A stretch of 64,000 nucleotides of DNA. Source: Lentisphaeria bacterium. GTDB taxonomy: Bacteria > Verrucomicrobiota > Lentisphaeria > Victivallales > Victivallaceae. Each line of letters starts with the position of its first letter. Position 1 is the first letter of the stretch. This document shows, one piece after another, positions 1 through 64,000 of the stretch. The DNA is taken from the NCBI GenBank assembly GCA_017508385.1, contig JAFVZB010000008.1, positions 32,848-96,847 of the forward strand, in the 5' to 3' direction. Made by a program: the position numbers and the translations under genes. The notes under the pieces are model-generated. The model ran no database searches. It was not told where the DNA came from and saw only the letters and a list, made by a program, of their open reading frames with translations.

Positions 1-222
1 GGAGCATAATTTTGCAGTATATACTCCTGATATGAAGCTCATTGAAACAAGTTTGTTTCACGGTTCTGTCGGATTTGACCACCTGATCATAAACGGCAAA
101 TCAACTTTTATCAGGTTGAAACAGCTCTATAAATACAAAAAGAAAGAGACTCCGTACTTCATGTTTGATTTCTTCAGATATACTGGCGGTAAGATGAAAA
201 ATATAACTCAGAGAGTGAAAAA

Positions 223-1287
223 ATGAGCGGCAAAATAAAAATCGGAATTGCAGGTCTGCGTTTCGGCAGAGGTATGACCCGTCGTGATATTTATGAGGGC
301 AGGGGCGGCAACAGTTTGGAAATCACTGCCGTATGTGATTTCAACCGTCAAGCCGCAGATGAATACGCTGCAGAGATCGGAGCAAAGGCGTACTATGATC
401 TTGATGAGATGCTGCAAGATCCTGAACTTCAGGCAGTCGGCTTGTTCACTCCTCCGGGAACCCGTGCCGAACTTATCGGCAAGTGCATTGCCGCAGGAAA
501 ACACGTTTTGACCACCAAGCCGTTTGAGCTTGACCCGCAAAAAGCGCAGGATATTCTTGAACTCGCCCGTGAAAAGGGTATAGTTGTGCACCTCAATTCT
601 CCCAATCCCATTCCCACCGTTGAGATGGCTCAGGTCGAAAAGTGGAAGAAAGAGTATGATCTTGGTCAAGTGGTGTGCGGCAATTTTGAAGTGATGATGG
701 ATAAAAACGAAGTTCCTGACGGCAGCTGGTATGATGACCCTGAGCTTTGCCCAGCCGCTCCATTGTACCGCATCGGAATTTATGCTGTAAATGATATGAT
801 ACAGCTCTTTGATGCACGCCCGGTGGCGGCGGTTTGTGTTGACAGCCGTATCCGCACCGGACGCCCCACTGCGGATAATGCCGTGCTCACTGTTCAGTTT
901 GAAAATGGTGCTATCGGAACAGTTCAATCCAGCTTTTGTGTCGGCAACGGAGATGTTTTTATCGGCAGTTACACCATCCACTTTGAGCGAGGCAGTATCT
1001 GCCGCGGACCATACGTTGTGCGTGAAGAGGGAGCAATCGAAAAGTATGATTTCACTATCCGTTGGAGAACCAAAGATGGCGAGCAGCACTCCGAAGTGTA
1101 CCATTGTCCGAAAGAGGCAGACAGAAGCGGCAACTATGAGTGGGAATACTTTGCCGAGGCTGTGCGCAAGGGCGGAGCACTTGATAACGAGATACCGATA
1201 GAGCGCATAAGCAACGGTGTCGCTGTGGTGGAAGCTATGAAAAAGAGTCTGAAATCGCATCGCATCGAAGAGATAAAACCATTCTGA
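223..1287 (+). CDS. Gfo/Idh/MocA family NAD(P)-dependent oxidoreductase
   Basis: 354-aa ORF with N-terminal dinucleotide-binding motif KIGIAGLRFGRG and family-typical length. The 350-aa antisense ORF is treated as a shadow. Confidence 0.8.
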   Translation: MSGKIKIGIAGLRFGRGMTRRDIYEGRGGNSLEITAVCDFNRQAADEYAAEIGAKAYYDLDEMLQDPELQAVGLFTPPGTRAELIGKCIAAGKHVLTTKPFELDPQKAQDILELAREKGIVVHLNSPNPIPTVEMAQVEKWKKEYDLGQVVCGNFEVMMDKNEVPDGSWYDDPELCPAAPLYRIGIYAVNDMIQLFDARPVAAVCVDSRIRTGRPTADNAVLTVQFENGAIGTVQSSFCVGNGDVFIGSYTIHFERGSICRGPYVVREEGAIEKYDFTIRWRTKDGEQHSEVYHCPKEADRSGNYEWEYFAEAVRKGGALDNEIPIERISNGVAVVEAMKKSLKSHRIEEIKPF

Positions 1288-1296
1288 GGTCGAATC

Positions 1297-2139
1297 ATGT
1301 TGCGGAAGATATTGTGTTGTACGTTTGTTTTTTTTATGCTGGTCAGCGTATCGGCGAGGAATGATTATAACCGTAACGTTGTCCGCAGCAAGAGTGATGT
1401 CTGGATAAAACGTATTCCGCAGGTCAATGCCAAGCGGGCGTACAGTGTGCAGGCGGCAGTCTCTATGGTTGTCAGATATCTGAACGATAAACTCAATCAG
1501 AAGAAAATGGCTCCATTGTATCAGCTTGAGGCTGAAAAAGGAGTTATGACTCCTGAAATAGAGGGATTGTTTCAGAGTGACCCGGTTTTCCGTGAGTTCA
1601 AAATCAAGACTCTTTACAAGATAAGTGAGCCGGAAATATCCCGGATGATGGAGCTGTACGACTCATCAAGCAAACGCAAGCGCAAAAGCAGAAAAGCTCC
1701 TGATGAAAAAAACGGAAATGTGTTTGATACGGTCAACCGGGAAACTGCGAGGCGGATGTTTCCGACGGCACGTCCGCAAATGGCTTCCCTGTTGAGGAGT
1801 GTCTGTTACCGGTATATCGATGCCGGAGTTCCGGTGTTGTGGTCGGTGGCAATGAATCTTGACCCCGCGGTGAAAATGAAGGGCGGTCACATGCGCCTGA
1901 TTGTCGGCTACAACGAGCAGAATAAAAAAATCAAAAAGATATTTTACCGTGACCCGTGGGGAGGCAGTACAAAAATCAAACAGGCAGATTTCGAAGATGC
2001 CCAGACCATGACCATGGAACTCCACGTCATAACTCCGATGTTCGGAGAAGTGCTCATGCCGCTTCACGGCACATGGAACAAAGATAACAGACAAAAACGT
2101 TACATCAAAAAGAGACGTCCGCCGGTCCCGAAAAAATAA
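1297..2139 (+). CDS. secreted papain-fold (peptidase C39-like) domain protein, function uncertain
   Basis: 280-aa ORF with a hydrophobic signal-like N-terminus. IPQ...AYSVQAAVSMVVRYL and GGHMRLIVGY...DPWG resemble the nucleophile-helix and His/Asp regions of C39-like peptidases. Lys-rich insert and basic C-terminal tail. Confidence 0.5.
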   Translation: MLRKILCCTFVFFMLVSVSARNDYNRNVVRSKSDVWIKRIPQVNAKRAYSVQAAVSMVVRYLNDKLNQKKMAPLYQLEAEKGVMTPEIEGLFQSDPVFREFKIKTLYKISEPEISRMMELYDSSSKRKRKSRKAPDEKNGNVFDTVNRETARRMFPTARPQMASLLRSVCYRYIDAGVPVLWSVAMNLDPAVKMKGGHMRLIVGYNEQNKKIKKIFYRDPWGGSTKIKQADFEDAQTMTMELHVITPMFGEVLMPLHGTWNKDNRQKRYIKKRRPPVPKK

Positions 2140-2229
2140 AAATTTTTTGCGGAACATCACTTGCAAAAAATATTCAAGTGCAGTATATTTATACACACGA
2201 ACGATTATCTAACTCCGTGGTGATTAACA

Positions 2230-2889
2230 ATGAAGGTTATCAGTTTTTTTCTTTTCGCAGTTTTTTCTGTCGTTTCCGTTGCGGCTTCTGATTTTTCAAA
2301 TTATGTGGCACAGCAGCGTGATGCAATAGATTCTTCAAATTGGCATCGGGCGATCGAGTGCACATTCGGAATGATAAATTCAAGCTACAATGCCGATGTC
2401 ACATCATCCTCGTTCCTTGCGCTTGGAGCTCTGCTTTGGATATCAGGCAACAATGAAAAAGCGGTATCAGCCATTGAACGGAGTCTTCATATCATGCGAC
2501 ACAGTGACGGAGTGGATGAAGCAAAAGCGTTGGCAGCAGTAAAAATGGTCAAGGCAGTCCGTAATGCATCGGGAACTCCGTCATGGAGTCAGCAGCAGGC
2601 TCTTGTCAGTTTTGTCAAAGTTTTGGGGGTCAACTCAGATAACACTCTGACTGAAATCAGAAGAGCAAATGAAGCAGCCCGTTACAGCGCTCTTATGGCG
2701 TATCTTGACTCAGGTATTCAGGCTGCCAAACGTGAGGGGCACCGTATTGAATGGAATGCCAAATTCAATGCTGACCGTGAATATCAAAGCGCAACCGGCA
2801 AAAGTTTTGACCCGTCAAGACGTCCGTCAGGCGGCTTTGAGCGTGAAAAATGGGATGCCGCCAAAAGAGTTTATGATATTTTTGATTGA
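2230..2889 (+). CDS. hypothetical secreted protein
   Basis: 219-aa ORF with signal-peptide-like N-terminus (FFLFAVFSVVSVAA). No family recognised. Confidence 0.6.
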   Translation: MKVISFFLFAVFSVVSVAASDFSNYVAQQRDAIDSSNWHRAIECTFGMINSSYNADVTSSSFLALGALLWISGNNEKAVSAIERSLHIMRHSDGVDEAKALAAVKMVKAVRNASGTPSWSQQQALVSFVKVLGVNSDNTLTEIRRANEAARYSALMAYLDSGIQAAKREGHRIEWNAKFNADREYQSATGKSFDPSRRPSGGFEREKWDAAKRVYDIFD

Positions 2890-2922
2890 AGATAACCACA
2901 CAAAAAAAGGATAGGTTTTATT

Positions 2923-3285
2923 ATGAAAAAATTGGTCATCATCTTTGTCGTAACTTTCTTTTCAACCATTGGACTTCTTGTGGCAGCTCCTGTTTTCAAC
3001 TGCAACAAGTGTAGGGGAACGGGAAGAATTTCCGTCAGCCGCCAAATCAAATGCACTGCCTGTAACGGACAAAAACTCATTTGCCGCGGTTGTAACGGAC
3101 GTGGAAAACATGTGACCAGTGGCGGCACCGGACCTTACAGAGTGCCTGATAGAGTCGACCTATGCTTGTGCTGTTACGGTGCCGGAACGGTCAGCTGCAG
3201 CACTTGTTACGGTTCTAACGTTGAAACCCTGACCGGAACCGATACTTGTCCGCAGTGCAACGGCAAGGGTACATTTACTCTTTGA
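2923..3285 (+). CDS. exported Cys-rich protein with DnaJ-type CxxCxGxG zinc-finger repeats
   Basis: 120-aa ORF with AAGGA RBS and signal-like N-terminus, followed by six CxxCxG motifs: CNKCRGTG, CTACNGQK, CRGCNGRG, CLCCYGAG, CSTCYGSN, CPQCNGKG. Confidence 0.7.
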   Translation: MKKLVIIFVVTFFSTIGLLVAAPVFNCNKCRGTGRISVSRQIKCTACNGQKLICRGCNGRGKHVTSGGTGPYRVPDRVDLCLCCYGAGTVSCSTCYGSNVETLTGTDTCPQCNGKGTFTL

Positions 3286-3305
3286 TACTGCATACAGTTT
3301 GATAC

Positions 3306-3345
3306 AAAAAATGCTGCATTCCGAAAGTGAAGTGCAGCATTTTTT
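3306..3345. terminator. bidirectional rho-independent terminator between convergent genes
   Basis: A-run 3306-3310, 8-bp stem ATGCTGCA/TGCAGCAT (3311-3318 with 3333-3340), T-run 3341-3345. Confidence 0.6.
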
Positions 3346-3367
3346 GTGATTTTTTTATGTGCTGATA

Positions 3368-4414
3368 TCAATCAAGCAGGCTCCAGTCGAAAACTACGCC
3401 GAGGGGAGGATTTTTTCCGGTCGCAAGCATTGTATATACTTCGTGGGCATCTGCCGGAGAGACCAGTCGGTTTATCAGCGGCTTGAATGATAAGCGTCCT
3501 GCACCGAGCAGGTCGAGTATCACTCTGTAATCATTTTTTTCAGTCCAGGCATTTTCACGGTTATCCAGATGCGGACGGGTCATTGTGTGAGCTCCGATCA
3601 TGGTGATCCCGCGGCGGTGGACATATTTGTAGTAATCAATATTGACATCCGACACACGGGTGCATCCGAGCAAAGTTATTCTTCCCTCGTAGTTGATGTA
3701 TTCGAGTGCCTGCTGCAATGCCAGTGCTTTGCCGGTCACTTCCACCACAACGTCAGGACCGCAGCCGCGGGTGGCATCTTTGATCTTCTGCACCATGTCG
3801 GCATCAGACGGGTCAAAGACGATATCTGCTCCCATTTGTTTGGCAAGTTCCCTGCGTTCAGGAGAAAAATCGAGAGCCATTACAGGATATGCTCCTGAGA
3901 GTTTGGCAAACTGAATGGCAATCAATCCCAGAAGTCCGCATCCTGCAATCATTGCGCTTTCACCGATATTTATTTTGAGTTTGCGCACTGCGAGCAGCGG
4001 AAAACTTGCGATATGGGTGAATGCCGCCTCTATGCCGGAAACGGAGTCGTTTTCGATTTTTACTATTCCTTTGAAGCCGGGGTGCTTTACATTCGACATT
4101 ATCGCCTGCTCAGGGGTTCTGATCAAATGGGAAACATGACATCCCCAGTTGAGCACGACCCGGTCTCCGATGGTGAAATCAGATACTTTTCTTCCGGTTT
4201 CAATAACGTGACCGCTGGCACTGTAACCCGGATATTTCGGAAAGTTTTCCTGCGTGTTGGGCAGGTGCAGAAAGTTTGCCAGTTCCGTTCCTGCACTGAT
4301 AGCTGAGTAGTCATATTTTACCAGCAGTTCATCCGGCTGGAGTTTGTCGTTTATTTCGACATCGATCAGCTGTGCTTTTTCCTTTTCCGGAAAAACTATT
4401 TTTTTGATGAACAT
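3368..4414 (-). CDS. zinc-type medium-chain (MDR) alcohol/polyol dehydrogenase
   Basis: 348-aa ORF with GYSASGHV and Rossmann AGCGLLGL motifs, typical of sorbitol/threonine dehydrogenase-like MDRs. Confidence 0.8.
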   Translation of the reverse strand: MFIKKIVFPEKEKAQLIDVEINDKLQPDELLVKYDYSAISAGTELANFLHLPNTQENFPKYPGYSASGHVIETGRKVSDFTIGDRVVLNWGCHVSHLIRTPEQAIMSNVKHPGFKGIVKIENDSVSGIEAAFTHIASFPLLAVRKLKINIGESAMIAGCGLLGLIAIQFAKLSGAYPVMALDFSPERRELAKQMGADIVFDPSDADMVQKIKDATRGCGPDVVVEVTGKALALQQALEYINYEGRITLLGCTRVSDVNIDYYKYVHRRGITMIGAHTMTRPHLDNRENAWTEKNDYRVILDLLGAGRLSFKPLINRLVSPADAHEVYTMLATGKNPPLGVVFDWSLLD

Positions 4415-4435
4415 GATTGTAAATCTTTACGTTTT

Positions 4436-5188
4436 TCAGCTGTTTGTTCCGATCATGCAGGCTCTGCCGCCGTCGATCTGGTAGTTGCAACCGGTGATGT
4501 ATGCGGCTCTTTCACTTGAGAGGTAAACGAGAAGGTCAACGACTTCCTGTACTTCGGCAGCTCTGCCGAGCGGAGTCTTCATGTTTGCCATAGCTGCACG
4601 GGTCAGCACCGGACCGGGAGCAACGCTCACTGAACGCACTCCGTTGGGAGCTCCGACGATAGAGAGACCCTTGGTCAGACCGACCATTCCGGCTTTTTCT
4701 GCGCCATAGTCAACTGCGCCCTTGCTGCCGGTTATTCCGTCAATACTGCTCATATTGATGATGACTCCGCTCTTTTGCTCAAGCATGTGAGGCATGACCG
4801 CACGGGCAAAGAAGATAGCTCCCTTGAGGTTGACATCAACTCCCCACTCGATACTTTCGTATGAGCAATAGGGGAACGCAGGCTGTTTGCAGACTCTCGC
4901 AGAGGCTCCTCCTGCGGAGTTGAGCAGAATGTCAATACGTTTTTCTTTTGCCATCACATCGTCAACCACGGCGCAGACCTCAGTGTGCTTGCGGATATCG
5001 GCAACGTAAGCATAGGCTTTGTGCCCTTTTTCTCTGACGGCTGCGGCGGCAGCTTCAACTGACTCTTTGTTGATATCGACAAAGACGGTAATGGCTCCCA
5101 AATCTGCCAGGTTTTCAAGATAGAGTTTTGCCATTCCGGAGGCAGCTCCGGTTGCGATTGCAACTTTGTTGGTGAAATCGAAGTCCAT
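4436..5188 (-). CDS. short-chain dehydrogenase/reductase (SDR)
   Basis: 250-aa ORF with TGAASGMA cofactor motif and NSAG; classical SDR length. Confidence 0.85.
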   Translation of the reverse strand: MDFDFTNKVAIATGAASGMAKLYLENLADLGAITVFVDINKESVEAAAAAVREKGHKAYAYVADIRKHTEVCAVVDDVMAKEKRIDILLNSAGGASARVCKQPAFPYCSYESIEWGVDVNLKGAIFFARAVMPHMLEQKSGVIINMSSIDGITGSKGAVDYGAEKAGMVGLTKGLSIVGAPNGVRSVSVAPGPVLTRAAMANMKTPLGRAAEVQEVVDLLVYLSSERAAYITGCNYQIDGGRACMIGTNS

Positions 5189-5216
5189 TTTTTACTCCTG
5201 TGAATAAAATTAAAAG

Positions 5217-6590
5217 TTATTCAGGCATGGGAGCCTGATAGTTATTGTCGCCTCCGTAACGGAGAAAGCCGAGATATACCTTGTAAAGCAGGGCAATTCC
5301 GAGAATGGTGAAGCCGGCTCCGACGAGCAGGGTGTAGCGGTAGTCGCCGAGCTTATCGATGAGTTTACCGATGGCAGGACCGGTTATCATATACATGACG
5401 GAGTTGAAAATTCCGATGGCTGAAATAAACTGTGCGAAGAGTGCGGGAGGCAGTATTTTGGAGCTGAGACTTGCCACAAAGGTGATGTAGCATCCGGAAA
5501 TAACTCCGTGCAGAATAAATATGAGCGCAAATGTTGATTTGCTGATAAAGATATATCCGCCGATCATGAGCACGAGATGAGCGAGCAGGGCAGCCATACC
5601 GGTGCGGAGAGGATGGAATTCATCAGCCAGCACGCCCAGACCGTAACTCAGCACCAGACTGCATCCGTAGGTGATGACCAGATATTTGCCGTAGGTTGCG
5701 GTGGGGATTTCCAGAAACTTGGAGTACTGAAGACTGAAACTGTTGATGGGCATAAAAGAGAAAGAAGCAAATGTGGTGGCAACCATGAACCAGCGGTAGT
5801 AGGGCAGAGAGAAGCTCTGACGGAAGTATGTGACTGCCGAGACGGCAACAGTCTGGATGACCGTGCGTTTCTTGCCGTTGGGAAGCGGAGGAAGTTCTGC
5901 CGGAGGCGGGTATTTGCCCTCTTTGACCATAAAGCAGAGCAGCAGAAGTCCGGCACCGTAAAGAGTTCCGACACCGAGGAAAATCCACATGGTGTGGGTT
6001 TCAACGATTCCGATGAGGAATGAGTGAAAAATCATACCTGCTCCGAGGCTGACCAGACGGAACAGACCGAAAAATCTTCCCAGCAGTTCACGGGGAATAA
6101 CATCGTTGGCAAGAGCGTTGAAGAGACTTCCGGCAAGGGTGGTTCCGAAATCGAGGAACACCCAGGATATACCGAAGAATATAAGCATTGCGGTCTGGAG
6201 ACTGATATCAGGGCAGACTCCGTGAAGCCACGCACCGAGCATCTTGGTAAAGCCGAGTCCGTAAAGTCCGGTCACGATAAACGGAGTGGTGAACAGAATG
6301 AACGGAATACGTCTGCCGAGCCTTCCGCGATGGCGGTCTGAAACAAAACCGATGATCGGCTGAAGAAAGATGTTGGTGAAGTTGGGAAATGCGATGATGA
6401 TAAGTCCGTAAAGGAACTCCGAGTCAATAATCTGTTTGAAGAGCAATGTGGATGAGGGACCGATCGCACGGTCTTTCATTGACCAGACGAAATCTCCCCA
6501 GAGCATCCAAAAACTCAGGGCAATGACTCCTGCAGTGGTATAGGTAAGAGTACCTATTTTCCATGTTTTTTTGTTTGTGTTCTCTGCCAT
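5217..6590 (-). CDS. MFS transporter, glycoside-pentoside-hexuronide (GPH)-like
   Basis: About 12 hydrophobic segments and a DRHRGRLGRRIPF loop motif. Start moved to ATG 6590 (GGAG 6 nt upstream); the listed first codon at 6602 is a GTG that forms part of that RBS. Confidence 0.8.
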   Translation of the reverse strand: MAENTNKKTWKIGTLTYTTAGVIALSFWMLWGDFVWSMKDRAIGPSSTLLFKQIIDSEFLYGLIIIAFPNFTNIFLQPIIGFVSDRHRGRLGRRIPFILFTTPFIVTGLYGLGFTKMLGAWLHGVCPDISLQTAMLIFFGISWVFLDFGTTLAGSLFNALANDVIPRELLGRFFGLFRLVSLGAGMIFHSFLIGIVETHTMWIFLGVGTLYGAGLLLLCFMVKEGKYPPPAELPPLPNGKKRTVIQTVAVSAVTYFRQSFSLPYYRWFMVATTFASFSFMPINSFSLQYSKFLEIPTATYGKYLVITYGCSLVLSYGLGVLADEFHPLRTGMAALLAHLVLMIGGYIFISKSTFALIFILHGVISGCYITFVASLSSKILPPALFAQFISAIGIFNSVMYMITGPAIGKLIDKLGDYRYTLLVGAGFTILGIALLYKVYLGFLRYGGDNNYQAPMPE

Positions 6591-6710
6591 AATTTTCTCC
6601 ACAATATATTTTTTAAAGATGTTTATATACCGATTACATAAAATACCTCAAAAAAGCAGTTTTGTCAAGTGTTCCTTATTAAAAACAGCTTTGCGCGATA
6701 CTCTTGGTTA

Positions 6711-7637
6711 TTATTTTTCTGTTATTATTCTGAAGTGTGCAGACAGTACCGAGGCATCGCACTCTATTCCCATTTTGTCGGCTGAAGGATTGCCGGTCAT
6801 CTCGTGGGTGATCCCGAGATACATGGCACCATCCATGCCTTCGATTTTCACCTCTCCGTCACCGTCAACAGTCACAACTGCATGGACAGGTTCGGAAAAG
6901 AGCAGTTCATGGTTTGAAAGACGGAATTTTGCCATCAGTTCAGGCGGATAGGCATTGTGCGGATTATTCACCCAGTCCGAGGTGGTGCTGTTGAGGTCAA
7001 AGGCGGCAAGGTTGTTCAAAATGTTCAGGCTGTTGCGGTGGTAGTGACCGTTTATCCACAGCACCGGAACATTTGAGTGGGCAAAAATTATTTTTTGAGC
7101 ATCAGTTTTGTTAGTGATACCATTGCTTCTCCAAACCGAGGCGTGCGAAAAGATGACCGCCATTCCTGAGCAGGAATCAAGTTCACGAGCAAGAAAATCA
7201 AGCTGCTCAGGTGAGAGCAACTGCTCTTGCTGGTGACATTTTTCATAAACGCTTGCATTGGCGTAGTGGCACAGTTCACCAGATTCATTGTGGTAAAAGT
7301 TGGTATCAAGCGAGATGAATTTGTTGCCGTTGAGCTCAAAACTGTAAAAGCTCCTGCCATTCATGCGGTACGCTTCGCACACTTCGGAAATATCCTGACT
7401 CTCTTCAAAGTCGTGATTGCCCATGGTGTGATATGCCGGAATATGAAAGTTGTTGTACTGTTCAAGGATTTCCTTAGCGGCTCGCACATTATGGCAAAAG
7501 TCTCCGCAGTGCATGATAAATTGCGAACCGGATTTTTCTGCCCGTTCAAATACCGCAGCCAACCTTTTGTCGGCCCAGTTCCAGTTTCCCTCTCGATAGT
7601 GCAGGTCGGCAAATACGCTGAATTTTACTTTGCCCAT
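6711..7637 (-). CDS. metallophosphoesterase (calcineurin-like)
   Basis: Motifs FADLHY, GDFCHN, GNHDFE and GHYH. GGGAGAA RBS upstream. Overlaps the 3' end of the upstream kinase gene by 13 nt. Confidence 0.8.
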   Translation of the reverse strand: MGKVKFSVFADLHYREGNWNWADKRLAAVFERAEKSGSQFIMHCGDFCHNVRAAKEILEQYNNFHIPAYHTMGNHDFEESQDISEVCEAYRMNGRSFYSFELNGNKFISLDTNFYHNESGELCHYANASVYEKCHQQEQLLSPEQLDFLARELDSCSGMAVIFSHASVWRSNGITNKTDAQKIIFAHSNVPVLWINGHYHRNSLNILNNLAAFDLNSTTSDWVNNPHNAYPPELMAKFRLSNHELLFSEPVHAVVTVDGDGEVKIEGMDGAMYLGITHEMTGNPSADKMGIECDASVLSAHFRIITEK

Positions 7638-8578
7638 TGGATTTTCTCCCGGGATACAGTTATTGAAGATTCTATTTTGTCGGCATCAGCAGTGTTGAAG
7701 CTGCCGCAGAGATGAGAGAGGCAGTTCGCACTTGCCGCCGCCAGAGCTTTTTTGAATGCCGGCTCGAAATCAAGACCGTCTGCCAGTGCTCCTGAATATA
7801 CAGCACTTGCAGTGTCACCGCATCCGAGAGTGGAAACGATGTTGTCGAGTTTCGGTAACTGATACTTCACCAGCTTTTTGCCGTCCGAGGCAAAAGCCTG
7901 CTCAGGACCATCGGTTACGGCGGCACTCAAAATCGCAGGATAGGTTGAAAACAACCTGGCAAAAGCCTCTTCGACGCTTTCTTTTCCGGTCATCGAAAAA
8001 AGTTCTTCACGGTTTATTTTGAGGTGGATGCCGCATCCGGTGGTGAATACATCATCGACACCTTTACAGGCATCAAGGAGCAGGGGAACTGAGTTTTTTG
8101 CGGCGATCGAAGCAAATTCCCGATATACTTTTTTGTCGGTTTCACCGGGAAGAGTTCCGCAAACGGCGGCAAAACAGCACTCCGGCATGATTTTTTCTGC
8201 CATTTCAAGAAGATTTGCTGTTTCACTCTCTGATACGGTGTAGGAAGGCTCTATGCACTCGGTGGTCGAGTTGTCGCTTTCGTTAAGTATGGTGGTACAG
8301 CATCTTGTCGGAGTTGCGGTGAAACTCGTCAGGTGGCAGATGGCAAGTTTATCGAGCATATCGACCAGACGTTTACCGTTTTCTCCGCCTGCGAATTGCA
8401 GCAGACACGGTTCGGCAGAACCGTAAACGATGCTGGCACGGCAGAAGTTGACTCCTTTTCCGGAAGCGAATTCATCGAGCTGATACGCACGGTTGACTTT
8501 TCCGCAGGAAAATTTTTTGAAAGAGAGTGTTTTCTGCCATGCCGGATTGGCTCCGAGTACTGCGATTTTTCTGTTCAT
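7625..8578 (-). CDS. PfkB-family sugar(-phosphate) kinase (1-phosphofructokinase/tagatose-6-P kinase-like)
   Basis: 317-aa ORF with C-terminal GCGDTASAV PfkB signature. Its ATG overlaps the rnc stop codon by 1 nt (TAATG). Confidence 0.8.
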   Translation of the reverse strand: MNRKIAVLGANPAWQKTLSFKKFSCGKVNRAYQLDEFASGKGVNFCRASIVYGSAEPCLLQFAGGENGKRLVDMLDKLAICHLTSFTATPTRCCTTILNESDNSTTECIEPSYTVSESETANLLEMAEKIMPECCFAAVCGTLPGETDKKVYREFASIAAKNSVPLLLDACKGVDDVFTTGCGIHLKINREELFSMTGKESVEEAFARLFSTYPAILSAAVTDGPEQAFASDGKKLVKYQLPKLDNIVSTLGCGDTASAVYSGALADGLDFEPAFKKALAAASANCLSHLCGSFNTADADKIESSITVSREKIQWAK

Positions 8579-9270
8579 TATTCAACTCCGAGTGTGGAAG
8601 CAATGTAGTCTCTGAGCTTTTGAGCGGCTTTGCCCTCTGCCTCCCGTTTGCTCGAACCGTGTCCGGGAGCGACAAACTTGCCGGCAACAGCCTCAACATC
8701 GTAGCAGGGACAGTGCGGCGGACCCGATATGAGTATCACTTTGTATTGCGGAGTAAGTCCGAGATGTTTCTGGGTGAGCTCCTGAAGCTCTCCTTTGGGG
8801 TTGAACTGTTTGAATGACAATACCGGGTCGGGAATGTTTTCTTCAAGTATCTCGATGAGAAACTCGCAGGTTTTTTCATAGCCGCAAGCAATGTGGCAAG
8901 CTCCGAGCAGGGCTTCAAAGAGGTCGGCAAGCGTGGAGTTGCGTTTGTGTCCCTGCAATTCTCTTTCACCTTTTCCGGAAAGCAGTTTTCCGCCGAGTTT
9001 GAGATTTCTTGCCAGCATCGCCAGAGTTTCCTCGCGCACCATTGCGGCTCTGATTGCCGTAAGGTCGCCCTCTTTTGCTTTGGGATAACGGGTGAAAAGG
9101 TAGCTGCTGGTGACCAGCTCGAGAACTGCATCGCCGAGGAACTCCAGACGCTGATTGTCGTAATCGAGATGGTGTTCTGTGGCGTAACTGCGATGGGTGA
9201 ATGCAGCCGTCAGATACTTTTCACCGTTCGGATGCTTCAATATCTCATCTTTGATAGTTTTGAAATCCAT
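8578..9270 (-). CDS. rnc: ribonuclease III
   Basis: RNase III signature NQRLEFLGDAVLELV plus a C-terminal dsRBD-like region; 230 aa. Confidence 0.95.
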   Translation of the reverse strand: MDFKTIKDEILKHPNGEKYLTAAFTHRSYATEHHLDYDNQRLEFLGDAVLELVTSSYLFTRYPKAKEGDLTAIRAAMVREETLAMLARNLKLGGKLLSGKGERELQGHKRNSTLADLFEALLGACHIACGYEKTCEFLIEILEENIPDPVLSFKQFNPKGELQELTQKHLGLTPQYKVILISGPPHCPCYDVEAVAGKFVAPGHGSSKREAEGKAAQKLRDYIASTLGVE

Positions 9271-9293
9271 TATTACGGATACCTTTCTTTATT

Positions 9294-10076
9294 TTATCGC
9301 CGTGTGCTTTGCAGAAAGCGCAGCGTATCTTTTTCCAGCCGCACCGGGTCGATTTTGTGTTTGGAGTTTATATTCCGGTACAATCCGATAAAGCGGCTGC
9401 ACAAATTGCGTATGTTTTCAGGAGTTTCCTGTTCTCCTGAACAGATGATGAAGCTGCTGATAAATCTTGCGTTATCTTTTGAGAACAACTTTTTACGCAG
9501 AAAAAACGGAACTCTTCTGCAACCGTCAAGGTCGATGGTGCCGGTGAGATTTTCACTTCCGTTTCTGAACAGATAAAAGTTCCTCATGCTTGCGTCGCCG
9601 TGGACGATATCTGCCGAGTGGATATTTCCCAGCAGAGAGGTGATGCGTTGAAAAGCATTTTCCCACTCCCGGCTTGGCAATTTGTCGCAAAATGTGACGT
9701 TTTCATCAAGCACCGATGTCGCCAGATAGTCGCAGACTGGCAGCAGATATTTTGTCTCTCTCACGGCGCAGAATACCTGCGGAGTTGCTATGCCGAGCTG
9801 ATTGAGCTTCTCTGCCATTATCATTGAGCGTTTTGAACGGGGTGTTTGAAAAATCCGTCGCAGAGCCTTTGTTGACTTTCTTGCCGGAGAGCATTTTACA
9901 AAAACTCCGCCGCAGATATACGCCACGGTGGAAGAACCCTTTTTGCAAAGTTTTCCCGGAGGATCCATCCAGCTTCCGGAAAGATTGATTATTTGAGACT
10001 CTGAAAAATGTGAAAGGTCGCATTTTCCCCGTATGAGGGTGTTTTTGAGAGTTCTCAGTTTGATATCTTTCAACAT
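9294..10076 (-). CDS. lipopolysaccharide kinase (Kdo/WaaP)/protein-kinase-like fold protein
   Basis: Catalytic-loop-like IVHGDASMRNF and IDLDG motifs. First ATG at 10076; the ORF-track start at 10088 is TTG, so the start is uncertain. Confidence 0.6.
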   Translation of the reverse strand: MLKDIKLRTLKNTLIRGKCDLSHFSESQIINLSGSWMDPPGKLCKKGSSTVAYICGGVFVKCSPARKSTKALRRIFQTPRSKRSMIMAEKLNQLGIATPQVFCAVRETKYLLPVCDYLATSVLDENVTFCDKLPSREWENAFQRITSLLGNIHSADIVHGDASMRNFYLFRNGSENLTGTIDLDGCRRVPFFLRKKLFSKDNARFISSFIICSGEQETPENIRNLCSRFIGLYRNINSKHKIDPVRLEKDTLRFLQSTRR

Positions 10077-10192
10077 GTTTTTATACAACTCCGCTCTTCT
10101 GCCTTACTATATAAAATAACCCCCGAATGGAGTAAAGTCCAGTTGTAAAACAAAAAAAATCGTTTTGAAGTGAAAAATGGTGTGTTTCTTGC

Positions 10193-10221
10193 TTGAATTG
10201 TTGCATAAACCGTGTTATATT
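10193..10221 (+). promoter_or_regulatory. sigma70-like promoter TTGAAT-N17-TATATT upstream of the FHA gene
   Basis: -35 at 10193-10198 and -10 at 10216-10221, with exact 17-nt spacing. Lies in a divergent intergenic region. Confidence 0.35.
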
Positions 10222-10273
10222 TACCATTGAACTTTTGTGTAAAAATATAAATACGAAATACGGAGTGTGTATT

Positions 10274-10825
10274 ATGGCTGGACCGAAATTTACGGTTCTT
10301 TTCGAAAAGCTTCGCGGTACTACTTTTGATCTCAACAAAGAGACCATGAGCATCGGCCGCAGAGACGGTATGGATATCTGCATCAAAGACTCAAGCATGA
10401 GCGGACATCATGCCGATGTTATTTGCAGTGAACGTGACGGCAAAACAGTCTATATCCTGAGAGACAACGACAGCACCAACGGAACGAAAATCAACGGAGT
10501 TCAGGTGACCGAGCAGGAGCTCAAAAACTCTGACGTCATCCTGTTCGGCTCAGTAGAGGTTCTGTTTGACAGCGGCAGTGCCGATGCTGAGGGCGGTACC
10601 GGAGTGTTTGCTCCGACCAGCGTGACTCTCGACCTCTCATCTCTTGATGCCCACACCAACAGTGTGCCCAAGTTTGACAGTCTCAATCCGCTTGGCGACA
10701 GGGAAACCAAACGTCATACCATGGTCAGTGTCGGAATCATCGCACTTTGCGCCCTTGCCGGTCTCGGCGTGCTCGGACTCCTCGTCTATCTCGCCAAGGA
10801 GATTTTCGGTCTCGGCGGAAATTGA
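10274..10825 (+). CDS. FHA-domain protein with C-terminal transmembrane anchor
   Basis: FHA core motifs SIGRRDGMDICI...SMSGHHA...LRDNDSTNGTKINGV. C-terminal hydrophobic helix VGIIALCALAGLGVLGLLVYL. Start placed at ATG 10274 (MAGPKF). Confidence 0.85.
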   Translation: MAGPKFTVLFEKLRGTTFDLNKETMSIGRRDGMDICIKDSSMSGHHADVICSERDGKTVYILRDNDSTNGTKINGVQVTEQELKNSDVILFGSVEVLFDSGSADAEGGTGVFAPTSVTLDLSSLDAHTNSVPKFDSLNPLGDRETKRHTMVSVGIIALCALAGLGVLGLLVYLAKEIFGLGGN

Positions 10826-10852
10826 TACGGTTCAGATAACATTGAACACAGC

Positions 10853-10901
10853 AGATATCCGCTTTGACGGCGAATGCCGTTTTGCGGATTATCTCTTTTT
10901 T
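10853..10901 (+). terminator. rho-independent terminator/attenuator between the FHA gene and ftsH
   Basis: Long imperfect hairpin AGATATCCGC...GCGGATTATCT with inner ACGGC/GCCGT stem (10853-10894), followed by T-run 10896-10901. Confidence 0.55.
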
Positions 10902-10938
10902 GGAGCTTATATATCATCGAAATCAGGAGTAATCATAT

Positions 10939-13035
10939 ATGGAAAATGAAAACAAACCGCAGGAACCGATCGGAGGGGAATCCGGAGGAAACGGCGGCGG
11001 AAACAAGAAAAATACAGGGCAGAGACGTCTGCCGGGAGTGCCCCGTGCAGCTGTCGTCTGGCTGGTGATTTTGTGTGTGCTTGGCGCACTTGCTCTCTTC
11101 AAAGGCGGATCATCGACCCGCCAGACTGTCTTTACTCAGACTGAGTTTGAAAGTATGCTCCGTGCAGGAAGGATCATTTCCGCCGATATTACTGACGAGA
11201 GCAGCCGGGTTTTTGTTGTCGAGGGCAGGTACTATTTAAGTGATGCTCCCGCTGCAGCAAAGAGTGGTGACGAGGCGAAAGATAAAAAAGCATTTCTCGA
11301 GAGCACCGGGTTTTATCGCGCGAGAGTTCTGTTTTCGGAATCGATGAATGATCTGCTTTCTTCCTCGAAAACTCAGGTCAAAGTTGCGGAAAACAACTCA
11401 AGTCTCTGGAACTTTCTGCTTTTCGGAATACTTCCTGTTCTGTTGCTCGGCGGGGTGATTTATTTTATTTCATCACGTCAGATGCGCATGGGCGGAAAAG
11501 GAGCCATGGATTTCGGCAAAAGCCGTGCCAGAATGATTGCTCCTGAAGAGCTCAACGTCAAGTTCGATGACATCGCCGGAGCTGATGAGGCAAAAGCGGA
11601 TATCGCTGAGATCGTCGAGTTTCTCAAGGACCCGATTCGATTCCAGCTTCTCGGAGGTCAGATTCCGAAAGGCTGCCTGCTCGTGGGCAATCCGGGAACC
11701 GGTAAAACTCTGCTTGCCAAAGCTGTTGCCTGCGAGGCGGGCGTTCCCTTCTTTTCAATCAGCGGCTCCGACTTCGTCGAGATGTTTGTCGGTGTCGGTG
11801 CGAGCCGTGTCAGAGATATGTTTGAACAGGCACGCAAACACACTCCGTGTCTTATTTTCATCGACGAGATCGATGCCGTCGGACGCTCCCGCTTTTCAGG
11901 CTGGGGCGGCGGTCACGATGAGCGTGAGCAGACCCTCAACGCCATGCTGGTCGAAATGGATGGACTTTCAAGCCGCAACGGTGTGATCGTGCTTGCGGCA
12001 ACCAACCGTCCTGATGTCCTCGACCCGGCATTGCTCCGCCCCGGACGTTTTGACCGTCAGGTGGTTATGGACTTGCCCGATATCAAAGGCAGACGGCAGA
12101 TACTTGCCATTCACGCAGCCAAGATCCGCTTGGCAGACAATGTTGACCTCGATGTTATTGCCCGTAACACTCCCGGATTCAGCGGAGCCGATCTTGCCAA
12201 CCTCTGCAACGAGGCCGCTCTTCTGGCTGCAAGATACAATCAGGAGTTCGTCATGCAGAAAGACCTCGAGGAGGCACGTGATAAAGTCTGCTACGGCAGT
12301 GAACGCCGCAGTCGCAAGATAAACGACCGTGAACGCCGAATGGTGGCTTACCACGAGGCAGGACACGCTTTGATCGCTCTGCACAACGATAAGTGTACTC
12401 CGGTGCACAAAGTGACCATCATCCCCCGCGGAGATGCTTATCTCGGTGCGACCTATACTCTTCCTGAAGAGGATTTCTATCTGCGCAGCAAGCTCGAGTA
12501 TGAGGCGGAGATGGCGATGACTATGGGCGGAAGAGCCGCTGAGGAGCTGATTTTCGGTGATATCACGACAGGAGCTTCCGGTGATATCGCTCAACTTACC
12601 TCAATGGCACGCAAAATGGTCTGCATTTTCGGTATGTCTGATAAAATCGGACCGACCAAGGTCGGAGATTTTTCAGTTCACCCCCATTTGCGCATAGATG
12701 GTCCGCAGCCTGATCAGCTTGCTCCTGAAACTGCCCGTGAGATCGATCTTGAGATCAGGCGTCTGGTCAATACCGCCATCGATACCGCAAGAGAGGTTTT
12801 GAAAACTCACCGTGATGAGCTGGAAAAACTTGCCGAGACTCTGCTTGAAAAAGAGACTCTTTCAATCGAAGAGATCAACGTTCTGCTCGGACGTACTCCG
12901 GCTGAACCGGAAACTCCGCAGAGCGAGTCTGAGGAAAATGCTCAGTCTGAAACCGCTTCTGAGGAAACTCCTGCAGAGCAAACTGCAAACAACAGTGCTG
13001 AAGATGGAACTTCCGGAAACAGCGTTCAAGGCTGA
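10939..13035 (+). CDS. ftsH: ATP-dependent zinc metalloprotease FtsH
   Basis: Walker [17 protein letters not shown] second region of homology, and zinc motif HEAGHAL. Two N-terminal TM segments and an acidic C-terminal tail. Confidence 0.97.
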
Positions 13036-13306
13036 CGGCAGCGGCGTGCGAATAAGAGTGCACGCTCAGCCCGGAGCCAAAGTCAGCAAAGTGGCAGGAG
13101 CTTATGGTGACAGTGTGAAAATTGCTGTTGCCACTCCGCCTGTTGACGGCAAAGCAAATAAGATGCTGCAGAAACTCCTTGCCGGATGGCTCGGAGTTGC
13201 AGCTTCGCAAGTTAACCTGGTATCGGGAATGACCGGCAGAGAAAAGAGTTTTTCCGTTACCGGCGTTTCTCCGCAAGAGGCAAAAAAGCGTCTTGAAGAA
13301 AATTGA
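13004..13306 (+). CDS. DUF167 (YggU) family protein
   Basis: RIRVHAQPGAKVSKV...VKIAVATPPVDGKANKML...L matches the DUF167 pattern. ATG 13004 overlaps the ftsH 3' end by 32 nt; an in-frame GTG at 13046 is an alternative start. Confidence 0.7.
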   Translation: MELPETAFKADGSGVRIRVHAQPGAKVSKVAGAYGDSVKIAVATPPVDGKANKMLQKLLAGWLGVAASQVNLVSGMTGREKSFSVTGVSPQEAKKRLEEN

Positions 13307-13329
13307 AAAATTGTACAGACAACGTAAAA

Positions 13330-14535
13330 ATGAAACAGAAAGCAATCGTTTTTCTCGCCGACGGAATGGCTGATGATGCTCTTCTTGAGCTTGGCGGCAA
13401 GACTCCGTTGGAATTCGCCAACACTCCCGGAATGGATAGAATAGCAAAAGAGGGAGCAAGCGGAACTTTTCTCACTCTTCCCGAGGGTTTGCCGACTTCA
13501 AGTGATGTCGCCAATATGTCCGTTCTCGGTTTTGAGCCTGAACTCAACTATCCCGGACGCGGTCCCATTGAGGCGACAGCACAGGGTATCGAGCTCGGTG
13601 AGGATGATATTGCTTGGCGCTGCAATCTCGTGTACGTCGATGATGATGGCGTTCTGCGTGATTACTCGGCAGGTCACATCTCGCCTGAAAAAGCGGCAGT
13701 TTTGATGAATGATTTGCAGAAAGAGTTCGGCAGTGATGAAGTAACCTTTTACAGCGGAGTAAGTTACCGCAACCTTCTGGTGCTTCACGGCAAACGTTTT
13801 TCCGACGCTGTCGATTACTTCAAGCCGGATTCGTCTCAGGATATCCACATAAGCGAGCTGCGTCTCTCTGCTCAAAAAGAGGAGGCTCAGGCAACTGTTG
13901 ATTTCCTTATTGACCTTGAAGAAAAGGCGGCGAAATTTCTGGCAGCCCATCCGCTCAACGCAAAGGGTGACGGAATTGCCAACCGTATCTGGCCGTGGAG
14001 TCCCGGTTACCGTCCTGCGCTTGATGAGTTCAGCAAAAAATATCAGGGCAGAAGCGGAGCGATCATCAGTGCGGTCGATGTTATTCGCGGACTCGGTAAG
14101 TGTTCCAATATGACCGTGATAGATGTACCGGGCGCAACCGGATTTACTGATACCAACTTTGAGGGTAAAGCTCAGGCAGCGATAGATGCCATTGAGAAAT
14201 TTGATTTCGTTTATCTGCATGTTGAAGCTATCGATGAGTGTTCCCATCTCGGCGACCTCAAGCAGAAACTCTTTGCTATTGAGGAGTTTGATAAAAGAGT
14301 AGTTGTTCCGGTGCTCAACGCTCTCGAGGGCAGGGGCATCCGCTTTGCGATACTTCCCGACCATCCTGTTCCCATAAAATTGCGTGCGCACACGACAACT
14401 CCGGTGCCGGTGGCGGTGATGGGGCCGGGAATCAAACCCGATTCCATTGAATCATTCAGTGAAACTCTTGCGGTCACCGGTTCTCTTGGCTACATGACCA
14501 AAGATTCTCTGATAAAACTGATGCTTGGTCTCTGA
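13330..14535 (+). CDS. cofactor-independent phosphoglycerate mutase, ApgM type
   Basis: N-terminal MKQKAIVFLADGMADD, TPGMDRIAKEG, SSDVANMS and C-terminal DHP motifs. Start placed at the second ATG (13330). Confidence 0.85.
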   Translation: MKQKAIVFLADGMADDALLELGGKTPLEFANTPGMDRIAKEGASGTFLTLPEGLPTSSDVANMSVLGFEPELNYPGRGPIEATAQGIELGEDDIAWRCNLVYVDDDGVLRDYSAGHISPEKAAVLMNDLQKEFGSDEVTFYSGVSYRNLLVLHGKRFSDAVDYFKPDSSQDIHISELRLSAQKEEAQATVDFLIDLEEKAAKFLAAHPLNAKGDGIANRIWPWSPGYRPALDEFSKKYQGRSGAIISAVDVIRGLGKCSNMTVIDVPGATGFTDTNFEGKAQAAIDAIEKFDFVYLHVEAIDECSHLGDLKQKLFAIEEFDKRVVVPVLNALEGRGIRFAILPDHPVPIKLRAHTTTPVPVAVMGPGIKPDSIESFSETLAVTGSLGYMTKDSLIKLMLGL

Positions 14536-14536
14536 T

Positions 14537-15049
14537 ATGGATGAGCCTGTTGTCAGGAAACTTCCCAAAATATCTGCGCTCGAAAAGGCGTTGAAGATAC
14601 TTGCAACAGCTCCCGTAACCGAGATGGAGCTGCGCCGCAAGCTGGGTAGGGCAGGGTATCCTGAAATCCTTGTCGATCAGGCTGTCGAAGAGTGCCGTCG
14701 TCACAACTACATCAATGACGAACTTCTGGCAAACGATTGTGCGGAGTATCTTGTTCAGCGTGGAACCGGTTCACGCATGATAAGAGTGAAGCTCCGCCGC
14801 CGCGGATTATCCAGAGAGCTTGTCGATGAGGCGGCAGGTAATATCGACCCCGAAACTGAGCTCGAGGCGGCACGATATGCACTGGAGTGCAAATTGCGGA
14901 TGCTCTCAAGAGAGCGTGACTGTCGCAAGAAACGGGAAAAAGCATTCCGTTTTTTGGTCTCAAGAGGATATGGTTCAAATATCATCTCGACCCTCTTTTC
15001 CGAGGTCGATTGGAAAGGTGAGTCAACAGACGAAGAGGAGTTTTGTTAA
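14537..15049 (+). CDS. recX: recombination regulator RecX
   Basis: Three-helix repeat pattern: ELRRKLGRAGYPEILVDQAVEECRRHNYINDELLA, RRGLSRELVDEA, LVSRGY. Confidence 0.8.
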   Translation: MDEPVVRKLPKISALEKALKILATAPVTEMELRRKLGRAGYPEILVDQAVEECRRHNYINDELLANDCAEYLVQRGTGSRMIRVKLRRRGLSRELVDEAAGNIDPETELEAARYALECKLRMLSRERDCRKKREKAFRFLVSRGYGSNIISTLFSEVDWKGESTDEEEFC

Positions 15050-15871
15050 ATGCCTGAGCTGCCTGAAGCCGAAAATATCTGCCGTGCGCTTGACCGCAGT
15101 TTGAGAGATGAGATAATTTCTAAAGTCGAGGTGTTCACTCCGAAGATGAGAACTCCGCTTGAACCGTTGCTCACTGCATCGCTCGAGGGCAGGCGGGTGG
15201 TCAAGTGTGTGCGCCGTGCCAGATATGTGCTGTGTCATCTTGATGACAACAGAGCCATTGTGATGCACTTCGGTATGTCAGGCGTGGTGCGGGTCGAGGA
15301 TATAACTGTTCCAAGGCGGAAACACGAACACGTTTTTATTCATTTTGAAAGCGGCAAGATATTCCGTTTTGAGTGCACCCGCCGCTTCAGTCTGCTTGAA
15401 GTCCACGAGCTTGAGTCAAACGGAGTTCCGGCAATACTCAACTCTCTCGGAGTCGAACCGCTTGAAGATGGATATACTCCGGAATATATGCTCGAATCCG
15501 CATCAGGCAAAAAAACAGCGGTAAAGCCCTTTATTATGAACAATGATATCGTGGTCGGCATCGGCAATATCTACGCAACCGAGACTCTTTTCGCCTCAAA
15601 AGTTCATCCGGAACGGGCGGCAAACACTCTTACTTTGAAAGAGTGGCAGCTTATCGTTGAAAACAGCAGACGTATTCTGAAACGGGCAATCGAACTCGGG
15701 GGCTCCACGATTTCAGACTTCCTCAACGTCGATGGAAGCGAGGGTAAGTTCGCACAGGAGTTATCCATCTACGGAAAAGAGGGCGAAAAGTGTCCTGTCT
15801 GCGGTTCGCAAATAAAAGCGGTGAAACTCGGAGGCAGGACATCGGCTTTCTGTCCTGCCTGCCAGAAGTGA
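15050..15871 (+). CDS. mutM: formamidopyrimidine-DNA glycosylase
   Basis: N-terminal MPELPEAE and C-terminal zinc finger CPVCGSQI...CPACQ. The ATG directly follows the recX TAA stop. Confidence 0.95.
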   Translation: MPELPEAENICRALDRSLRDEIISKVEVFTPKMRTPLEPLLTASLEGRRVVKCVRRARYVLCHLDDNRAIVMHFGMSGVVRVEDITVPRRKHEHVFIHFESGKIFRFECTRRFSLLEVHELESNGVPAILNSLGVEPLEDGYTPEYMLESASGKKTAVKPFIMNNDIVVGIGNIYATETLFASKVHPERAANTLTLKEWQLIVENSRRILKRAIELGGSTISDFLNVDGSEGKFAQELSIYGKEGEKCPVCGSQIKAVKLGGRTSAFCPACQK

Positions 15872-15876
15872 TTGTT

Positions 15877-17277
15877 TCAGAACAGCGCAGAAATTTTCTT
15901 TATCAAATCAAACTGCTGGATATATCCTGCGACAAATACGGCAGCGATAAGCAGCGGCAGTACATATTTGAGATATATGTAACTCTTTTGCGGAAATTTC
16001 AGACCCTCTCCGCAATCTGTTTCGGCGATAAAGTTTTTCCAGCCCCAAGCGTACTTTGACATACAGAAGAACCAGACAAAGAAAGCTCCCAGCGGAAGCA
16101 GGTTCTGGCTTACGATAAAATCCTCGAAATCGAGTATCGAACTGCCTTTGCCGAGCGGCTGGATATTCTTCAGAACTCCGAAGCCGAGAGCGCATGGCAG
16201 CGAGAGAACTGCAACCAGTGCTCCTGCTATCCACGCTGCTTTTTTTCTTGACATTTTGAATTCATCTATGAAGAATGCGGCAATGTTTTCGATCACGGCG
16301 ATGAGTGTAGTCAGGGCGGCAAGCAGAAGAAAGAGGAAAAATGCCGCTCCGATGATTCCGGAAAAAGGCATGTTGTTGAAGATGTTAGGAATACTGACAA
16401 AGACCAGTCCCGGTCCCTGGGCAACATCCACACCGTATGAGAAACAGATCGGGAAAATTATCAAACCCGATAATAGAGCAACCATGGTATCCAAAACGAT
16501 GATGACGACAGATTCTCCGCCGAGAGTGCGTTTCCGGTCAACATAGCTGCCGAAGATAGCCATACTGCCGATGCCTACGCTCAGGGTGAAGAATGCCTGA
16601 CCCATTGCGGCGTATAAAGTTGCTCCTATGCCGTTTTTGACGACTCTTGAAAAATCCGGCAGCAGATAAAATTTGAGAGCTTTAGCTGCTCCGGGCAGAA
16701 AACAGCTGCGGATGGCGAGTATTATCAGCATGACAAAGAGAAGCGACATCATCCACTTGACGCACTTTTCGACACCTTTTTGCAGTCCGATGGCGCAAAT
16801 TACAGTTGCGAGCAGACTGACAGCAGCCATTCCGGCAGTTGCTTTGTAAGGATTAGTTATAAGTTCATTGAAATACACTTCGGTGGCAGCAGTGCTTTTG
16901 CAGGCGGCAAGCGAGCCGTCGATGTATCCTGTGAGATACGAACCGAGCCATCCGGTGACGGTTGTGTAGTACATGAGCAATATCAGATTTCCGGTAAAGA
17001 ACAGGATTCCGATCCGGCTGAAAAGTTTTCCGTATTTGCCGCCGAGGTTGCGGTAAGCTCCGACGAGATTACTGCCTCCTGCTCTGCCGATGGCAAGCTC
17101 CATTGTAAGTATCGGATATCCGAGGATGGCGAGAAAGAGCAGGTATATCAGTACAAATGCTCCGCCGCCGTATTCCCCGGTGATGAACGGAAAACGCCAA
17201 ACATTACCCAACCCGATAGTACACCCCGCCGCCAGCGCCAGAAAGCCGAGGCGGGAGGCTAAAGTTTCCCTTGCCAT
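15877..17277 (-). CDS. sodium-dependent transporter, SNF (neurotransmitter:sodium symporter) family
   Basis: GLGNVWRFPF signature; 466 aa and polytopic. Confidence 0.9.
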   Translation of the reverse strand: MARETLASRLGFLALAAGCTIGLGNVWRFPFITGEYGGGAFVLIYLLFLAILGYPILTMELAIGRAGGSNLVGAYRNLGGKYGKLFSRIGILFFTGNLILLMYYTTVTGWLGSYLTGYIDGSLAACKSTAATEVYFNELITNPYKATAGMAAVSLLATVICAIGLQKGVEKCVKWMMSLLFVMLIILAIRSCFLPGAAKALKFYLLPDFSRVVKNGIGATLYAAMGQAFFTLSVGIGSMAIFGSYVDRKRTLGGESVVIIVLDTMVALLSGLIIFPICFSYGVDVAQGPGLVFVSIPNIFNNMPFSGIIGAAFFLFLLLAALTTLIAVIENIAAFFIDEFKMSRKKAAWIAGALVAVLSLPCALGFGVLKNIQPLGKGSSILDFEDFIVSQNLLPLGAFFVWFFCMSKYAWGWKNFIAETDCGEGLKFPQKSYIYLKYVLPLLIAAVFVAGYIQQFDLIKKISALF

Positions 17278-17281
17278 GATT

Positions 17282-19111
17282 TCAGATCACCTCACTGAAC
17301 ACCCTGCAGCAGTGCGCAGGAAGTGTTATTTTATCAGTTAAATCGCTTCCGTCAATATCACTGCAAAATTTTGGAAGCGCATATTGTTCAAGTTCAAAAG
17401 TTTGCTCAGTATCTTCAAAATTGAAGATGGAAAGCCGCAGTTCGCCTGACTTTTTGTTGATGGCAAGCCATACTCCCGGAACTGTTCTTTCCCAGACATC
17501 AAGTGAACGCACCTCGTAAACATCAGGATTGTTGAATAGCTCCCTTGTCCACGCCATGCGTTCAGGTTCAAGGGTGTCGAGCCTGTCGCCTGAAAGCAAC
17601 ATTCCTCCGGCAAGTCTTATGGCTTCAAACCAGAGGTAAGACTCCTCATCGGTAAATTCTGCTCCCTGCTTACGCACCAGGAGTGTGTCGGGGTCACTTA
17701 TCCAGAGCCGGTGATTCATGTAGCTGCGGTTGATGATGTTGCGGCAGACGTTGGGGATGCTCAAACCCTCATCAAAGGTGACCTCTTTGGCTTGCCATTT
17801 CTTTGCGATATCAGTGCCGATGCGTTCTCCATCTACCAATCCGACGACGGTGGCAAGCGGAGCGGTGCATCCGAGAATAAAGCCATCTTTTCCGAAACCC
17901 TCTCTGATTGCCTCAAGTCCTCGTCTCAACGCCTGAGCTCTTGTCGCTTTGGGGTCGAAATAGACGGTTTCACCGGGAATTCCTGCGCCGATGACCATGA
18001 AATCCAGTTTGACGTAATCAAAACCCATCGAGCGTATCGATTTGAAAAGATTTTTCAAAAATTCGCAAGTTGCAGGATTGGTTCCGTCAAGAGCCGCAGA
18101 TTTGCCGCCCCGCCAATCCATAGGAAAGGCAATGTTTCCATTTTTGTCGTGAATGAAATATTCAGGGTGCTCCTGAATGAGTTTTGATTTTTCAAATCCC
18201 ATGAACGGACCTACCCACAATGCAGGAGTGAACCCCTCTTTTTTGATATTTTCGGCAAGTTTTGCCAATCCGTTGGGGAATTTGGGATTGTAATCAAGCC
18301 AATCTCCGAGAGCAGGCTGATAACCGTCATCGAGCTGGATGTATTTGATGGGCAGTTTGTCACGGTTTTCGGAAATGTATTTGACATTGGTCAAAACATC
18401 ATTTTCGGTGACATCAGAGAAGTAGTAATACCATGAACACCAGCCGAGCGGAGGAGTTTCAGGAACTCTTGCTTTCATCCGCTTTGCCCACAACTCGGCA
18501 AATTCACACTGCATGTGATAGAGGTCGATTCCTTCAAATACAGCGAACACTTCAGAGGAAACTATGTCATCTTTCTCAACCAGAATACCATCTCCTGAGC
18601 TTACGGCAGTCCACTCTTTGATGCCGTTGTCGGCAAATTCAATGGTAAATCTTCCGTACTGGTCAGCAGAGGTGATAAATCCGGCAAGGATTATTTTGCC
18701 CGTCGAGGCATCTCTGATCGCCGAAAGATTGTCTGAGCGGAACCTGTTCGGAGTATTTGGTTTGTATTCATCAGTGCAGGAAACGCAGAACTTTGCGTAG
18801 TCATCTGAACTTGTGAAATCACACTCTCCGAACCGTTTTGTTCCGCAGAAACTTGCCATTGTCCACCCCTCGAGATAGACGGCAAGGTCTTTGCCGCATT
18901 TGCCGAACAGGTCGTCGCATCCGGAGTAAACCCATCGGAACCCGTCGAGGTGAAAATCCTCACCCCGGTTGACACATCCCATCTGGTACTCCATGTGGCT
19001 GCCGTTCATTCGTGAGGCAGCAACGAGTTCGATATTGTGTTTTTTACACTCTTCTATGCTCATCCAGACGCCGTTGACGCCCAGTTCAGCGTTCCATTGC
19101 GGTAATCCCAT
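17282..19111 (-). CDS. alpha-galactosidase (GH36/GH27 clan-D like)
   Basis: GWCSWYYYF, YIQLDDGY and DYVKLDF motifs; 609 aa. Confidence 0.7.
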   Translation of the reverse strand: MGLPQWNAELGVNGVWMSIEECKKHNIELVAASRMNGSHMEYQMGCVNRGEDFHLDGFRWVYSGCDDLFGKCGKDLAVYLEGWTMASFCGTKRFGECDFTSSDDYAKFCVSCTDEYKPNTPNRFRSDNLSAIRDASTGKIILAGFITSADQYGRFTIEFADNGIKEWTAVSSGDGILVEKDDIVSSEVFAVFEGIDLYHMQCEFAELWAKRMKARVPETPPLGWCSWYYYFSDVTENDVLTNVKYISENRDKLPIKYIQLDDGYQPALGDWLDYNPKFPNGLAKLAENIKKEGFTPALWVGPFMGFEKSKLIQEHPEYFIHDKNGNIAFPMDWRGGKSAALDGTNPATCEFLKNLFKSIRSMGFDYVKLDFMVIGAGIPGETVYFDPKATRAQALRRGLEAIREGFGKDGFILGCTAPLATVVGLVDGERIGTDIAKKWQAKEVTFDEGLSIPNVCRNIINRSYMNHRLWISDPDTLLVRKQGAEFTDEESYLWFEAIRLAGGMLLSGDRLDTLEPERMAWTRELFNNPDVYEVRSLDVWERTVPGVWLAINKKSGELRLSIFNFEDTEQTFELEQYALPKFCSDIDGSDLTDKITLPAHCCRVFSEVI

Positions 19112-19126
19112 TTTTATCCCCGAAAA

Positions 19127-20503
19127 TCATTCACCGAAATACTTCTGTTCCATCAGGATATTTTCGATGAGTTTTATTTGTGTTTCCATGAGAGAGGATG
19201 AGTAAATCGATCTCTTTGCACCGATGCCGGATTTTTCCATAGCTTCACCGATAAGTTTATTGGCGGCAAAGAGGTCATCGAGACTCTCTCTGACGTTGAA
19301 GCGTCCCGGAGTGGTCGGCAGCGGAGGCCATCTTGAATCTGAAACGTATGCGCTGGTCACTTTTTTGAGTGCAGCGTCAAGTTCAGGAGTCATGCCGGTG
19401 ACTTTTCTTACGGCGCAAATTCCATCGTAAACCATGCGGCAGACCGGGTCGAAGATGAGAGAATAGCTGGTGTTTGCCCATGCTTTGTAGGTTCCTCCGT
19501 GCCACGCTGCTCCGTTTTCGATGTTGTCGATAAGGGCATTCGGAATAAGCTCTTTTGCGGTCGCAATCACCTGTGCCGGAGTCGAGAGCTCATAGCCGAT
19601 ATTTTTTGCCATATCCAGCAGTGCCTTGAAGCGGACTATCGAATCAGGTTCAGGCTCAAAGAAACGTGCCTGATTGAACTGCTTGACGTAGAAATATGCG
19701 CTGGAACCGATGTACTCGGCATCTTCGGCGTAAGGCATTATGAATTGACCGGTCTGAGCGACACGGGGCTGCCACTTTTCAAACATTTCCTGCAACTCTT
19801 CGATAGCGACCGGTTTTTCACGGTAACCCTCGGTTGCTCCCATGAGATACCAGAGCATCGGGTTAGCCATGCAGTCACTGCGGAACACCATGCGCAGACC
19901 GTTCGGAGCAACGCTTGGATTGGTCAGATACTTGAGGTATTCCGGTTTATCCTTGATGTACTCCTCGATTTTGAAGAGGTGATTCTTGTTGCTGTGACCC
20001 TGCACATCGTATTTGAGTCCGGTAGCCTCACGGATTTCAGGGAATGAGAGGAAGAAGCTGTCAGCATCCATGACCAGATTTTTATAACCTGCCTCTTTGT
20101 ATATCTCGGGCAGGTAGGATGCCCAGCCGCACTCAGGATTCCATCCGGTTTCAGGACGCACTCCGGTATATTTTTCCCACGCATCAAGTCCGTGTTTCAG
20201 AGTGTCGAGTCCGATTTCCGGAGGAACATTGGCGAGCATGACGTGGATGAACGGAGAAGCTACTGCTTCGATCTTACCCTGCTGTACCAGACTCTTGAGC
20301 AGTGCGAGGATATCGGGAGTCTCTTCTGCCATGACTTCCAGAGTTCTTCCGGAAGCCTCGAAGGCAATTTTGTAATCTCTGTCACGCACTGTTTCAAAGA
20401 GCGGAAGGTAACAGTTTTTACATACCCATGCACGTCGTTTGGGGTCGAGCTGCGAATACTGGATATTCGCATGAGGCATAAAAATAACTTGCGGTTTTGA
20501 CAT
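19127..20503 (-). CDS. glycoside hydrolase family 57-like protein
   Basis: VIFMPHAN, GKIEAVASPFIHVML and GWNPECGW...YKNLVMD resemble conserved GH57 regions. Specificity unknown. Confidence 0.55.
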   Translation of the reverse strand: MSKPQVIFMPHANIQYSQLDPKRRAWVCKNCYLPLFETVRDRDYKIAFEASGRTLEVMAEETPDILALLKSLVQQGKIEAVASPFIHVMLANVPPEIGLDTLKHGLDAWEKYTGVRPETGWNPECGWASYLPEIYKEAGYKNLVMDADSFFLSFPEIREATGLKYDVQGHSNKNHLFKIEEYIKDKPEYLKYLTNPSVAPNGLRMVFRSDCMANPMLWYLMGATEGYREKPVAIEELQEMFEKWQPRVAQTGQFIMPYAEDAEYIGSSAYFYVKQFNQARFFEPEPDSIVRFKALLDMAKNIGYELSTPAQVIATAKELIPNALIDNIENGAAWHGGTYKAWANTSYSLIFDPVCRMVYDGICAVRKVTGMTPELDAALKKVTSAYVSDSRWPPLPTTPGRFNVRESLDDLFAANKLIGEAMEKSGIGAKRSIYSSSLMETQIKLIENILMEQKYFGE

Positions 20504-20513
20504 TTTCTTTCTT

Positions 20514-21329
20514 TCAGAAGCTGTATTTGTTAAGGAAATTTATGCTGCGTGCCATTCCATCTCTGACATCAGCTGTTATCTCATATTCTATGAGAGCAGG
20601 ACCACTGTATTTTTTGACGGCGGTTGCGAGCAGATGCCAGTCGAGTCTGCCTTCTCCGCAGGCAACCGGAGTGACTCCTCCGGGAACATCTTTGAAGTCT
20701 TTGAGGTGCATATATTTGATACTGTCGGCAAAGTCAGTGTAGAACTTGACCGGACAGATCGAACCGACTGCGGCAAGGTTTGCCGGGTCATAGCATATTG
20801 AGACACCGGTTTTCAGAATCTCATTCCAGGTATCGACTCTTGTCGTGGTGCTGTTGAAGTGCACAAGTGCTCCGTTTTTGAGGGTGGCAACTCCTCCGTG
20901 AGTCTCGCAGCAGAGGGTGACTTTTTTGCTTGCGGCGTAGTCGTTCACCTCTTTGAGAGCCTTCATCATGGTTTCAAAACGGTCTTCTATCACGACACTG
21001 TCTGAGAGAAATCCGGCAAATATGCGCAGATATTTCACTCCGAGTTTGGAGCAGATGTTGATTACTGATTTTACTTTACCGATTTGTGCAGGCACATCGC
21101 CATCGGTGAAATCGTTTCCGGTGCAGGCGCACTCAAGACGGATATTATATTTGGCAAAAAGTGCTTTTACCTTTTCGATATCCTCATCGCTTGACCAGAC
21201 CTGGAGACGATCACCGGGAGAGCCTGAAATCGATAATTCGAGCAGGTCAACTCCGAGTGATGAGGTGATTTCGAGCTGGCTTTCAAGAGTTTCATTCCTG
21301 AGCCCCCACGCTGCAAGACCAAGATCCAT
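20514..21329 (-). CDS. sugar phosphate isomerase/epimerase (xylose-isomerase-like TIM barrel)
   Basis: Family-typical N-terminus MDLGLAAWGL and ...ETHGG... Start placed at ATG 21329, with GGAGGAG RBS 9 nt upstream and 2 nt after the upstream TAA. Confidence 0.8.
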   Translation of the reverse strand: MDLGLAAWGLRNETLESQLEITSSLGVDLLELSISGSPGDRLQVWSSDEDIEKVKALFAKYNIRLECACTGNDFTDGDVPAQIGKVKSVINICSKLGVKYLRIFAGFLSDSVVIEDRFETMMKALKEVNDYAASKKVTLCCETHGGVATLKNGALVHFNSTTTRVDTWNEILKTGVSICYDPANLAAVGSICPVKFYTDFADSIKYMHLKDFKDVPGGVTPVACGEGRLDWHLLATAVKKYSGPALIEYEITADVRDGMARSINFLNKYSF

Positions 21330-21331
21330 AA

Positions 21332-22381
21332 TTACAGACTCCTCCAGTCGAAGAGAATTTTGAAACACTCCATTCCCTTCTTGTGTTGATATTCAAAAGC
21401 CTCTTTGGCTTTTCCGGCTTCCCAGATTTCGATGGGCAGGTGGCTGGTATCGAACTTGCCCTCGCTCATCCACTGGAGCACCTGAGGTTTGAAACGCCAT
21501 TTGTTGGCGCAGCTCATGGTGATGGTTGCGTGTTTTACGAACCAGTGGTGATAGTGGTCGAATACGAGTTTTTCCGGATAATCGCCCTGCAAGTGGATGT
21601 GACCGGGCGCATCGCTGTTGTCATCAGCCCAGCCTCCGTCTTTGATGTACTGCCAGAGGGTTCCGGGAACAGCGGGATTTCCTGAGCACTCGATGATTTT
21701 ATCGGCTCTCTTGCCGTTGGTGATTTCGAGCAGCTTTTTGATGCCATCCTCATCGGGAGTGATGACGTGGTCGGCATAGAATTTGGCGATCTCCCTGCGG
21801 TACGGATGCGGCTCAACGGCGATGACGGTCACGCCGGGACATTTGATTTTCAATATCTGCATGGCACTGATACCGACCATACCGGCACCGAATACCAGAA
21901 TGTTGTCTCCGGCTCTGAGGTCGAAGAACTCGATTCCTTTTGCCGGAACGGTTGCAAGATAGGCAAGCACAGCCTGCTCATCGGTGACGTTATCCGGAAC
22001 TTTGCACATCGGGTCGCCTGCGCCAAAGGAGTTTTTGGAGTCTTTGTGGCAGAGAAGCGTACCGCCGCCCCATGCTGAACAGACATCCATATAACGGCGG
22101 CACTCATTGATCATGACGCGGTCACCTTTTTTCAGAGTCGGGTCAAAACTGCCTTCCTCGATGACCACACCCATATTTTCATATCCGGGAACGAGGGGAT
22201 ACCAGCACTGCTCGGGATGCTGGAGTCCGTGGAAAGTTTTCATATCCGTTCCGGTGCTGATCGCACTCATATAAGTTTTGCAGACTACTGTATCATCGTG
22301 TTTCGGAGTCAGTGTGACCTCTCTGAAGCTCGCTTCATACGGACGCTCAATGACGGTTGACAATGTTTTGATGCCTGACAT
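21332..22381 (-). CDS. zinc-type MDR alcohol/polyol dehydrogenase
   Basis: GYENMG and VFGAGMVG Rossmann motifs. Start placed at ATG 22381 (GGAGAAAGAA RBS); the 32-codon upstream extension is rejected. Confidence 0.8.
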   Translation of the reverse strand: MSGIKTLSTVIERPYEASFREVTLTPKHDDTVVCKTYMSAISTGTDMKTFHGLQHPEQCWYPLVPGYENMGVVIEEGSFDPTLKKGDRVMINECRRYMDVCSAWGGGTLLCHKDSKNSFGAGDPMCKVPDNVTDEQAVLAYLATVPAKGIEFFDLRAGDNILVFGAGMVGISAMQILKIKCPGVTVIAVEPHPYRREIAKFYADHVITPDEDGIKKLLEITNGKRADKIIECSGNPAVPGTLWQYIKDGGWADDNSDAPGHIHLQGDYPEKLVFDHYHHWFVKHATITMSCANKWRFKPQVLQWMSEGKFDTSHLPIEIWEAGKAKEAFEYQHKKGMECFKILFDWRSL

Positions 22382-22552
22382 TTCTTTCTCCACAGTTAGA
22401 GTTTGTTTTTGTGTTTGTGTTACTATAACAGTACCTTTTCTTTTTTTCAAGTCTTTTTGAAAAAATATCTTCTTCAAGGTGTGGTTTTATTTGACTTTTA
22501 CGGAGTGTGTGGTATGGTTATAAGGATGACATAACGAAAAAAGGTACTTAAA

Positions 22553-23608
22553 ATGCAATACAAACAGCCGGAAATAATTGAAACTCTTGAAAAGAGGATT
22601 GCCGACGGCACATATAAAACGCTTCTTCCGACTTCAAAAATGCTGGCTGAAGAGTTCCGTGTCAATATCAAGACGGTAAACAAAGCGGTTGCCAGACTGG
22701 TTCGCCGCGGATTGGTCGTTCGCAAACGGCATGTCGGAACGCAGGTGGTGAAAAAAGATGAAATATCCGCAAGTGTACCTCAGCTGGTCGAAGTGCTGTA
22801 CGAGGGATTTACTGCCATCTTCACCCATCCCTTCTGGAGTGATATCTGGGATGGTATGGTTTCGGAGCTGTCAAGACACAAGTTCCGTCCGGTGCTCAAT
22901 ATGCTCAATTCCGACCCTGAGACCGGACTTCTTAAAACCGATGATATCTCTCTGCTGCCCGGAATAAGCAAAATCGTTCTCGGAATAAGCGAGGATAGAT
23001 TGCTAAATATGATAAAAAATATGAGTGTTCATTTTATCACCGCCTGCGATAATATAGACGACCCGGATGTGCCCCAAGTCTATTTTGATATGCGTGATGC
23101 CATTTCGGAGGCAGTCGAATATCTGTTCTCTCTCGGATGTTCCAGAATAGCTTTTATCGGTTCGACCGGAAGTCTGGTCAATCCGGGAAATATCCAGAAA
23201 TACCGCAGTTTCATCAAGGCGGTGCAGAAGCGGTGTAAACTTGACTCCAAACTTATCTGCAATATCCGTCCGCTTGCCGGAGCGGGCAGGGCGGCGATGG
23301 AAACTATGCTTGCCCGTACGACCTGTGATGCCGTTTTTGCCGCTTATGACCATCATCTGCCGGATATTTATGAGGTACTTGAAGAGCATGGATTATCACA
23401 CATTCCCGTGATAGGGTGTGACGGACTTGAAATATCAGCAGTTCCGGCAAACCGTTATGCAGTGATATCTCCCCGGAGGGCGTGCGGAGAGCTGTTGGCG
23501 AAAAGTTTTGTTGAGATGATGCAGGGCAGGGATATTCCAAAACAGCAGAGCCTGCGGGCGGGTTTCGGCAGGATGAATGTCAATTCTTCGGGTCAAAAAT
23601 ATCTCTGA
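22553..23608 (+). CDS. transcriptional regulator, GntR-type HTH fused to a LacI/PBP-like sugar-binding domain
   Basis: HTH LPTSKMLAEEFRVNIKTVNKAVARLVRRGLVVRKRHVGTQV followed by a roughly 270-aa periplasmic-binding-protein-like domain. Divergent from the glycosidase operon. Confidence 0.8.
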   Translation: MQYKQPEIIETLEKRIADGTYKTLLPTSKMLAEEFRVNIKTVNKAVARLVRRGLVVRKRHVGTQVVKKDEISASVPQLVEVLYEGFTAIFTHPFWSDIWDGMVSELSRHKFRPVLNMLNSDPETGLLKTDDISLLPGISKIVLGISEDRLLNMIKNMSVHFITACDNIDDPDVPQVYFDMRDAISEAVEYLFSLGCSRIAFIGSTGSLVNPGNIQKYRSFIKAVQKRCKLDSKLICNIRPLAGAGRAAMETMLARTTCDAVFAAYDHHLPDIYEVLEEHGLSHIPVIGCDGLEISAVPANRYAVISPRRACGELLAKSFVEMMQGRDIPKQQSLRAGFGRMNVNSSGQKYL

Positions 23609-24500
23609 GCGCATCGCCGAGGATATTCAGCGCAAGTACGAGGATAAAAAGAAAGCCGGTGGCGGCGGCAAGCTCCCACCATATTCCGCGCCAGAGTTGC
23701 TCCTGACCGTCTGAAATCATCACTCCCCAGCTCGGAGCGTTTTGTACCCCGAAACCGAGATAGCTTACGATAACTTCGAGCATGACTGCTCCGGCAAAGG
23801 TCAGGGTAAAGTAGATTATGACCAGATGGAAAACGTTAGGCAGAATGTGCCGTCTGACGATGGTGAAGTTACCGACTCCGGCAACTTTTGCCGCTTCGAC
23901 ATATGGCATCTTTTTCAACTTCATCGTTTCTGCTCTGACTGTGCGGCACAAAGTCACCCATCCGGTGAGTCCGATGGCGCAGTAAACGGCGAGAGTTCCC
24001 GGCTCGACGTGCAAAACGGCGGAAACCGCTTTTACCGCTCCGAGCAGTGCGGGGGATAAAAAGTTTCTTGATACCAGAAGAGCCAGTGCCAGAATAAAAA
24101 GCAAACTTGGCATGGAAGCGATAGTGCTGTACAGCCATACGGCGATATCATCGGTTCTGCCTCCGAAAAATCCGGCGAGAGCTCCGATAAAGACTCCGAT
24201 AACTGCGGCGATGACTCCTGAGATGACTCCGACTTTGAGAGCGGTGGCACTTGCGGCTGCCGCCCTCAGCAGAACATCGCGTCCCTGATAATCGGTTCCG
24301 AGCAGGTGTTTCAATGACGGCGGAGCATAAACCTCTTCGCTTGCCTGCATGTACGACGGCACACTGTTTGACGCTTCCGAAATCACCGATGTTATTTCAA
24401 AAAAAAGTGCGGCAGCAAGATAGAGCAGCACGACACAAAGGGAAATAACTGCGCTTTTATTGGCACAAAAACGTTTCGCTGTTTCCCTGAGTCTGCTCAT
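23580..24500 (-). CDS. ABC transporter permease, OppC/DppC type
   Basis: LGTDYQGRDV N-terminal motif, YVEAAKVAGVGNFTIVRRHILPN EAA loop, and 6 TM segments. No partner ABC genes in the window. Confidence 0.85.
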   Translation of the reverse strand: MSRLRETAKRFCANKSAVISLCVVLLYLAAALFFEITSVISEASNSVPSYMQASEEVYAPPSLKHLLGTDYQGRDVLLRAAAASATALKVGVISGVIAAVIGVFIGALAGFFGGRTDDIAVWLYSTIASMPSLLFILALALLVSRNFLSPALLGAVKAVSAVLHVEPGTLAVYCAIGLTGWVTLCRTVRAETMKLKKMPYVEAAKVAGVGNFTIVRRHILPNVFHLVIIYFTLTFAGAVMLEVIVSYLGFGVQNAPSWGVMISDGQEQLWRGIWWELAAATGFLFILVLALNILGDALRDIFDPKN

Positions 24501-26353
24501 TTTTCACCGCAGTGTTTCTTCAACAGTACCTGCAAAAGTGCGATATCAGACGGAGTTACTCCATCAATTCTCGAGGCAGCGCCCAGCGTTGCCGGACGGC
24601 GTTTGATGAGTTTCTGCTTTGACTCGTTACTCAGACCGGAAATGTTTTCGTAATCAAAGTCCTGCGGAATCGTCATGTTTTCCAGTCTTGACAGGCGGGA
24701 TATCTGCAAACTTTCACGCTGGAGATATCCGTCATAGTGCGCCTGAATGAGCAGCTCAGCCTTGACCGTTTTTTCTGCTGAGGAAAACTCCGGAAACAAC
24801 TCTTCGGGGAACGGCAGCTTGATATTTTCCAAGTCATCAGGAGTCAGGTGGTTCATGTGCACCAGAAGCGTTTTGCCCTGATATTTTCGGGTCTTGCAAA
24901 GTTCGAGCAGTTCATCGAGTGAGTTTTTCTTTTTGAGGAACGCCTGATATTTGTTCTCAGGCAGTATTCCGGCATCGTATCCCCACTGACAGAGGCGGAG
25001 ATCGGCATTATCCTGACGCAGTGAGAGGCGGTACTCTGCTCTGCTGGTAAATAAACGGTAGGGTTCAACGATCTCTTTTGCGGCAAGGTCATCGAGCATA
25101 ACTCCGATGTAGCAGGTGTCTCTGCCGGGATAAACCGGCTCTTTGCCTGCGGCGAAACGGGCGGCGTTGAGTCCGGCAATCAACCCCTGACCGGCTGCCT
25201 CTTCGTAGCCGCTGGTTCCGTTGATCTGACCGGCGGTAAAGAGATTGTCGTGGAATTTATTTTGAAGTGTGACCGATATCTGTTCCGGAGGAATAAAGTC
25301 ATACTCAATGGCATAGGCGTAACGGGTGATGACGGCATCTCTCATTCCGGGCAGGGTGTGTACCATTTTCTTCTGGACTTCAACAGGAAGACTTGAAGAA
25401 AATCCGTTGATGTAGTATTCGTCAGTCTGAGCTCCCTCGGGTTCGAGGAACAGCAGGTGATAAGGGTGCTGCGGGAAACGGATGATTTTATCCTCGAAAC
25501 TGGGGCAGTATCTGGTTCCCGTACCCTTGATGACTCCGCTGTACATCGGTGAGAGATGGATGTTCTCTTTTACCACATCCCGGGTCTCATCTGTGCTGTG
25601 TATCATGTAGCACGGCAGGTCGTGACGGACTGCTTCGACCAGCTCAGGACGCATTGATTTATCCCAGAACGAGAACTCTTCGGTTCCGGGTTCGGAATCC
25701 TGCAGTTTCATCACTGAGAAATCCAGACTTTTGGCAAGGACTCTCGGAGGAGTTCCGGTTTTCAATCTTCCCAAACGCAGACCAAGCTGATTTATAAGCG
25801 CATCAGAGAGGTGTGAGGCGGGGAAATCGCCGGCTCTGCCGCCGGGAAAGTGAAGCATTCCGTAGTGCAGGAGTCCGTTGAGAAAAGTTCCGGTCGTGAG
25901 TACAACGGTTCTGCCCAGCAGCCTGTCGCCGAACTGATTGGTCACTCCGGCTATTTTTTTACCTTCCATTATGAAGGAAGCAACTTCGCACTGTAAAATA
26001 TCAATGTTTTCGCTCTGCTCAAGCAGCAGTTTCATTCCCCGCTGATAAGCAACTTTGTCGCACTGGGCGCGCGGAGACCAGACCGCCGGACCTTTGGTGC
26101 GGTTCAGCAGCCGGAACTGTATCGATGAGGCTTCGGTCACTATTCCCTGAGCTCCGCCGAGAGCGTCGATCTCACGGACGACCTGACCTTTGGCGATTCC
26201 TCCGATGGCAGGATTACAGCTCATCTGGGCGATGTGGTCGGCGTTTATGGTCGTGAGAAGCACGCTTGCTCCGTACCTTGCGGCGGCAAGTGCGGCTTCG
26301 CATCCGGCATGACCGGCACCGACTACGATCACATCATAGATTTTTTCAGACAT
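24497..26353 (-). CDS. mnmG: tRNA uridine 5-carboxymethylaminomethyl modification enzyme MnmG (GidA)
   Basis: YDVIVVGAGHAGCEAA FAD motif and full-length similarity pattern. Start placed at ATG 26353 (GGGGAGAAG RBS). Confidence 0.97.
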   Translation of the reverse strand: MSEKIYDVIVVGAGHAGCEAALAAARYGASVLLTTINADHIAQMSCNPAIGGIAKGQVVREIDALGGAQGIVTEASSIQFRLLNRTKGPAVWSPRAQCDKVAYQRGMKLLLEQSENIDILQCEVASFIMEGKKIAGVTNQFGDRLLGRTVVLTTGTFLNGLLHYGMLHFPGGRAGDFPASHLSDALINQLGLRLGRLKTGTPPRVLAKSLDFSVMKLQDSEPGTEEFSFWDKSMRPELVEAVRHDLPCYMIHSTDETRDVVKENIHLSPMYSGVIKGTGTRYCPSFEDKIIRFPQHPYHLLFLEPEGAQTDEYYINGFSSSLPVEVQKKMVHTLPGMRDAVITRYAYAIEYDFIPPEQISVTLQNKFHDNLFTAGQINGTSGYEEAAGQGLIAGLNAARFAAGKEPVYPGRDTCYIGVMLDDLAAKEIVEPYRLFTSRAEYRLSLRQDNADLRLCQWGYDAGILPENKYQAFLKKKNSLDELLELCKTRKYQGKTLLVHMNHLTPDDLENIKLPFPEELFPEFSSAEKTVKAELLIQAHYDGYLQRESLQISRLSRLENMTIPQDFDYENISGLSNESKQKLIKRRPATLGAASRIDGVTPSDIALLQVLLKKHCGEK

Positions 26354-26387
26354 CAGAAATGCTTCTCCCCGAAAAGGCTGACGGAAA

Positions 26388-27479
26388 TTATTTTTCCATC
26401 TTGAGATAGGCTTCGATGAAGTCGTCGAGATCTCCATCGAGGACTCCGGTGGTGTCGCTGGTTTCCACCTCGGTTCTCAAATCTTTGACCATCTGATAGG
26501 GGTGCAGAACATAACTGCGTATCTGGCTTCCCCAGCCGTTTTCAGCCTGCTCTCCGCGTGCGGCATCGGCGGCATCTTTGCGCTTTGCCATCTCGAGCTC
26601 GTAGAGTTTGGCTTTCAACATTTTCATTGCGGTCTCACGGTTTTTGTGCTGTGAACGCTCATTCTGACAGCAGACCACGATTCCGGAGGGCTGGTGGGTT
26701 ATTCGCACAGCACTGTCGGTGGTATTGACGTGCTGACCTCCGGCTCCGCTTGAACGGTAGGTGTCGATCCTCAGAGTGCTCTCGTCGATCTCGATGTCGA
26801 TATCGTCATCAAGCTCAGGATAGACCTCGACCGAGCAGAAGCTGGTGTGGCGTCTGGCATTGCTGTCAAAGGGAGAAATACGCACCAGACGGTGGACTCC
26901 GCGCTCTGCCTTGAAGTAACCGAAACCGAAGTCGCCGCAGACGTGCATGGTGGCACTTTTGATTCCGGCTTCGTCGCCTGACTGGAGATCAATAAGCTCA
27001 TCTTTCCATCCTCTGCGCTCGAAATAGCGGCGGTACATGCGGAAGAGCATACTTGCCCAGTCGCAGGATTCCGTGCCGCCGGCACCGGCGTGGATTGAAA
27101 AATAGAAGTTGTTTTTATCGAATTTTCCGGAAAGAAAACTCATGATTTCCAGTTTATCCATCGCCTTTTTCAGGCGTCTGTAATCGATTTCGCACTCAGG
27201 AACAAACTCCTCATCCTCAGCGGCAAGTTCGAGGGCGGCATCGTAATCTTCGATGTTGCTTTCTAGCTGACGGAATGGCTCGATGATGTTGCGGACACTT
27301 GACATCTCGGCAACAGTAGCCTGAGCTGAATCCTTGTCGTTCCAGAAGTCCGGAGCGGACATGGTCTTTTCGATTTCAGCTTTCTTTGCTTCGAGTTCCT
27401 CTATTTTGAGGAAGCCGTAAAGGTGAGTTATCTTCTGGCGCAGTTCGCTTTTGCCCTGCTGGAGTTCATCAATAGTCAT
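26388..27479 (-). CDS. prfB: peptide chain release factor 2, single uninterrupted frame
   Basis: SPF tripeptide (RISPFDS) and GGQ (SGAGGQHVN); 363 aa with no internal frameshift site. Confidence 0.95.
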   Translation of the reverse strand: MTIDELQQGKSELRQKITHLYGFLKIEELEAKKAEIEKTMSAPDFWNDKDSAQATVAEMSSVRNIIEPFRQLESNIEDYDAALELAAEDEEFVPECEIDYRRLKKAMDKLEIMSFLSGKFDKNNFYFSIHAGAGGTESCDWASMLFRMYRRYFERRGWKDELIDLQSGDEAGIKSATMHVCGDFGFGYFKAERGVHRLVRISPFDSNARRHTSFCSVEVYPELDDDIDIEIDESTLRIDTYRSSGAGGQHVNTTDSAVRITHQPSGIVVCCQNERSQHKNRETAMKMLKAKLYELEMAKRKDAADAARGEQAENGWGSQIRSYVLHPYQMVKDLRTEVETSDTTGVLDGDLDDFIEAYLKMEK

Positions 27480-27482
27480 ATC

Positions 27483-28061
27483 TTACCTCAGTTTCCACAT
27501 GTCATCCAGCAGGTGCTGAATGTCGCCGAGACAGCTTCCGCAGGCTCCGCCCGCCTTGCAGTAAGAGGTCACCTCTTCCGCCTTGCGCAGATTGTTTTCT
27601 CTGGCTATTTTAATGATTTTTATATCGGTGATACCGAAACAGCGGCAGACTATCCTGCCTTCGTGCTCGTCATCGTTTTCAAACGGATTGGGCTCGCCTT
27701 TGTAGTTGGCGATGGCGGCGGCAAGAGCCTCCATTCCCATGACGGAACAGTGCATTTTTGCCTCCGGAAGAGTTCCGAGTACGTTGACGATATCCTGATT
27801 GGTGACTTTGGCGGCTTCGTCAATGGTCATGCCCTTGATGAGCTCGGTCAGAGCGGAGCTTGAAGCGATGGCACTGGCACAGCCGAAAGTGCGGAATTTT
27901 ACATCAGCTATTCTGCCGTTTTCGTCAAGTTTGAAAGTGAGTTTCAGCGCATCGCCGCAGGAGGCGTTTCCGACCTCTGCGACTCCATCCGGATTCTCTA
28001 TTTCACCCACGTTGCGGGGATTCATAAAGTGATCCATCACTTTGTCAGTATAGTTCCACAT
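27483..28061 (-). CDS. NifU-like Fe-S scaffold (IscU-like N-domain plus BFD-like [2Fe-2S] domain)
   Basis: NASCGDALK, FGCASAIASSS and CRCFG...CKAGGACGSC motifs; 192 aa. Confidence 0.85.
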   Translation of the reverse strand: MWNYTDKVMDHFMNPRNVGEIENPDGVAEVGNASCGDALKLTFKLDENGRIADVKFRTFGCASAIASSSALTELIKGMTIDEAAKVTNQDIVNVLGTLPEAKMHCSVMGMEALAAAIANYKGEPNPFENDDEHEGRIVCRCFGITDIKIIKIARENNLRKAEEVTSYCKAGGACGSCLGDIQHLLDDMWKLR

Positions 28062-28082
28062 ATATAAATTCTCCTTTATTCG

Positions 28083-29285
28083 CTATTTTGATCCGGAGCC
28101 TTCAGCGGCGGTCCGTAAAAGAATTTTCTGTATTTTTGCTGCTGTCGTCGTATCAGCAAAGTCGCCCTTATCGAGCATTCCTTCGAGATAGAAAAACACG
28201 AGGTTGTGTCTTGCGGCGTTCAAATTCAAGCTCCACGCTGCGCTTGAGGCGGAGTAGTAATTTCTCAATCTGTTTTTTTCTGCCGGAGAGAGTTCGCCTT
28301 TCCTTTTCTTTGCCTGCTCAGGAGTCATTGTCGGACGGTTCCTCAACTGATTGGCGATTTTGAGAATCGGTTCAGGCTTTCCTGTAAAGTAGAACTCCAT
28401 CCAGAAAGCGTTTATATCCTCTTCGGGATAGGGTTCGTTGAACTGCCATGGATTGTTTGCCTGCATCTGCTTGAGATATCCGGCAGTTTTGCGGTCGGCG
28501 TTTTTGATCATAAATTTCATCGCATCACTTCCGACAGCGGCAAAGAGCAATGCGAGATACTTTTTGTGGTCGGTTTCGAGTTCGGGAGAAAGTGCGGCAA
28601 ACTCTTTCCAGACAAATGGATTCTGCTCGATGGCTTTCGCCATTCCGTAGAGCAGCGGCAGCGGAGAGTAATTTTTGTTTTTGCGTGCCGCCGCATCACC
28701 TGAAAGAAAGATGTTGAACAGCTCAGGCAGTCTTTCCGGCTGCGGAGCTTTGTAGAAAGTTGAAATGAAACCTCTGATCTCATTGGTGTTTATCTTTAAC
28801 GGAGTCAACGGCTTGTGGATGAGTTTAATGTCAAGCTCAGCCGTTTTGGTAAAACCGTTTACCATATCTTTGACTTCGATTACAAACGTATGTTTACCCT
28901 CGGGGTCGTCGCTGCTGAAATCCCAGTTCGCCACCAGATTGGAGAGGTTTATCGAAGTCGGAGCAAAGCACTCGCCGTAAAACAGTTCCTGATTTTTGAA
29001 CAGCTCTGTTTTTTTCTCTCCCGACTTCAAATACATCGAGCCTGTGACGTGGGCTTTGCCCTTTTGGGTCTGGATTTTGGATAACAATATATATATATTG
29101 AATTTGTGTCCGGGACGAACCGCGGTTAACTCGGGTATCGCCGGAGTGCGATGAGCAGGCAATCCGGAAAACATATCGCTGACATTGAGCGCATTTGAGG
29201 CAACAAGGGATACCTCAACGGCAGAGAGTCCGCTGATAAAAAGCAGCAACAGTGCCGCAAATATGTTCCGGATGGCTTTTCTCAT
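28083..29285 (-). CDS. hypothetical secreted protein
   Basis: 400-aa ORF with a signal-like N-terminus (FAALLLLFISGLSA). No family recognised. Tightly packed between proS and the nifU-like gene. Confidence 0.6.
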   Translation of the reverse strand: MRKAIRNIFAALLLLFISGLSAVEVSLVASNALNVSDMFSGLPAHRTPAIPELTAVRPGHKFNIYILLSKIQTQKGKAHVTGSMYLKSGEKKTELFKNQELFYGECFAPTSINLSNLVANWDFSSDDPEGKHTFVIEVKDMVNGFTKTAELDIKLIHKPLTPLKINTNEIRGFISTFYKAPQPERLPELFNIFLSGDAAARKNKNYSPLPLLYGMAKAIEQNPFVWKEFAALSPELETDHKKYLALLFAAVGSDAMKFMIKNADRKTAGYLKQMQANNPWQFNEPYPEEDINAFWMEFYFTGKPEPILKIANQLRNRPTMTPEQAKKRKGELSPAEKNRLRNYYSASSAAWSLNLNAARHNLVFFYLEGMLDKGDFADTTTAAKIQKILLRTAAEGSGSK

Positions 29286-29288
29286 AGC

Positions 29289-31025
29289 TTAAAACTGATA
29301 TTTTTCCAGTTCGGTTCTGACCTCGTTCACGATAAATTGAACCGTCTCATCGACAGCGAGCCTCATGGCATCACGGCTGCCTCTGCGCTTGAATTCAACC
29401 TGTGCGTCGGCGAGGGTCTTGGGTGATATGACTATTCTCAGCGGAATACCGATCAAATCGGCATCGCTGAATACAAAACCTGCTTTTTCGCCGCGGTCAT
29501 CGTACAGCACCTCGATTCCGGCGGCTTCGAGTTCTGATACCAGCTTTTCGGCGGCCTCAGCGACTCCGGGCTTGTTGAGGTCGAGGGCGCACACCTGCAC
29601 CTGATAGGGAGCGATCGACATCGGCCAGATGGGACCGTAAGCATCATTTGAATACTCAATGACAGAAGCCATTGCCCTGCCGACTCCGATTCCGTAGCAT
29701 CCCATGACCATGGGGTGACTTTTTCCGTCACGGTCAAGGTAGTTGCAATTCATCGACTCAGAGTATTTTGTGCCGAGCTGGAAGATGTTTCCAACCTCGA
29801 TTCCTCTGAGCATTTCAAGCGGCTCACCTGAAATGGGGCAGGGGTCTCCGGCACGCACGGTTGCGATGTCGCCTGTGATGTATTCGACTCCGGCAAGATC
29901 ACGCTCGACGTTGAAGTTTTTGTAGTGGGCATCGGGAGCATTGGCTCCGACCACAAGGTTTGATGACTCGACCACGGAACGGTCGAGGATGATTTTTACT
30001 TTTTTTCCGTCAATGCCGATGGGGCTTGCATATCCCGGAACAGCTCCGGCGGCAAGTATCGCCTCGTCGTCGGCGAATTTCAGCTCGGGAACTTTTGCCA
30101 GATTGGCAAGTTTGCTCTCGTTGACTTCAAAGTCACCTCTGATCATGGCAAAAATCAGCTCTCCGGTTCTGGCGTTCTGGTAAAATACTGCCTTGCCGGT
30201 GTTTTCCGCCTTGACGTTGAGGAACTCGGCGACCTCTTCGATGGTCTTTTTGCCGGGAGTTGATACCTCCTCGAGCTCAAGAGCTTCGGACTTTTCAAAC
30301 TTCCATGCCGCAGTTGCGATCTCTCTGTTGGCACGGTATTTTTTGTCGGGAGATACGAAGATGGTATCCTCACCGCAATCGCAGATAGCCATAAACTCGT
30401 GCGAGACTTTTCCGCCCATCATTCCGGAGTTTGATTCGATGCTCAATACGTTGTCGAGTCCGAGCCGCTTGAAGATGCGCTCGTAAGCCTCGTGGGCACG
30501 CACATAGTATGCTTCGAGATCCGCCTGGTCGGTGTGGAAACTGTAAGCATCTTTCATGGTGAACTCACGGGTCCTGATGAGTCCGGCTCTGGGTCTTGCC
30601 TCGTCACGGTACTTGGTCTGAAGCTGATAGACCATTACGGGAAGCTGTTTGTAGCTGTTGACTTCGGTGCGGATAAGAGCGGTAACGCACTCCTCGTGAG
30701 TCATTGCCAGCAGCATGGGCTTGTCGTTGCGGTCAGAGAAGCGCAGAAGCTCGGCTCCGACAGATTCGTAACGGCCGGACTCCTGCCAGAGTTCTGCGGG
30801 GAGAACGACCGGCATGAGGATTTCCTGACCGTCGATACGGTCCATTTCCTCACGGATGATCTTCTCTATTTTGTCAGTGATTCTCTTGCCCATCGGCAGC
30901 AGGCTGTAAATACCTGCTGATACCGGACGGATATATCCTCCGCGGATGAGGAACTGATGACTTACTGTTTTTGCATCCTTCGGCAGCTCTTTGAGTCTGC
31001 GTCCGGCAAGTTTGCTCATTTTCAT
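29289..31025 (-). CDS. proS: proline--tRNA ligase (bacterial type with editing domain)
   Basis: 578 aa with class II motifs and an INS editing-domain-sized insert. AAGGTGA RBS upstream. Confidence 0.97.
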   Translation of the reverse strand: MKMSKLAGRRLKELPKDAKTVSHQFLIRGGYIRPVSAGIYSLLPMGKRITDKIEKIIREEMDRIDGQEILMPVVLPAELWQESGRYESVGAELLRFSDRNDKPMLLAMTHEECVTALIRTEVNSYKQLPVMVYQLQTKYRDEARPRAGLIRTREFTMKDAYSFHTDQADLEAYYVRAHEAYERIFKRLGLDNVLSIESNSGMMGGKVSHEFMAICDCGEDTIFVSPDKKYRANREIATAAWKFEKSEALELEEVSTPGKKTIEEVAEFLNVKAENTGKAVFYQNARTGELIFAMIRGDFEVNESKLANLAKVPELKFADDEAILAAGAVPGYASPIGIDGKKVKIILDRSVVESSNLVVGANAPDAHYKNFNVERDLAGVEYITGDIATVRAGDPCPISGEPLEMLRGIEVGNIFQLGTKYSESMNCNYLDRDGKSHPMVMGCYGIGVGRAMASVIEYSNDAYGPIWPMSIAPYQVQVCALDLNKPGVAEAAEKLVSELEAAGIEVLYDDRGEKAGFVFSDADLIGIPLRIVISPKTLADAQVEFKRRGSRDAMRLAVDETVQFIVNEVRTELEKYQF

Positions 31026-31037
31026 AATAGTATCACC

Positions 31038-32453
31038 TTAAAACTCTTTGGCGTTTTCGACGAATTCATGGTGCAGAGCGATCTGGGCGGATTCAAAGTG
31101 TCTCCGCTCGATGATGAACTGCATATTTACCTGACGCATGCACTGGTCGAGAGCGAGCACGTTGATTTCGCTTCCGGCGAGAGCTTTGGATGCCCGTGAA
31201 AGGAAGCCCGGAAGCTTCATGTTTGAACCGAGCACTGAGACGATCGCCACTGCACTGGTGTTGATTTCAGCGTTGGGGAACACTCTTCTCAACTCAGCCA
31301 GACAGTTTTGCAGTCCTGCCTGCTTTTCGCTCACATAGTGGGTGATGGTGTTGGCGTTGGTGTTTTTTGCGATGTAGCTTACGTTGTTTTCGGCAAAAGC
31401 ACGCAGCAGCTGATAGTCATATCCGGGAACTCCGACCATCTCGGGGTCAAAAACTTCGATGGCGATGATGTCACGTCTGCCGCAAATCATATCTACTCTC
31501 GGAACGGGGGAAACGTACTCACGGCTGATGAGAGTTCCGGGACTCTTGGGGTCAAAAGCGTTGGCAACTCTGATCGGAATACCGTGCAGTTCCATAGCCT
31601 TTGAGGCTTTGGGATGGATGGCTTCCATAGCCATATCCGAGAGCTGGTCGGCAATGTCGAAATTGGTGTGTCCGATGGTGCGGACTTTGTCGATTCCGAT
31701 GAGTTTGGGGTCACCGGTTGAAAGGTGGAACTCCTTGTGGATGACTCCCTCTCTTGCCTGAGTGACGACTGCGATCTTGCTGAAAGTGATTTCACTGTAA
31801 CCGCGGTCAAACTTCGCCATGACTCCCTCGGCGCACTTGGCGTAACCGGTGACGATCGGCATACAGGTGCCGAAATCCATGCCGGTGAGGTGGTGCTCGA
31901 TGGTGTCTTCCATGGAGCCTGTCTCCTGATCTTTCCAGCCGGAAAGGTCAACGAAAACGGCATTGACTCCGTGCTTCTGAAGAATGAGTGCAGAGTTGAA
32001 TGCACTGTGGGCTTCGCCGATGGAACTGAGCATCTCACGGGCTGCGGGCAGATAATTTGCTCCGCTGAAGTGTCCGAAACTGCGCAGCTGCATGAGGTGC
32101 ATCAGACAGGCTTTTGCTCCATCCATGCGCTCGTTGACGAAAGCATCGGCGGCGGCGCAGTCGAGTCCGAGAGATTCAAAGCCGTGGTTGATATCCATCA
32201 TCATATTTCTGGTATCTTCGAGTTTTTTCTGCCACGCTTTGTTGTCTCCTGAAGCGAAACTGCCGTAGATTCCGGGCTCTGCGGTCTTTTTGTTTTCGAG
32301 CAGGGCGTTGGTGATTCCGCCGTAAGCTGAAACTACAAATATGCGGTTGTAAAGTTTGCTGCCTTTTCTTTCGGCGATAAGGATATTATCCATAAGTTCG
32401 CCGAAGCGGCTCATACTGGTGCCGCCGATTTTTTCAACGGTATGCTGTCCCAT
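31038..32453 (-). CDS. aspartate kinase (long, about 470-aa form)
   Basis: N-terminal VEKIGGTSM kinase motif and C-terminal ACT-like region. Immediately downstream of hom. Confidence 0.85.
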   Translation of the reverse strand: MGQHTVEKIGGTSMSRFGELMDNILIAERKGSKLYNRIFVVSAYGGITNALLENKKTAEPGIYGSFASGDNKAWQKKLEDTRNMMMDINHGFESLGLDCAAADAFVNERMDGAKACLMHLMQLRSFGHFSGANYLPAAREMLSSIGEAHSAFNSALILQKHGVNAVFVDLSGWKDQETGSMEDTIEHHLTGMDFGTCMPIVTGYAKCAEGVMAKFDRGYSEITFSKIAVVTQAREGVIHKEFHLSTGDPKLIGIDKVRTIGHTNFDIADQLSDMAMEAIHPKASKAMELHGIPIRVANAFDPKSPGTLISREYVSPVPRVDMICGRRDIIAIEVFDPEMVGVPGYDYQLLRAFAENNVSYIAKNTNANTITHYVSEKQAGLQNCLAELRRVFPNAEINTSAVAIVSVLGSNMKLPGFLSRASKALAGSEINVLALDQCMRQVNMQFIIERRHFESAQIALHHEFVENAKEF

Positions 32454-32473
32454 GGTATGTAAACTCCTGTAAC

Positions 32474-33766
32474 TCAGAGGTCTTCGATGCGCAGCACCTT
32501 GACCGGAGATTGATTGATTGAAAGGATGCCGATTTCAGAGAGCGCGTTGCGCATATCTTTTTCGGTTGCGGGATGGGTGAGGATGACCAGATTTACGCCG
32601 CCGTCATCACGTCTGGTTTCGTGCTGGATGAGACTGGAAATACTGATCGAACGGTCTGCGAGTATCTGGGTGATCGAAGCGATGACTCCGGGGCAGTCAC
32701 GAACGAGAAGACGCAGATAGTAGCGGCTGGAAATATCCTCCGGAGAGAGAACCTGCTCGAACTGGATTCCTTTGCGGAAAGCCGGAATACGTCTGACGCA
32801 GTTGTTGGCAAGGTTGCGGGCGGCATCGATGATGTCGGCGACAACGGCACTTGCGGTGGCACGGCGTCCGGCTCCGCGTCCGTAGAAGAGGGTCTGATCG
32901 ACGAAGTCGCCATCGACCATGACTCCGTTGAAGACGTCGGAAATGTTGGCGAGCAGTGAGTTTTTCGGGATAAGAGTCGGGTGGACTCTCATCTGAACTT
33001 TGCCATCCTCATCTTTGATGATACCGAGCAGTTTGATGCGGTATCCGAGCTCGGAAGCACATCTGATATCCTCGATTTCGAGGTCTCTGATACCCTCGAC
33101 GTGAACCGGGTCGAGTCCGAACCACTTACCGTAAGCGAGGCTGGCGAGGATCGAGGTCTTGTGGGCGGTATCGAAGCCGTCGATATCCAGACTGGGGTTG
33201 GCTTCGGCATAGCCGAGCTTCTGGGCATCGGCGAGGACGGTTGAAAAATCTGCTCCCTCACGCTCCATGCGGGTGAGGATGTAGTTGCAGGTTCCGTTCA
33301 TGATTCCGTAAATGCGGCGGATGCGGTTTGAGGCAAGGCCCTCTCTCAGAGCCTTGATGATCGGGATTCCGCCTGCGACACTTGCTTCGTAAAAGAGGTC
33401 GGTTCCTGCCTCCTCAGCTGCGGAAAAGAGCTCTTTGCCGTGCAGTGAGAGCAGGGCTTTGTTGGCGGTGACCACCGCTTTGCCCGCTTTGATAGCGTCG
33501 AGAATGAACTTCTTGGCGATGGTTGTTCCGCCGACAGTTTCAACGATGATATCGCACTCGTTGATGGCAGTTGCGGCATCGGTGGTGAGGACTCCCTCAG
33601 GCACTTTCACTCCGCGGTCGGTTGTGATGTCGAGGTCGGCGATTTTAGTGACAGTGAGTCTGACGCCGTTTCTCTGAGCGATCATATCGCCGTTGGCGAT
33701 AATATTTTCTGCAACTCCGGCACCGACGGTACCGAAACCGATGATTCCTACTTTATACTCCTTCAT
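32474..33766 (-). CDS. hom: homoserine dehydrogenase
   Basis: GIIGFGTVGAGV NAD motif and C-terminal ACT domain. Start placed at ATG 33766 (GGAGG RBS). Confidence 0.93.
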   Translation of the reverse strand: MKEYKVGIIGFGTVGAGVAENIIANGDMIAQRNGVRLTVTKIADLDITTDRGVKVPEGVLTTDAATAINECDIIVETVGGTTIAKKFILDAIKAGKAVVTANKALLSLHGKELFSAAEEAGTDLFYEASVAGGIPIIKALREGLASNRIRRIYGIMNGTCNYILTRMEREGADFSTVLADAQKLGYAEANPSLDIDGFDTAHKTSILASLAYGKWFGLDPVHVEGIRDLEIEDIRCASELGYRIKLLGIIKDEDGKVQMRVHPTLIPKNSLLANISDVFNGVMVDGDFVDQTLFYGRGAGRRATASAVVADIIDAARNLANNCVRRIPAFRKGIQFEQVLSPEDISSRYYLRLLVRDCPGVIASITQILADRSISISSLIQHETRRDDGGVNLVILTHPATEKDMRNALSEIGILSINQSPVKVLRIEDL

Positions 33767-33817
33767 AATACCCTCCGATAATAAAGGTTTGGAAAAATAA
33801 ATACACACTCATCTAAT

Positions 33818-33846
33818 AATATAGCACGTCAGGATGATTTTGTAAA
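33818..33846 (-). promoter_or_regulatory. sigma70-like promoter TTTACA-N17-TATATT upstream of hom and aspartate kinase
   Basis: On the minus strand, -35 at 33846-33841 and -10 at 33823-33818, with exact 17-nt spacing. Confidence 0.4.
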
Positions 33847-33946
33847 CACTTTTTTATTAAAAAAGGAGCATTTTCAGCTGAAAAAGTGGAACAAAAAACG
33901 CATTTGTCTTCAGGAAACGGCAAAAAGTGTTCGCACAGACGGGTTT

Positions 33947-35968
33947 TCAGGAGTTTTTTCTCAGCTCTTTTATGCGGTCGCGCAGCTGGGCGGCACGTTC
34001 AAATTCAAGGGCTTCGGCGGCACTCATCATCTCTCCTGTCAACTCTGAAATGAGTTTGTCGAGCTCTGCTGAATCAAGGTTTTCGCCGTCAAGAGAGAGG
34101 ATACCGTCTGCGTTGATGGTGTTGCTTCCGAAATCGGGCAGTTCGTGTTTGGACTTCTTGCGTTTGGTCGAACCGATGATTTCAGCAATGGTCTTTTTGT
34201 GCTCTTTTCTGATGGTTACGGGAACGATATTGTGCTCCTTGTTGTAGGCTATCTGTTTCCTGCGCCGTGCCTCGGTCTGGGCTATCAATCCCTTTATCGC
34301 CGGAGTCATGTCATCGGCATAAAGAATTACTCTGCCGTTACTGTTTCTTGCGGCTCTGCCTGCGGTCTGGATGAGGGAGCGTTCCGAACGCAGAAAACCC
34401 ACTTTGTCGGCATCGAGAATGGCTACGAGTGCCACTTCGGGCAGGTCGATGCCCTCACGGAGCAGGTTGATTCCGATAACACAGTCGTACTCTCCGTTGC
34501 GGAGCTTGGTGAGCACTCTCACCCGTTCCAGAGCATCGAGTTCCGAGTGAAGATAGCACGCTTTGACTCCGAGTTCGGAAAGATACTCAGAGAGCCGCTC
34601 ACTGCTCTTTTTGGTCAATGTGGTGATGAAGGCACGCTCACCTTTGGAGGTCGCAACTCTGATTTCCTCGAGCACATCATCAAGCTGACCCTCGAGCGGA
34701 CGGACTTCCACCGGCGGGTCGAGCAATCCGGTCGGGCGGACTACCAGTTCGATCGGACTTCCGCTTTGCTGCAGCTCATACTCTCCCGGAGTGGCTGATA
34801 CATAAATCGTTTTGTCGGTACACTCGCAGAACTCCTCGAATTGAAGCGGCCTGTTTTCGAGTGCGCTCGGCAGTCTGAATCCGTGTTCGATGAGAATTTC
34901 CTTGCGGTGACGGTCGGCTTTATACATCGCCTGAAGCTGGGGCAATGTGACGTGGGATTCGTCGATGACCGTAACGAAATCATCGGGGAAAAAGTCAAAG
35001 AGGCAGTACGGACGGCTGCCAGGACGGCGTTGTGACAGGTACATCGAGTAGTTTTCTATGCCGCTGCAATATCCGAGCTCGTGCATCATCTCAAGGTCGT
35101 AATTGACCCTCTGGTGTATTCTCTGCGCCTCGACCAGAAGATTGCGCTCCTCGAAGTAGGCTATGCGTTCTGCGAGGTCTGCTCTGATCTCATGTGCCGC
35201 TGACTCTATTCTATCCTGCGGCATGACGAATTGCTTGCAGGGGAATAGCGTGGTGTTGTCGAGCTTTATTATCACTTTTCCGTTGACACTGTTGCGCCGC
35301 TCGATGCTTTCGACCTCGTCGCCCCAGAAACTTATTCTGACAAAGTCATCTCTCTGCGGCTCAAAGACATCGACAACATCACCCCTGACCCGGAACATTC
35401 CCCGTTCCGGAGCAGTGTCGTTACGCACATACTGGATATCGACCAGGCGGGTGAGCAGCTCGTTTCTTCCGATAGTGTCGCCGACGGAAAAACGCACGCA
35501 CATCTCGGTGAACTCTTCGGGAGCTCCCAAGCTGTAAATGCAGGATACGCTTGCCACGACGATTACATCACGCCTTTCAACCAGACTGGTGGTGGTCGAG
35601 AGTCTCAGCCGCTCGATTTCAGAGTTGATAGAGGAATCCTTGGCGATGTAGGTGTCGGTCTGCGGAATGTATGATTCCGGCATATAGTAATCGTAGTAAC
35701 TTACAAAGTACTCCACGGCGTTTTCAGGGAAAAAACTCTTGAACTCGCTGTAAAGCTGGGCGGCAAGAGTCTTGTTGTGCGAGAGCACCAGCACCGGGCA
35801 GTCGAGCTGAGTTATGGCATTTGCAAGCGTGAAAGTTTTGCCGGAACCTGTGACTCCGAGCAGAGTCTGGGCACGGTCGCCCCGTTTCAATCCGGCGGAT
35901 AAAGCCGCAATCGCCGATGGCTGGTCTCCTGCCGGAGCATACGGCGCACACAATTTGAATATTCCCAT
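33947..35968 (-). CDS. uvrB: excinuclease ABC subunit B
   Basis: GVTGSGKTFT Walker A, helicase motifs, and C-terminal UVR domain (AAQLRDRIKEL). Confidence 0.98.
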   Translation of the reverse strand: MGIFKLCAPYAPAGDQPSAIAALSAGLKRGDRAQTLLGVTGSGKTFTLANAITQLDCPVLVLSHNKTLAAQLYSEFKSFFPENAVEYFVSYYDYYMPESYIPQTDTYIAKDSSINSEIERLRLSTTTSLVERRDVIVVASVSCIYSLGAPEEFTEMCVRFSVGDTIGRNELLTRLVDIQYVRNDTAPERGMFRVRGDVVDVFEPQRDDFVRISFWGDEVESIERRNSVNGKVIIKLDNTTLFPCKQFVMPQDRIESAAHEIRADLAERIAYFEERNLLVEAQRIHQRVNYDLEMMHELGYCSGIENYSMYLSQRRPGSRPYCLFDFFPDDFVTVIDESHVTLPQLQAMYKADRHRKEILIEHGFRLPSALENRPLQFEEFCECTDKTIYVSATPGEYELQQSGSPIELVVRPTGLLDPPVEVRPLEGQLDDVLEEIRVATSKGERAFITTLTKKSSERLSEYLSELGVKACYLHSELDALERVRVLTKLRNGEYDCVIGINLLREGIDLPEVALVAILDADKVGFLRSERSLIQTAGRAARNSNGRVILYADDMTPAIKGLIAQTEARRRKQIAYNKEHNIVPVTIRKEHKKTIAEIIGSTKRKKSKHELPDFGSNTINADGILSLDGENLDSAELDKLISELTGEMMSAAEALEFERAAQLRDRIKELRKNS

Positions 35969-36025
35969 AAATCACCTCACGGGCATAAGATAATACCTTT
36001 GACTGTTAAAAGCAAGTTGAAAGCG

Positions 36026-36054
36026 TTGATTTTTCAACTTTTCCCGATTATATT
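36026..36054 (+). promoter_or_regulatory. sigma70-like promoter TTGATT-N17-TATATT upstream of the CDF transporter
   Basis: -35 at 36026-36031 and -10 at 36049-36054. A 7-bp inverted repeat GTTGAAA/TTTCAAC overlaps the -35. Confidence 0.4.
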
Positions 36055-36075
36055 GCTTGATAGAGGAGATGTTTT

Positions 36076-36948
36076 ATGAAAAATTCCGTTAAAAAAATCC
36101 GCAATATCACTGTTATCGGACTCGTGCTGAATATATTTCTCTCTTCGGCAAAAGCAGTCGGAGGCGTGATTTTTCACAGCCAATCGCTTATCGCTGATGC
36201 GGTTCATTCTCTAAGTGACCTGGTTACTGATATCGCAGTTCTGGTGGGCGTGAAATACTGGAATGCTCCGCCTGATGAGTCGCATCCGTACGGATACGGC
36301 AGGGTAGAGGCGGTGGTGTCAGCCGCCATCGGAGTCATTCTCGGTGCTGTTGCCGTTGAACTTGCGTGGGATGCTTTCGATACGGTGAAAAGCGGAAAAT
36401 ATACCGTTCCTGAACTGCCGGCGTTTTGGATAGCTCTCTTTTCGATATTTTCCAAGGAGTTGTTGTATCAGGTGACCGGAAAAATCGCAAAAGAGTGCTC
36501 GTCAACGGCTCTGGCGGCTAATGCGAAACACCACAGAAGTGATGCGTTAAGTTCGATTCCGGTTGCGGCTGCGATAATAATTTCCAATATTTTTCCGCAG
36601 ATAAAATACGTTGACCAGGCAGGAGCTTTCATCGTCTCATTTTTTATTATGCTTTCGGCGTGGCAGATAGTCAAACCTGCACTTGATGAGCTGTGCGATG
36701 CCGGAAACTGTGAGCTGCAAAAACAGATTCTTGAGATAGCTTCAGGATATTCTCAGATATCTTCAGTACACCATATCCGAACCCGTCGTATAGGAAGAAA
36801 CATCGTCGGAGAAATACATGTCAGAGTCGAACCCGATATCACTGTCCGTGAGGGGTACATCATCGCCCGTCAGCTGGAAACGGAAATTTTATCTGCAAAC
36901 GGACGTATTTCTGATATGAGCATCCACGTGGAACCCGCCGAGGATTAA
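36076..36948 (+). CDS. cation diffusion facilitator (CDF) family transporter
   Basis: HSLSDLVTD and HHRSDALSS metal-site motifs, 6 TM segments, and a C-terminal cytoplasmic domain. Confidence 0.9.
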   Translation: MKNSVKKIRNITVIGLVLNIFLSSAKAVGGVIFHSQSLIADAVHSLSDLVTDIAVLVGVKYWNAPPDESHPYGYGRVEAVVSAAIGVILGAVAVELAWDAFDTVKSGKYTVPELPAFWIALFSIFSKELLYQVTGKIAKECSSTALAANAKHHRSDALSSIPVAAAIIISNIFPQIKYVDQAGAFIVSFFIMLSAWQIVKPALDELCDAGNCELQKQILEIASGYSQISSVHHIRTRRIGRNIVGEIHVRVEPDITVREGYIIARQLETEILSANGRISDMSIHVEPAED

Positions 36949-36973
36949 AAAAGGCAGGCTTTTTCTGCCTGCC
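36947..36973 (-). terminator. rho-independent terminator of the 1416-aa gene (possibly bidirectional)
   Basis: 7-bp stem GGCAGGC/GCCTGCC (36953-36959 with 36967-36973). On the minus strand it is followed by a T-run (plus-strand A-run 36947-36952). Confidence 0.6.
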
Positions 36974-36984
36974 GCTGTGGTGAT

Positions 36985-39900
36985 TTATTCAAGGTCGCTC
37001 GCCCGGTTGCCGAGCCACGGATAGTCGAGTCCTTTGAGCTGCCACGATATCCATTTTGCGTTGACGATATACAGCTTCACGGTTTTTCCTCTGAATTCAG
37101 GTGGAATATCAAGTGTGAACGCTGTGCTGTTGAAATCACCCGCAAGCTCCTGTTCGGGAATGGTGTATGCTTTTGTTGTCAGCATCCTGCCGTCGCAGGT
37201 TTCAATGCCTGCCGCGAGGATCTCTCCGGCTGAAACATTGTTTTTTTGTTTCCAGTTCCAAAAAACCGAGAGTTTTCCTGATTGTGGAGCTTTTATGTAG
37301 ATGGCTGTCGGAGCTGAACTGGTGTTGCGTGCTCCGAATGTGCGCTTTGATGACAGTCGTATTTTACACGGACTCGATATGCTTCCCCACGAGTCGTTGT
37401 TGAAAATAATTTCCGCCCTCAGAGCCTTGCGGTCAGGAGAGGTTGCTTTTATCTGCCTGTGTTCCCAGGTCACGTTGCCGTCAAGGCAGATGCTTGTGAG
37501 CAGTTTACCTGTGGAGCTGAAAATTTTGCAGGTCACATAGTCATCTTTGAGTTTTTTGTTCCAGTAGCGGAACATTCTGAAACGGTACAAATCGAGAGTA
37601 CACACTCCGTCTTTATCGGGAGTTATCTCGAATATGAACGGCTCATAGTTGTTGAAGAGTCTCTGCACTCCGGCAAACATCGCCAGAAAATGGTACGCAT
37701 CCGGAGTGTTTTTGTGCTCGGGAATATTGTAGTGTTTCATGGCGTAAAGTCCGCCGAGTATCCAGGCGATGTTGGCTGAGCGGTAGGATCTCGGGTCGAG
37801 CATCCTGTTGAGCAGCGGAGAGTCGTTTTTGCCCCGGTTGAGGAACTCTATCAGCTCAGGTCGGTCGTAACGCAGTGCGGCACGGGCTCCGATAAGGATA
37901 CTCATTACTCCGCGTCCGGCATCGGCGTAACCTGTCCACGGAGGCATTACTGTACGGTCTTGAGGCATATCGGGGATATCGGTGCGGTTAGCTTTGGCAA
38001 AACGCTGTACCTCTTCGGTCATGCGGTCGAGATACTTTTTATCCTCAGTGACCTCGTAGAGTTTTTCGAGAGCCTCGTAAGCGATAGCTCCGTAATACGC
38101 TGAACCGTCTGATTTTCCGCCGTGATTGTACTGTCTATCCATGGCTTGTTTCACCAGTTTGTTGCCGGTGATGCCGTAGATTTCGGCGAGGTGGTAGAGC
38201 ATACGGTGACGCTCTCTGCCTCTGGGATATTTCAGTGACGATTTGGAAATCAATACTGCCATTGCGCTCACTGATGACTCATAACTTCTGCGGTCTCCTG
38301 TGAGCAGATAGTGCCAGACAAGTCCGGTCAGCCAGAAGTGTCCGGTGTGGAAACTGTAACTGTTGTTGTTGAAGCCGTTGTGGGTGTGCACGGCGGTGGT
38401 TCCGTAACGGATGTGCGCCTGGTCAAGGTCGCGCTGGTGTCTGGCGTGGACTTCCGCTATTTTGAAATCGTCAACGCATCCGGTCATCAGGAAACGCACC
38501 CAGAGATTGCGGACAATGGCGGTTTCGTGGTTGTCGAAGTACCCCCGTGAACCGAAGTCACCGTACTCCCAGAAGCCGTAATAGTTGTTGACTTTCGAGA
38601 AGCGTTTCATGTCTTCAAAGGTCGTGTCGATGATATGCTTGGATTTCGGGAAGTATTTTGCCATCTCCTTTTGTGTGAGGAACTCATCAAAAACTCCGCT
38701 CTGCCTGATGTGGTCGGGGTCGGGGTGGATGATAGCATTTGAACTCAGCGGAACCGATTTGCTCTCAGGAGCGTAGTTGAACTTCATCGTTCCTGATATT
38801 CCGGCAAATAAATCGGCAAAAGCCGCTCCCTCTTCCGGGTAGTGGTAGAGACGGATTTTTCCATCTTTGAATCCGATGGCGCGCGGAGCAAGTTCGGCAA
38901 AATCGGTTATGTGGAACGAGGCGTTTCCGCTTTTTCCGCTGCCCGAAAGGGTCAGGTTTTCGATGACCTCTTTTTTGCCGTTGCGCACGGCGTACACATC
39001 ACGTTTGAAGTAGCCTGTTCTGGTGTTTCGCTGAACGAAAATAGCGTTTCCGCTGCCTGAAAATGAGTCAACTTTGTAACTGCTGCCTCCGGGAAGCTCA
39101 ATAAAAATCGAGCGCACCTGACGGGTCATGGAGTCCCCGGCTGTAAAGTTGTTTTCAAATGAGTAATCGACCATCATGTACGGCTGGTCTTTGATGAATG
39201 TAAGGCGCAGCTCCCAGGCGAGCAGGGCAGTTCCGCGCAGGAAAATTGTTGCTCTCTGAGGTCCGTTTTCGTCAATGCGCACGATTTGGGCAGGGGAGCG
39301 GTTTATTTTGCCGTCAATGCTCTGCACCGCACAAAATGCGTCACTTCCTTTCAGGAACGATGCCGCTTTCGGAGTGAGCACCAGTTTGAGTTTTCCTGTG
39401 TCGATATGTATCTCATCACCCTTTTGCGCTGCAATGGCTGGAAATCCTGATTTGAACTCTTTTTTGCCGTACTCAAGAAAGAACTCTTTTCTTTCGTTGG
39501 CTTTGAGCTGAGTGTTGAAGTCAACCGCGACAGAGATCACGCTTTTATCGGTCGTGACTCTGCGGGCGAGGGCAGTGAACTGCGCCGGAACTTCTCTGCC
39601 GTTTTTGTCGGTGACTCTCAGACATCTGACATCGAAAAGAGCTCCTTTTGCAAAGGTGATGCCTCCGCGTACGGGAATGTTCTGGTAATCAACGTTATCC
39701 TGGTTTACCGCATGGAAACTTACCCTGCCTGTCGTGGGGTTTTCAGGCAATTTGTCAGGTTCGGCAAGCGGAGCAAGCGGGAAACAGTCTCCGACGGATG
39801 TGTTGAAGTCAGTGCTTCTCTGAGGCTTGAAATCTGTCGGTTTTGTGCTGTTTTGTTCAAGCTGCAAGGCATCGATGAAAAGCGGAGATTTTCCGGTATT

Positions 39901-41235
39901 GCGGATGGTTGCAATATACAACGACTGACCTGCCCGGGGCTTTTGTTTGAGCGGAGATATAAAGTGATATCTTTTCCAACTGTTGTCGGCTGTGAATGAT
40001 TTTTTCCAGATATTGAAAGCGACCGGTCCGTGGATTTTTCCGAGTTGCTGTCTAAAATCGAGCTCAAAATTACCGTTTCCTTTGGCGTAGAGCGAAAAAA
40101 TCGCAGTTCTGCCGACGTGGTCGCAGGTCTGGATGGTGATAAATCCACCGGGAGCGATTTCAAGACTGCGTTTGCCGTGGAATTTTTCAGCGGTTGAAAA
40201 TTTCAATCCCGAAGCGAGCTTTTCGCTGTGGTAATCGCCCCATGAAACAAAGTTTCCACGTGGAGTTGAAGCCTCTTCAAAACTGGGGTCGGGAATGAGA
40301 TTTTTAGCATTGTCCTCGAGGTCGATATCGATTATACGGCACTTTCTGATGCTTTGTTTTCCGTCGATAGTAAAGGAAAGTTCCTCGAATTTCACCAGAT
40401 CGTGGTAGTGGGCGAACTTCGAGAGCGGAATTTTTATTCTTCTTGCTCCATTTTTGCTGGCGGTGATATGGTCGAGCTCAACCGTTTTTTTAGTGCCGTA
40501 ACTGGTGATGTCAATGGTGACAGGTGTGGATGTTCCGAGCTCAAAAGCCATGGCTCCGAACTCAGGAGTCGAGCCGAGCAGTTCGTAAAATTTTCCGTTC
40601 TGACAGCGCAGGGTCAATGTTCCCTTGCCTTCAAGAATGAATGTGTCATTTTTTAAATTTGCTTTGAGTCCGTCTGAACACTTCCAGTTCCAGAAGAGCT
40701 TGTTTTTTCCGACACTGAGAAATGAGCCTGTGCCGCAGTTCCAAATCGGGCTTCCAGCTGCTCTGGTTTCAAGTTTGATGTTGCGGAAGAGAGCTTCTCC
40801 TGCTCTGTTCCAGCTTCTTGCCGCCTCTATCGAAGCGTAAAGTGTGAATGTGTTTTCCGGTATGTCAAGGGCACATTCGATCGACACCGGAGCGTGTTTG
40901 CCTCTGAACGGCAGTGAGCTCCTTTTCGAGAAACGTTTGCCGTCTCTGGTTTTTCCATAGAGCGAGAGACCCACCACATCAGGACGGTCGGAGTAGAGCT
41001 GTTCGACATCAGCTGATATCACCAGCTGTTTTCCGGCAAAGTTTTTGATTTCAGCTTTGGAAAACTTGCGCACGATCGCCGCAGTTTTCGGCTTTCTGGT
41101 CTTGCGTGCAAGGTAAAGAGTTCTATCTTTGTACTCAACTTTTTCCAGATTTTGAGCGTTCCACTGTTTGAGGTCGAAACTGCTCGCCTGGAATATGAGC
41201 AGCAAAAACGCTGTAAATGTAAAGAGAAATTTCAT
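36985..41235 (-). CDS. large secreted multi-domain protein: CBM-like jelly-roll modules plus a PcRGLX/YetA-like (PL26-like) region
   Basis: 1416 aa with signal peptide [22 protein letters not shown]4/9-like segment LIPDPSFEE...W...[18 protein letters not shown]...[13 protein letters not shown] resembles the PcRGLX N-terminal barrel, and [24 protein letters not shown] resembles its alpha/alpha-toroid region. Family call is from memory and unverified. Confidence 0.55.
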
Positions 41236-42188
41236 TTTTCACCTTCCCGTCTGCCCCAGAAAATACAGTCTTCTGCGGTGGCATAGGATTTGTATTTGTT
41301 ATAATATGGAATATCTGCTAGGGTATTGACGTTGAGTTTAGCTCCGGCGTGACCGTCAATAAAGACTATCTGGAGAGTTCCTGCATGGCGTTCAGCTCCT
41401 GCCAGTATCAGGGGATGATCTTCTTCTTTTTCGTTGCCGAGAACTGAGCACACTACTGTGTTGGTGGTCAGGGGAGAGAGGTCGGTGTCGAGAAACAGTA
41501 CGCTTCTTGATGGATAACGGATTTTTCTTACCTGCATTCCGCTCAGAAGCTCGTTGTAGCCGTAACTTGTTTCAACTGTTGCGGAGCTCGGAGCAACTAC
41601 TGCATCAGCCGGGCAGGCGAGTATCGGAGCATAATGTGTGCCATCAGGTCTTTTTATCCATTGAATGTATTTTTTGTTGGCAAGCAATCCTTCGAGCTGG
41701 TCAGGACGGTTCCACCATTTGAGGCTGGTCTGGGAACCTGTTTTGGTCGGTGCTCTGTGACGCATTAAAACGCCGTTGCTGTCATGGGTGTAATTTGCCA
41801 TGGCGAGTCCGATGGATTTCAGATTGTTCTGACATGCTGCTCCCTGAGCACGCAGTTTTGCACTTTGCAAGGCAGGCATGAGTATAGCCGCCAATATGGC
41901 GATAATCGCAATGACAACCAATAGTTCTATAAGGGTAAAGGAATACGCGGGAAGAGAGGGAAACTTCTTTTCACGAGAAAAGAAGTTTCCCTCTCTCCCC
42001 GCACCCCTCTCACCCTTCAAGAAAAGCGGAGTACTTTTTTGAAAACAATATAACGGTGAAACACATATTTGACAAGTTTTGCTCACAAGAAGTTCGATGA
42101 GGGTGAAACGGAATTCAAAGCGTGAGAGTTTCACCTGTTTCTTATTCATACCGGAGGCGTTTGATACGGAGCAGGGGGACTTTTTCAT
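41232..42188 (-). CDS. prepilin-type N-terminal domain / H-X9-DG family pseudopilin-like protein with duplicated leader
   Basis: [24 protein letters not shown] followed by a C-terminal [12 protein letters not shown] (H-X9-DG). An extra upstream in-frame FTLIELLV is present. AGGAAAAGG RBS before ATG 42188. The TGA overlaps the downstream ATG (ATGA). Confidence 0.75.
41947..42040 (+). repeat. palindromic repeat element, copy 1 (inside the pseudopilin coding frame, antisense orientation)
   Basis: Arms 41947-41972 and 41977-42002 give 26 pairing positions with one mismatch and a 4-nt loop. Tail GCACCCCTCTCACCCTTCAAGAAAAGCGGAGTACTTTTTT follows. Confidence 0.85.
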
Positions 42189-42218
42189 GGCACCTTTTCC
42201 TTTTTTTATTGTTGATGT

Positions 42219-43310
42219 TTACAAACTCTCTCTCTTAATGACTCCGACCGGCAGCAGTTCTGAAACTGACCGGCGCTTTTCAACGACATCCATAAGGATT
42301 TTCACTGCGTTGCGGCTGAGCAAATCGGAATCGATTTTTACCGTGGTCAGGGCTGGATTTGAGTAGGCTGAAAATCCGATTCCTCCAAATCCGGATACTG
42401 CAAAATCGTCTGGAACTCTGTAACCGAACCTGCGCAGGGAGCTTATCACTTTGATCGCAACGTAGTCATTGCAGCAGATGAAAGTTGCTCCATGATTTTC
42501 GGGAACAGCTATCTCTCTGAGTTGTTCGTGAATGAGCGGATGGTGGTCAAAATGGTTGAAATCCAGGTGGAAGAAGTTGTCGTATCTGATGTTTTTGCCG
42601 TAATCGACAATGGTGTATTGTATTCCGGCTTTTTTTGCCGCCCGCTCAAAACAAATTTTGCGCCAGCGGTGGGATGAGTTGTGTTCCTGGGTGATGAAGA
42701 ATACCGGAGCTTTTCTTTGAGCGGCAAGTTCGAGCAGCCGGCTGAATCCCATTTCGGCATCAGGAGCTGTGACTGGAATTGTTCCCTCTTCGGGATTTCC
42801 GTCAACTATAACTGCATTTTTGAAGAGTTCCTCAAGGAAACAGTAGTTGTTTTTCAGTGTCTGAAAGCCGGAATCAATGATAACTCCGTCATACTTCATG
42901 TTTTTGAAGAGCTCTTTTGCTTCGTCAGGCGTGTGAAACTCTTTGGAAAACACTGAAAAATCAAGATTGAACTCTCTGGTTTGAGCCTCGGCTCCGAAAA
43001 TAATATCGCTGTAATAGCTGTCGGTGACATCGTATTGCAGAATTCTTGTGTAGTGATTTATCAGGCAAAAACGGTTGTGGAGTATTCCGCTGCCGTCACT
43101 TTTGATGAAAGTTCCCTTGCCCGGATAAGTCTCAAGAATGTTATCCTCGACCATCAACCTTATCGCTTTGCGGACAGATGTGCGGGAAACTCCCAGCTTT
43201 TCGCAGAGCAGGTTTTCGGAATAAATCGCTTCGCCGACCTTCATTTTACCCTCAGAGATGCACTCCCTGAGAAATGCCGCCACCTGAAGATAAATTTTAT
43301 CCTTTGCCAT
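42219..43310 (-). CDS. transcriptional regulator, GntR-type HTH fused to a LacI/PBP-like sugar-binding domain
   Basis: HTH LLCEKLGVSRTSVRKAIRLMVEDNILETYPGKGTFI plus a PBP-like domain. Same architecture as 22553-23608. Confidence 0.8.
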   Translation of the reverse strand: MAKDKIYLQVAAFLRECISEGKMKVGEAIYSENLLCEKLGVSRTSVRKAIRLMVEDNILETYPGKGTFIKSDGSGILHNRFCLINHYTRILQYDVTDSYYSDIIFGAEAQTREFNLDFSVFSKEFHTPDEAKELFKNMKYDGVIIDSGFQTLKNNYCFLEELFKNAVIVDGNPEEGTIPVTAPDAEMGFSRLLELAAQRKAPVFFITQEHNSSHRWRKICFERAAKKAGIQYTIVDYGKNIRYDNFFHLDFNHFDHHPLIHEQLREIAVPENHGATFICCNDYVAIKVISSLRRFGYRVPDDFAVSGFGGIGFSAYSNPALTTVKIDSDLLSRNAVKILMDVVEKRRSVSELLPVGVIKRESL

Positions 43311-43313
43311 TTT

Positions 43314-43383
43314 TAACCTGTTTCTGTTAAAGGTTTATAATTGTGTTACAGGTTATTATATCACAAGTTTTTTATTAATACAA
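43314..43383 (-). promoter_or_regulatory. extended -10 promoter (TTGTAT-N17-TGATATAAT) with downstream inverted repeat TAACCTGT-N26-ACAGGTTA
   Basis: On the minus strand, -35 at 43383-43378 and -10 at 43360-43355, preceded by TGA. Inverted repeat arms at 43314-43321 and 43348-43355, between the -10 and ATG 43310. Confidence 0.4.
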
Positions 43384-43500
43384 GTGGCAGTAAAAAATTT
43401 TTTCAAAAAAATTGTTGCAGTTCCAAAAAGGCAGAGGTATAAAAAACAGCTCATCCCGAAAAAAAAGCGTAAAAAAGTCCGGCTCAGAAACACAAGCGTA

Positions 43501-43600
43501 AAAAAAGTACTCCGCTTTTCTTGAAAAGGGAAGGGGGGTGCAGGGGGGAAGGGGAAAACTTCTTTTCCCGTCGAAAAGAAGTTTTCCCCTTCCCCCCTGC
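43501..43600 (-). repeat. palindromic repeat element, copy 2 (inverted relative to copies 1 and 3)
   Basis: Perfect 27-28 bp arms 43540-43567 and 43573-43600 with 5-nt loop. The conserved tail is present as its reverse complement at 43501-43539. Lies directly downstream of the hydG-like stop codon. Confidence 0.85.
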
Positions 43601-43619
43601 GTCATCACATTGCCTATTA

Positions 43620-45044
43620 TCAAAACCTGAAGTCGCGTTCGCCGGTGGAGATTTTTTTGATGAACTCTTTGGCGGTTTTACGGGCGGTTTCGTTGGGGAT
43701 TTTTTCGAGTTCGCGCTCGATGACTTTGAGGCCTTTGGCTTTGGTATCGTCTGAGGCGTAGTCTTCGAGGTACTCTTTGAGGGTGATGATGGCGTTGGGG
43801 TGGCAGCAGTTGCTGATTTGTCCGGATTTAGCGAGGGACATGAAGCGGTCACCTGTTCTGCCCTCACGGTAGCAGGCGGTGCAGAAGCTCGGGATATATC
43901 CGAGTTCGAGCAGCCAGTTTACTACCTGGTCGAGGGTACGGCGGTCGCTCAGCTCGAACTGGGCTGAGTTATCCTCTTCTTCCTCCTCTTCGGCGTAGCC
44001 TCCGACGCTGGTGCGTGAGCCTCCGCTGATTTGGGAAACTCCGAGTTCGAGGACACGTTTGCGAGCCTCTTTGCTCTCACGGGTGGAGACGATGAGTCCG
44101 GTGTAGGGAACGGCTATTCTCAGCACTGCCACGATTTTGGCGAAGGTGTCGTCGTCGATGCCGTTGCTGAAAGCGTTGGGGTCGATGTCATCGGCTTTGC
44201 GGATGCGGGGAACGCTCATGGTGTGCGGACCTACTCCTTTAGCCGCCTCGAGGTGTTCAGCGTGCATGAGCATGCCGACAAAATCATAGCGGTAGAGATT
44301 GAGTCCGAAGAGGACACCGCAGCCGACGTCGTCGATACCGCCATCCATGGCTCTATCCATCGCCTCGGTGTGCCAGGCGTAGTCGTGTTTCGGACCTGCG
44401 GGGTGGAGCTCTTCGTAGGTCTTGCGGTGGTAGGTTTCCTGAAAGAGGATATAAGTACCTATTCCGGCATCCTTGAGTTTGCGGTAGTTTTCGACCGTGG
44501 TGGCGGCGATGTTGACGTTGACACGGCGGATGGCTCCGTTTTTATGCTTGATGCTGTAAATGGTTTTGATGCTTTCGAGCACATATTCGATGGGATTGTT
44601 CACCGGGTCTTCTCCGGTCTCGAGGGCGAGGCGTTTGTGACCCATATCCTGCAGGGCGATGACCTCTTTAACGATATCCTCCTGAGAGAGCTTCACCCGG
44701 CGGATGTTTTTGTTTTTGATGTGATATGGGCAGTAAACGCAGCTGTTCACGCTGTAGTTCGACAGATACAGCGGAGCGAACATCACGATGCGGCTGCCGT
44801 AAATGCGCTCTTTGATTTGCTTTGCCAGAGCGAAAATCTTTTCGTTCTGTTCGGGAAGGTCGCAGTCGAGCAGAACGGCGGCTTCACGGTGGGATAATCC
44901 CTTGCAGAGAGCCGCCTTTTCTATAAGTTGGTCGATGAGTTCACGGTTTGAACGGTTGGCTTTGGCGTACTCGAGAGTCGCCAGGATTTCTCCGTCGTTG
45001 ATAAATTCGTCTGCGATGTTTGACATCACATCATAGCGGTACAT
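43620..45044 (-). CDS. hydG: HydG-like radical SAM protein ([FeFe]-hydrogenase maturase / tyrosine lyase family) with atypical cluster motif
   Basis: 474 aa. PLYLSNYSVNSCVYCPYH aligns with the recalled HydG consensus PLYLSNYCVNGCVYCPYH. C-terminal CTACYREGRTGDRFM...NCCHPNA (CX2CX22C). First radical-SAM Cys is Ser. Confidence 0.75.
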   Translation of the reverse strand: MYRYDVMSNIADEFINDGEILATLEYAKANRSNRELIDQLIEKAALCKGLSHREAAVLLDCDLPEQNEKIFALAKQIKERIYGSRIVMFAPLYLSNYSVNSCVYCPYHIKNKNIRRVKLSQEDIVKEVIALQDMGHKRLALETGEDPVNNPIEYVLESIKTIYSIKHKNGAIRRVNVNIAATTVENYRKLKDAGIGTYILFQETYHRKTYEELHPAGPKHDYAWHTEAMDRAMDGGIDDVGCGVLFGLNLYRYDFVGMLMHAEHLEAAKGVGPHTMSVPRIRKADDIDPNAFSNGIDDDTFAKIVAVLRIAVPYTGLIVSTRESKEARKRVLELGVSQISGGSRTSVGGYAEEEEEEDNSAQFELSDRRTLDQVVNWLLELGYIPSFCTACYREGRTGDRFMSLAKSGQISNCCHPNAIITLKEYLEDYASDDTKAKGLKVIERELEKIPNETARKTAKEFIKKISTGERDFRF

Positions 45045-45126
45045 AATACAATTTCTCCTCGTTTTGAATATACCGCCAATTAATATAATATCAGTTACTT
45101 ATTTATCAAGCTCACGGAGTGTTTTT

Positions 45127-45702
45127 TTACCAGTTTTCTGCGTTGAGCTCAAAATATCCGCGGTCGTGTGCGCATGCCGGACAGGTTTTCGGAGCATCGT
45201 AAGCAACGTGCAGATATCCGCAATTACGGCATTTCCAGACCACGATGCGGTCACGCCGGAACACCTGATCCTTCTCGATGTTTCCGAGGAGCTCGCGGTA
45301 GCGTTTTTCGTGCTGTTTTTCGGATATGATGACGTGTTCCCAGACATCGGCGATTTTGTCAAGACCCTCTTTTCTTGCGATGTCGGCGAAGGCGGGATAG
45401 AGATTGTGCCACTCGTCGTACTCACCGTCGGCGGCGTGGGCAAGATTTTTTTCGGTGGAGCGTATCAGACCGGCGGGGAAAGTTGCGGTTATTTCGAGCT
45501 CTCCGCCCTCGAGGAATTTGAAGAAGCGTTCAGCGTGTTCCTTTTCCTGATCGGCGGTCTCGGCAAAGATGCTGCTGATCTGCATGAGGTTCTCTTTTTT
45601 CGCCTGAGATGCAAAAAAGGTGTAGCGGTTGCGCGCCTGGCTCTCTCCGGCAAAGGATTTGAGCAGATTGACTTCGGTCTGGGTGCCTTTGAGTTTCGAC
45701 AT
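45127..45702 (-). CDS. rbr: rubrerythrin
   Basis: Ferritin-like diiron helices (FAGESQARNRY, EKEHAERF) plus a C-terminal rubredoxin-like WKCRNCGY...CPACAH. Confidence 0.92.
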   Translation of the reverse strand: MSKLKGTQTEVNLLKSFAGESQARNRYTFFASQAKKENLMQISSIFAETADQEKEHAERFFKFLEGGELEITATFPAGLIRSTEKNLAHAADGEYDEWHNLYPAFADIARKEGLDKIADVWEHVIISEKQHEKRYRELLGNIEKDQVFRRDRIVVWKCRNCGYLHVAYDAPKTCPACAHDRGYFELNAENW

Positions 45703-45728
45703 AAGAGTTTCTCCTTGTTTGGGTGAAT

Positions 45729-45756
45729 AAAAAAGCCGGAGAAAATCATCCCCGGC
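45729..45756 (-). terminator. possible terminator downstream of the GH130 gene
   Basis: 5-bp stem GCCGG/CCGGC (45735-45739 with 45752-45756) followed on the minus strand by a T-run (plus-strand A-run 45729-45734). Weak stem. Confidence 0.35.
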
Positions 45757-45787
45757 ATATTACAAGTTAAACTCTTTTTGCGAAATA

Positions 45788-46969
45788 TCAATAGCAGATG
45801 TTCTCGTTTTTCCTGATCAGTGCTATTCTCTGCTCGACGCACTTTCTGCTGGTCAGCGGGTCAGCCGGAGTGTTCTTTACCCAGTCGCAGAGTTTGTCGA
45901 TGGTCGAGGTGGCAACGTGCATTCTGGTGTCGCTCGAGGCGTAGTAGAGGAACACTTTGCCATCTTCATCGACGATCATTCCGTTGCTGAATACCACGTT
46001 TGAGACGTCTCCGATGCGCTCACTCTGCCACGGAGCAAGGAAGTACCCTCCGGGGGAGTATATCACTTTTGACGGGTCATCGAGTGAAGTCATGAATGCG
46101 TAGAGCACATAACGCAATCCGGCGGCGGTGTTGCGCACTCCGTGGGCGATGTGGAGCCAGCCGTCTTTGGTCTTTACCGGAGTTGCTCCGCAACCGTTCT
46201 TCACCTCTTTTACCGTGTGGTAGATTTTTGCATCGACCAGCTTTTCATCGGTGAGCACGGCGTTTTCTATCGAGTCGCTCAATCCCCAGGCGATGCCTCC
46301 GCCTGAACCGGCATCGATAAATCCATCCTGCGGACGGGTGTAAAAGGCGTATTTGCCATTGACAAACTCAGGATGAAGCACCACGTTGCGCTGCTGCGGA
46401 CCCGGAGTTTTCAGGTCGGCAAGACGCTCCCAGTTGTCGAAATCCTTTGTTCTGACTATTCCGCAGGCGGCGACTGCGCTTGAGGTGTCTCCTGCCGGAG
46501 CTGCGGAGTCCTTGCGCTCGGTGCAGAACAAACCGTATATCCAGCCATCCTCGTGGCGGGTCAGGCGCATGTCATAGACGTTGGTATCCTCGTCATCGGT
46601 CTGGTCGATGAGGACGGGGTATTTTCTGAACTTGAAGTTGTCGATTCCGTTGTCACTTTCTGCCACGGCGAAGAAACTCTTGCGGTCGTATCCCTCGATA
46701 CGGCAGACCAGAAGATACTTGCCGTTGAACTTGACAGCTCCCGAGTTCATCACCGCATTGATGCCCAGACGCTCCATGCCGTAGGGATTGGTGTTGATAT
46801 CAAGGTCGTAACGCCACTCGAGCGGAATATGTTCCGCAGTCACCACCGGGTCAACGTAACGCTCGAAACAGCCGTTGTACCAGTTGGTGTCTATCACGTT
46901 TTTGCGGCTTACCAGCTCTTCGTGGCGTTTTGCCATTTCCTGAAACTCTTTTGAAAACTTGGAATACAT
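45788..46969 (-). CDS. GH130 family beta-mannoside phosphorylase (4-O-beta-D-mannosyl-D-glucose phosphorylase-like)
   Basis: 393 aa. N-terminal region [27 protein letters not shown] and the overall pattern resemble GH130_1 phosphorylases. Confidence 0.8.
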
Positions 46970-46985
46970 TTTAACCTCTGCTGTT

Positions 46986-49900
46986 TTATTTTACTTCAAG
47001 CACCCTGCCGAAACGCAGTGCTGCTATCTGTAATCTTATTTTTTCTTCCGGAATTCCGGTCATCTTCGCCAGACACTTGCGGTAGAGTTTGAGCTGAAGA
47101 TGGTGACGGGATATCAACTCTTCGGCTTTTGCAACATTGTCGCTCTTGTAGTCGAGGATATCGGCTGAGACAGGTTTTCCCTCTTTTCCGCAGTAGAGTA
47201 CGACCCGGTCAAAAGCTCCGGGAATGATCGCTCCTGAGTCATCTTTCAGCAGGAACCTGCGCTCTTTCCACAGAATGTGCGGAGTATCCGGCATGGCGAG
47301 GATGGCTCTGATTTCCGAACCCTCAGCGAGTGATTTTTCAAACAGTTCACGGATATCTTCATCAAGCTCTCCGGCTCCCGGAACGTCACTTGGGTTGAAG
47401 TCTTTTCCGACGTACTCTATCTTTTCAAACAGCTCGTGAAGAGCCGTTCCGCTCTGTGCCGCAGTTTTGGGAACAAAACGCAGTGACGGGTCAATGGTAA
47501 AGTGAGCGTCATGCTGTCCTGAAGCCAGCACTTTTTTACGGGCTGAGGGAACAAATGTGACGGAAACGGCGGCAGGTTTTTCCTGCACCTCAACAGTTTC
47601 TGCATTGTCAGTGTACCAATCCTCTTTGCCTGAGGCGTAGGAGAGTGTTCCGGGTTTTTCACACTGCGATGTCTCGAGGATGTGTTCAAGCTCAGGAGCC
47701 TGATTTACCATGCCGTAACTGCTGAGACGGTCGGAAATTATATCGTTGATAAGCGGATGCTTTTCGTCAGGAGAAAGTCCGTTTTTCGAGTCGGCAAAGA
47801 TATACATCGCCCGCTTGGCACGGGTCATGGCGACGTAGTAGGTGCAGCAATCTTCATAGAGTCTGTTTCTGTCTTTCTCTTCTGCGTATGCTGTGAATTC
47901 CGGAGCAAGACAGCATATCTCTTTCTGCGGAAAATAATTTATCCATTCGCCATTTTGAATGTTCAACTTGTTGTTTGCGGTGAACGGCGTTGATTTTACA
48001 TCCGGCAGAAAGACGATATCAAACTCAAGTCCCTTGGATTTGTGTATGGTCATGAACTGAACGGTGTTGGCAACGGATTGGTCTTTTTTTCTGTTCCAGT
48101 TTTCAATGGCGCTGAAAAACTCATCGGATGAGCCTGTGAAACTCTCTGCGAGTGTGCGTGCCGCATCGACACGCTCGTAGTCGAAGTCGGAAAAAACATC
48201 TCCGAAAACATCGAGATAGTGTTGGATAAATCCGGCAAGACCGTGTTCAAAAATATCTTTTCTGATTGCCGCGGCAAGCTGTGAAAGGGTCACTTCATCA
48301 TCACGGCTGTACTGCATTTTCTTTGCAATGTCTGCCGGAGTGATGCGTTGATATCCATCGGCTCTGCTGCCTGAAAGCATACTGAAAAAGCCTTTGGCGT
48401 ATTTGTCTCCCGGATGCTCGGAAAGAGTGACCATTTGTTTCATCACAACGTAAGCCATGCTGTTTTGCGGAGCGATACAGCCGTCTATCGAGATCGGAAT
48501 ATTTCCGTCAAGAGCACGCAGGGCATCTGAAATGGTTGTTGCGGTCCCATTGGTTCTGCACAACACTCCGACAGTGAGTTTTTTGGCGCGGTTGAACGGA
48601 TTTATCTGATTGAGAACGCCCAGTATTGTTTCAGATTGCATGGCAGTCAGAGCATCTTTTGTCGCTCCGTTGGTATTGATGAGAGCTGAAAATCCGGGAA
48701 ACGAGAATTCACTGGTGTGCTCTTTGAAACCCATCTTTTCTATACAGCTTCTGAGTAAGGCGGGAGTTTTTTCAACTGTTTCAAACACCCGGTTCACCGT
48801 TTCGAGTATATCCTTGCTTGAACGGTAGCTTTTCACCAGAGTTTCGCAGGGTTCATACCCCAGCACCCGGGCGGCGGGAGCGGTTTTTTCTATCACTTCT
48901 CCGAACAGTTCGGGGGCTCCTCCGCGCCACTGGTAGATCGACTGCTTGATGTCTCCCACACAGAAGAGGCTTCTGAAGCGGTCGTAGGGGTTGAGTATCT
49001 CGCTGATAAGGTTTTCAAAGATGTACCACTGACTTCTTGAGGTATCCTGGAACTCATCGAAGAGGTAGTGGTTGATGATCGAGTCGAGCCGCTCTTCCAT
49101 GTTCATATTTTCGTTGTACGAGAGATGAAAGATGCCATCCTCCTCTGAGTTGCGCAGCAGCATGGGCTGGTCATCAAAGGTCAGTATTCCCTTGTTGCGC
49201 ACCTCTCTGGTGTAGATTTCATCGAATTTTTTTGTCAGGGTGAAAACAGCTTTGGTTTTTGCGTGGCATCTTTCAAGTTCAAGGTGGAGCAGGGCACTTG
49301 CCGCATCACGGATGAGATCAGCATGTTCAGGAGTGAATATTTTGGATTTGGTGTAAATGAGTTCAGTTCCTCTTTCCCAGAGCCAGTTTTCGGAGTTGTT
49401 CTTGAAAAAGTTTTCTTTAAATAATCTGAGGATCGAAGGCGAAATTTTTCCCCGTTCAACATTTTTGATGTGTTTGGCAAGTTCTGTGCAGCGCTCTTCC
49501 AGCGTTTTGTTTTGGTAACCGGGCAGAAAAGCGATGATTTCATCTGCGAGAGCTGTGAGTTTTTCCCGGTCGGTGGGGTAGAGTTCCTTTTCAAAATCAA
49601 ACTCTTTTCCCCACGGAATATCCTTGTTTTCAGAGTACAGACATTTGAGATAATTAGAGTAGTTGGTCTGGATGATTTCCAGCAGGGTCTTTTCAAAAAT
49701 CACCTGTTCATTGCGGGAACACTCTTTCAAAAGTTCACGCAGCTCCTCTCTCTCTTCTGCTGTCGCCCTGCTGAGCCAGTGCCTCAGAACCTTGCGTTTC
49801 GGACGGTCATCGTCGTTATCAACCATGGTGGTTTCTGCCGGGAGTCCGAGTTCAGGAGCGTAGGCTTTGAGCAGGCTGCTGAAAAAACTGTCGATGGTGC

Positions 49901-50285
49901 TGATACGCAGCTCTCCGTTGGAGACGAGCAGTTTCTGCAGGATTTCTGCCATCTTCTCTTTGGTGACGCTCTTGCAGAGTGCGGAACACTCCCCGTCATT
50001 TGATGCAGCTGTGTTTTTCAACAGCTCCAGCAGGCGGTTGATGATTTTGTCGAAAATCTCAGCTGTCGCTTTTCTGGCGAAGGTGATGGCGAGTATTTCC
50101 GACGGTTCAATGCCGTAGGATATCAGCTGTATATAACGGTTTGCAAGGTTGTAAGTCTTGCCGGTTCCGGCGGATGCCATTATCATGTTGTAACGGTGAA
50201 AGCACTTGAATACTTTTTCTCCGCATCCGGAACAATGACAGTTGGCTTTTATAAAATCAGGACAGTCACAAATTCTGTTATTCAT
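46986..50285 (-). CDS. addA: UvrD/Rep-type helicase with C-terminal PD-(D/E)XK nuclease (AddA-like)
   Basis: Walker [19 protein letters not shown], and C-terminal nuclease motif GAFDRV...ILDYKSD. GAGGAG RBS before ATG 50285. Cys/His-rich first 31 aa. Confidence 0.8.
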
Positions 50286-50305
50286 ATTGCAAAACGCTCC
50301 TCAGC

Positions 50306-53137
50306 TCAATCTTCAAAAACTATTCCGGGGAGAGCGCTGGTTGTATCAGGCAGCAGGATGGCGGAATAAAGGCTCTTTTTCAAACTTTTTGCGCTTACTC
50401 TCTGCTCTTTCCACATCTTCAACTCTCTTACGATATCCCACACCATCGCCTCGGCGTTTTCAAGAACTGCATCCGGATTTTCCCATTTGCACGGAATCAG
50501 CCGGGTGTCGCTTACATTTTTTGGCAGTGCCAGGTAGGAACAGTTGATTTTTACCGTTTCCATATCAATTTCAGGATGCAGTTTCGCAAAGTGCTCATCC
50601 TTCCTGATAAGTATGGCATAGAGCGGCATTTGCAGGTCGGTGAATTTTTCCGTCTGCGTTGCCTTTTTAGTGATATCCTCGATTTTTCCGCTCTTGAAGT
50701 CGATGATCCTGAGGGTGTTGGTTTCAGGAGAGTATTCTATGCGGTCTATCTTTCCTTTGATAAAGACGTAAGGTTTTTCGACTCCGTTTTCGGTGAACGT
50801 GAGCGGTATCATCTTTTGCTCTCCGCCGAGAGTGTATTCGCACTCTTTGGGAATAAAGTGCTCGTCTTTTGACATCTTCAACAGTTCCGGTGCAGCGTAT
50901 TCGAGACGCTGGGAAATGTTTTCTTTCACCACTTCGAGCATCGGAGAGGGATTTTTTCCGAAACGTGCGCAGAAGATATCTTTCAGGTATTTCTGCAGTT
51001 CGGCGTTGTACTCCTCTTCACTGCGGCAGACGGTGCAGCCGAGCTTCTGGAATACCTCGTGCAAGATGGTTCCTAAAATTGCGTTGTCAGGCTCTTTTGC
51101 AAGGTAGTCGCAGCTGCTCATATTCATTATCCTGTTGAAATAGAAGTCGAGAGGATTGGTGATGTATTGGGCAAAATCTGTGACCGACAGTACCGGAACT
51201 CCGGGGTGTTCAGGGTGCTCATTGTAATTCAGCGCAGGCGTGAGAGTGAACGCACTGTTGATTGATTTCCACTTGTCGTCAGGAAGTGCATCGCTTTTTT
51301 TCTCTTTGAAGAACATGTCGCTGCGGCGTACCAGTTCGTCGAGCTGTACGTTTCCTGAAAAGAAGAGCGGACTCGGAATGCGGGGAGCTCCCTGCGAGTC
51401 GAATTTGAGAACGATGATATTCAAACTCCTGTCGCCTGTGGTCGATTCACAAAGGGCGTTGAAGTGAGCGGCGGCACGGGCAAAGGTCTCTTTGTTGCTT
51501 CTTATTCCGATTTTGCTCCTGACCGAGTCGGTGAGGTAGGTCGTCGGAGCGATCCTGTCGGGGTAGCAAGTTGAGTCAACGTTGAAGAAAAATACGTTCT
51601 TTTCCCGCAGGTAGGGCAGTTCAAGACATCCCTGCACGGCGAGCGAGTCTGCATTTGCACGGGGAGCAAGTTTTTCCTGACCGAGCTGTTTCCAGAAGAG
51701 CTCGAAGAGCATATCCTTGCCTGAGGCAAGAACATTGCTGTATTTTGCGAGTTTGTCGAGACCGTCACGCAGAAGGTTGCACTCCGCAGAGAACGGAACC
51801 TGATCGAACATTGAGTTGTCGATTCCGGGGTAACAGCTGTATGTTTCAGTGAAAAACTCTCTGAGAAAGAGGGCAAGCTCGGTTGTGCGGTACTTTTTGA
51901 GTATGCTGTCAAGTTCCTGAAACACCTTTGCGCAGAGCTGGTGTTTTTCGCTGTTGCTCTCAAAATATGCGGTGATGTTGGCAGTTTCAGCAGGCAGAAC
52001 TTCGAGCAGAAAGTCGTCGAGCTTGCGCAGGATATTATCCGATGCGGTATCAAGTTTCCTGGCTAAGCTGAAGAGAAAATCATGATTTTTTATCAGTTTT
52101 ACCGCATTGTCGGTATCCTCACTCTGCTTGCAGAAGTCGAGCAGGGCACTGCCGAGTTTGTGCAGACGCAATGTGGAAGCCGGAACTCCTGACGGGTCGT
52201 AGAGTTCGAGTCTGCCGCCATGTTTTTCCGCCCACTTGCCGATGCTCTTCCTGAGCTCGGGGAAGAGCGACGGGTCGGCGAGTATCACTGCCGTGTCGTC
52301 GAACACGATTTGCGACTGTTTTTCCAGAAGTTGAGCGAATTTGGAGCAGGCTTCCTGCGTTGAATCGACACGGTGGATGCAGGAGTCGAAATCTTTTATC
52401 GGCATGGCACACTTGCTCCACTTTTCCGGAATGGCGGTTCCGGTGTGGTCGAAGCAGTCGAGCTTGCTCTCACCGGCGTATATCCACGCCTCGACTTTAT
52501 CTTCAAAGCGTGAGGCGATATTTTCTATCTTCTTTCTGAGCAGGCGGGGCATATCGGCTATGCCGCAGAGGATTATTTTATCGTAAGCTGCGAAAGAGTC
52601 AGTTTCCTCAGAGGCACGGATATCCACTTCAAGACGGTCATCGAAGCCGGCATTTTTCAGTTCTTCAAGATAGAGCTGCTCAATGGCGGCAAGCTCATCG
52701 GCTCTTGAACCGAGGTGTTCACGGGCATCGGAAATGGAAAATCCTCCGGCGGTGAGCTCGAAACGCAGACGGACGAACGGTGACGACACCACGTTTTCAT
52801 CTTTGATGTTGGGGAAGAGCAGCGGAAAATCGCCGCTTTTTGCCGCCCTGACCGCAGTTTTGTACCAGATGAGCTCATCTTCGATGGCGTCAGGAGTGTT
52901 TGCTCCGGCAACTCCGAAGTGCAGCAGGACTCCCGGAGTCATCATTTCCGGAGTCAGTAATCCGTTGGGAGCCTTTTCGGCAAGAGCCGCCTGCAAATTT
53001 GTGCGGGCATAGTTGCCCGGAATCACCATGATGATCTTTCCCAGATCGACGAATCCGTTTTTGCCGTCCAGCAATCTTTCGGCGGCGAGGTCGGGCAGGG
53101 GCTTGGATGTTCCGAGAGGAACTCTTTTTATCGGCAT
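50306..53137 (-). CDS. addB: AddB-like PD-(D/E)XK nuclease subunit
   Basis: 943 aa with C-terminal GKIDRIEY...RIIDFKSGK nuclease motif and no clear Walker A. Start placed at ATG 53137 (AAGGAG RBS). Adjacent to the addA-like gene. Confidence 0.65.
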   Translation of the reverse strand: MPIKRVPLGTSKPLPDLAAERLLDGKNGFVDLGKIIMVIPGNYARTNLQAALAEKAPNGLLTPEMMTPGVLLHFGVAGANTPDAIEDELIWYKTAVRAAKSGDFPLLFPNIKDENVVSSPFVRLRFELTAGGFSISDAREHLGSRADELAAIEQLYLEELKNAGFDDRLEVDIRASEETDSFAAYDKIILCGIADMPRLLRKKIENIASRFEDKVEAWIYAGESKLDCFDHTGTAIPEKWSKCAMPIKDFDSCIHRVDSTQEACSKFAQLLEKQSQIVFDDTAVILADPSLFPELRKSIGKWAEKHGGRLELYDPSGVPASTLRLHKLGSALLDFCKQSEDTDNAVKLIKNHDFLFSLARKLDTASDNILRKLDDFLLEVLPAETANITAYFESNSEKHQLCAKVFQELDSILKKYRTTELALFLREFFTETYSCYPGIDNSMFDQVPFSAECNLLRDGLDKLAKYSNVLASGKDMLFELFWKQLGQEKLAPRANADSLAVQGCLELPYLREKNVFFFNVDSTCYPDRIAPTTYLTDSVRSKIGIRSNKETFARAAAHFNALCESTTGDRSLNIIVLKFDSQGAPRIPSPLFFSGNVQLDELVRRSDMFFKEKKSDALPDDKWKSINSAFTLTPALNYNEHPEHPGVPVLSVTDFAQYITNPLDFYFNRIMNMSSCDYLAKEPDNAILGTILHEVFQKLGCTVCRSEEEYNAELQKYLKDIFCARFGKNPSPMLEVVKENISQRLEYAAPELLKMSKDEHFIPKECEYTLGGEQKMIPLTFTENGVEKPYVFIKGKIDRIEYSPETNTLRIIDFKSGKIEDITKKATQTEKFTDLQMPLYAILIRKDEHFAKLHPEIDMETVKINCSYLALPKNVSDTRLIPCKWENPDAVLENAEAMVWDIVRELKMWKEQRVSAKSLKKSLYSAILLPDTTSALPGIVFED

Positions 53138-53214
53138 ATAAAACACTCCTTGTTTCACTTGAACAACAACACTGGTAAATGTAACAAAAAAAACGGATTT
53201 GTCAAGTAAAAAAA

Positions 53215-53252
53215 CAAAAAAACTCCGGAAATTCTCAGCAGAACTCCCGGAG
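53215..53252 (-). terminator. possible terminator downstream of the GH4 gene
   Basis: Stem CTCCGG/CCGGAG (53223-53228 with 53247-53252) followed on the minus strand by a T-run (plus-strand A-run 53215-53222). The 18-nt loop makes it weak. Confidence 0.35.
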
Positions 53253-53279
53253 CCGTTTGAAAGTAATGTTTTTACCGCA

Positions 53280-54632
53280 TCAGATGTATTTGGGAAGCAT
53301 ATTTCCGTGTGCTTCGATGAGGTCGTCGCACATCTTTACGATGTCGTCGATAGAGAGCTCGGCGGCGGTGTGCGGGTCGAGCATCGCAGCCTGATAAATG
53401 CGGTCACGGTTCAAGGTGAGGGCGGCTTCGATGGTGAGCAGCTGAACGTTGATATTGGTCATGTTCATGGCGGCACACTGGGTCGGCAGGTCTCCGACAT
53501 AAGTTCCCTGAACGCCTTTGGCATTGACCAGACACGGAACTTCGACGACGGCATTTGAGGGCAGATTGGTGATGAGTCCGTTGTTCATGACGTTTCCGCC
53601 GATGACGTAAGGCTTATTGGTCACGATGGCATCCATGATTCCCGAGCCGTACTCGTTGCTGAGGGTGTGTGAAAGATGCGGGTCGTTTTTAAGCTCTGCG
53701 TACTGAGTTTTCCATTTCTTGATCTGCTCGATACATCTGCGGGGGTACTCATCGAGCGGAATGTTCCACTCTTCGATGAGTCCGGGGTAGTTGTGTTTGA
53801 TCCAGAACGGAGCATACTCTGCGTTGTGCTCGCTCGATTCGGTGACGTAAAATCCGAAACGCTTCATCATCTCAAGGCGGATCATGTTGCCGGATTTCTT
53901 GGAAACATCTTTCTCTTTTCTCCACGCTTTGACCTTCTTCTCAGCCAGTTTTTTGAGCTGCGGATAGAGGTCTTTGCCGTTCTCGGTTATCTCGAGCAGC
54001 CACGCCATGTGGTTGATTCCGGCGATGTGAGATCTGATGTTTGCCAGACGCTCGGGTGAGTGGTCGAGTTCGAGGGCTTTCAGGAGCGACTCAACGCAGA
54101 CCTGCACTGAGTGACAGAGTCCGACAGTCTTGACTCCGGTCGCCTGAAGCATGGCTCCGGTGAGCATAGCCATCGGGTTGGTGTAGTTGAGGAACCAGGC
54201 ATCGGGAGCGACCTCTTCGATGTCATGGGCGAAATCGAGCATTACAGGAATGGTGCGCAGTGCTCTGAAAATTCCTCCGATACCGAGGGTGTCGGCGATG
54301 GTCTGGCGCAGACCGTACTTTTTCGGGATCTCAAAGTCGATGACCGTCGAGGGCTCATAGCCGCCGACCTGAATGGCGTTGACCACAAAATCAGCTCCGC
54401 GCAGCGCAGCCTTGCGGTTGCGGACTCCGAGGTGGGTGGTGATTTTGGCTCTGCCGTTGTTGACGTTACGGTTGATTACATTGAGGATATATTCAGACTC
54501 CTTGAGCCGCTCACCGTCGATATCGTAGAGGGCGATGTGTGAGTCTCTGAGGCTTTCCCTGCACATGCAGTCGCCGAGTACGTTGCGGGCGAACACGGTG
54601 CTGCCTGCACCCATAAATGTGATTTTTGCCAT
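53280..54632 (-). CDS. GH4 family NAD/Mn-dependent glycosidase (alpha-galactosidase/alpha-glucosidase, MelA/AglA-like)
   Basis: N-terminal KITFMGAGSTVFARN Rossmann motif, NYTNPM, GLCHS and INHMAW motifs; 450 aa. Confidence 0.9.
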   Translation of the reverse strand: MAKITFMGAGSTVFARNVLGDCMCRESLRDSHIALYDIDGERLKESEYILNVINRNVNNGRAKITTHLGVRNRKAALRGADFVVNAIQVGGYEPSTVIDFEIPKKYGLRQTIADTLGIGGIFRALRTIPVMLDFAHDIEEVAPDAWFLNYTNPMAMLTGAMLQATGVKTVGLCHSVQVCVESLLKALELDHSPERLANIRSHIAGINHMAWLLEITENGKDLYPQLKKLAEKKVKAWRKEKDVSKKSGNMIRLEMMKRFGFYVTESSEHNAEYAPFWIKHNYPGLIEEWNIPLDEYPRRCIEQIKKWKTQYAELKNDPHLSHTLSNEYGSGIMDAIVTNKPYVIGGNVMNNGLITNLPSNAVVEVPCLVNAKGVQGTYVGDLPTQCAAMNMTNINVQLLTIEAALTLNRDRIYQAAMLDPHTAAELSIDDIVKMCDDLIEAHGNMLPKYI

Positions 54633-54843
54633 GATTTTTCTCCTTTGTAAAGGGGTTGTTTGATATCGGCTCTGGTTATAAGATATCCCTGAAAATCGAT
54701 TTGTAAACCTTGAAAAACATCTTTTTGTGGTAAAAAAATCTCATTTTTGGTAATAAAGTCCTATTTAGTCAAGAAAAAATGTTTGCAATTTCCATCATAC
54801 TGTTATATATTACTCCGGAACAGCTTGGAACAGGAGTGTTTTT

Positions 54844-55722
54844 ATGGCAGGAAAAAATCCGGCAAACGGGTACGATCACGGAGGCTCTCTGCTCTTTCCG
54901 CTGCGTGGAGTTCATCTTCACTCGATGGTCAAAGGGGCAGGGCGTCAGCGAACTTGCGACCACTCCTATAACTGGGATGGCACCAAGCGGGGAAACCGTG
55001 ATCTCGTGCTCTGGCAGTACACGATTTCAGGTATGGGCGCAGTCGATTACGCATCACGCACCATGTATCTCGAGCCGGGTAAGGCGTTCCTGCTGGTCGT
55101 GCCCGAAAAGCACCGCTACTATCTGCCGGAAAACTCCGACCACTGGGAGTTTTTATACCTCTCGCTCAACGGTACTGAAATCGTCAGGCTCGCATGGGAG
55201 CTCCGCCGTATGTCAGGTGCCGTCTCAAGCCGCTACTGTTCTGAAAAGAGCGTGGCTGTCGCCAACAGGATAATTGACGGAGTCATCAACAAAACGCTCT
55301 CTCCGCATCAGGCAAGTGCGGTGGCTTACGAATTTATGATGACACTGCTTTCTGAGAGTGAAGCAGCTCCGTCGGGAGTCGATGTCGATCTGCACCAGAT
55401 CATGCACGACTACTGTCTCGAAAACATCGAGCGTCATCCCGATATCGACGAGCTTGCGGAGGTCGCAGGGTACAGCAGAGGTCACTTTTACCGCAAGTTC
55501 AAGGAAAAAACCGGAGCCAATCCGCACGAGTTTATCCTCGACCTTAAAATGCGTTTCGCCATGCGCAAACTGCAGAACGAATACAATATCTCGGTCAAAG
55601 AGGTCGCAGCCGCCTGCGGTTTCGAGGACCCGAGCTATTTTTGCAAAGTTTTCAAGAAATTTTTCGGAGTAACTCCCGCCTGCTTCAGAGGGGAAAAACG
55701 AAAGAAGGAGTCTGTTTTATGA
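54844..55722 (+). CDS. AraC family transcriptional regulator
   Basis: C-terminal double HTH (DELAEVAGYSRGHFYRKFKEKTG...VAAACGFEDPSYFCKVFKKFFG). Divergent from the GH4 gene. Confidence 0.85.
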   Translation: MAGKNPANGYDHGGSLLFPLRGVHLHSMVKGAGRQRTCDHSYNWDGTKRGNRDLVLWQYTISGMGAVDYASRTMYLEPGKAFLLVVPEKHRYYLPENSDHWEFLYLSLNGTEIVRLAWELRRMSGAVSSRYCSEKSVAVANRIIDGVINKTLSPHQASAVAYEFMMTLLSESEAAPSGVDVDLHQIMHDYCLENIERHPDIDELAEVAGYSRGHFYRKFKEKTGANPHEFILDLKMRFAMRKLQNEYNISVKEVAAACGFEDPSYFCKVFKKFFGVTPACFRGEKRKKESVL

Positions 55723-56822
55723 TAATAAACAAATTTTACACCGACGGCGGATGTGCTGAACTTTTTATATCCTCAGAGTCTGAACGCCGTGAGAGTTTCC
55801 GTGATGAGGTGGTCACGACTTTGTGCGAGCTTCAGACCGCCATTCCCTCGAACTTCAAGCTGGTCTGGGTGCGTTTCCATGTGAGCGACATCGCCAATCA
55901 GTACGCCGAAATCGAGAGTGCGACCCGTGAACTGCCTGCCATGATATCCGTGGTCGGACAGGCTCCCCTGAGCGGAGCGCACATTGCTGTTGAGGCTTAT
56001 GCCATTGATGCCGACTGCACCATCGAGTGCAACGACAACAGCGTGTGCAAGATAGATTTTGAAAATTACAGCCAGCTCTTCTTCAATCTGAAAGAGGTGA
56101 AGTCAGGCGACAGTTTCGGTCAGATGAATGAGGAGTTTGAACTTGCTGAAAAACTCATCTCATCTTTTTCAGGTACCATCGAAAACAATCTCCAGCGCAC
56201 CTGGATATACTGCCGGGATATCGACAACAACTATGCCGGATTGGTCAAAGCCCGCCGTGAGCTCTTTGAAAAGCTGGGCATGGTCGCCGATACCCACTAT
56301 ATTTCAAGCACCGGGATCGAGGGGCAGTCACATCCGCACAACCGTCTGGTGAGGATGGATTCCTTTGCTCTCTTCGGTCACGAAAGAGAACAGATAGCAT
56401 ACCTGCACGCCCTTGAAAATCTCTCTCCCACCCACGTTTACGGAGTCACTTTCGAGCGGGGAACCCGTATCATTTACGGAGACCGCAGCCACTATTATAT
56501 TTCCGGCACAGCCAGCATTGACAAAGATGGCAACGTGATGCACCTCTGCAATGTCGAAAAACAGACCGAAAGACTGCTCGACAATGTCGAAGCACTCCTT
56601 GCCGAAGGCGGAGGAACTCTTGCCGACCTCAGGCAGGCGGTGGTTTATCTGCGTGACCCTGCTGACAGAGCACTGGTCGAAAAAGTGATGAGCAAGAGAG
56701 TTCCTGCCGATACCGCACGGGTGATGGTGCGGGGCTCGATCTGCCGCCCGACCTGGCTGGTCGAGATGGATGCCATCGCCGTAAACAACAAAGGCAACAG
56801 CAAATTCAAGCCGCTTTGTTGA
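55719..56822 (+). CDS. RidA/YjgF-fold protein, FkbO/Hyg5/XanB2 chorismatase-like
   Basis: LQRTWIYCRDIDNNYAGLVKARRELF and ISGTASIDKDGNVMH...EKQTERLLDNVEALL resemble chorismatase-family motifs. ATG 55719 overlaps the AraC TGA (ATGA). AAGGAG RBS at 55705-55710. Confidence 0.5.
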   Translation: MIINKFYTDGGCAELFISSESERRESFRDEVVTTLCELQTAIPSNFKLVWVRFHVSDIANQYAEIESATRELPAMISVVGQAPLSGAHIAVEAYAIDADCTIECNDNSVCKIDFENYSQLFFNLKEVKSGDSFGQMNEEFELAEKLISSFSGTIENNLQRTWIYCRDIDNNYAGLVKARRELFEKLGMVADTHYISSTGIEGQSHPHNRLVRMDSFALFGHEREQIAYLHALENLSPTHVYGVTFERGTRIIYGDRSHYYISGTASIDKDGNVMHLCNVEKQTERLLDNVEALLAEGGGTLADLRQAVVYLRDPADRALVEKVMSKRVPADTARVMVRGSICRPTWLVEMDAIAVNNKGNSKFKPLC

Positions 56823-56861
56823 AAATTTTGTTCCTGATATGGGAAGATGATGCGGGGAGAG

Positions 56862-56957
56862 AGGGAAAACTTCTTTTCCCGGGAAAAGAAGTTTTCCCTC
56901 TCTCCCCGCGCCCCTCTCTCCCTTTCAAGAAAAGCGGGAAACCTTTTTACCCTTGTA
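56862..56957 (+). repeat. palindromic repeat element, copy 3
   Basis: 58-nt perfect palindrome 56862-56919 (29-bp arms, no loop) followed by tail GCGCCCCTCTCTCCCTTTCAAGAAAAGCGGGAAACCTTTTT. Confidence 0.9.
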
Positions 56958-57014
56958 GGGAACGGAGCTTTGTTAAAAATCAGAGTGTTTTGATATTCCG
57001 CACTTGCAAACATG

Positions 57015-57049
57015 AAAAAAGCCCGCAGTTTTGCGGGCTTTGTGTTTGA
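57015..57049. terminator. bidirectional rho-independent terminator
   Basis: A-run 57015-57020, stem GCCCGCA/TGCGGGC (57021-57027 with 57032-57038), then T-rich tract. Lies between convergent genes. Confidence 0.65.
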
Positions 57050-57062
57050 TGGAGCGGATGAT

Positions 57063-58292
57063 TTATTTGAGTCTTCCGGTGTAAGCATCAACATCTGAGG
57101 TGTCGATTTTCTGCGAGAAGAATTTGTTAGCGGCTTTGTTGAGTTCTTTATCCCACGGACGATCTTTTCCGTTCAGCTGTACGACTTTGAGTCTGAGCTC
57201 TTTCTTTTTCCAGTTGACATTGCAGCTGGTTCCCCATGCTCCGCCGTGACCCATGATGCCGATTTTTTCGTTGACGAGGAGTCCGAGAGAGTAGCGTCCG
57301 AGCTTTTCGGGACGGGTTGATTTGGCGAGATACTTTTTAACAGTTTCCTCTTTGAGAATACGCACTCCGTTGTCGCCGACACCGAGGTTCATCAGCATCT
57401 TGTAGAACTTGAGCTGGTCATTGGTGGTGAGCCAGAGTCCTGCTCCGGCGGAGGGATGGACATTGGGACCGTTGTGGGGAAGAGGCATCCATTTGTTGAA
57501 CTTGCGGAACTTTGCTTTCTGACCTTTTTTTACATCGTACATTGATATGGCTCTTGACAGCTGCTCCTCTGTGGGGTTGAAAGTGGCATCTTTCATGCCG
57601 AGTTTGTCAAAGAGACGCTCTTTGAGGAAAACCTCCCACGGCTGACCTGACACGACTTCGACGATGGCTGCACCGATGTCGATTCCGGTATTGGAGTATT
57701 TCATTTTGGTTCCGGGCTCAAAAAGCAGCGGCTGTGCGGCAGCTTCTCTGGCAGCATCACGCAGAGAGCATCCGGGCCAGCCTTTTTTCTGCTTGGTCGG
57801 GATCTCGAACTGGTATCCTCCGGTATGGTTCATCACCATGCGGATGGTCAGCACGTTTTTGGCAGGAACTGTGCTCTTTTTGCCATCTTTGCCTTTGACC
57901 GCAACTTTGAGGTTTTTGAACTCGGGAAGGTACTTCGAGACCGGGTCGTCAAGAGAAATTTTGCCCTCTTCGAGCAGGATCGCAATGGTGACTCCGCAGA
58001 AACCTTTGGTCTGTGAGCACTGCATGAACATTCTGTCGAGTGACATCGGGATTTTTTTCTCAACATCAGCCCAGCCGGAACAGGTGGTTTCCTGAACTCC
58101 GTTCTTGTAGAAGATGCTGATGATACCGGGGAGCTCTCCTGATTCGATGTATGGTTTGACCGCAGCGGCGGCGAAGTTGGTTTTGCTCTCTTTTACTTTT
58201 GCTTCCACGGCTTTGCAGCAGCATCCTGCAAGAAGCAGTGCGGATATTGCCGGTAAGGCAACTCCTGATAACCATTTTGCTCTCATTTTCAT
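57063..58292 (-). CDS. serine hydrolase, beta-lactamase/PBP-related family, lipoprotein
   Basis: SQTK (SxxK), YSN and HGG motifs. Lipobox LLAGC near the N-terminus. Confidence 0.8.
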   Translation of the reverse strand: MKMRAKWLSGVALPAISALLLAGCCCKAVEAKVKESKTNFAAAAVKPYIESGELPGIISIFYKNGVQETTCSGWADVEKKIPMSLDRMFMQCSQTKGFCGVTIAILLEEGKISLDDPVSKYLPEFKNLKVAVKGKDGKKSTVPAKNVLTIRMVMNHTGGYQFEIPTKQKKGWPGCSLRDAAREAAAQPLLFEPGTKMKYSNTGIDIGAAIVEVVSGQPWEVFLKERLFDKLGMKDATFNPTEEQLSRAISMYDVKKGQKAKFRKFNKWMPLPHNGPNVHPSAGAGLWLTTNDQLKFYKMLMNLGVGDNGVRILKEETVKKYLAKSTRPEKLGRYSLGLLVNEKIGIMGHGGAWGTSCNVNWKKKELRLKVVQLNGKDRPWDKELNKAANKFFSQKIDTSDVDAYTGRLK

Positions 58293-58364
58293 TTTCTCCT
58301 GTTTGTTTGAATTTGAGGAATGTTCTTAACATAGCATCTTTTTGAAATTTTGCAACACAACAGT

Positions 58365-58393
58365 TTGTAAAGAGCCGCAATTAAAGGTATATT
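58365..58393 (+). promoter_or_regulatory. sigma70-like promoter TTGTAA-N17-TATATT upstream of the DUF3842 gene
   Basis: -35 at 58365-58370 and -10 at 58388-58393, with exact 17-nt spacing. Confidence 0.35.
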
Positions 58394-58416
58394 ATAGGGA
58401 AAAAAGGAGATGCAAC

Positions 58417-58827
58417 ATGAACATTCTTATCGTTGACGGTCAGGGCGGAGGAGTCGGTAAACAGCTGGTGCAGATGTTGAAGAAAGAGATTCCTGATTCT
58501 TTCGTCATGGCGGTCGGAACCAACAGTGCCGCCAGCCAGAGTATGCTCAGAGCCGGAGCCGATGCCGCTGCCACCGGAGAAAACGCCGTGACAGTAGCCG
58601 CCAAAAAAGCCGATGTCATCGCAGGTCCCATCGGAATAGTTGTGGCTGACTCTCTCTACGGAGAAATCACTCCGGCAATGGCTCTTGCCATAGCTCAGAG
58701 CGGAGCAAAACGCATACTGCTGCCCTTCCAGCACTGCGACAACATCATCGTCGGAGTCGGTGACTTCAACATCACCAATCTCATAACTCTCGCCGTTAAT
58801 GAGATAAAAAATTTGAAAAACTGTTGA
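58417..58827 (+). CDS. DUF3842 family protein
   Basis: MNILIVDGQGGGVGKQLV...GTNSAAS...ATGENA...GPIGIV matches the recalled DUF3842 pattern. AAGGAGA RBS upstream. Start placed at ATG 58417. Confidence 0.7.
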   Translation: MNILIVDGQGGGVGKQLVQMLKKEIPDSFVMAVGTNSAASQSMLRAGADAAATGENAVTVAAKKADVIAGPIGIVVADSLYGEITPAMALAIAQSGAKRILLPFQHCDNIIVGVGDFNITNLITLAVNEIKNLKNC

Positions 58828-58841
58828 ATCTGTACTATATT
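58813..58841 (+). promoter_or_regulatory. sigma70-like promoter TTGAAA-N17-TATATT overlapping the DUF3842 stop codon, upstream of the second pseudopilin gene
   Basis: -35 at 58813-58818 and -10 at 58836-58841. Would give a leader of roughly 150 nt. Confidence 0.4.
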
Positions 58842-58927
58842 ATAAAACTATCCGGCACGAAGCCGGAATACAAACTGCACGCAGCAGTTACGCAATAACA
58901 ACAAAAGAGAAACATAGCGTACTACGA

Positions 58928-58977
58928 AGGTATGCCGTATTCCCTTGTATCGGGGAACGCAGGCATACCTTTTTTTG
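58928..58977 (+). terminator. intrinsic terminator-like hairpin plus T-run, 18 nt upstream of the pseudopilin ATG
   Basis: 9-bp stem AGGTATGCC/GGCATACCT (58928-58936 with 58962-58970), inner TTCCC/GGGAA pairing, and T7 run at 58971-58977. Confidence 0.6.
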
Positions 58978-58995
58978 TGTGCAGAAAGATTAAAA

Positions 58996-59748
58996 ATGTC
59001 AGGAAAATCCAAAAATAGAAAACAATTTTTCACTCTCATTGAATTGCTGGTCGTAATAGCAATCATCGCTGTTCTTGCAGGAATCCTGATGCCCGCTCTG
59101 GCAAGTGCGAGGGCGAGGAGCAGGGCGGTCAAGTGTCAGAGCAACATGAGTCAGCTGGCGATGGTGTTCAACTATTACGGAGATGACAGCGGTGGATATT
59201 TGCCCTGTCTCGACAACATCGGAGGAGCTGGAGCAATCAATTCAAAGGGAGAAACCGTCGATGCCAAGAGCTGGCTGAACGATACGGTGAAGCGGTATCT
59301 GGGCAAGGTCGATGCGTCAAAAGAGCCGGTTGAACTTCTGCGTTGTCCTGATGAGGAGTCTCTGGTTGACATCACGACCAACTACGGTTTGAACTACCTT
59401 GTTGCCACCCGTGGAGTCGGACAGGGCATCAAGCGTGAGACCCATCTGCGTCCGGGAGCGACGGCGATGATCGTGGAAAATTCAGGACACCTCTGTTACT
59501 ATCCGGGAGTGACCAATCCGGGAAATCTGCACAACACCGGCAGCAGTTACGGCAAAAACCGTGCGGCGTATTTCCGTCATGCGGAGCGTGCGGTCACAGC
59601 TTTTATTGACGGACACGTTGAGCTGAGAGAGAAAATGAGCGTTCCGTGTCTCGAAAGTTTCCCCGACGCCACGGCGCAGATGGTGGAAAACACCGTGTTC
59701 AACAAGGGCAAAGCCGATGGTTCTCAGCCGGGAATTTCCGGAATGTGA
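58996..59748 (+). CDS. prepilin-type N-terminal domain / H-X9-DG family pseudopilin-like protein
   Basis: [35 protein letters not shown] and C-terminal HAERAVTAFIDG (H-X9-DG). Start placed at ATG 58996. Confidence 0.85.
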   Translation: MSGKSKNRKQFFTLIELLVVIAIIAVLAGILMPALASARARSRAVKCQSNMSQLAMVFNYYGDDSGGYLPCLDNIGGAGAINSKGETVDAKSWLNDTVKRYLGKVDASKEPVELLRCPDEESLVDITTNYGLNYLVATRGVGQGIKRETHLRPGATAMIVENSGHLCYYPGVTNPGNLHNTGSSYGKNRAAYFRHAERAVTAFIDGHVELREKMSVPCLESFPDATAQMVENTVFNKGKADGSQPGISGM

Positions 59749-59807
59749 TTGAAAAAACATCAACGTGGTGCTATATTTACGCAAATGATAAATTTTGGAG
59801 AATGAAT

Positions 59808-60308
59808 ATGAAAAAACTGCTTTTACTTGCCGTTGCCGCACTTGTTTCCGGCGGATGCTGTCGCTATTCACACCCCGAATATGCATTCAACGAGGCTGTG
59901 AAAATGGTGCACGAAAACCGTGCCGAATGCGTTGTTGTGAAAGATAACTCAATACTTGCTGTCGAGCGGGGCAGGGGAGTGAGTCCGCTGCTCAAACTCT
60001 ACGACACCAAAAAGGAGCTGATGGCAGGTGCAACCGTGGTTGACAAAGTCATCGGCAGAGCGGCGGCGTTCATCGTTATCAAAGGCAAAGCCAAAGCGGT
60101 TTACGGCAAAATCATGAGCGAAGATGCCAAAGAGCTGCTCGCCCAATACGATATCAAGGCAACGCACGACCTGCTGGTGCCGAGGATACTCAACCGTAAG
60201 CGTGACGGACTCTGTCCGCTCGAGGACTCAGTCAAAGATGCGAAAGATGCCGACTCAGCCCTCAAATCAATGCGCAAACGCATAATCGAACTGCGCAGCG
60301 GAAAATAA
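59808..60308 (+). CDS. DUF1893 (TM1506-like) domain protein with lipoprotein-like signal
   Basis: GRGVSPLL...DKVIGRAAAFI...ILNRKRDGLCPLE matches the recalled DUF1893 pattern. N-terminus MKKLLLLAVAALVSGGC. GGAG RBS upstream. Confidence 0.65.
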   Translation: MKKLLLLAVAALVSGGCCRYSHPEYAFNEAVKMVHENRAECVVVKDNSILAVERGRGVSPLLKLYDTKKELMAGATVVDKVIGRAAAFIVIKGKAKAVYGKIMSEDAKELLAQYDIKATHDLLVPRILNRKRDGLCPLEDSVKDAKDADSALKSMRKRIIELRSGK

Positions 60309-60310
60309 AT

Positions 60311-61585
60311 TCAGCGTTTGACTGCCACCACTGAAACTCCGTCGGGAATGACCGCCACTTTGGCATCTCTTCCGACGTGCTGATACGCCATTTCGAGAGC
60401 CTCCTGTATTGACGGAGCAACATCGAGTTTCATCGCTTTTATCATGGCATGGTCGCAATCTCTGGTCACCATGATGACTTTGAATTTTTCCAGAATACGC
60501 AGGAGTATCTGGTACTGCCACTGGTCCTGACGGGTGTTTTCCTGCGGAACTTTTTCGATTTCACGCAGTGTCTCTGCGACCGACGGAGCTTCTGAAAGAG
60601 CCTTGAAGAAAGACTCGCCTCCGTGACCGTCGCAGCAGCTTGCCGAGAGAATGATGACTCCGTTTTCACGACAGACGGCTTCACCGGCAGTCATGCCCTT
60701 TACGCTCTGGTAAACATTCTGGTCGAGCGGATATCCTCCGTTGCTGGTGATGACGATGTCGGCTTCGGGAACTTCGATGCGGCAGAGACCTGAAAGAAAC
60801 TTGCATCCGGCTTCGTGAGCGGCAAAAGTGTCTCCGGCAAAGGCTTTGACAATCTCTTTGTCATGGTTGATGACCACGTTCAAAATAAAAGAGAGCTTTG
60901 CGGCACGGGCGGCAAAGAGCATGTCGGCGTGGATAGGATTGTTTTCAAGTATTCCGGTGCGGGAGTGCGGATTTTGGATGAACTTTGAGCAGTGATTTGC
61001 CCAGACCGTCTCACGTGCGGCTATTCCGGGCAGAACACTCTTGCGGCCTCCGGAAAAACCGGCAAAGAAGTGCGGTTCAATAAAACCCTCAGCAACAAGG
61101 AGTTCGGCTTCGGCGGCAAGACGGTTTATCACCAGTTTACCTCCGGAAGGAAGAGTTCCGAGTTCACAGTACATCGAGCTGTCAGTGCAGTCGTGGATAT
61201 GGATTTTTTCATTGTCAACGATATCGGCACCGAACTTGGAAACCAGCTCATCACGGGTAGTCTCACGGTGGCATCCGGTGGCGATGAGAATGGTGATATC
61301 GATCTCAGGATTGTTTTGGCGCAGGCGTTTGAGCATTTCCGGAATAATGTACTTGCTCGGAACCGGACGGGTATGGTCACTTGCGATGATAACGGCATTT
61401 TTTTTGCCTCTCGCCATCTCCTCGAGGGTAACAGAGCCAATGGGATTATCAAAGGCGTTGACGACCTCTTGGAACGGGTCAGCAGCCGCCTGAGGCAGAG
61501 TTGAGTTGTAAACTCCGAGCAAATTATTATCATCGACATCGACACTCATCGGAGTCTTGCCATAAGGTACAAGTATATTCTTCAT
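60311..61585 (-). CDS. larA: LarA-family nickel-pincer-dependent 2-hydroxyacid racemase/epimerase (DUF2088)
   Basis: SDHTRP, GFSGGRKSVLPG (cofactor-binding Lys region) and the following NH motif; 424 aa. Confidence 0.8.
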   Translation of the reverse strand: MKNILVPYGKTPMSVDVDDNNLLGVYNSTLPQAAADPFQEVVNAFDNPIGSVTLEEMARGKKNAVIIASDHTRPVPSKYIIPEMLKRLRQNNPEIDITILIATGCHRETTRDELVSKFGADIVDNEKIHIHDCTDSSMYCELGTLPSGGKLVINRLAAEAELLVAEGFIEPHFFAGFSGGRKSVLPGIAARETVWANHCSKFIQNPHSRTGILENNPIHADMLFAARAAKLSFILNVVINHDKEIVKAFAGDTFAAHEAGCKFLSGLCRIEVPEADIVITSNGGYPLDQNVYQSVKGMTAGEAVCRENGVIILSASCCDGHGGESFFKALSEAPSVAETLREIEKVPQENTRQDQWQYQILLRILEKFKVIMVTRDCDHAMIKAMKLDVAPSIQEALEMAYQHVGRDAKVAVIPDGVSVVAVKR

Positions 61586-61624
61586 AGTTCACACTTTCCG
61601 TATAATAATTGATGTTCAAATGAA

Positions 61625-61653
61625 AATATAGCGTGCCAATCCCCAATAGTCAA
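61625..61653 (-). promoter_or_regulatory. sigma70-like promoter TTGACT-N17-TATATT upstream of larA
   Basis: On the minus strand, -35 at 61653-61648 and -10 at 61630-61625, about 40 nt upstream of ATG 61585. Confidence 0.45.
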
Positions 61654-61750
61654 GTCTTTTACTGAGGATTTATCGGAGGAAACAGGGCGTGCAACGTACA
61701 AGATGTTATGCTCAGGCAAGTAATGTCGACTCCGGCAAAAAAACGAAAAC

Positions 61751-62083
61751 AAAAACGTCAGTCAGGAAACATACCGTCATTGCCGGTACCTCACCAACGA
61801 AACGCAATCTCAGGTATGGAAGGCTTTATTTCATTACGAAAAATCCCGGTAACAAAAACGTCGGTTAGGAAACATACCGTCATTGCCGGTACCCAACCAA
61901 CGAAACGCAATCGCTGGTATGGAATGGTATGCGCCACATTCCGCCCCGAATTTATTTCATTACGAAAAAATCCCGGTAACAAAAACGTCGGTTAGGAAAC
62001 ATACCGTCATTGCCGGTACCCCACCAACGAAACGCAATCTCTGGTATGGAATGGTATGCGCCAATTACCATTCGCACCGCCCC
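61751..62083. repeat. tandem direct repeat, three units (103, 127 and a truncated roughly 100 bp unit)
   Basis: Units start at 61751, 61854 and 61981 with AAAAACGTC(A/G)GT(C/T)AGGAAACATACCGTCATTGCCGGTACC.... Units 2 and 3 differ at 2 of the first 83 positions. Unit 1 lacks a roughly 25-nt segment. Confidence 0.9.
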
Positions 62084-62104
62084 AACGGGGGCGGTGCGTT
62101 ATCC

Positions 62105-62164
62105 AAAAAAAGGTGGGGCGGGAACCGCTTGCCTCAAGGGAACAAAGGCAAGGGCTCCCGCCCC
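62105..62164 (-). terminator. rho-independent terminator of the ECF sigma operon
   Basis: Long GC-rich imperfect hairpin GGGGCGGGAACCGCTTGCC / GGCAAGGGCTCCCGCCCC (62115-62164), followed on the minus strand by a T7 run (plus-strand A-run 62105-62111). Confidence 0.65.
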
Positions 62165-62200
62165 GGGGAAATAAGCGGATTTCTCCGCTTGCAAGGGGGC

Positions 62201-62773
62201 TTATTTTGGTGGCGGAGTGGCAAAGCGGCGGTGCGGTCTCTTTCCGTAGTTCGGACGTTTTCCGGATATTATGTTGTTTACTACGGTATCGACGATTTTT
62301 TCCTCGGCTTTCTCTCTGCGGTCAAGCTCTTTTTCGAGTTTTTCAGCTCTTTTTTGGAGTTCATCAAGCTGCATTCTGCTCTGGCGCAGGCGGCGTTTGA
62401 AGTTCTCACGCACCATAGTCTTTATCTTTTCGAGCAGTTGCGGCTTCTCTTTTTCTCCGGCAGTTTTGTACTTTTCGACGAGAGCGGCAAGCTCCAAGCG
62501 GCGGAGCTTTTCGGCTTTGAAGAACTCCTCACCGAGCTTGTGCATCTCGGTGCGGAACTTTTCCGGGTCCTCACGCTGGAGTTTCAGCATAGCCTGACGC
62601 TCTTCAGGAGAAAGTTCGGCGAAAGCCATCCACATTCCGTGACCTTTGCGGAAGTTGTTGCGCTTCTGTCGGTGCGGATGAGGTGCGTGACGCTCGGGGG
62701 GCGGAGCTGCTTTTTCGGCAAAAACTCCGATGGCTGTTGTGGTCAAAAGGGCAAGTATCAGTAATTTTTTCAT
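62201..62773 (-). CDS. periplasmic coiled-coil protein (charged, His/Pro-rich N-region), function unknown
   Basis: Signal peptide MKKLLILALLTTTAIGVFA, then HAPHPH and long Lys/Glu-rich helices. Start placed at ATG 62773 (GGAG RBS), 1 nt after the upstream stop. Confidence 0.65.
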   Translation of the reverse strand: MKKLLILALLTTTAIGVFAEKAAPPPERHAPHPHRQKRNNFRKGHGMWMAFAELSPEERQAMLKLQREDPEKFRTEMHKLGEEFFKAEKLRRLELAALVEKYKTAGEKEKPQLLEKIKTMVRENFKRRLRQSRMQLDELQKRAEKLEKELDRREKAEEKIVDTVVNNIISGKRPNYGKRPHRRFATPPPK

Positions 62774-62774
62774 C

Positions 62775-63107
62775 TTATTTCTCCAGATTAACACTGTTGT
62801 CGAGGGCATAAACGCTCTGGCAGTTGAGCTCGGAGGCAAGAGCGAAAAACTCCTGGTCGATGCTGCTGAAGTCGTTGAGTGCGAGATACTGCGTGTCGCT
62901 GACGTGCTTCTTCGGAGTCACGGGCACAGCAAAGATGGCGAAGCCGGCTACGCAGGCGGCTGCTATTCCGCTTGCGGCGACTATGATGTGCCGGTAGCGG
63001 TTCCGCCTCGAGTTTCCTGAAGCGGCGAGTCTGGCTGCGGCAAGCACTCTGGCATCAAGATGCTCAGGAACTTCCCGGATTTTCAGGACTTCAAATTCTT
63101 TTTTCAT
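62775..63107 (-). CDS. putative anti-sigma factor (single-pass membrane protein)
   Basis: 110 aa with one TM segment (IIVAASGIAAACVAGFAIFAV). Positioned directly after the ECF sigma gene. GGTGGAG RBS before ATG 63107. Confidence 0.55.
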   Translation of the reverse strand: MKKEFEVLKIREVPEHLDARVLAAARLAASGNSRRNRYRHIIVAASGIAAACVAGFAIFAVPVTPKKHVSDTQYLALNDFSSIDQEFFALASELNCQSVYALDNSVNLEK

Positions 63108-63123
63108 CACTCCACCTCTGGTA

Positions 63124-63714
63124 TCAACGTTTGGCAAAATCGCCGTTGTCTATCGAGCTCAGGAAGTTGCGTAAACTCTTGAGCGCGTACTGCATTCGGC
63201 TTAATACCGTATTTACTGAACACTCCTGGACCGCTGCGATCTCTTTGAACGAGAGATCCTGCTGCCGCAAGAGGAACACCTCTTTCTGCTCTTCAGGAAG
63301 TTCCTCGACTCCCTTTTGAATCCACTTGCCCAGCTCCTCAGAATCCATTTCGCGGTCGGGTTCCGGAAGGTTCTCGGCTATCACTTCGTCGAGTACGACA
63401 TCATTGAACTCAACTTCGCTGCAGCTCTTTCTTTTGCGGCACTTGTCATAAAAAACGTTGCGTGCCACTCTGAACAGCCATGCGCTGAACTTGCCGTTGT
63501 CACGGTATTTCGGCAGATTGTCAATGACTTTCAGCCAGGTTTCCGAAAAGACATCGTCGGCAGTTGCGTTGTCTTTGGTCATGTTGTTCAAAAAACCGTA
63601 GAGATTTTTCCGGTAGCGGATATAGAGAGTCTCGAAAGCCAATTCATCTCCATGGCAGAAGAGCTTTATGAGCTGAATATCTTCAAGCTCCCCGTATTTA
63701 TCTGCCATTGTCAT
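63124..63714 (-). CDS. RNA polymerase ECF-type sigma-70 family factor
   Basis: Region 2 (FETLYIRYRKNLYGFL, FSAWLFRVARNVFYD) and region 4 HTH (LSFKEIAAVQECSVNTVLSRMQYALKSL). Confidence 0.9.
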   Translation of the reverse strand: MTMADKYGELEDIQLIKLFCHGDELAFETLYIRYRKNLYGFLNNMTKDNATADDVFSETWLKVIDNLPKYRDNGKFSAWLFRVARNVFYDKCRKRKSCSEVEFNDVVLDEVIAENLPEPDREMDSEELGKWIQKGVEELPEEQKEVFLLRQQDLSFKEIAAVQECSVNTVLSRMQYALKSLRNFLSSIDNGDFAKR

Positions 63715-63807
63715 CCCCTTTTTCCGGATTTTTCTCTTTTCACCCGCTTAACGTATGGAAAAGCTCTTTTATTTTGCAAATTTTGAAAAAAATGAAAAAA
63801 AACACCG

Positions 63808-63999
63808 ATCAGAGCGTATTGGTGATAAATTTCCAGAATTTGAGATCATTTTCGAGGATTCCTGCCGGAGCTTTCGGGTCGAGCTTCACCCATGCCCACT
63901 GCTGGGACTCCATCGCTTCCGGCTCTGAGCTGCTCTTTATTGCCGCACGGATGAAGTGCAGGGTTATTTTGGACGTCTTTACCTGAAAAATCTCGTCGG
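63808..63999 (-). CDS. 3' end of an unidentified CDS that runs off the window edge
   Basis: The minus-strand frame is open from the window edge to TGA at 63810-63808 (63 codons, ending ...LKFWKFITNTL). Absent from the ORF track because no start codon lies in the window. Confidence 0.45.
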
Positions 64000-64000
64000 C

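Follow-up and report, generated by a model that had tools for sequence, protein, structure and literature searches.

In the window, that is, the whole stretch of 64,000 nucleotides that was analysed, the 5' end of a pseudopilin-like gene probably carries a mobile cassette of 168 nt, non-autonomous, targeted to the segment coding for the prepilin leader and preserving the gene that it enters. According to this reading, the cassette would have split the Val-8 codon of the native FTLIELLV leader motif after its second base, giving rise to the order native N-terminus, native leader, cassette, cassette-borne leader, and native hydrophobic helix and body. It would belong to a large mosaic family that uses one junction in the expanded H-X9-DG pseudopilin genes of Lentisphaeria, and whose members seem to stack (up to four leaders) and to be gained, lost and swapped among close relatives.

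The interrupted gene and the anatomy of the insert

The interrupted ORF (Table 1) is the first of an operon-like pair and is followed, with a 4-nt overlap, by a gene for a protein of 1416 aa (36985..41235), which is also kept beside its orthologues. Amino-acid identity among the orthologues of the 318-aa protein ranges from 49 to 100%. In the protein, a hydrophobic helix comes after a prepilin-type N-terminal methylation motif. Residues 84-104, which correspond to leader 2, are recognised by the profiles PF07963 (N_methyl; 26.5 bits, cut-off 21.2) and TIGR02532 (24.1 bits, cut-off 16.3), neither of which finds leader 1. At position -1, leader 1 has Arg and leader 2 has Ser, in place of the Gly of classical leaders. 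The assignment to the H-X9-DG type has as its sole basis the C-terminal H-x9-DG motif, read directly in the translation; the NCBIfam H-X9-DG model was not among the profile-scan matches to this protein. A degenerate leader pattern occurs three times in the window, compared with 0 occurrences expected from shuffled sequences.

The two FTLIELLV-coding segments of this minus-strand ORF, already reported in a preliminary description, were confirmed, and direct comparison corroborated that they differ at 7 of 24 nucleotides and that every change is synonymous. Within the cassette, a 43-nt box is followed by a palindrome of 95 nt, which a linker of 6 nt joins to 23 nt of leader sequence. The palindrome had been described as a repeat, as it is: both of its further copies in the window lie 3' of genes. 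The approximately 50 nt described as unique sequence are indeed unique within the window, but elsewhere they correspond to a conserved box, the 20-nt core of which recurs in Lentisphaeria.

The predicted RNA fold of the unit reaches -77.3 kcal/mol (z = -8.8). A stem of ~30 bp within a coding region could hinder translation or attract RNase III, which counts against the model; a gene for RNase III is found in the window at 8578..9270. Rfam at gathering thresholds gave no match in the whole window, and a permissive Rfam scan of 41800-42300 matched nothing but generic long hairpins of the miRNA-precursor kind, with scores far below threshold.

The left box contains a sigma-70-like match (TTGTCA-N17-TATATT, 42075..42047, minus strand), which is probably fortuitous; the scan for promoter-like sites returned 4, compared with 2.7 in shuffled sequences. 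An internal promoter as the main function of the insert was discarded because this spacing is not kept in cassette types B to D and because no start codon precedes leader 2.

Table 1. Features of the cassette-bearing locus and related elements in the window
Feature	Position	Strand	Remarks
Whole ORF, 318 aa, H-X9-DG-type pseudopilin-like, with N-terminal extension	41232..42188	-	Translation and pilin HMM matches
Native RBS region (AAAGGAAAAGG) and ATG start codon (42188-42186)	42186..42203	-	Aligns with RBS and ATG of the uninterrupted orthologue (L069/L070)
Leader 1, native FTLIELLV-coding motif; third base of Val-8 (42084) comes from the cassette	42084..42107	-	Context matches empty-site orthologue P0013
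Left box (AGCAAAACTTGTCAAATATGTGTTTCACCGTTATATTGTTTTC), SKTCQICV-type, 43 nt; common to cassette types A to D	42041..42083	-	20-nt core matches
REP-like palindrome nested in the cassette, 95 nt; near-perfect stem of ~30 bp, core 41958-41991	41946..42040	-	
Linker TATTCC ('YS'), 6 nt, joining palindrome and leader 2	41940..41945	-	
Leader 2, cassette-borne FTLIELLV (first 23 nt); last base (41916) native	41916..41939	-	Start of pilin N-terminal helix
Native mature pseudopilin body, through the stop codon	41232..41915	-	Body nt identity 97.7% to L067, 95.4% to L068
Palindrome copy 2, intergenic, downstream of radical-SAM/BATS gene 43620..45044 (-)	43500..43603	+	
Palindrome copy 3, intergenic, downstream of gene 55641..56822 (+)	56848..56950	-	
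Second H-X9-DG pseudopilin-like gene, single leader (59029-59052), no cassette	58945..59748	+	Internal uninterrupted comparison

The native and the cassette-borne leader

The origin of both leaders can be traced by comparing the cassette with its flanks. When the window is compared with a non-orthologous pilin gene from another genome (L009), the cassette is 95.1% identical and leader 2 shares 23 of 24 nucleotides, whereas identity outside the cassette falls to 46% upstream, 83% in leader 1, 67% in the next 60 nt, and 52% in the body. The same picture emerges from 21 type-B copies, in which the major-allele frequency is 0.42 upstream, 0.83 in leader 1, 0.97 in the insert, and 0.94 in leader 2. 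In these copies, leader 1 is variable at third codon positions, as native genes are, while leader 2 is fixed at them, and downstream of the cassettes conservation is observed at the amino-acid level only. Moreover, the empty-site orthologue P0013 (L069/L070) is flanked by the same upstream regulator and the same downstream 1416-aa gene. Judged from these alignments, leader 1, along with its ATG and RBS, is the native leader of the gene, and the two leaders are not sister copies.

These data also bear on how the doubling had previously been interpreted. The arguments that the leaders are not a fresh target-site duplication, and that neutral decay of a duplicate cannot give seven purely synonymous differences, were both upheld; such differences are explained by independent histories of two leaders under the same peptide constraint. 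The proposal that the second leader had been recombined in from a paralogue was right in that leader 2 is incoming, but it has to be modified in that this leader is carried by the cassette itself, as the 23 nucleotides shared with L009 show.

Among close orthologues (the window gene, L067, and L068), leader 2 differs, and an identity of 95-98% starts exactly at Val-9. In the comparison between the window and L067, the cassette and leader 2 are only 78.5% identical, as opposed to 97.7% for the body and 98.7% for the downstream gene, and L068 holds a cassette of a different family. The turnover of the cassette thus seems to be faster than that of the gene. Across copies, amino-acid changes are found in 11 of 57 instances of leader 1 and in 1 of 40 instances of leader 2 (p = 0.013), so that decay in other copies affects leader 1 and spares leader 2. 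Selection on both leaders, one of the options previously put forward, is not borne out by these counts, in which the changes in leader 1 include the loss of F1 or E5.

Reading frame and predicted processing

Even though the search imposed no frame, the insert lengths are multiples of three in 38 out of 38 cases, and 40/40 inserts keep the frame of the pilin helix VIAIIA. Frame 0 is free of stops in all length classes, and in most classes most other frames contain 1-5. The 144-nt (48-codon) spacer of the window is likewise stop-free in frame 0, as previously noted; its two other sense frames contain 1 and 2 stops, respectively. Substitutions in the insert are evenly distributed over the three codon positions (16/16/14), and the synonymous to non-synonymous ratio (13:37) is near the neutral expectation. 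These patterns indicate a constrained frame and a neutral-looking insert peptide, and the palindromic repeat is predicted to be translated in frame inside the host ORF.

The preliminary description correctly pointed out that ATG, GTG and TTG are absent from the stretch between the palindrome and leader 2, and that an in-frame TTG (FLKG) is located at 42020-42018. Its suggestion that this TTG could act as an element-encoded start has been dropped, as the frame is kept relative to the native upstream ATG, and this conservation suggests that translation starts at that ATG. With no start codon ahead of leader 2, the gene would survive only by read-through from the native ATG, and the need for such read-through would explain why all copies are multiples of three, stop-free, and in frame. 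Translational bypass or hopping was rejected because no stop follows leader 1 and the frame is open throughout, which makes it unnecessary.

Prepilin peptidase would most likely cut before leader 2, the only leader with a real transmembrane helix behind it, thereby removing the extension and leaving the mature protein unchanged. Classical prepilin peptidase cleavage is an assumption of this proposal, since the residue at -1 is rarely Gly (3/57 native leaders and 0/40 cassette-borne leaders, with Pro in 29 of these 40).

Targeting, arrays and exchange among relatives

A species-representative genome scan returned 63 loci, and the 20-nt core of the box is exact in 55 of them, all from Lentisphaeria; the remaining 8 belong to other phyla and have no leader context. 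The box lies directly 3' of the leader motif in 57/57 Lentisphaeria copies, at one fixed junction (...CTN-GT|N of the Val-8 codon) and in a single orientation, in agreement with the earlier idea that the conserved leader-coding DNA is what the element targets. Where a cassette follows, the Val-8 codon is GTR in 53 of 56 leaders; where VIAII follows, it is GTY in 44 of 51. This identical GT|N junction is also used by unrelated left ends (SAACKV, TVAQQN, NTSISS, KRPHLC, STVISS, and others).

The cassettes have a mosaic structure, with left ends, hairpins and right ends combined interchangeably and with unit lengths of 87-234 nt. They form arrays of up to four leaders inside intact ORFs, one four-leader ORF being located in L027. 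A full HMMER scan yielded 104 cluster representatives, 63 of which are full-length pilins, and one MAG holds ~30 copies. The search for a similar duplicated-leader architecture, which had been recommended, thus revealed it in dozens of assemblies.

Presence and absence of the unit are seen in a filled/empty pair (L021 and L023), in which the flanks are ~99% identical and the difference amounts to a single unit of exactly 234 nt. At the empty site the sequence is TTGGTT|GTTATT, and at the filled site it is TTGGTG-AGCAAAAC...CTGGTT-GTTATT. A second pair of orthologous loci (L079 and L080) differs by 153 nt; here, the exchange point is apparently mid-leader and not at the 3' end of the leader, so that a homology-guided process fits this pair as well as a fixed cut. 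A further candidate for an empty site, P0012, was rejected because its DNA shows that the contig begins inside a different cassette. Upstream regions are swapped between orthologous bodies in three pairs (L035/L059, L028/L056, and the window/L067).

Many contigs in the survey break inside a cassette, and for P0010, the annotation by PGAP calls the start at an internal ATG. Searches in other collections were negative: the box gave 0 matches in IMG/VR and 7 in JGI metagenome contigs, none with leader context, and the 192-nt segment from leader 1 through the cassette to leader 2 had no match in PLSDB plasmids or INPHARED phages. Nothing relevant was found in the literature on Lentisphaerae pseudopilins, Victivallis prepilins or H-X9-DG.

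Mobility features and candidate mechanism

Terminal inverted repeats were sought by comparing the left 40 nt with the reverse complement of the right 40 nt, and in 8 length classes the match was no better than in shuffled sequences. Likewise, the L021/L023 pair shows no duplicated target bases, the insertion being located between GT and the third base. In view of the lack of both features, no known transposition chemistry has been demonstrated. Among the 48 window ORFs scanned, neither a transposase or recombinase nor a Y1/RAYT gene was detected, and the 64-kb window contains no integrase, attI or Pc. An autonomous partner, which was looked for as a box copy with a long insert before the next leader, was not found, and the copies without leader 2 are all at contig or locus ends. 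A strong hairpin is present near the right end of the cassette; in the left boxes of the different types, inspection revealed no consistent one.

The cassette most likely integrates in a site-specific manner, for which the candidates are a recombinase with the leader as its attachment site and an HUH-type enzyme with its cleavage point 3' of the motif; the moving enzyme would be supplied in trans. It is conceivable, with the balance tilting slightly against it, that the units represent an undescribed class of site-specific cassettes moved by one of these enzymes, using the prepilin leader as attachment site, bringing a replacement copy of the motif, and forming integron-like arrays inside the 5' ends of ORFs.

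Alternative explanations

The main competitor, which is unlikely, dispenses with dedicated machinery and attributes the pattern to ectopic homologous recombination, gene conversion or template switching among hundreds of paralogous pilin 5' ends, with the ~24-nt leader and the conserved helix-coding DNA as homology arms. The leader and the VIAIIAILA-coding DNA are common to all paralogues, and the mosaic composition of the cassettes, the swapped upstream regions, the mid-leader exchange in L079/L080 and the lack of a transposase among the window ORFs scanned would all fit such a process. However, the boundaries are difficult to reconcile with it: the right one is the last base of leader 2 in 21/21 type-B copies and never falls in the next 50 nt, the conserved helix-coding stretch in which crossovers would mostly be expected, and the left one is equally fixed at the third base of Val-8. 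In addition, the left homology comprises only 24 nt at ~75-85% identity, while RecA-dependent exchange normally needs perfect identity over a far longer stretch. That the doubled leader was made in place (by a tandem or target-site duplication that later diverged), or that it is an assembly artefact or 5' junk of a pseudogene, can hardly be maintained. Even though direct repeats of the same eight codons do flank a repeat element, and repeats of this kind often confuse assemblies (as the contigs ending inside cassettes illustrate), leader 2, unlike leader 1, has a near-identical counterpart in the same cassette within a different gene of another genome, and the filled/empty comparison lacks duplicated target bases. 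The check for an assembly artefact excluded it: the protein is identical to P0010 from an independent NCBI Lentisphaeria MAG, and this architecture also occurs in many independent assemblies. The intact ORF, its H-x9-DG body and the range of orthologues mentioned above do not correspond to a pseudogene. An intein or intron was also considered and rejected, the unit being far too short and without matching features.

It is quite improbable, although less so than an origin in place, that the cassettes are host-adapted functional modules and not merely tolerated selfish DNA. They could then act through the hairpin as a translational or RNase III throttle, through the exchange of promoters and N-termini among polysaccharide-utilisation-like operons, or through poly-leader precursors cut at several FTLIELLV sites. 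Cassettes are indeed found in the first gene of operon-like units beside GntR/LacI-type regulators, upstream regions are exchanged at the cassette among close relatives, the hairpin stem is highly stable, the window has a gene for RNase III, and arrays stay translatable. Nevertheless, the near-neutral insert peptide, with substitutions even over codon positions, and the existence of cassette-free orthologues speak against this explanation, and the decay of upstream leaders, including E5 and F1, is at odds with multiple cleavage sites. A mobile, leader-targeting cassette is hence preferred.

Implications

If the mobile cassette is confirmed, it would represent a new mode of selfish DNA inside genes, which targets a part of the protein that is discarded, supplies the processing motif again, and keeps the frame translatable. 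Given the precise insertion site in the Val-8 codon (GT|N), a circular or excised form would be expected to join leader 2 to the left box (...GAACTTCTTGT-R-AGCAAAACTTGTC), and both the site and this junction would make the search for the responsible enzyme tractable. Cassette loci are treated inconsistently by gene callers and MAG assemblers, which is relevant to annotation. Furthermore, with Gly rare at -1 and lengths that can surpass 150 residues, the leaders raise the question of what the prepilin peptidase of these bacteria recognises. The locus also appears as a hypervariable hotspot between gut Lentisphaeria strains that are otherwise 96-99% identical; it could be useful for telling strains apart, and the expression of pseudopilin-led operons may be rewired through it. 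Should the site-specific class be real, the discarded leader peptide would offer a safe harbour, and exchange could shuffle promoters and N-termini among polysaccharide-utilisation-like operons.

Comparison with known systems

Canonical bacterial MITEs (Correia/NEMIS, ERIC and BOX, for example) are small, occur in large numbers and form hairpins, and they can lie in transcripts and alter expression (PMC10969869). The leader cassettes resemble them in size, abundance and hairpin, and they are also multi-copy, devoid of a transposase of their own, and neutral at the peptide level. Unlike MITEs, they have neither terminal inverted repeats nor target-site duplications, and an assignment to this class was rejected on these grounds.

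Rickettsia palindromic elements (RPEs) are small palindromic repeats found in frame within protein-coding genes (PMC10969869). Both RPEs and the leader cassettes are ~100-150 nt long, palindromic, multi-copy, non-autonomous, located inside ORFs, in frame and tolerated by the host, with the translation of the cassettes being a prediction. However, RPEs occur at varied positions in many unrelated genes and have a conserved peptide, while the cassettes are restricted to one codon of one motif in one paralogous family. Moreover, in contrast to RPEs, the cassettes bring a replacement copy of the motif, form arrays, and show no constraint at the peptide level.

With REP/REPIN-RAYT and IS200/IS605-derived elements, the cassettes share a palindrome that also stands alone downstream of genes, as REPs do. 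Their insertion 3' of a defined sequence, without target duplication or terminal inverted repeats, is also similar to that of these elements. Members of these groups recognise 4-5 nt, whereas the exclusive position of the cassettes behind a 24-nt coding motif (57/57) would need a much longer recognition.

The leader cassettes are like integron cassettes in forming same-orientation arrays of units that end in a copy resembling a recombination site, are added singly and have interchangeable content. Contrary to integron cassettes, they lie inside an ORF and carry no gene, and the 64-kb window has no adjacent integrase, attI or Pc. By direct reading, their boundaries (GT|R-AGC AAA and GT|Y-GTN-ATT) do not match the integron core GTTRRRY.

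Finally, some integrative elements, kilobases in length and equipped with a gene for their own integrase, are directed to tRNA or other conserved genes. The cassette differs from them in being 168 nt long and functionally non-coding, and in restoring the 5' leader of a protein gene. Yet both follow the same principle, in which a new copy of the target segment keeps the host gene functional, and the displaced target copy stays as a decaying direct repeat.

The doubled leader and its setting

The doubled leader is real and far broader than one gene. In the window it lies in a pseudopilin-like gene which encodes the motif FTLIELLV twice. As described preliminarily, the two copies differ at 7 of 24 nt, every difference being synonymous, and the spacer between them (144 nt, 48 codons) has no in-frame stop, the other two sense frames having one and two. 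No start codon was found between the palindrome that ends the spacer and leader 2, and the in-frame TTG was likewise located. The palindrome forms a near-perfect stem of ~30 bp, and the RNA fold of the unit reaches -77.3 kcal/mol (z = -8.8).

Features of the window discussed in the text
Feature	Position	Strand	Remark
RNase III gene	8578-9270	minus	Ribonuclease_3 and dsrm domains
Pseudopilin-like ORF	41232..42188	minus	318 aa; FTLIELLV twice
Leader 1	42084-42107	minus	24-nt FTLIELLV-coding segment
Leader 2	41916-41939	minus	24-nt FTLIELLV-coding segment
Inserted unit	42084 through 41917		168 nt
In-frame TTG	42020-42018		in the pseudopilin-like ORF
Palindrome copy	43500-43603		just downstream of radical-SAM/BATS gene
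Palindrome copy	56848-56950		just downstream of L-PSP-domain gene
Second pseudopilin-like gene	58945..59748		single leader
Tandem direct repeats	61736-62063		three, ~100-127 nt each, 81-98% identical
ORF with the tandem repeats at its 5' side	61883..62764		no Pfam match

Pfam N_methyl and TIGR02532 match residues 84-104 only, that is, leader 2 and the hydrophobic helix, and the C-terminus carries an H-x9-DG-type motif. The gene is preceded by a GntR/LacI-type regulator and shares 4 nt with a 1416-aa gene whose product has a PcRGLX-like domain. The remaining window is ordinary chromosome (FtsH, RF, ProRS, UvrB, MnmG, RNase III, sugar enzymes), and scanning of 48 ORFs revealed neither a transposase nor an integrase. 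The tandem repeats listed in the table had no Rfam match at the gathering threshold. A protein identical to that of the doubled-leader gene, P0010, has been annotated in a Lentisphaeria MAG at NCBI. The source is thus a Lentisphaeria genome, and a single faulty assembly does not explain the sequence, which disposes of the artefact considered in the preliminary description.

The two intergenic palindromes lie behind unrelated genes and are oriented, relative to these upstream genes, oppositely to the pilin-embedded copy. No T-tract terminator was called in a scan of 41200-43400, a range that excludes both of them. Some hairpin repeats in other bacteria have been reported as RNase III substrates, and the ~30-bp stem in the pilin mRNA would be a plausible one; the cassette stem could throttle translation or serve this enzyme as a substrate.

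Limits of the inserted unit

Aligned with L009, a non-orthologous pilin locus of another genome holding the same cassette type, the window shows 46% identity upstream of leader 1, 83% in leader 1, 95.1% in the cassette (144 nt), 23/24 in leader 2, 67% in the next 60 nt, and 52% in the body. Over 21 copies of the 210-nt type (type B), the major-allele frequency is 0.42 upstream, 0.83 in leader 1, where third positions are free, 0.97 in the insert, and 0.94 in leader 2, where third positions are fixed and linked to insert subfamilies; the downstream helix-coding DNA is conserved at the amino-acid level only. The Val-8 codon is GTR in 53/56 leaders preceding a cassette and GTY in 44/51 preceding VIAII: its third base belongs with whatever comes after it. 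On these grounds, the unit consists of R, the left box ('SKTCQICV'), a variable middle with the hairpin, and 23 nt of leader, and it splits the Val-8 codon, entering after GT and ahead of the third base.

Unrelated left ends occur at this same junction (SAACKV..., TVAQQN..., NTSISS..., KRPHLC... (87 nt), STVISS..., and VTSQLC...), the minimal insert being the palindrome by itself. The inserts are mosaics of left ends, hairpins, and right ends, and up to four serial leaders precede a complete H-x9-DG body in intact ORFs (locus L027).

Distribution of the cassettes

A protein search with the spacer retrieved Lentisphaeria proteins with differing native N-termini, in which FTLIELLV is followed by a cassette-like peptide. 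When the 20-nt core of the box, AAAACTTGTCAAATATGTGT, was scanned against one genome per species, 63 loci were obtained, 55 of them in Lentisphaeria/Victivallaceae MAGs (~30 copies in one MAG and ~17 in another); the other eight belong to other phyla and have no leader context. The ~50 nt of the spacer initially considered unique are this conserved box. The leader motif immediately precedes the box in 57/57 Lentisphaeria copies, which supports, of the options offered preliminarily, that of an element targeting leader-coding DNA, and all copies not reaching a contig or locus end continue with a second leader and then VIAIIAILA. When the 64-aa leader-cassette-leader segment was run by HMMER against all of 1.84 billion cluster representatives, 104 matched, 63 of them full-length (at least 250 aa); the leader-cassette-leader architecture stands at the protein start in most of the 30 N-termini inspected among these matches. 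No Rfam family matches the cassette, nothing like it was found in phage, plasmid, and viral collections, and the literature searched yielded no mention of the motif or the phenomenon.

Many of the fetched stretches L005, L006, L018, L019, L020, L025, L033, L036, L038, L044-L046, L048, L055, L064, and L066 stop inside a cassette, 40-230 nt past the box, a number of these stops being contig ends. Where this is the case, cassette repeats fragment the assembly, and short 'partial hypothetical proteins', for example P0002-P0006 and P0028-P0046, would be truncated pilin N-termini.

Origin of the two leaders and maintenance of the frame

An orthologue without cassette, P0013 (loci L069/L070), has a body 77% identical to that of the window, the same regulator upstream, the same large gene downstream, and a similar RBS and ATG; its uninterrupted leader has the context of window leader 1. 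Leader 1 is thus native and leader 2 imported. The preliminary suggestion that the second leader came from elsewhere holds in this modified form, the leader being borne by the element and matching that of L009 as described. The two leaders are independent versions of one constrained peptide-coding motif, not mutual duplicates, which accounts for their seven synonymous differences. Selection on both, the other explanation offered, is not supported: amino-acid changes (including E5K, F1I/N, and TPL) appear in 11/57 copies of leader 1 vs 1/40 of leader 2 (V-to-I; Fisher p = 0.013), indicating no lasting selection on leader 1.

In a search that imposed no reading frame, 38/38 insert lengths were divisible by three (single units of 144, 147, 171, 174, 177, 186, 198, and 210 nt), and the VIAIIA helix lies in the frame of the box in 40/40. 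The leader frame has no stop in any length class, while most other frames have 1-5 in most classes, and every indel within a cassette (3, 24, 30, and 39 nt) preserves the frame. Variable sites of type B are spread over codon positions as 16/16/14, with a synonymous:non-synonymous ratio of 13:37 (neutral expectation 0.22:0.74). The simplest reading is that selection acts on the host gene, which can only be translated from its native ATG through the cassette, that the cassette peptide itself is irrelevant, and that the last leader alone matters.

Gain or loss, exchange, and probable mechanism of insertion

The orthologous loci L021 and L023, with flanks ~99% identical, differ by exactly one 234-nt unit, present in L021. 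The empty site of L023 is TTGGTT|GTTATT, as against TTGGTG-AGCAAAAC...CTTCTGGTT-GTTATT at the filled one, and their comparison reveals no target duplication. Cassettes have been shown to be gained or lost between near-identical genomes, as sharply bounded, multi-copy, non-autonomous units which occupy a fixed position in the leader motif and bring their own leader copy. Further orthologous pairs exhibit an in-frame 39-nt deletion inside the cassette or swapped upstream regions. In L035 vs L059, L028 vs L056, and window vs L067, bodies are 96-99% identical, while N-termini, promoters, or even upstream genes are unlike (e.g., a GntR regulator vs a GFO_IDH_MocA oxidoreductase). These breaks fall at the leader or cassette, so cassettes mark points of rearrangement at which pilin operons are joined to new upstream regions. 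The window and its close relatives L067 and L068 hold three different things ahead of Val-9, exactly where their 95-98% identity starts: a type A cassette in the window, a diverged A-like cassette in L067 (where leader 1 has decayed to NNLIECPV and the upstream gene is another one), and one of another family in L068. Between the window and L067, identity is 97.7% in the body and 98.7% in the downstream gene vs 78.5% in cassette plus leader 2.

Integration is probably site-specific, as suggested by the invariance of both boundaries in 21/21 copies: the leader may be the attachment site of a recombinase, or an HUH-type enzyme may cut on the 3' side of the motif. Movement by a homology-guided process is equally compatible with the pair L079/L080. 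These two loci are distinguished by a 153-nt unit from a different family; leader 1 has a foreign 3' half and leader 2 a native-looking one, so in this family the exchange point may be mid-leader. However, ~50 nt of conserved helix-coding DNA, in which homologous crossovers would be expected, adjoin the invariant boundary, and this favours site-specific integration.

In the cassette-bearing locus L071 (1-10866; ENA ERZ27317654 k141_697880), the pseudopilin ORF (594-866) is cut off early. Behind it come genes for a Phage_integrase of 503 aa, an HTH_17 protein, a second integrase-like protein, a TraG/TrwB coupling protein, and a CbiA/ParA-like protein. The arrangement resembles an integrative conjugative element that has entered a pilin gene in the helix-coding portion of its 5' end, so large elements, too, may use this conserved end as an attachment site.

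Since leader 2 is the sole leader preceding a membrane helix, prepilin peptidase is predicted to cut before it, removing a long N-terminal extension, in which case the insertion would have no phenotype. Classical substrates of this peptidase follow a Gly(-1) rule, from which these leaders depart: the residue before FTLIELLV is Gly in 3/57 native leaders (fetched Lentisphaeria loci and window) and Pro in 29/40 cassette-borne ones. Cleavage by the peptidase is thus assumed, and the question is raised how, or whether, these pilin-like proteins are processed.

Comparison with known systems

A canonical MITE was ruled out, as tests found neither terminal inverted repeats nor target duplications. 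The nearest analogue is provided by the Rickettsia palindromic elements, palindromic repeats which are in-frame and translated (PMC10969869); however, their occurrence in unrelated genes and their conserved peptide do not apply to the cassettes. The behaviour of REP/REPIN and IS200/IS605-type elements also fits: nothing is duplicated, insertion falls on the 3' side of a motif, and palindromes occur free-standing between genes. Integron cassettes form similar arrays, but neither their integrase nor attI was found in the 64-kb window and the junctions do not match their core site, and tRNA-targeting islands share the logic of target restoration, although they are large and carry their own integrase. 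We rate the leader cassettes as a variant of in-frame non-autonomous repeats, with a substantial chance that they represent a new class of site-specific cassettes.

Follow-up and report, generated by a model that had tools for sequence, protein, structure and literature searches.

A mobile repeat family of gut Lentisphaeria whose hairpin and mirror-repeat tail change in step, as predicted for an intrastrand triple helix

Ever since the BoxC/PIT repeats were noticed, it has been asked if triple helices of DNA or RNA occur in living bacteria and have any importance there. The BoxC/PIT/TM_ECO sequences of E. coli and its relatives (Hoyne et al, 2000; Holder et al, 2015, PMC4666352) are the closest known relatives of the repeat family that we describe here from Lentisphaeria. 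In vitro, single-stranded DNA of the E. coli TM motif folds into a stable intrastrand triplex of the purine motif; footprinting in vivo failed to show this triplex, and no promoter or terminator activity was found (PMC4666352). Like TM_ECO, the Lentisphaeria family is a dispersed intergenic repeat with three consecutive G/A- or C/T-rich blocks per strand and short loops; composition is similar (GGGNGAGGG in TM_ECO, GGGGAGAGAGGG here), the predicted triads are of the purine motif, the complementary strand represents the pyrimidine-motif version, and neither repeat has a clear link to gene function. In contrast to the 9-nt blocks of TM_ECO, which are ordered Y-R-RH (class II), the Lentisphaeria family would have 21–24 triads in the order RH-R-Y (class I), with a 26–29 bp hairpin, a strand-switching third strand and a constant 3' segment, and it is embedded in a transposable element with terminal inverted repeats (TIRs) and target-site duplications (TSDs). 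The two have no sequence homology, and we rejected membership in TM_ECO/BoxC by sequence (CCCTCNCCC N3–6 GGGNGAGGG N3 GGGNGAGGG), as block order, length and flanks differ. In the literature we did not find three-way covariation across subfamilies reported for BoxC.

Other described systems share only some of these features. Bacterial MITEs (Correia, ERIC, RUP; class as in PMC4666352) are likewise shorter than 200 bp, multi-copy and non-coding, carry TIRs and TSDs, lie between genes, often at gene 3' ends, and can form long stem-loops; in a typical MITE, however, the TIRs form the stem-loop, whereas here the hairpin is internal and separate and is joined by a mirror third strand. Like REP/BIME sequences, the Lentisphaeria repeats are palindromic and extragenic, follow stop codons or lie between convergent genes, and are absent from divergent promoter regions. 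REPs are imperfect palindromes of 20–40 bp with a GTAG-type head, RAYT-mobilised and without TIRs or TSDs, a definition that does not fit elements with TIRs, TSDs and a far longer stem (26–29 bp plus tail). The 3' arm and the tail form a mirror repeat of about 25 + 25 nt with a spacer of 0–3 nt, as in purine-type H-DNA, and, given negative supercoiling and Mg2+, the purine half could fold onto the adjacent duplex. Classical H-DNA is homopurine throughout and lacks a palindromic partner, whereas each half here has a purine and a pyrimidine block, and the third copy of the sequence (the 5' arm) permits a purely single-stranded fold. As reviewed in PMC2532714 (its references 74–75), synthetic alternate-strand triplex-forming oligonucleotides bind adjacent purine tracts on opposite strands with two blocks, and the third strand crosses the groove at the junction. 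The proposed fold resembles them in these respects; unlike the Lentisphaeria repeat, they are designed intermolecular reagents. On the basis of a literature search, we know of no natural repeat family with an alternate-strand triplex design. In the RNA ENEs of MALAT1 and PAN, a downstream tract enters the major groove of a stem near the transcript 3' end; these are eukaryotic or viral elements, in which U.A-U triples form when an A-rich tail enters a U-rich internal loop. A putative RNA version of the Lentisphaeria module would, unlike an ENE, be rich in C+.G-C; the triads and mismatches presented below speak against it.

The window, i.e. the whole stretch of 64,000 nucleotides analysed here, contains three copies of the module (Table 1). 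A preliminary description had reported these copies, and we recovered all of them with their hairpins (26 bp with one mismatch and a 4-nt loop in copy 1, 28 bp perfect with a 5-nt loop in copy 2, and 29 bp perfect without a loop, a 58-nt palindrome, in copy 3); the coordinates in that description were right except for the start of copy 3 at 56862, which lies 10 nt inside a hairpin whose arm begins at 56852. The apex word GAAAAGAAGTTT occurs six times in the window where 0.7 occurrences are expected, and the folding energies of the hairpins, computed as Watson–Crick pairing only, lie about 7 sd below those of dinucleotide shuffles (z about -7), as RNA or as DNA.

Table 1. Coordinates of the three copies and of the features around them in the window.
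Feature	Position	Strand	Remark
Copy 3, complete MITE, ~142 bp	56826..56967	+	TIR cores, with a direct repeat on either side
Copy 3 left flanking direct repeat CTTTGTTGAAAA	56814..56825	.	12 nt, 1 mismatch to 56968–56979; contains stop codon TGA (56820–56822) of ORF 55641..56822
Copy 3 right flanking direct repeat CTTTGTTAAAAA	56968..56979	.	
Copy 3 left TIR core GTTCCTGATATGGGAAGAT	56830..56848	+	
Copy 3 5' arm, distal purine-rich GGGGAGAGAGGGAAAA, apex pyrimidine CTTCTTTTC	56852..56880	+	29 nt, 100% complementary
Copy 3 3' arm	56881..56909	+	Complement would be the central purine strand in a triplex
Copy 3 third-strand segment GCCCCTCTCTCCCTTTCAAGAAAAG	56910..56934	+	Mirrors 3' arm; parallel complement of 5' arm
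Copy 3 conserved post-tail segment and T-run CGGGAAACCTTTTT	56935..56948	+	
Copy 3 right TIR core TTTTACCCTTGTAGGGAAC	56945..56963	+	
Copy 2 5' arm GCAGGGGGGAAGGGGAAAACTTCTTTTC	43573..43600	-	
Copy 2 3' arm	43540..43567	-	
Copy 2 third-strand segment ACCCCCCTTCCCTTTTCAAGAAAAG	43515..43539	-	
Copy 2 post-tail segment CGGAGTAC + T7	43500..43514	-	
Copy 2 degenerate left inverted repeat ..ATAATAGGCAATGTGATGAC	43601..43620	-	Similarity judged by eye; adjoins stop codon (43620–43622) of ORF 43620..45044
Copy 2 degenerate right inverted repeat TTTTTACGCTTGTGTTTCTGAGCC	43481..43504	-	Judged by eye against copy 3 right repeat
Copy 1 5' arm	41947..41972	+	Holds the single mismatch (A opposite C)
Copy 1 3' arm	41977..42002	+	
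Copy 1 third-strand segment ACCCCTCTCACCCTTCAAGAAAAG	42003..42026	+	
Copy 1 post-tail segment CGGAGTAC + T6	42027..42040	+	
FTLIELLV codons at cassette end, start of mature prepilin-like protein	41916..41939	-	ORF 41232..42188
Resident first FTLIELLV codons	42084..42107	-	ORF 41232..42188; upstream of 144-nt in-frame insert
Sigma-70-like site TTGTCA-17-TATATT	42047..42075	-	In the insert, directed towards element and pilin-like gene

These three "palindromes" are members of a small mobile DNA repeat family of gut Lentisphaeria. A pattern scan that demanded the apex palindrome, and thus gave an ascertained sample of copies, found at least 89 loci across at least 13 Lentisphaeria/Victivallaceae MAGs beyond the three in the window. 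The earlier suggestion of a dispersed, non-autonomous, MITE-like family was borne out by its anatomy. Terminal inverted repeats of about 25 bp (GGCTYTGTTCCCGAYAWGGGTAGAT ... ATCTACCCWTRTCGGGAACARAGCC) delimit the element, with both TIR cores in 19 of 85 parsed copies and a single core in 28 more; within the window they are clear in copy 3, degenerate in copy 2 and absent from copy 1. The elements span 134–162 bp between TIR cores and are non-coding and multi-copy, with unrelated flanks, and the same TIRs also carry other inner modules. Target-site duplications, which the preliminary description had proposed to look for, were found as flush direct repeats of 8–10 bp at 11 of the 19 complete copies: six have duplications of exactly 8 bp (AAAGTAAA, ATGAAAAA, TTTTACAA, TTATTTTT, TATATGAA, TTTCAAAA) and four have 10-nt direct repeats with at most one mismatch. 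Two observations had been named beforehand as contrary to this picture, namely non-complementary arms in other copies and a local segmental duplication with shared flanks; copies elsewhere keep complementary arms, and the window copies have no common flanks. Over 122 nt, copy 3 shares 96% identity with an element that occupies another locus in the MAG SIG84 (L025), a genome whose shared genes are only 71–78% identical. The copies group into subfamilies of near-identical sequence, divergent ones including the types GGGGGAAGAAAAAAA and GGGAGCGGGG. Amplification to at least 10 copies has occurred even in a subfamily whose arms contain two mismatches, and a perfect fold is therefore unnecessary for spread.

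Across about 0.75 Mb of loci, no two paired TIRs were separated by over 300 bp and no TIR had a transposase beside it, and none of the 15 loci from a metagenome TIR scan had a transposase. Two loci from the TIR scan considered as autonomous partners (L091 and L101) were chance matches within ordinary genes, and the region downstream of the L069 copy held a tRNA-like stretch and a non-transposase ORF. The TIRs with their 8-bp duplications may resemble the ends of the ISL3 family. Transposition by a DDE enzyme with TIRs and TSDs acts on double-stranded ends and is not known to require an internal triplex. No Rfam family reached threshold (generic miRNA-precursor hairpins matched with 21–38 bits versus thresholds of 47–135), and a literature search returned no Lentisphaeria MITE. 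The MITE family of gut and rumen Lentisphaeria defined here was thus not described before, as had been supposed, although the class of BoxC/PIT/TM intrastrand triplex motifs, to which its core module compares, already exists.

Each module consists of a hairpin of 26–29 bp, with purines in the distal 13–17 bp of the 5' arm facing pyrimidines in the 3' arm and with this polarity reversed in the apical 9 bp, followed by a linker of 0–3 nt, a segment of 24–25 nt that mirrors the 3' arm, and a constant GCGRNGTAYTTTT end. Among 69 unique copies, 96.9% of the arm cells pair (47–74% in shifted registers), both sides have changed at 15 of 26 pairs, and 221 cells are doubly changed compared with 55.8 ± 6.9 in shuffles. 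The compensatory arm substitutions and the AAAC/AAAAC indel seen earlier in three copies are real and hold across this set. However, covariation between the arms is no proof of structural selection, because replication template switching at quasipalindromes creates compensatory-looking arm changes mutationally, in single events (PMC8794818, PMC7202029). The repeat could accordingly be an ordinary MITE palindrome without any selected higher-order structure, in which template switching keeps the arms complementary and the relation between tail and arms is an artefact of low complexity and common descent. The grouping of the copies into subfamilies would agree with this, and any register gives 45–75% "pairing" because the sequences are G/A- versus C/T-rich.

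The behaviour of the tail makes an ordinary palindrome improbable. The preliminary description had read GC(A/G)CCCCTCTC..CCCTT as a conserved sequence, but this stretch varies with the arms in mirror register, and only the last part of the tail is nearly constant (CAAGAAAAGCG(G/A)NGTA(C/T)TTTT). The evidence for selection lies in the tail precisely because it is a co-varying mirror repeat and not a conserved one. In a fixed register, leaving out the three base-most triads, which overlap 3' arm nucleotides, the mirror rule fits 93.0% of cells in the 69 unique copies (45–75% in shifted registers), and the correct register stands above all six shifted ones. In each of 51 unique copies, the tail matches the arm better as a parallel complement (mean score 8.8) than as an antiparallel one (0.4), and we rejected both a direct repeat of the 3' arm and an antiparallel Watson–Crick partner of the 5' arm as far poorer fits than the mirror. 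Own tails also fit their arms better than foreign tails do (8.32 versus 5.53; 0 of 10,000 permutations). Tail and arm have changed on both sides at 12 of 21 positions (6.7 ± 1.1 in shuffles, 0 of 500) and in 99 cells (19.3 ± 3.8 in shuffles), and on a minimum spanning tree the tail was concordant in 40 of 49 events where both arms had changed; low-complexity G/A versus C/T sequence and shared descent inflate such apparent covariation, an effect that the shifted-register and spanning-tree controls lessen but do not remove. The concordant changes cover A-run length, G-run length, C interruptions and one indel, a 1-nt insertion present in both arms and the tail of one copy (L108). At the apex, three combinations occur (CTTC/GAAG/CAAG 83 times, CTTT/AAAG/CAAA four times and CCTC/GAGG/CGAG twice). 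Within the window, the arm G6-AA-G4-A4 of copy 2 is mirrored by C6-TT-C3-T4 in its third-strand segment, and the third strand of copy 1 tracks the 3' arm rather than the mutated 5' arm. We know of no copying mechanism that makes a mirror (reversed, non-complemented) repeat.

Could selection act instead on a G-quadruplex of the purine-rich strand, or on an i-motif of the C-rich strand, for which the mirror would simply supply four G-runs? A canonical G3+N1–7 ×4 pattern spans the complement of tail and arm in 42 of 61 unique copies, but the other 19 keep the mirror rule without four G-runs (e.g. GGGGGAAGAAAAAAA / CCCCCATCTTTTTT), arm A-to-G changes are matched by tail T-to-C changes, and the A/T-only apex covaries three ways; as a quadruplex needs none of this, we consider it very unlikely. 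The proposal that structure had been selected therefore stands on the mirror covariation of the tail, whereas covariation between the arms alone was insufficient for it, and the structure is not the plain hairpin or cruciform first envisaged: a tail that is a co-varying mirror repeat calls for a hairpin plus a third strand.

On these sequence patterns, the module is probably the design of an intramolecular (intrastrand) triple helix, carried as the core of small non-autonomous transposable repeats, and we read the coordinated changes of hairpin and third strand as likely evolutionary evidence that this triple helix was selected. The third segment would occupy the major groove of the hairpin, running from base to apex, and would change duplex strand at the purine-to-pyrimidine junction, skipping one base there. 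Homopurine duplex tracts of the kind used in the ITxF search (6–15 nt stems, uninterrupted) are not found over the full hairpin: on one and the same arm, a purine block of 13–17 nt gives way to a pyrimidine block of 9 nt, so that a full-length triplex needs the strand switch, whereas the distal block by itself would satisfy such a search.

If a triplex forms, the balance tips slightly towards the purine-rich (-) strand, which lies opposite the written one, as the strand that makes the selected fold. Its order, RH – linker 0–3 nt – R – loop 4–5 nt – Y, is that of class I (the opposite strand is class III), so that the three-block layout of an intrastrand triplex is present. The triads counted on the strand as written are G-C.C (458), A-T.T (297), A-T.A (60) and C-G.A (18); on the purine-rich strand the distal triads are G.GC (458), A.AT (297), T.AT (60), T.CG (18) and the non-canonical A.GC (34), and they follow the R-motif triad rules. 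The purine motif takes A or T opposite A-T, whereas the pyrimidine motif takes T only (PMC4666352). Hairpin mismatches are mostly A/C (20 cells at nine positions, versus G.T in five cells at two positions), which favours the purine-rich strand because there they read as G.T wobbles. Where the arms disagree, the tail sides with the 3' arm in 22 cells and with the 5' arm in 4, and single-strand changes are most frequent in the tail (31), followed by the 5' arm (13) and the 3' arm (9), a ranking expected of a fold with the 3' arm's complement as its central strand.

Approximately 90 of 95 sampled copies are intergenic and lie at gene 3' ends; the hairpin typically starts 3–35 nt downstream of a stop codon that ends a co-oriented gene. 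In tandem arrangements the element is co-oriented with the upstream gene in 15 of 20 cases, and between convergent genes it lies nearer the co-oriented gene in 12 of 15; none lies between divergent genes. Owing to this co-orientation with the upstream gene, the purine-rich strand is usually the template strand. Copies 2 and 3, separated by 13 kb, point in opposite directions, each matching its own upstream gene; this argues for a bias linked to transcription rather than to replication and weakens a replication-strand account of it.

The same bias would be predicted by an RNA-level role of the other strand, which the position after stop codons and the gene-following orientation of copies 2 and 3 also favour. 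In such a 3'-UTR element, the written strand would be transcribed with the upstream gene, and the hairpin with a pyrimidine-motif RNA triplex (C+.G-C and U.A-U triads distally) would form a 3' cap that shields the mRNA from 3' exonucleases or helps to insulate or terminate transcription. Pyrimidine-type intrastrand triplexes are possible in RNA (PMC4666352), the T-run is conserved at the 3' end, and an apex U.G wobble occurs in five copies. Several features nevertheless make an RNA cap rather unlikely. It would require about 10 protonated cytosines at neutral pH, including runs of 4–6; the 60 A-T.A and 18 C-G.A triads are non-canonical for the pyrimidine motif; and the mismatches that persist are A/C and not G.U, placed in the would-be central purine strand. 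The opposite orientation also recurs within the 5' ends of prepilin genes. Nor is the element terminator-like, because its T-run lies about 38 nt past the stem: no intrinsic terminator (G+C-rich stem with a T-run within 0–2 nt) was called at any window copy, and canonical terminators lie downstream of several copies, such as the one called beside copy 3 at 57018–57041.

Returning to a DNA triplex, the fold would be a class I purine-motif triplex of single-stranded or supercoil-extruded DNA, with G.GC, A.AT or T.AT triads distally and T.AT or C+.GC triads apically, and the equivalent purine-type H-DNA would be an alternative form. More speculatively, the structure may stall polymerases or draw breakage and repair, which would aid the spread or retention of the element itself as well as its recombination with the starts of prepilin genes. 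In that case, selection on the host would retain the purine-rich strand as template at gene 3' ends, the least harmful place.

Copy 1 is not a free-standing intergenic copy but sits in the 5' end of the prepilin-like ORF 41232..42188, where FTLIELLV-coding sequence stands in place of the left inverted repeat. It represents a variant cassette located within the FTLIELLV-coding start of prepilin-like genes: in five DNA contexts and in dozens of database proteins, the opposite strand of the element is read in frame with an FTLIELLV motif on either side, and the 144-nt insert of this ORF has no stop codon. Taken by themselves, these observations might suggest that the element encodes a long leader peptide for prepilin-like proteins and is conserved by protein constraint. 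We give this little credence, as the great majority of sampled copies are intergenic, the frame of the hairpin differs between proteins (e.g. ..GKTSFPVKRSFSPLP..), and a protein does not explain palindrome and mirror symmetry. A recurrent odd insertion in the N-terminal coding region of very numerous prepilin-like genes affects annotation.

Covariation is the standard evolutionary proof for an RNA helix. Here the same logic is extended to a third strand, as dozens of subfamilies change hairpin and mirror together by triad rules. We tentatively propose, as a joint reading that is less likely than not, that this is the first natural family with a long (21–24 triad) strand-switching intramolecular triplex backed by phylogenetic three-way covariation, which would mean that triplex DNA is formed in vivo and selected in bacteria, and that the same module is part of a cassette that enters FTLIELLV-coding prepilin-like gene starts and brings its own replacement FTLIELLV copy. 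The family is a natural, sequence-diverse test set for biophysics and in vivo probing, and it suggests that covariation searches should include parallel (mirror) partners besides antiparallel ones.

Within the insert of ORF 41232..42188, the sigma-70-like site matches the consensus at 10 of 12 positions and is weak, the region having three such sites versus 2.0 expected. The similarity of the TIRs to FTLIEL-coding DNA is suggestive, ranking in the top 0.1–2% of random 28-mers only when a 2-nt gap is allowed. Finally, copy 1 and its counterpart at L022 were rejected as orthologous insertions, their flanks being 48–55% identical and their inserts 95%.

All three palindromic copies put forward in the preliminary description were found, with their hairpin arms as listed in the table; the positions hold overall, except that the start proposed for copy 3, 56862, lies 10 nt inside its own hairpin. 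For the apex word GAAAAGAAGTTT, the window contains 6 occurrences where 0.7 would be expected, and the folding energy of every copy, computed as RNA or as DNA, lies about 7 standard deviations below that of dinucleotide shuffles. An Rfam search of the element gave nothing above threshold, only the microRNA precursor matches that any long hairpin produces.

Coordinates of the three window repeats (copies 1 to 3) and of associated features; L numbers are database loci
Feature	Position	Strand	Remarks
Copy 1, hairpin arms	41947-41972/41977-42002	plus	26 bp, one mismatch
Copy 2, hairpin arms	43573-43600/43540-43567	minus	28 bp, perfect
Copy 3, hairpin arms	56852-56880/56881-56909	plus	29 bp, perfect, no loop
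MITE carrying copy 3	56826-56967		stop codon of upstream ORF lies within the flanking repeat
TIR cores compared with FTLIEL-coding DNA	56830-56848, 56945-56963; L004, L046, L062
ORF around copy 1	41232..42188	minus
Insert counterpart	L022:3990-4260
Sigma-70-like site in insert	42047-42075	minus	TTGTCA-17-TATATT
Regulator, prepilin-like and DUF4838-type genes	36985-43310	minus
Canonical bidirectional intrinsic terminator	57018-57041		AAAGCCCGCAGTTTTGCGGGCTTT; between convergent genes, just beyond copy 3
Serine-hydrolase/beta-lactamase-like gene	57063-58292		orthologues at L028:5620-6650 and L034:137-1355
Separate inverted repeat pair	22412-22566		28 nt, 75% complementary, 99 nt apart

A scan with the apex palindrome as pattern, covering one genome per species, recovered at least 89 stretches. 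Nearly all listed matches came from 13 Lentisphaeria/Victivallaceae gut and rumen MAGs (SIG81/83/84/92/93; RGIG3449/4094/5513; SUG133; four Victivallaceae), and at least 2 of those listed are chance matches in other phyla. Parsing yielded 85-95 copies, 53-69 of them unique, a sample that is ascertained via the apex pattern and consists of low-complexity sequences related by descent. Across 69 unique copies the arms are paired in 96.9% of cells, compared with only 47-74% in shifted registers; both sides have changed at 15 of 26 arm pairs, and doubly changed cells number 221 against 55.8 ± 6.9 in shuffles. The arm covariation first seen in three copies is therefore general. Such arm-arm 'compensation' can also be produced by template switching (PMC8794818, PMC7202029).

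The segment following the hairpin, previously described as a conserved tail, was instead found to vary: when both are read 5' to 3', its bases complement those of the 5' arm, and it so repeats the 3' arm in mirror image (arm/tail examples: GGGGAGAGAGGGAAAAC/CCCCTCTCTCCCTTTC, GGGGGGAAGGGGAAAAC/CCCCCCTTCCCTTTTC, GGGGGAAGAAAAAAAC/CCCCCATCTTTTTTC and GGGAGCGGGGAAAAC/CCCTCACCCTTTTC). The relation extends through the apex, where tail CAAGAAAAG answers arm CTTCTTTTC. A direct-repeat (antiparallel) model of the tail was rejected, as all 51 unique copies scored better under the mirror model (mean 8.8 vs 0.4), and arm types fit their own tails better than other tails (8.32 vs 5.53; 0 of 10,000 permutations). 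Counted in a pseudo-alignment with the reversed tail, at a fixed register without per-sequence fitting and without the three basal positions shared with the 3' arm, cells that follow the mirror rule make up 93.0%, against 45-75% in six shifted registers. Both sides have changed at 12 of 21 positions (shuffles 6.7 ± 1.1; 0/500), with 99 cells changed on both sides where shuffles give 19.3 ± 3.8. A minimum spanning tree drawn from the 69 sequences shows 49 instances in which a position changed in both arms; the tail changed along in 40 of these, almost always to the predicted base. Three-way covariation is also seen at the apex (CTTC/GAAG/CAAG in 83 cases, CTTT/AAAG/CAAA in 4 and CCTC/GAGG/CGAG in 2, with T.G intermediates in five copies), where the variants are extra copies in the same loci and so are free of the scan-pattern constraint; in the L108 copy, a one-base insertion is shared by the apex of both arms and by the tail. 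In every copy the tail lacks one base relative to the arm, the gap lying near the purine-to-pyrimidine junction, and similar base skips are used in designed alternate-strand triplex oligonucleotides.

To our knowledge, no copying mechanism produces mirror repeats, so template switching can explain the arms but not the tail, and it is therefore the tail, not the arms, that provides evidence for selection. The textbook design of an intramolecular triplex, of which classes I-IV are distinguished (PMC4666352), places three segments on one molecule with short linkers: a purine strand, the pyrimidine strand that pairs with it by Watson-Crick rules, and a third strand mirroring the latter. Judged by its sequence, the hairpin and tail module matches this design. 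Near the apex the arm turns from purine to pyrimidine and the tail does likewise, so that the third strand would be required to change duplex strands at this junction, as is known for designed alternate-strand triplex oligonucleotides (PMC2532714). We consider it fairly probable that the family represents a selected triplex-forming MITE module, with somewhat more than half of that probability falling to a version in which the purine strand of DNA would fold.

Three observations favour the purine-rich strand, the complement of the one originally written, as the putative folding strand. The triads are distally G-C.C (458), A-T.T (297), A-T.A (60), C-G.A (18) and G-C.T (34), and apically T-A.A (412) and C-G.G (135); seen from the purine-rich strand, the distal set becomes G.GC, A.AT, T.AT and T.CG and the apical set T.AT and C+.GC. 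Opposite A-T, the purine motif tolerates A as well as T, and it does not depend on pH, whereas the pyrimidine motif accepts T alone (PMC4666352). Most hairpin mismatches set an A of the 5' arm opposite a C of the 3' arm (20 cells, 9 positions; G.T accounts for 5 cells at 2 positions), and these A/C mismatches become G.T wobbles on the purine-rich strand. In cells with disagreeing arms, the tail agrees 22 times with the 3' arm and 4 times with the 5' arm, and single-strand changes on the spanning tree rank tail (31), 5' arm (13) and 3' arm (9); the complement of the 3' arm thus appears to behave as the central strand, in contact with both others. A triple helix of the sense strand in the 3'-UTR of an RNA would have to use the pyrimidine motif, with about ten protonated cytosines in the element. 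Since RNA does not support triplexes of the purine motif (PMC4666352), DNA is the favoured form, folded perhaps as single-stranded DNA or as supercoil-extruded purine-type H-DNA.

The genomic placement of the copies can be read in favour of the RNA alternative. By crude ORF calls, 35 copies have close neighbours on both sides: 15 lie between convergent and 20 between tandem genes (15 of the 20 co-oriented with them), and none between divergent genes. The distance from a stop codon to the hairpin start is typically 3-35 nt, and 12 of the 15 convergent copies are nearer the co-oriented gene, each orientation bias reaching only p ~0.04. Copies 2 and 3, separated by 13 kb, are oppositely oriented, each in line with the gene upstream of it, which ties the bias to transcription rather than replication. 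This bias may indicate an RNA-level role of the sense strand, or host selection against the structure-prone purine-rich strand as non-template strand; overall, we regard the RNA triple helix as rather unlikely. A simple scan did not call the element as a terminator, and since a canonical terminator lies just beyond copy 3, the MITE sits between the stop codon and the real terminator. Orthologues of the neighbouring serine-hydrolase/beta-lactamase-like gene in two other MAGs each adjoin an element copy as well, but its side or its orientation differs (in L028 it stands directly behind ..VDAYTGRLK*), which indicates independent insertions near the same gene.

The vehicle of the module is a MITE of ~135-160 bp. 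Terminal inverted repeats of ~25 bp stand beside many copies, and the target-site duplications that the preliminary description had suggested looking for are present as flush 8-10 bp direct repeats in 11 of 19 complete copies; the ends of copy 2 are degenerate. Copy 3 is 96% identical to a SIG84 copy at another locus, whereas shared genes are 71-78% identical, and the element is thus far better conserved than its carrier genomes. The same inverted repeats enclose other inner modules too, which points to a MITE superfamily with modular interiors behind shared inverted repeats. Small elements of this kind with different or interrupted interiors were seen at L012:2385-2600, L033:1645-1825, L021:410-600, L093, L097 and L094/L098/L100/L102, alternative modules including a CCGCCATAGCCTTGGCGACGGCGG unit and a TTCTATTTTCTTAAGACTTTTAAGCGGCAC.. 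unit. An autonomous partner element was looked for in about 0.75 Mb of loci and in 15 loci from a metagenome scan for the inverted repeats, and not found. The constant tail end (..TTTCAAAAAAAGCGGNGTATTTG) also occurs alone without a hairpin (L057 ~827; L061, reverse complement, ~1645; L078 ~2884) and past the right repeat in L004/L010/L030/L088, sometimes directly behind a stop codon or MITE end, and at L032 ~3400-3600 it forms three tandem GCGGCGTATTTGTTGAGGG units.

Copy 1 lies inside an ORF in opposite orientation, within a 144-nt in-frame insert between the resident M..FTLIELLV and a second FTLIELLVV.... A protein search gave 375 matches, at least 36 with E < 1e-10, these being Lentisphaeria prepilin-like proteins (PF07963/PF07596) with the same insert architecture, which dozens of database proteins show. 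Because the reading frame of the hairpin varies among them, the constraint acts on nucleotides. The insert shows 95% identity between the window and L022, compared with 49% for the leader and 48-55% for the downstream coding sequence, and the same cassette therefore stands in different genes; it carries its own FTLIELLV copy at one end. Further cassettes in L105, L106, L108 (~1500-1760) keep the mirror rule with more mismatches and share the window's synteny of regulator, pilin-like gene and DUF4838 protein. In the window, L105 and L108 the order is GntR/LacI-type regulator, prepilin-like protein and very large DUF4838-type protein, and it recurs in unrelated metagenome contigs that carry the cassette. 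The insert holds a promoter-like stretch and the element in reverse orientation; its sigma-70-like site, directed towards the element and the pilin-like gene, is kept in L022 and its translation recurs in database proteins, although this is weak alone, as the region has 3 such sites where 2.0 are expected. The MITE repeat core (ATCTACCCGTATAGGGAAC) is similar to FTLIEL-coding DNA (TTTACCCTTATAGAAC), and FTLIELLV codons stand exactly at the place of the left repeat in copy 1, L014, L022 and L089. A PWM test placed the match in the top 0.1-2% with a 2-nt gap, so this resemblance is only suggestive.

Among described systems, the BoxC/PIT/TM_ECO intrastrand triplex motif (PMC4666352) is the closest class, sharing composition and logic. 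The Lentisphaeria family is not a sequence member of it: it is ~2.5 times longer, has the opposite block order, and, unlike that motif, has a third strand predicted to switch strands, is carried in a MITE with inverted repeats and target duplications, and displays three-way covariation. It fits the general MITE definition, and its placement is similar to that of REP/BIME elements. Downstream of several SIG84 copies (L001, L033, L069) we also noted a tRNA-like stretch (L069:3700-3870, translation ..GAGIEPA..) and a repeated TTTTGTCAACATACGCAAAACGCTTGT motif. The separate inverted repeat pair called by a repeat finder in the window is unrelated to the MITE family.
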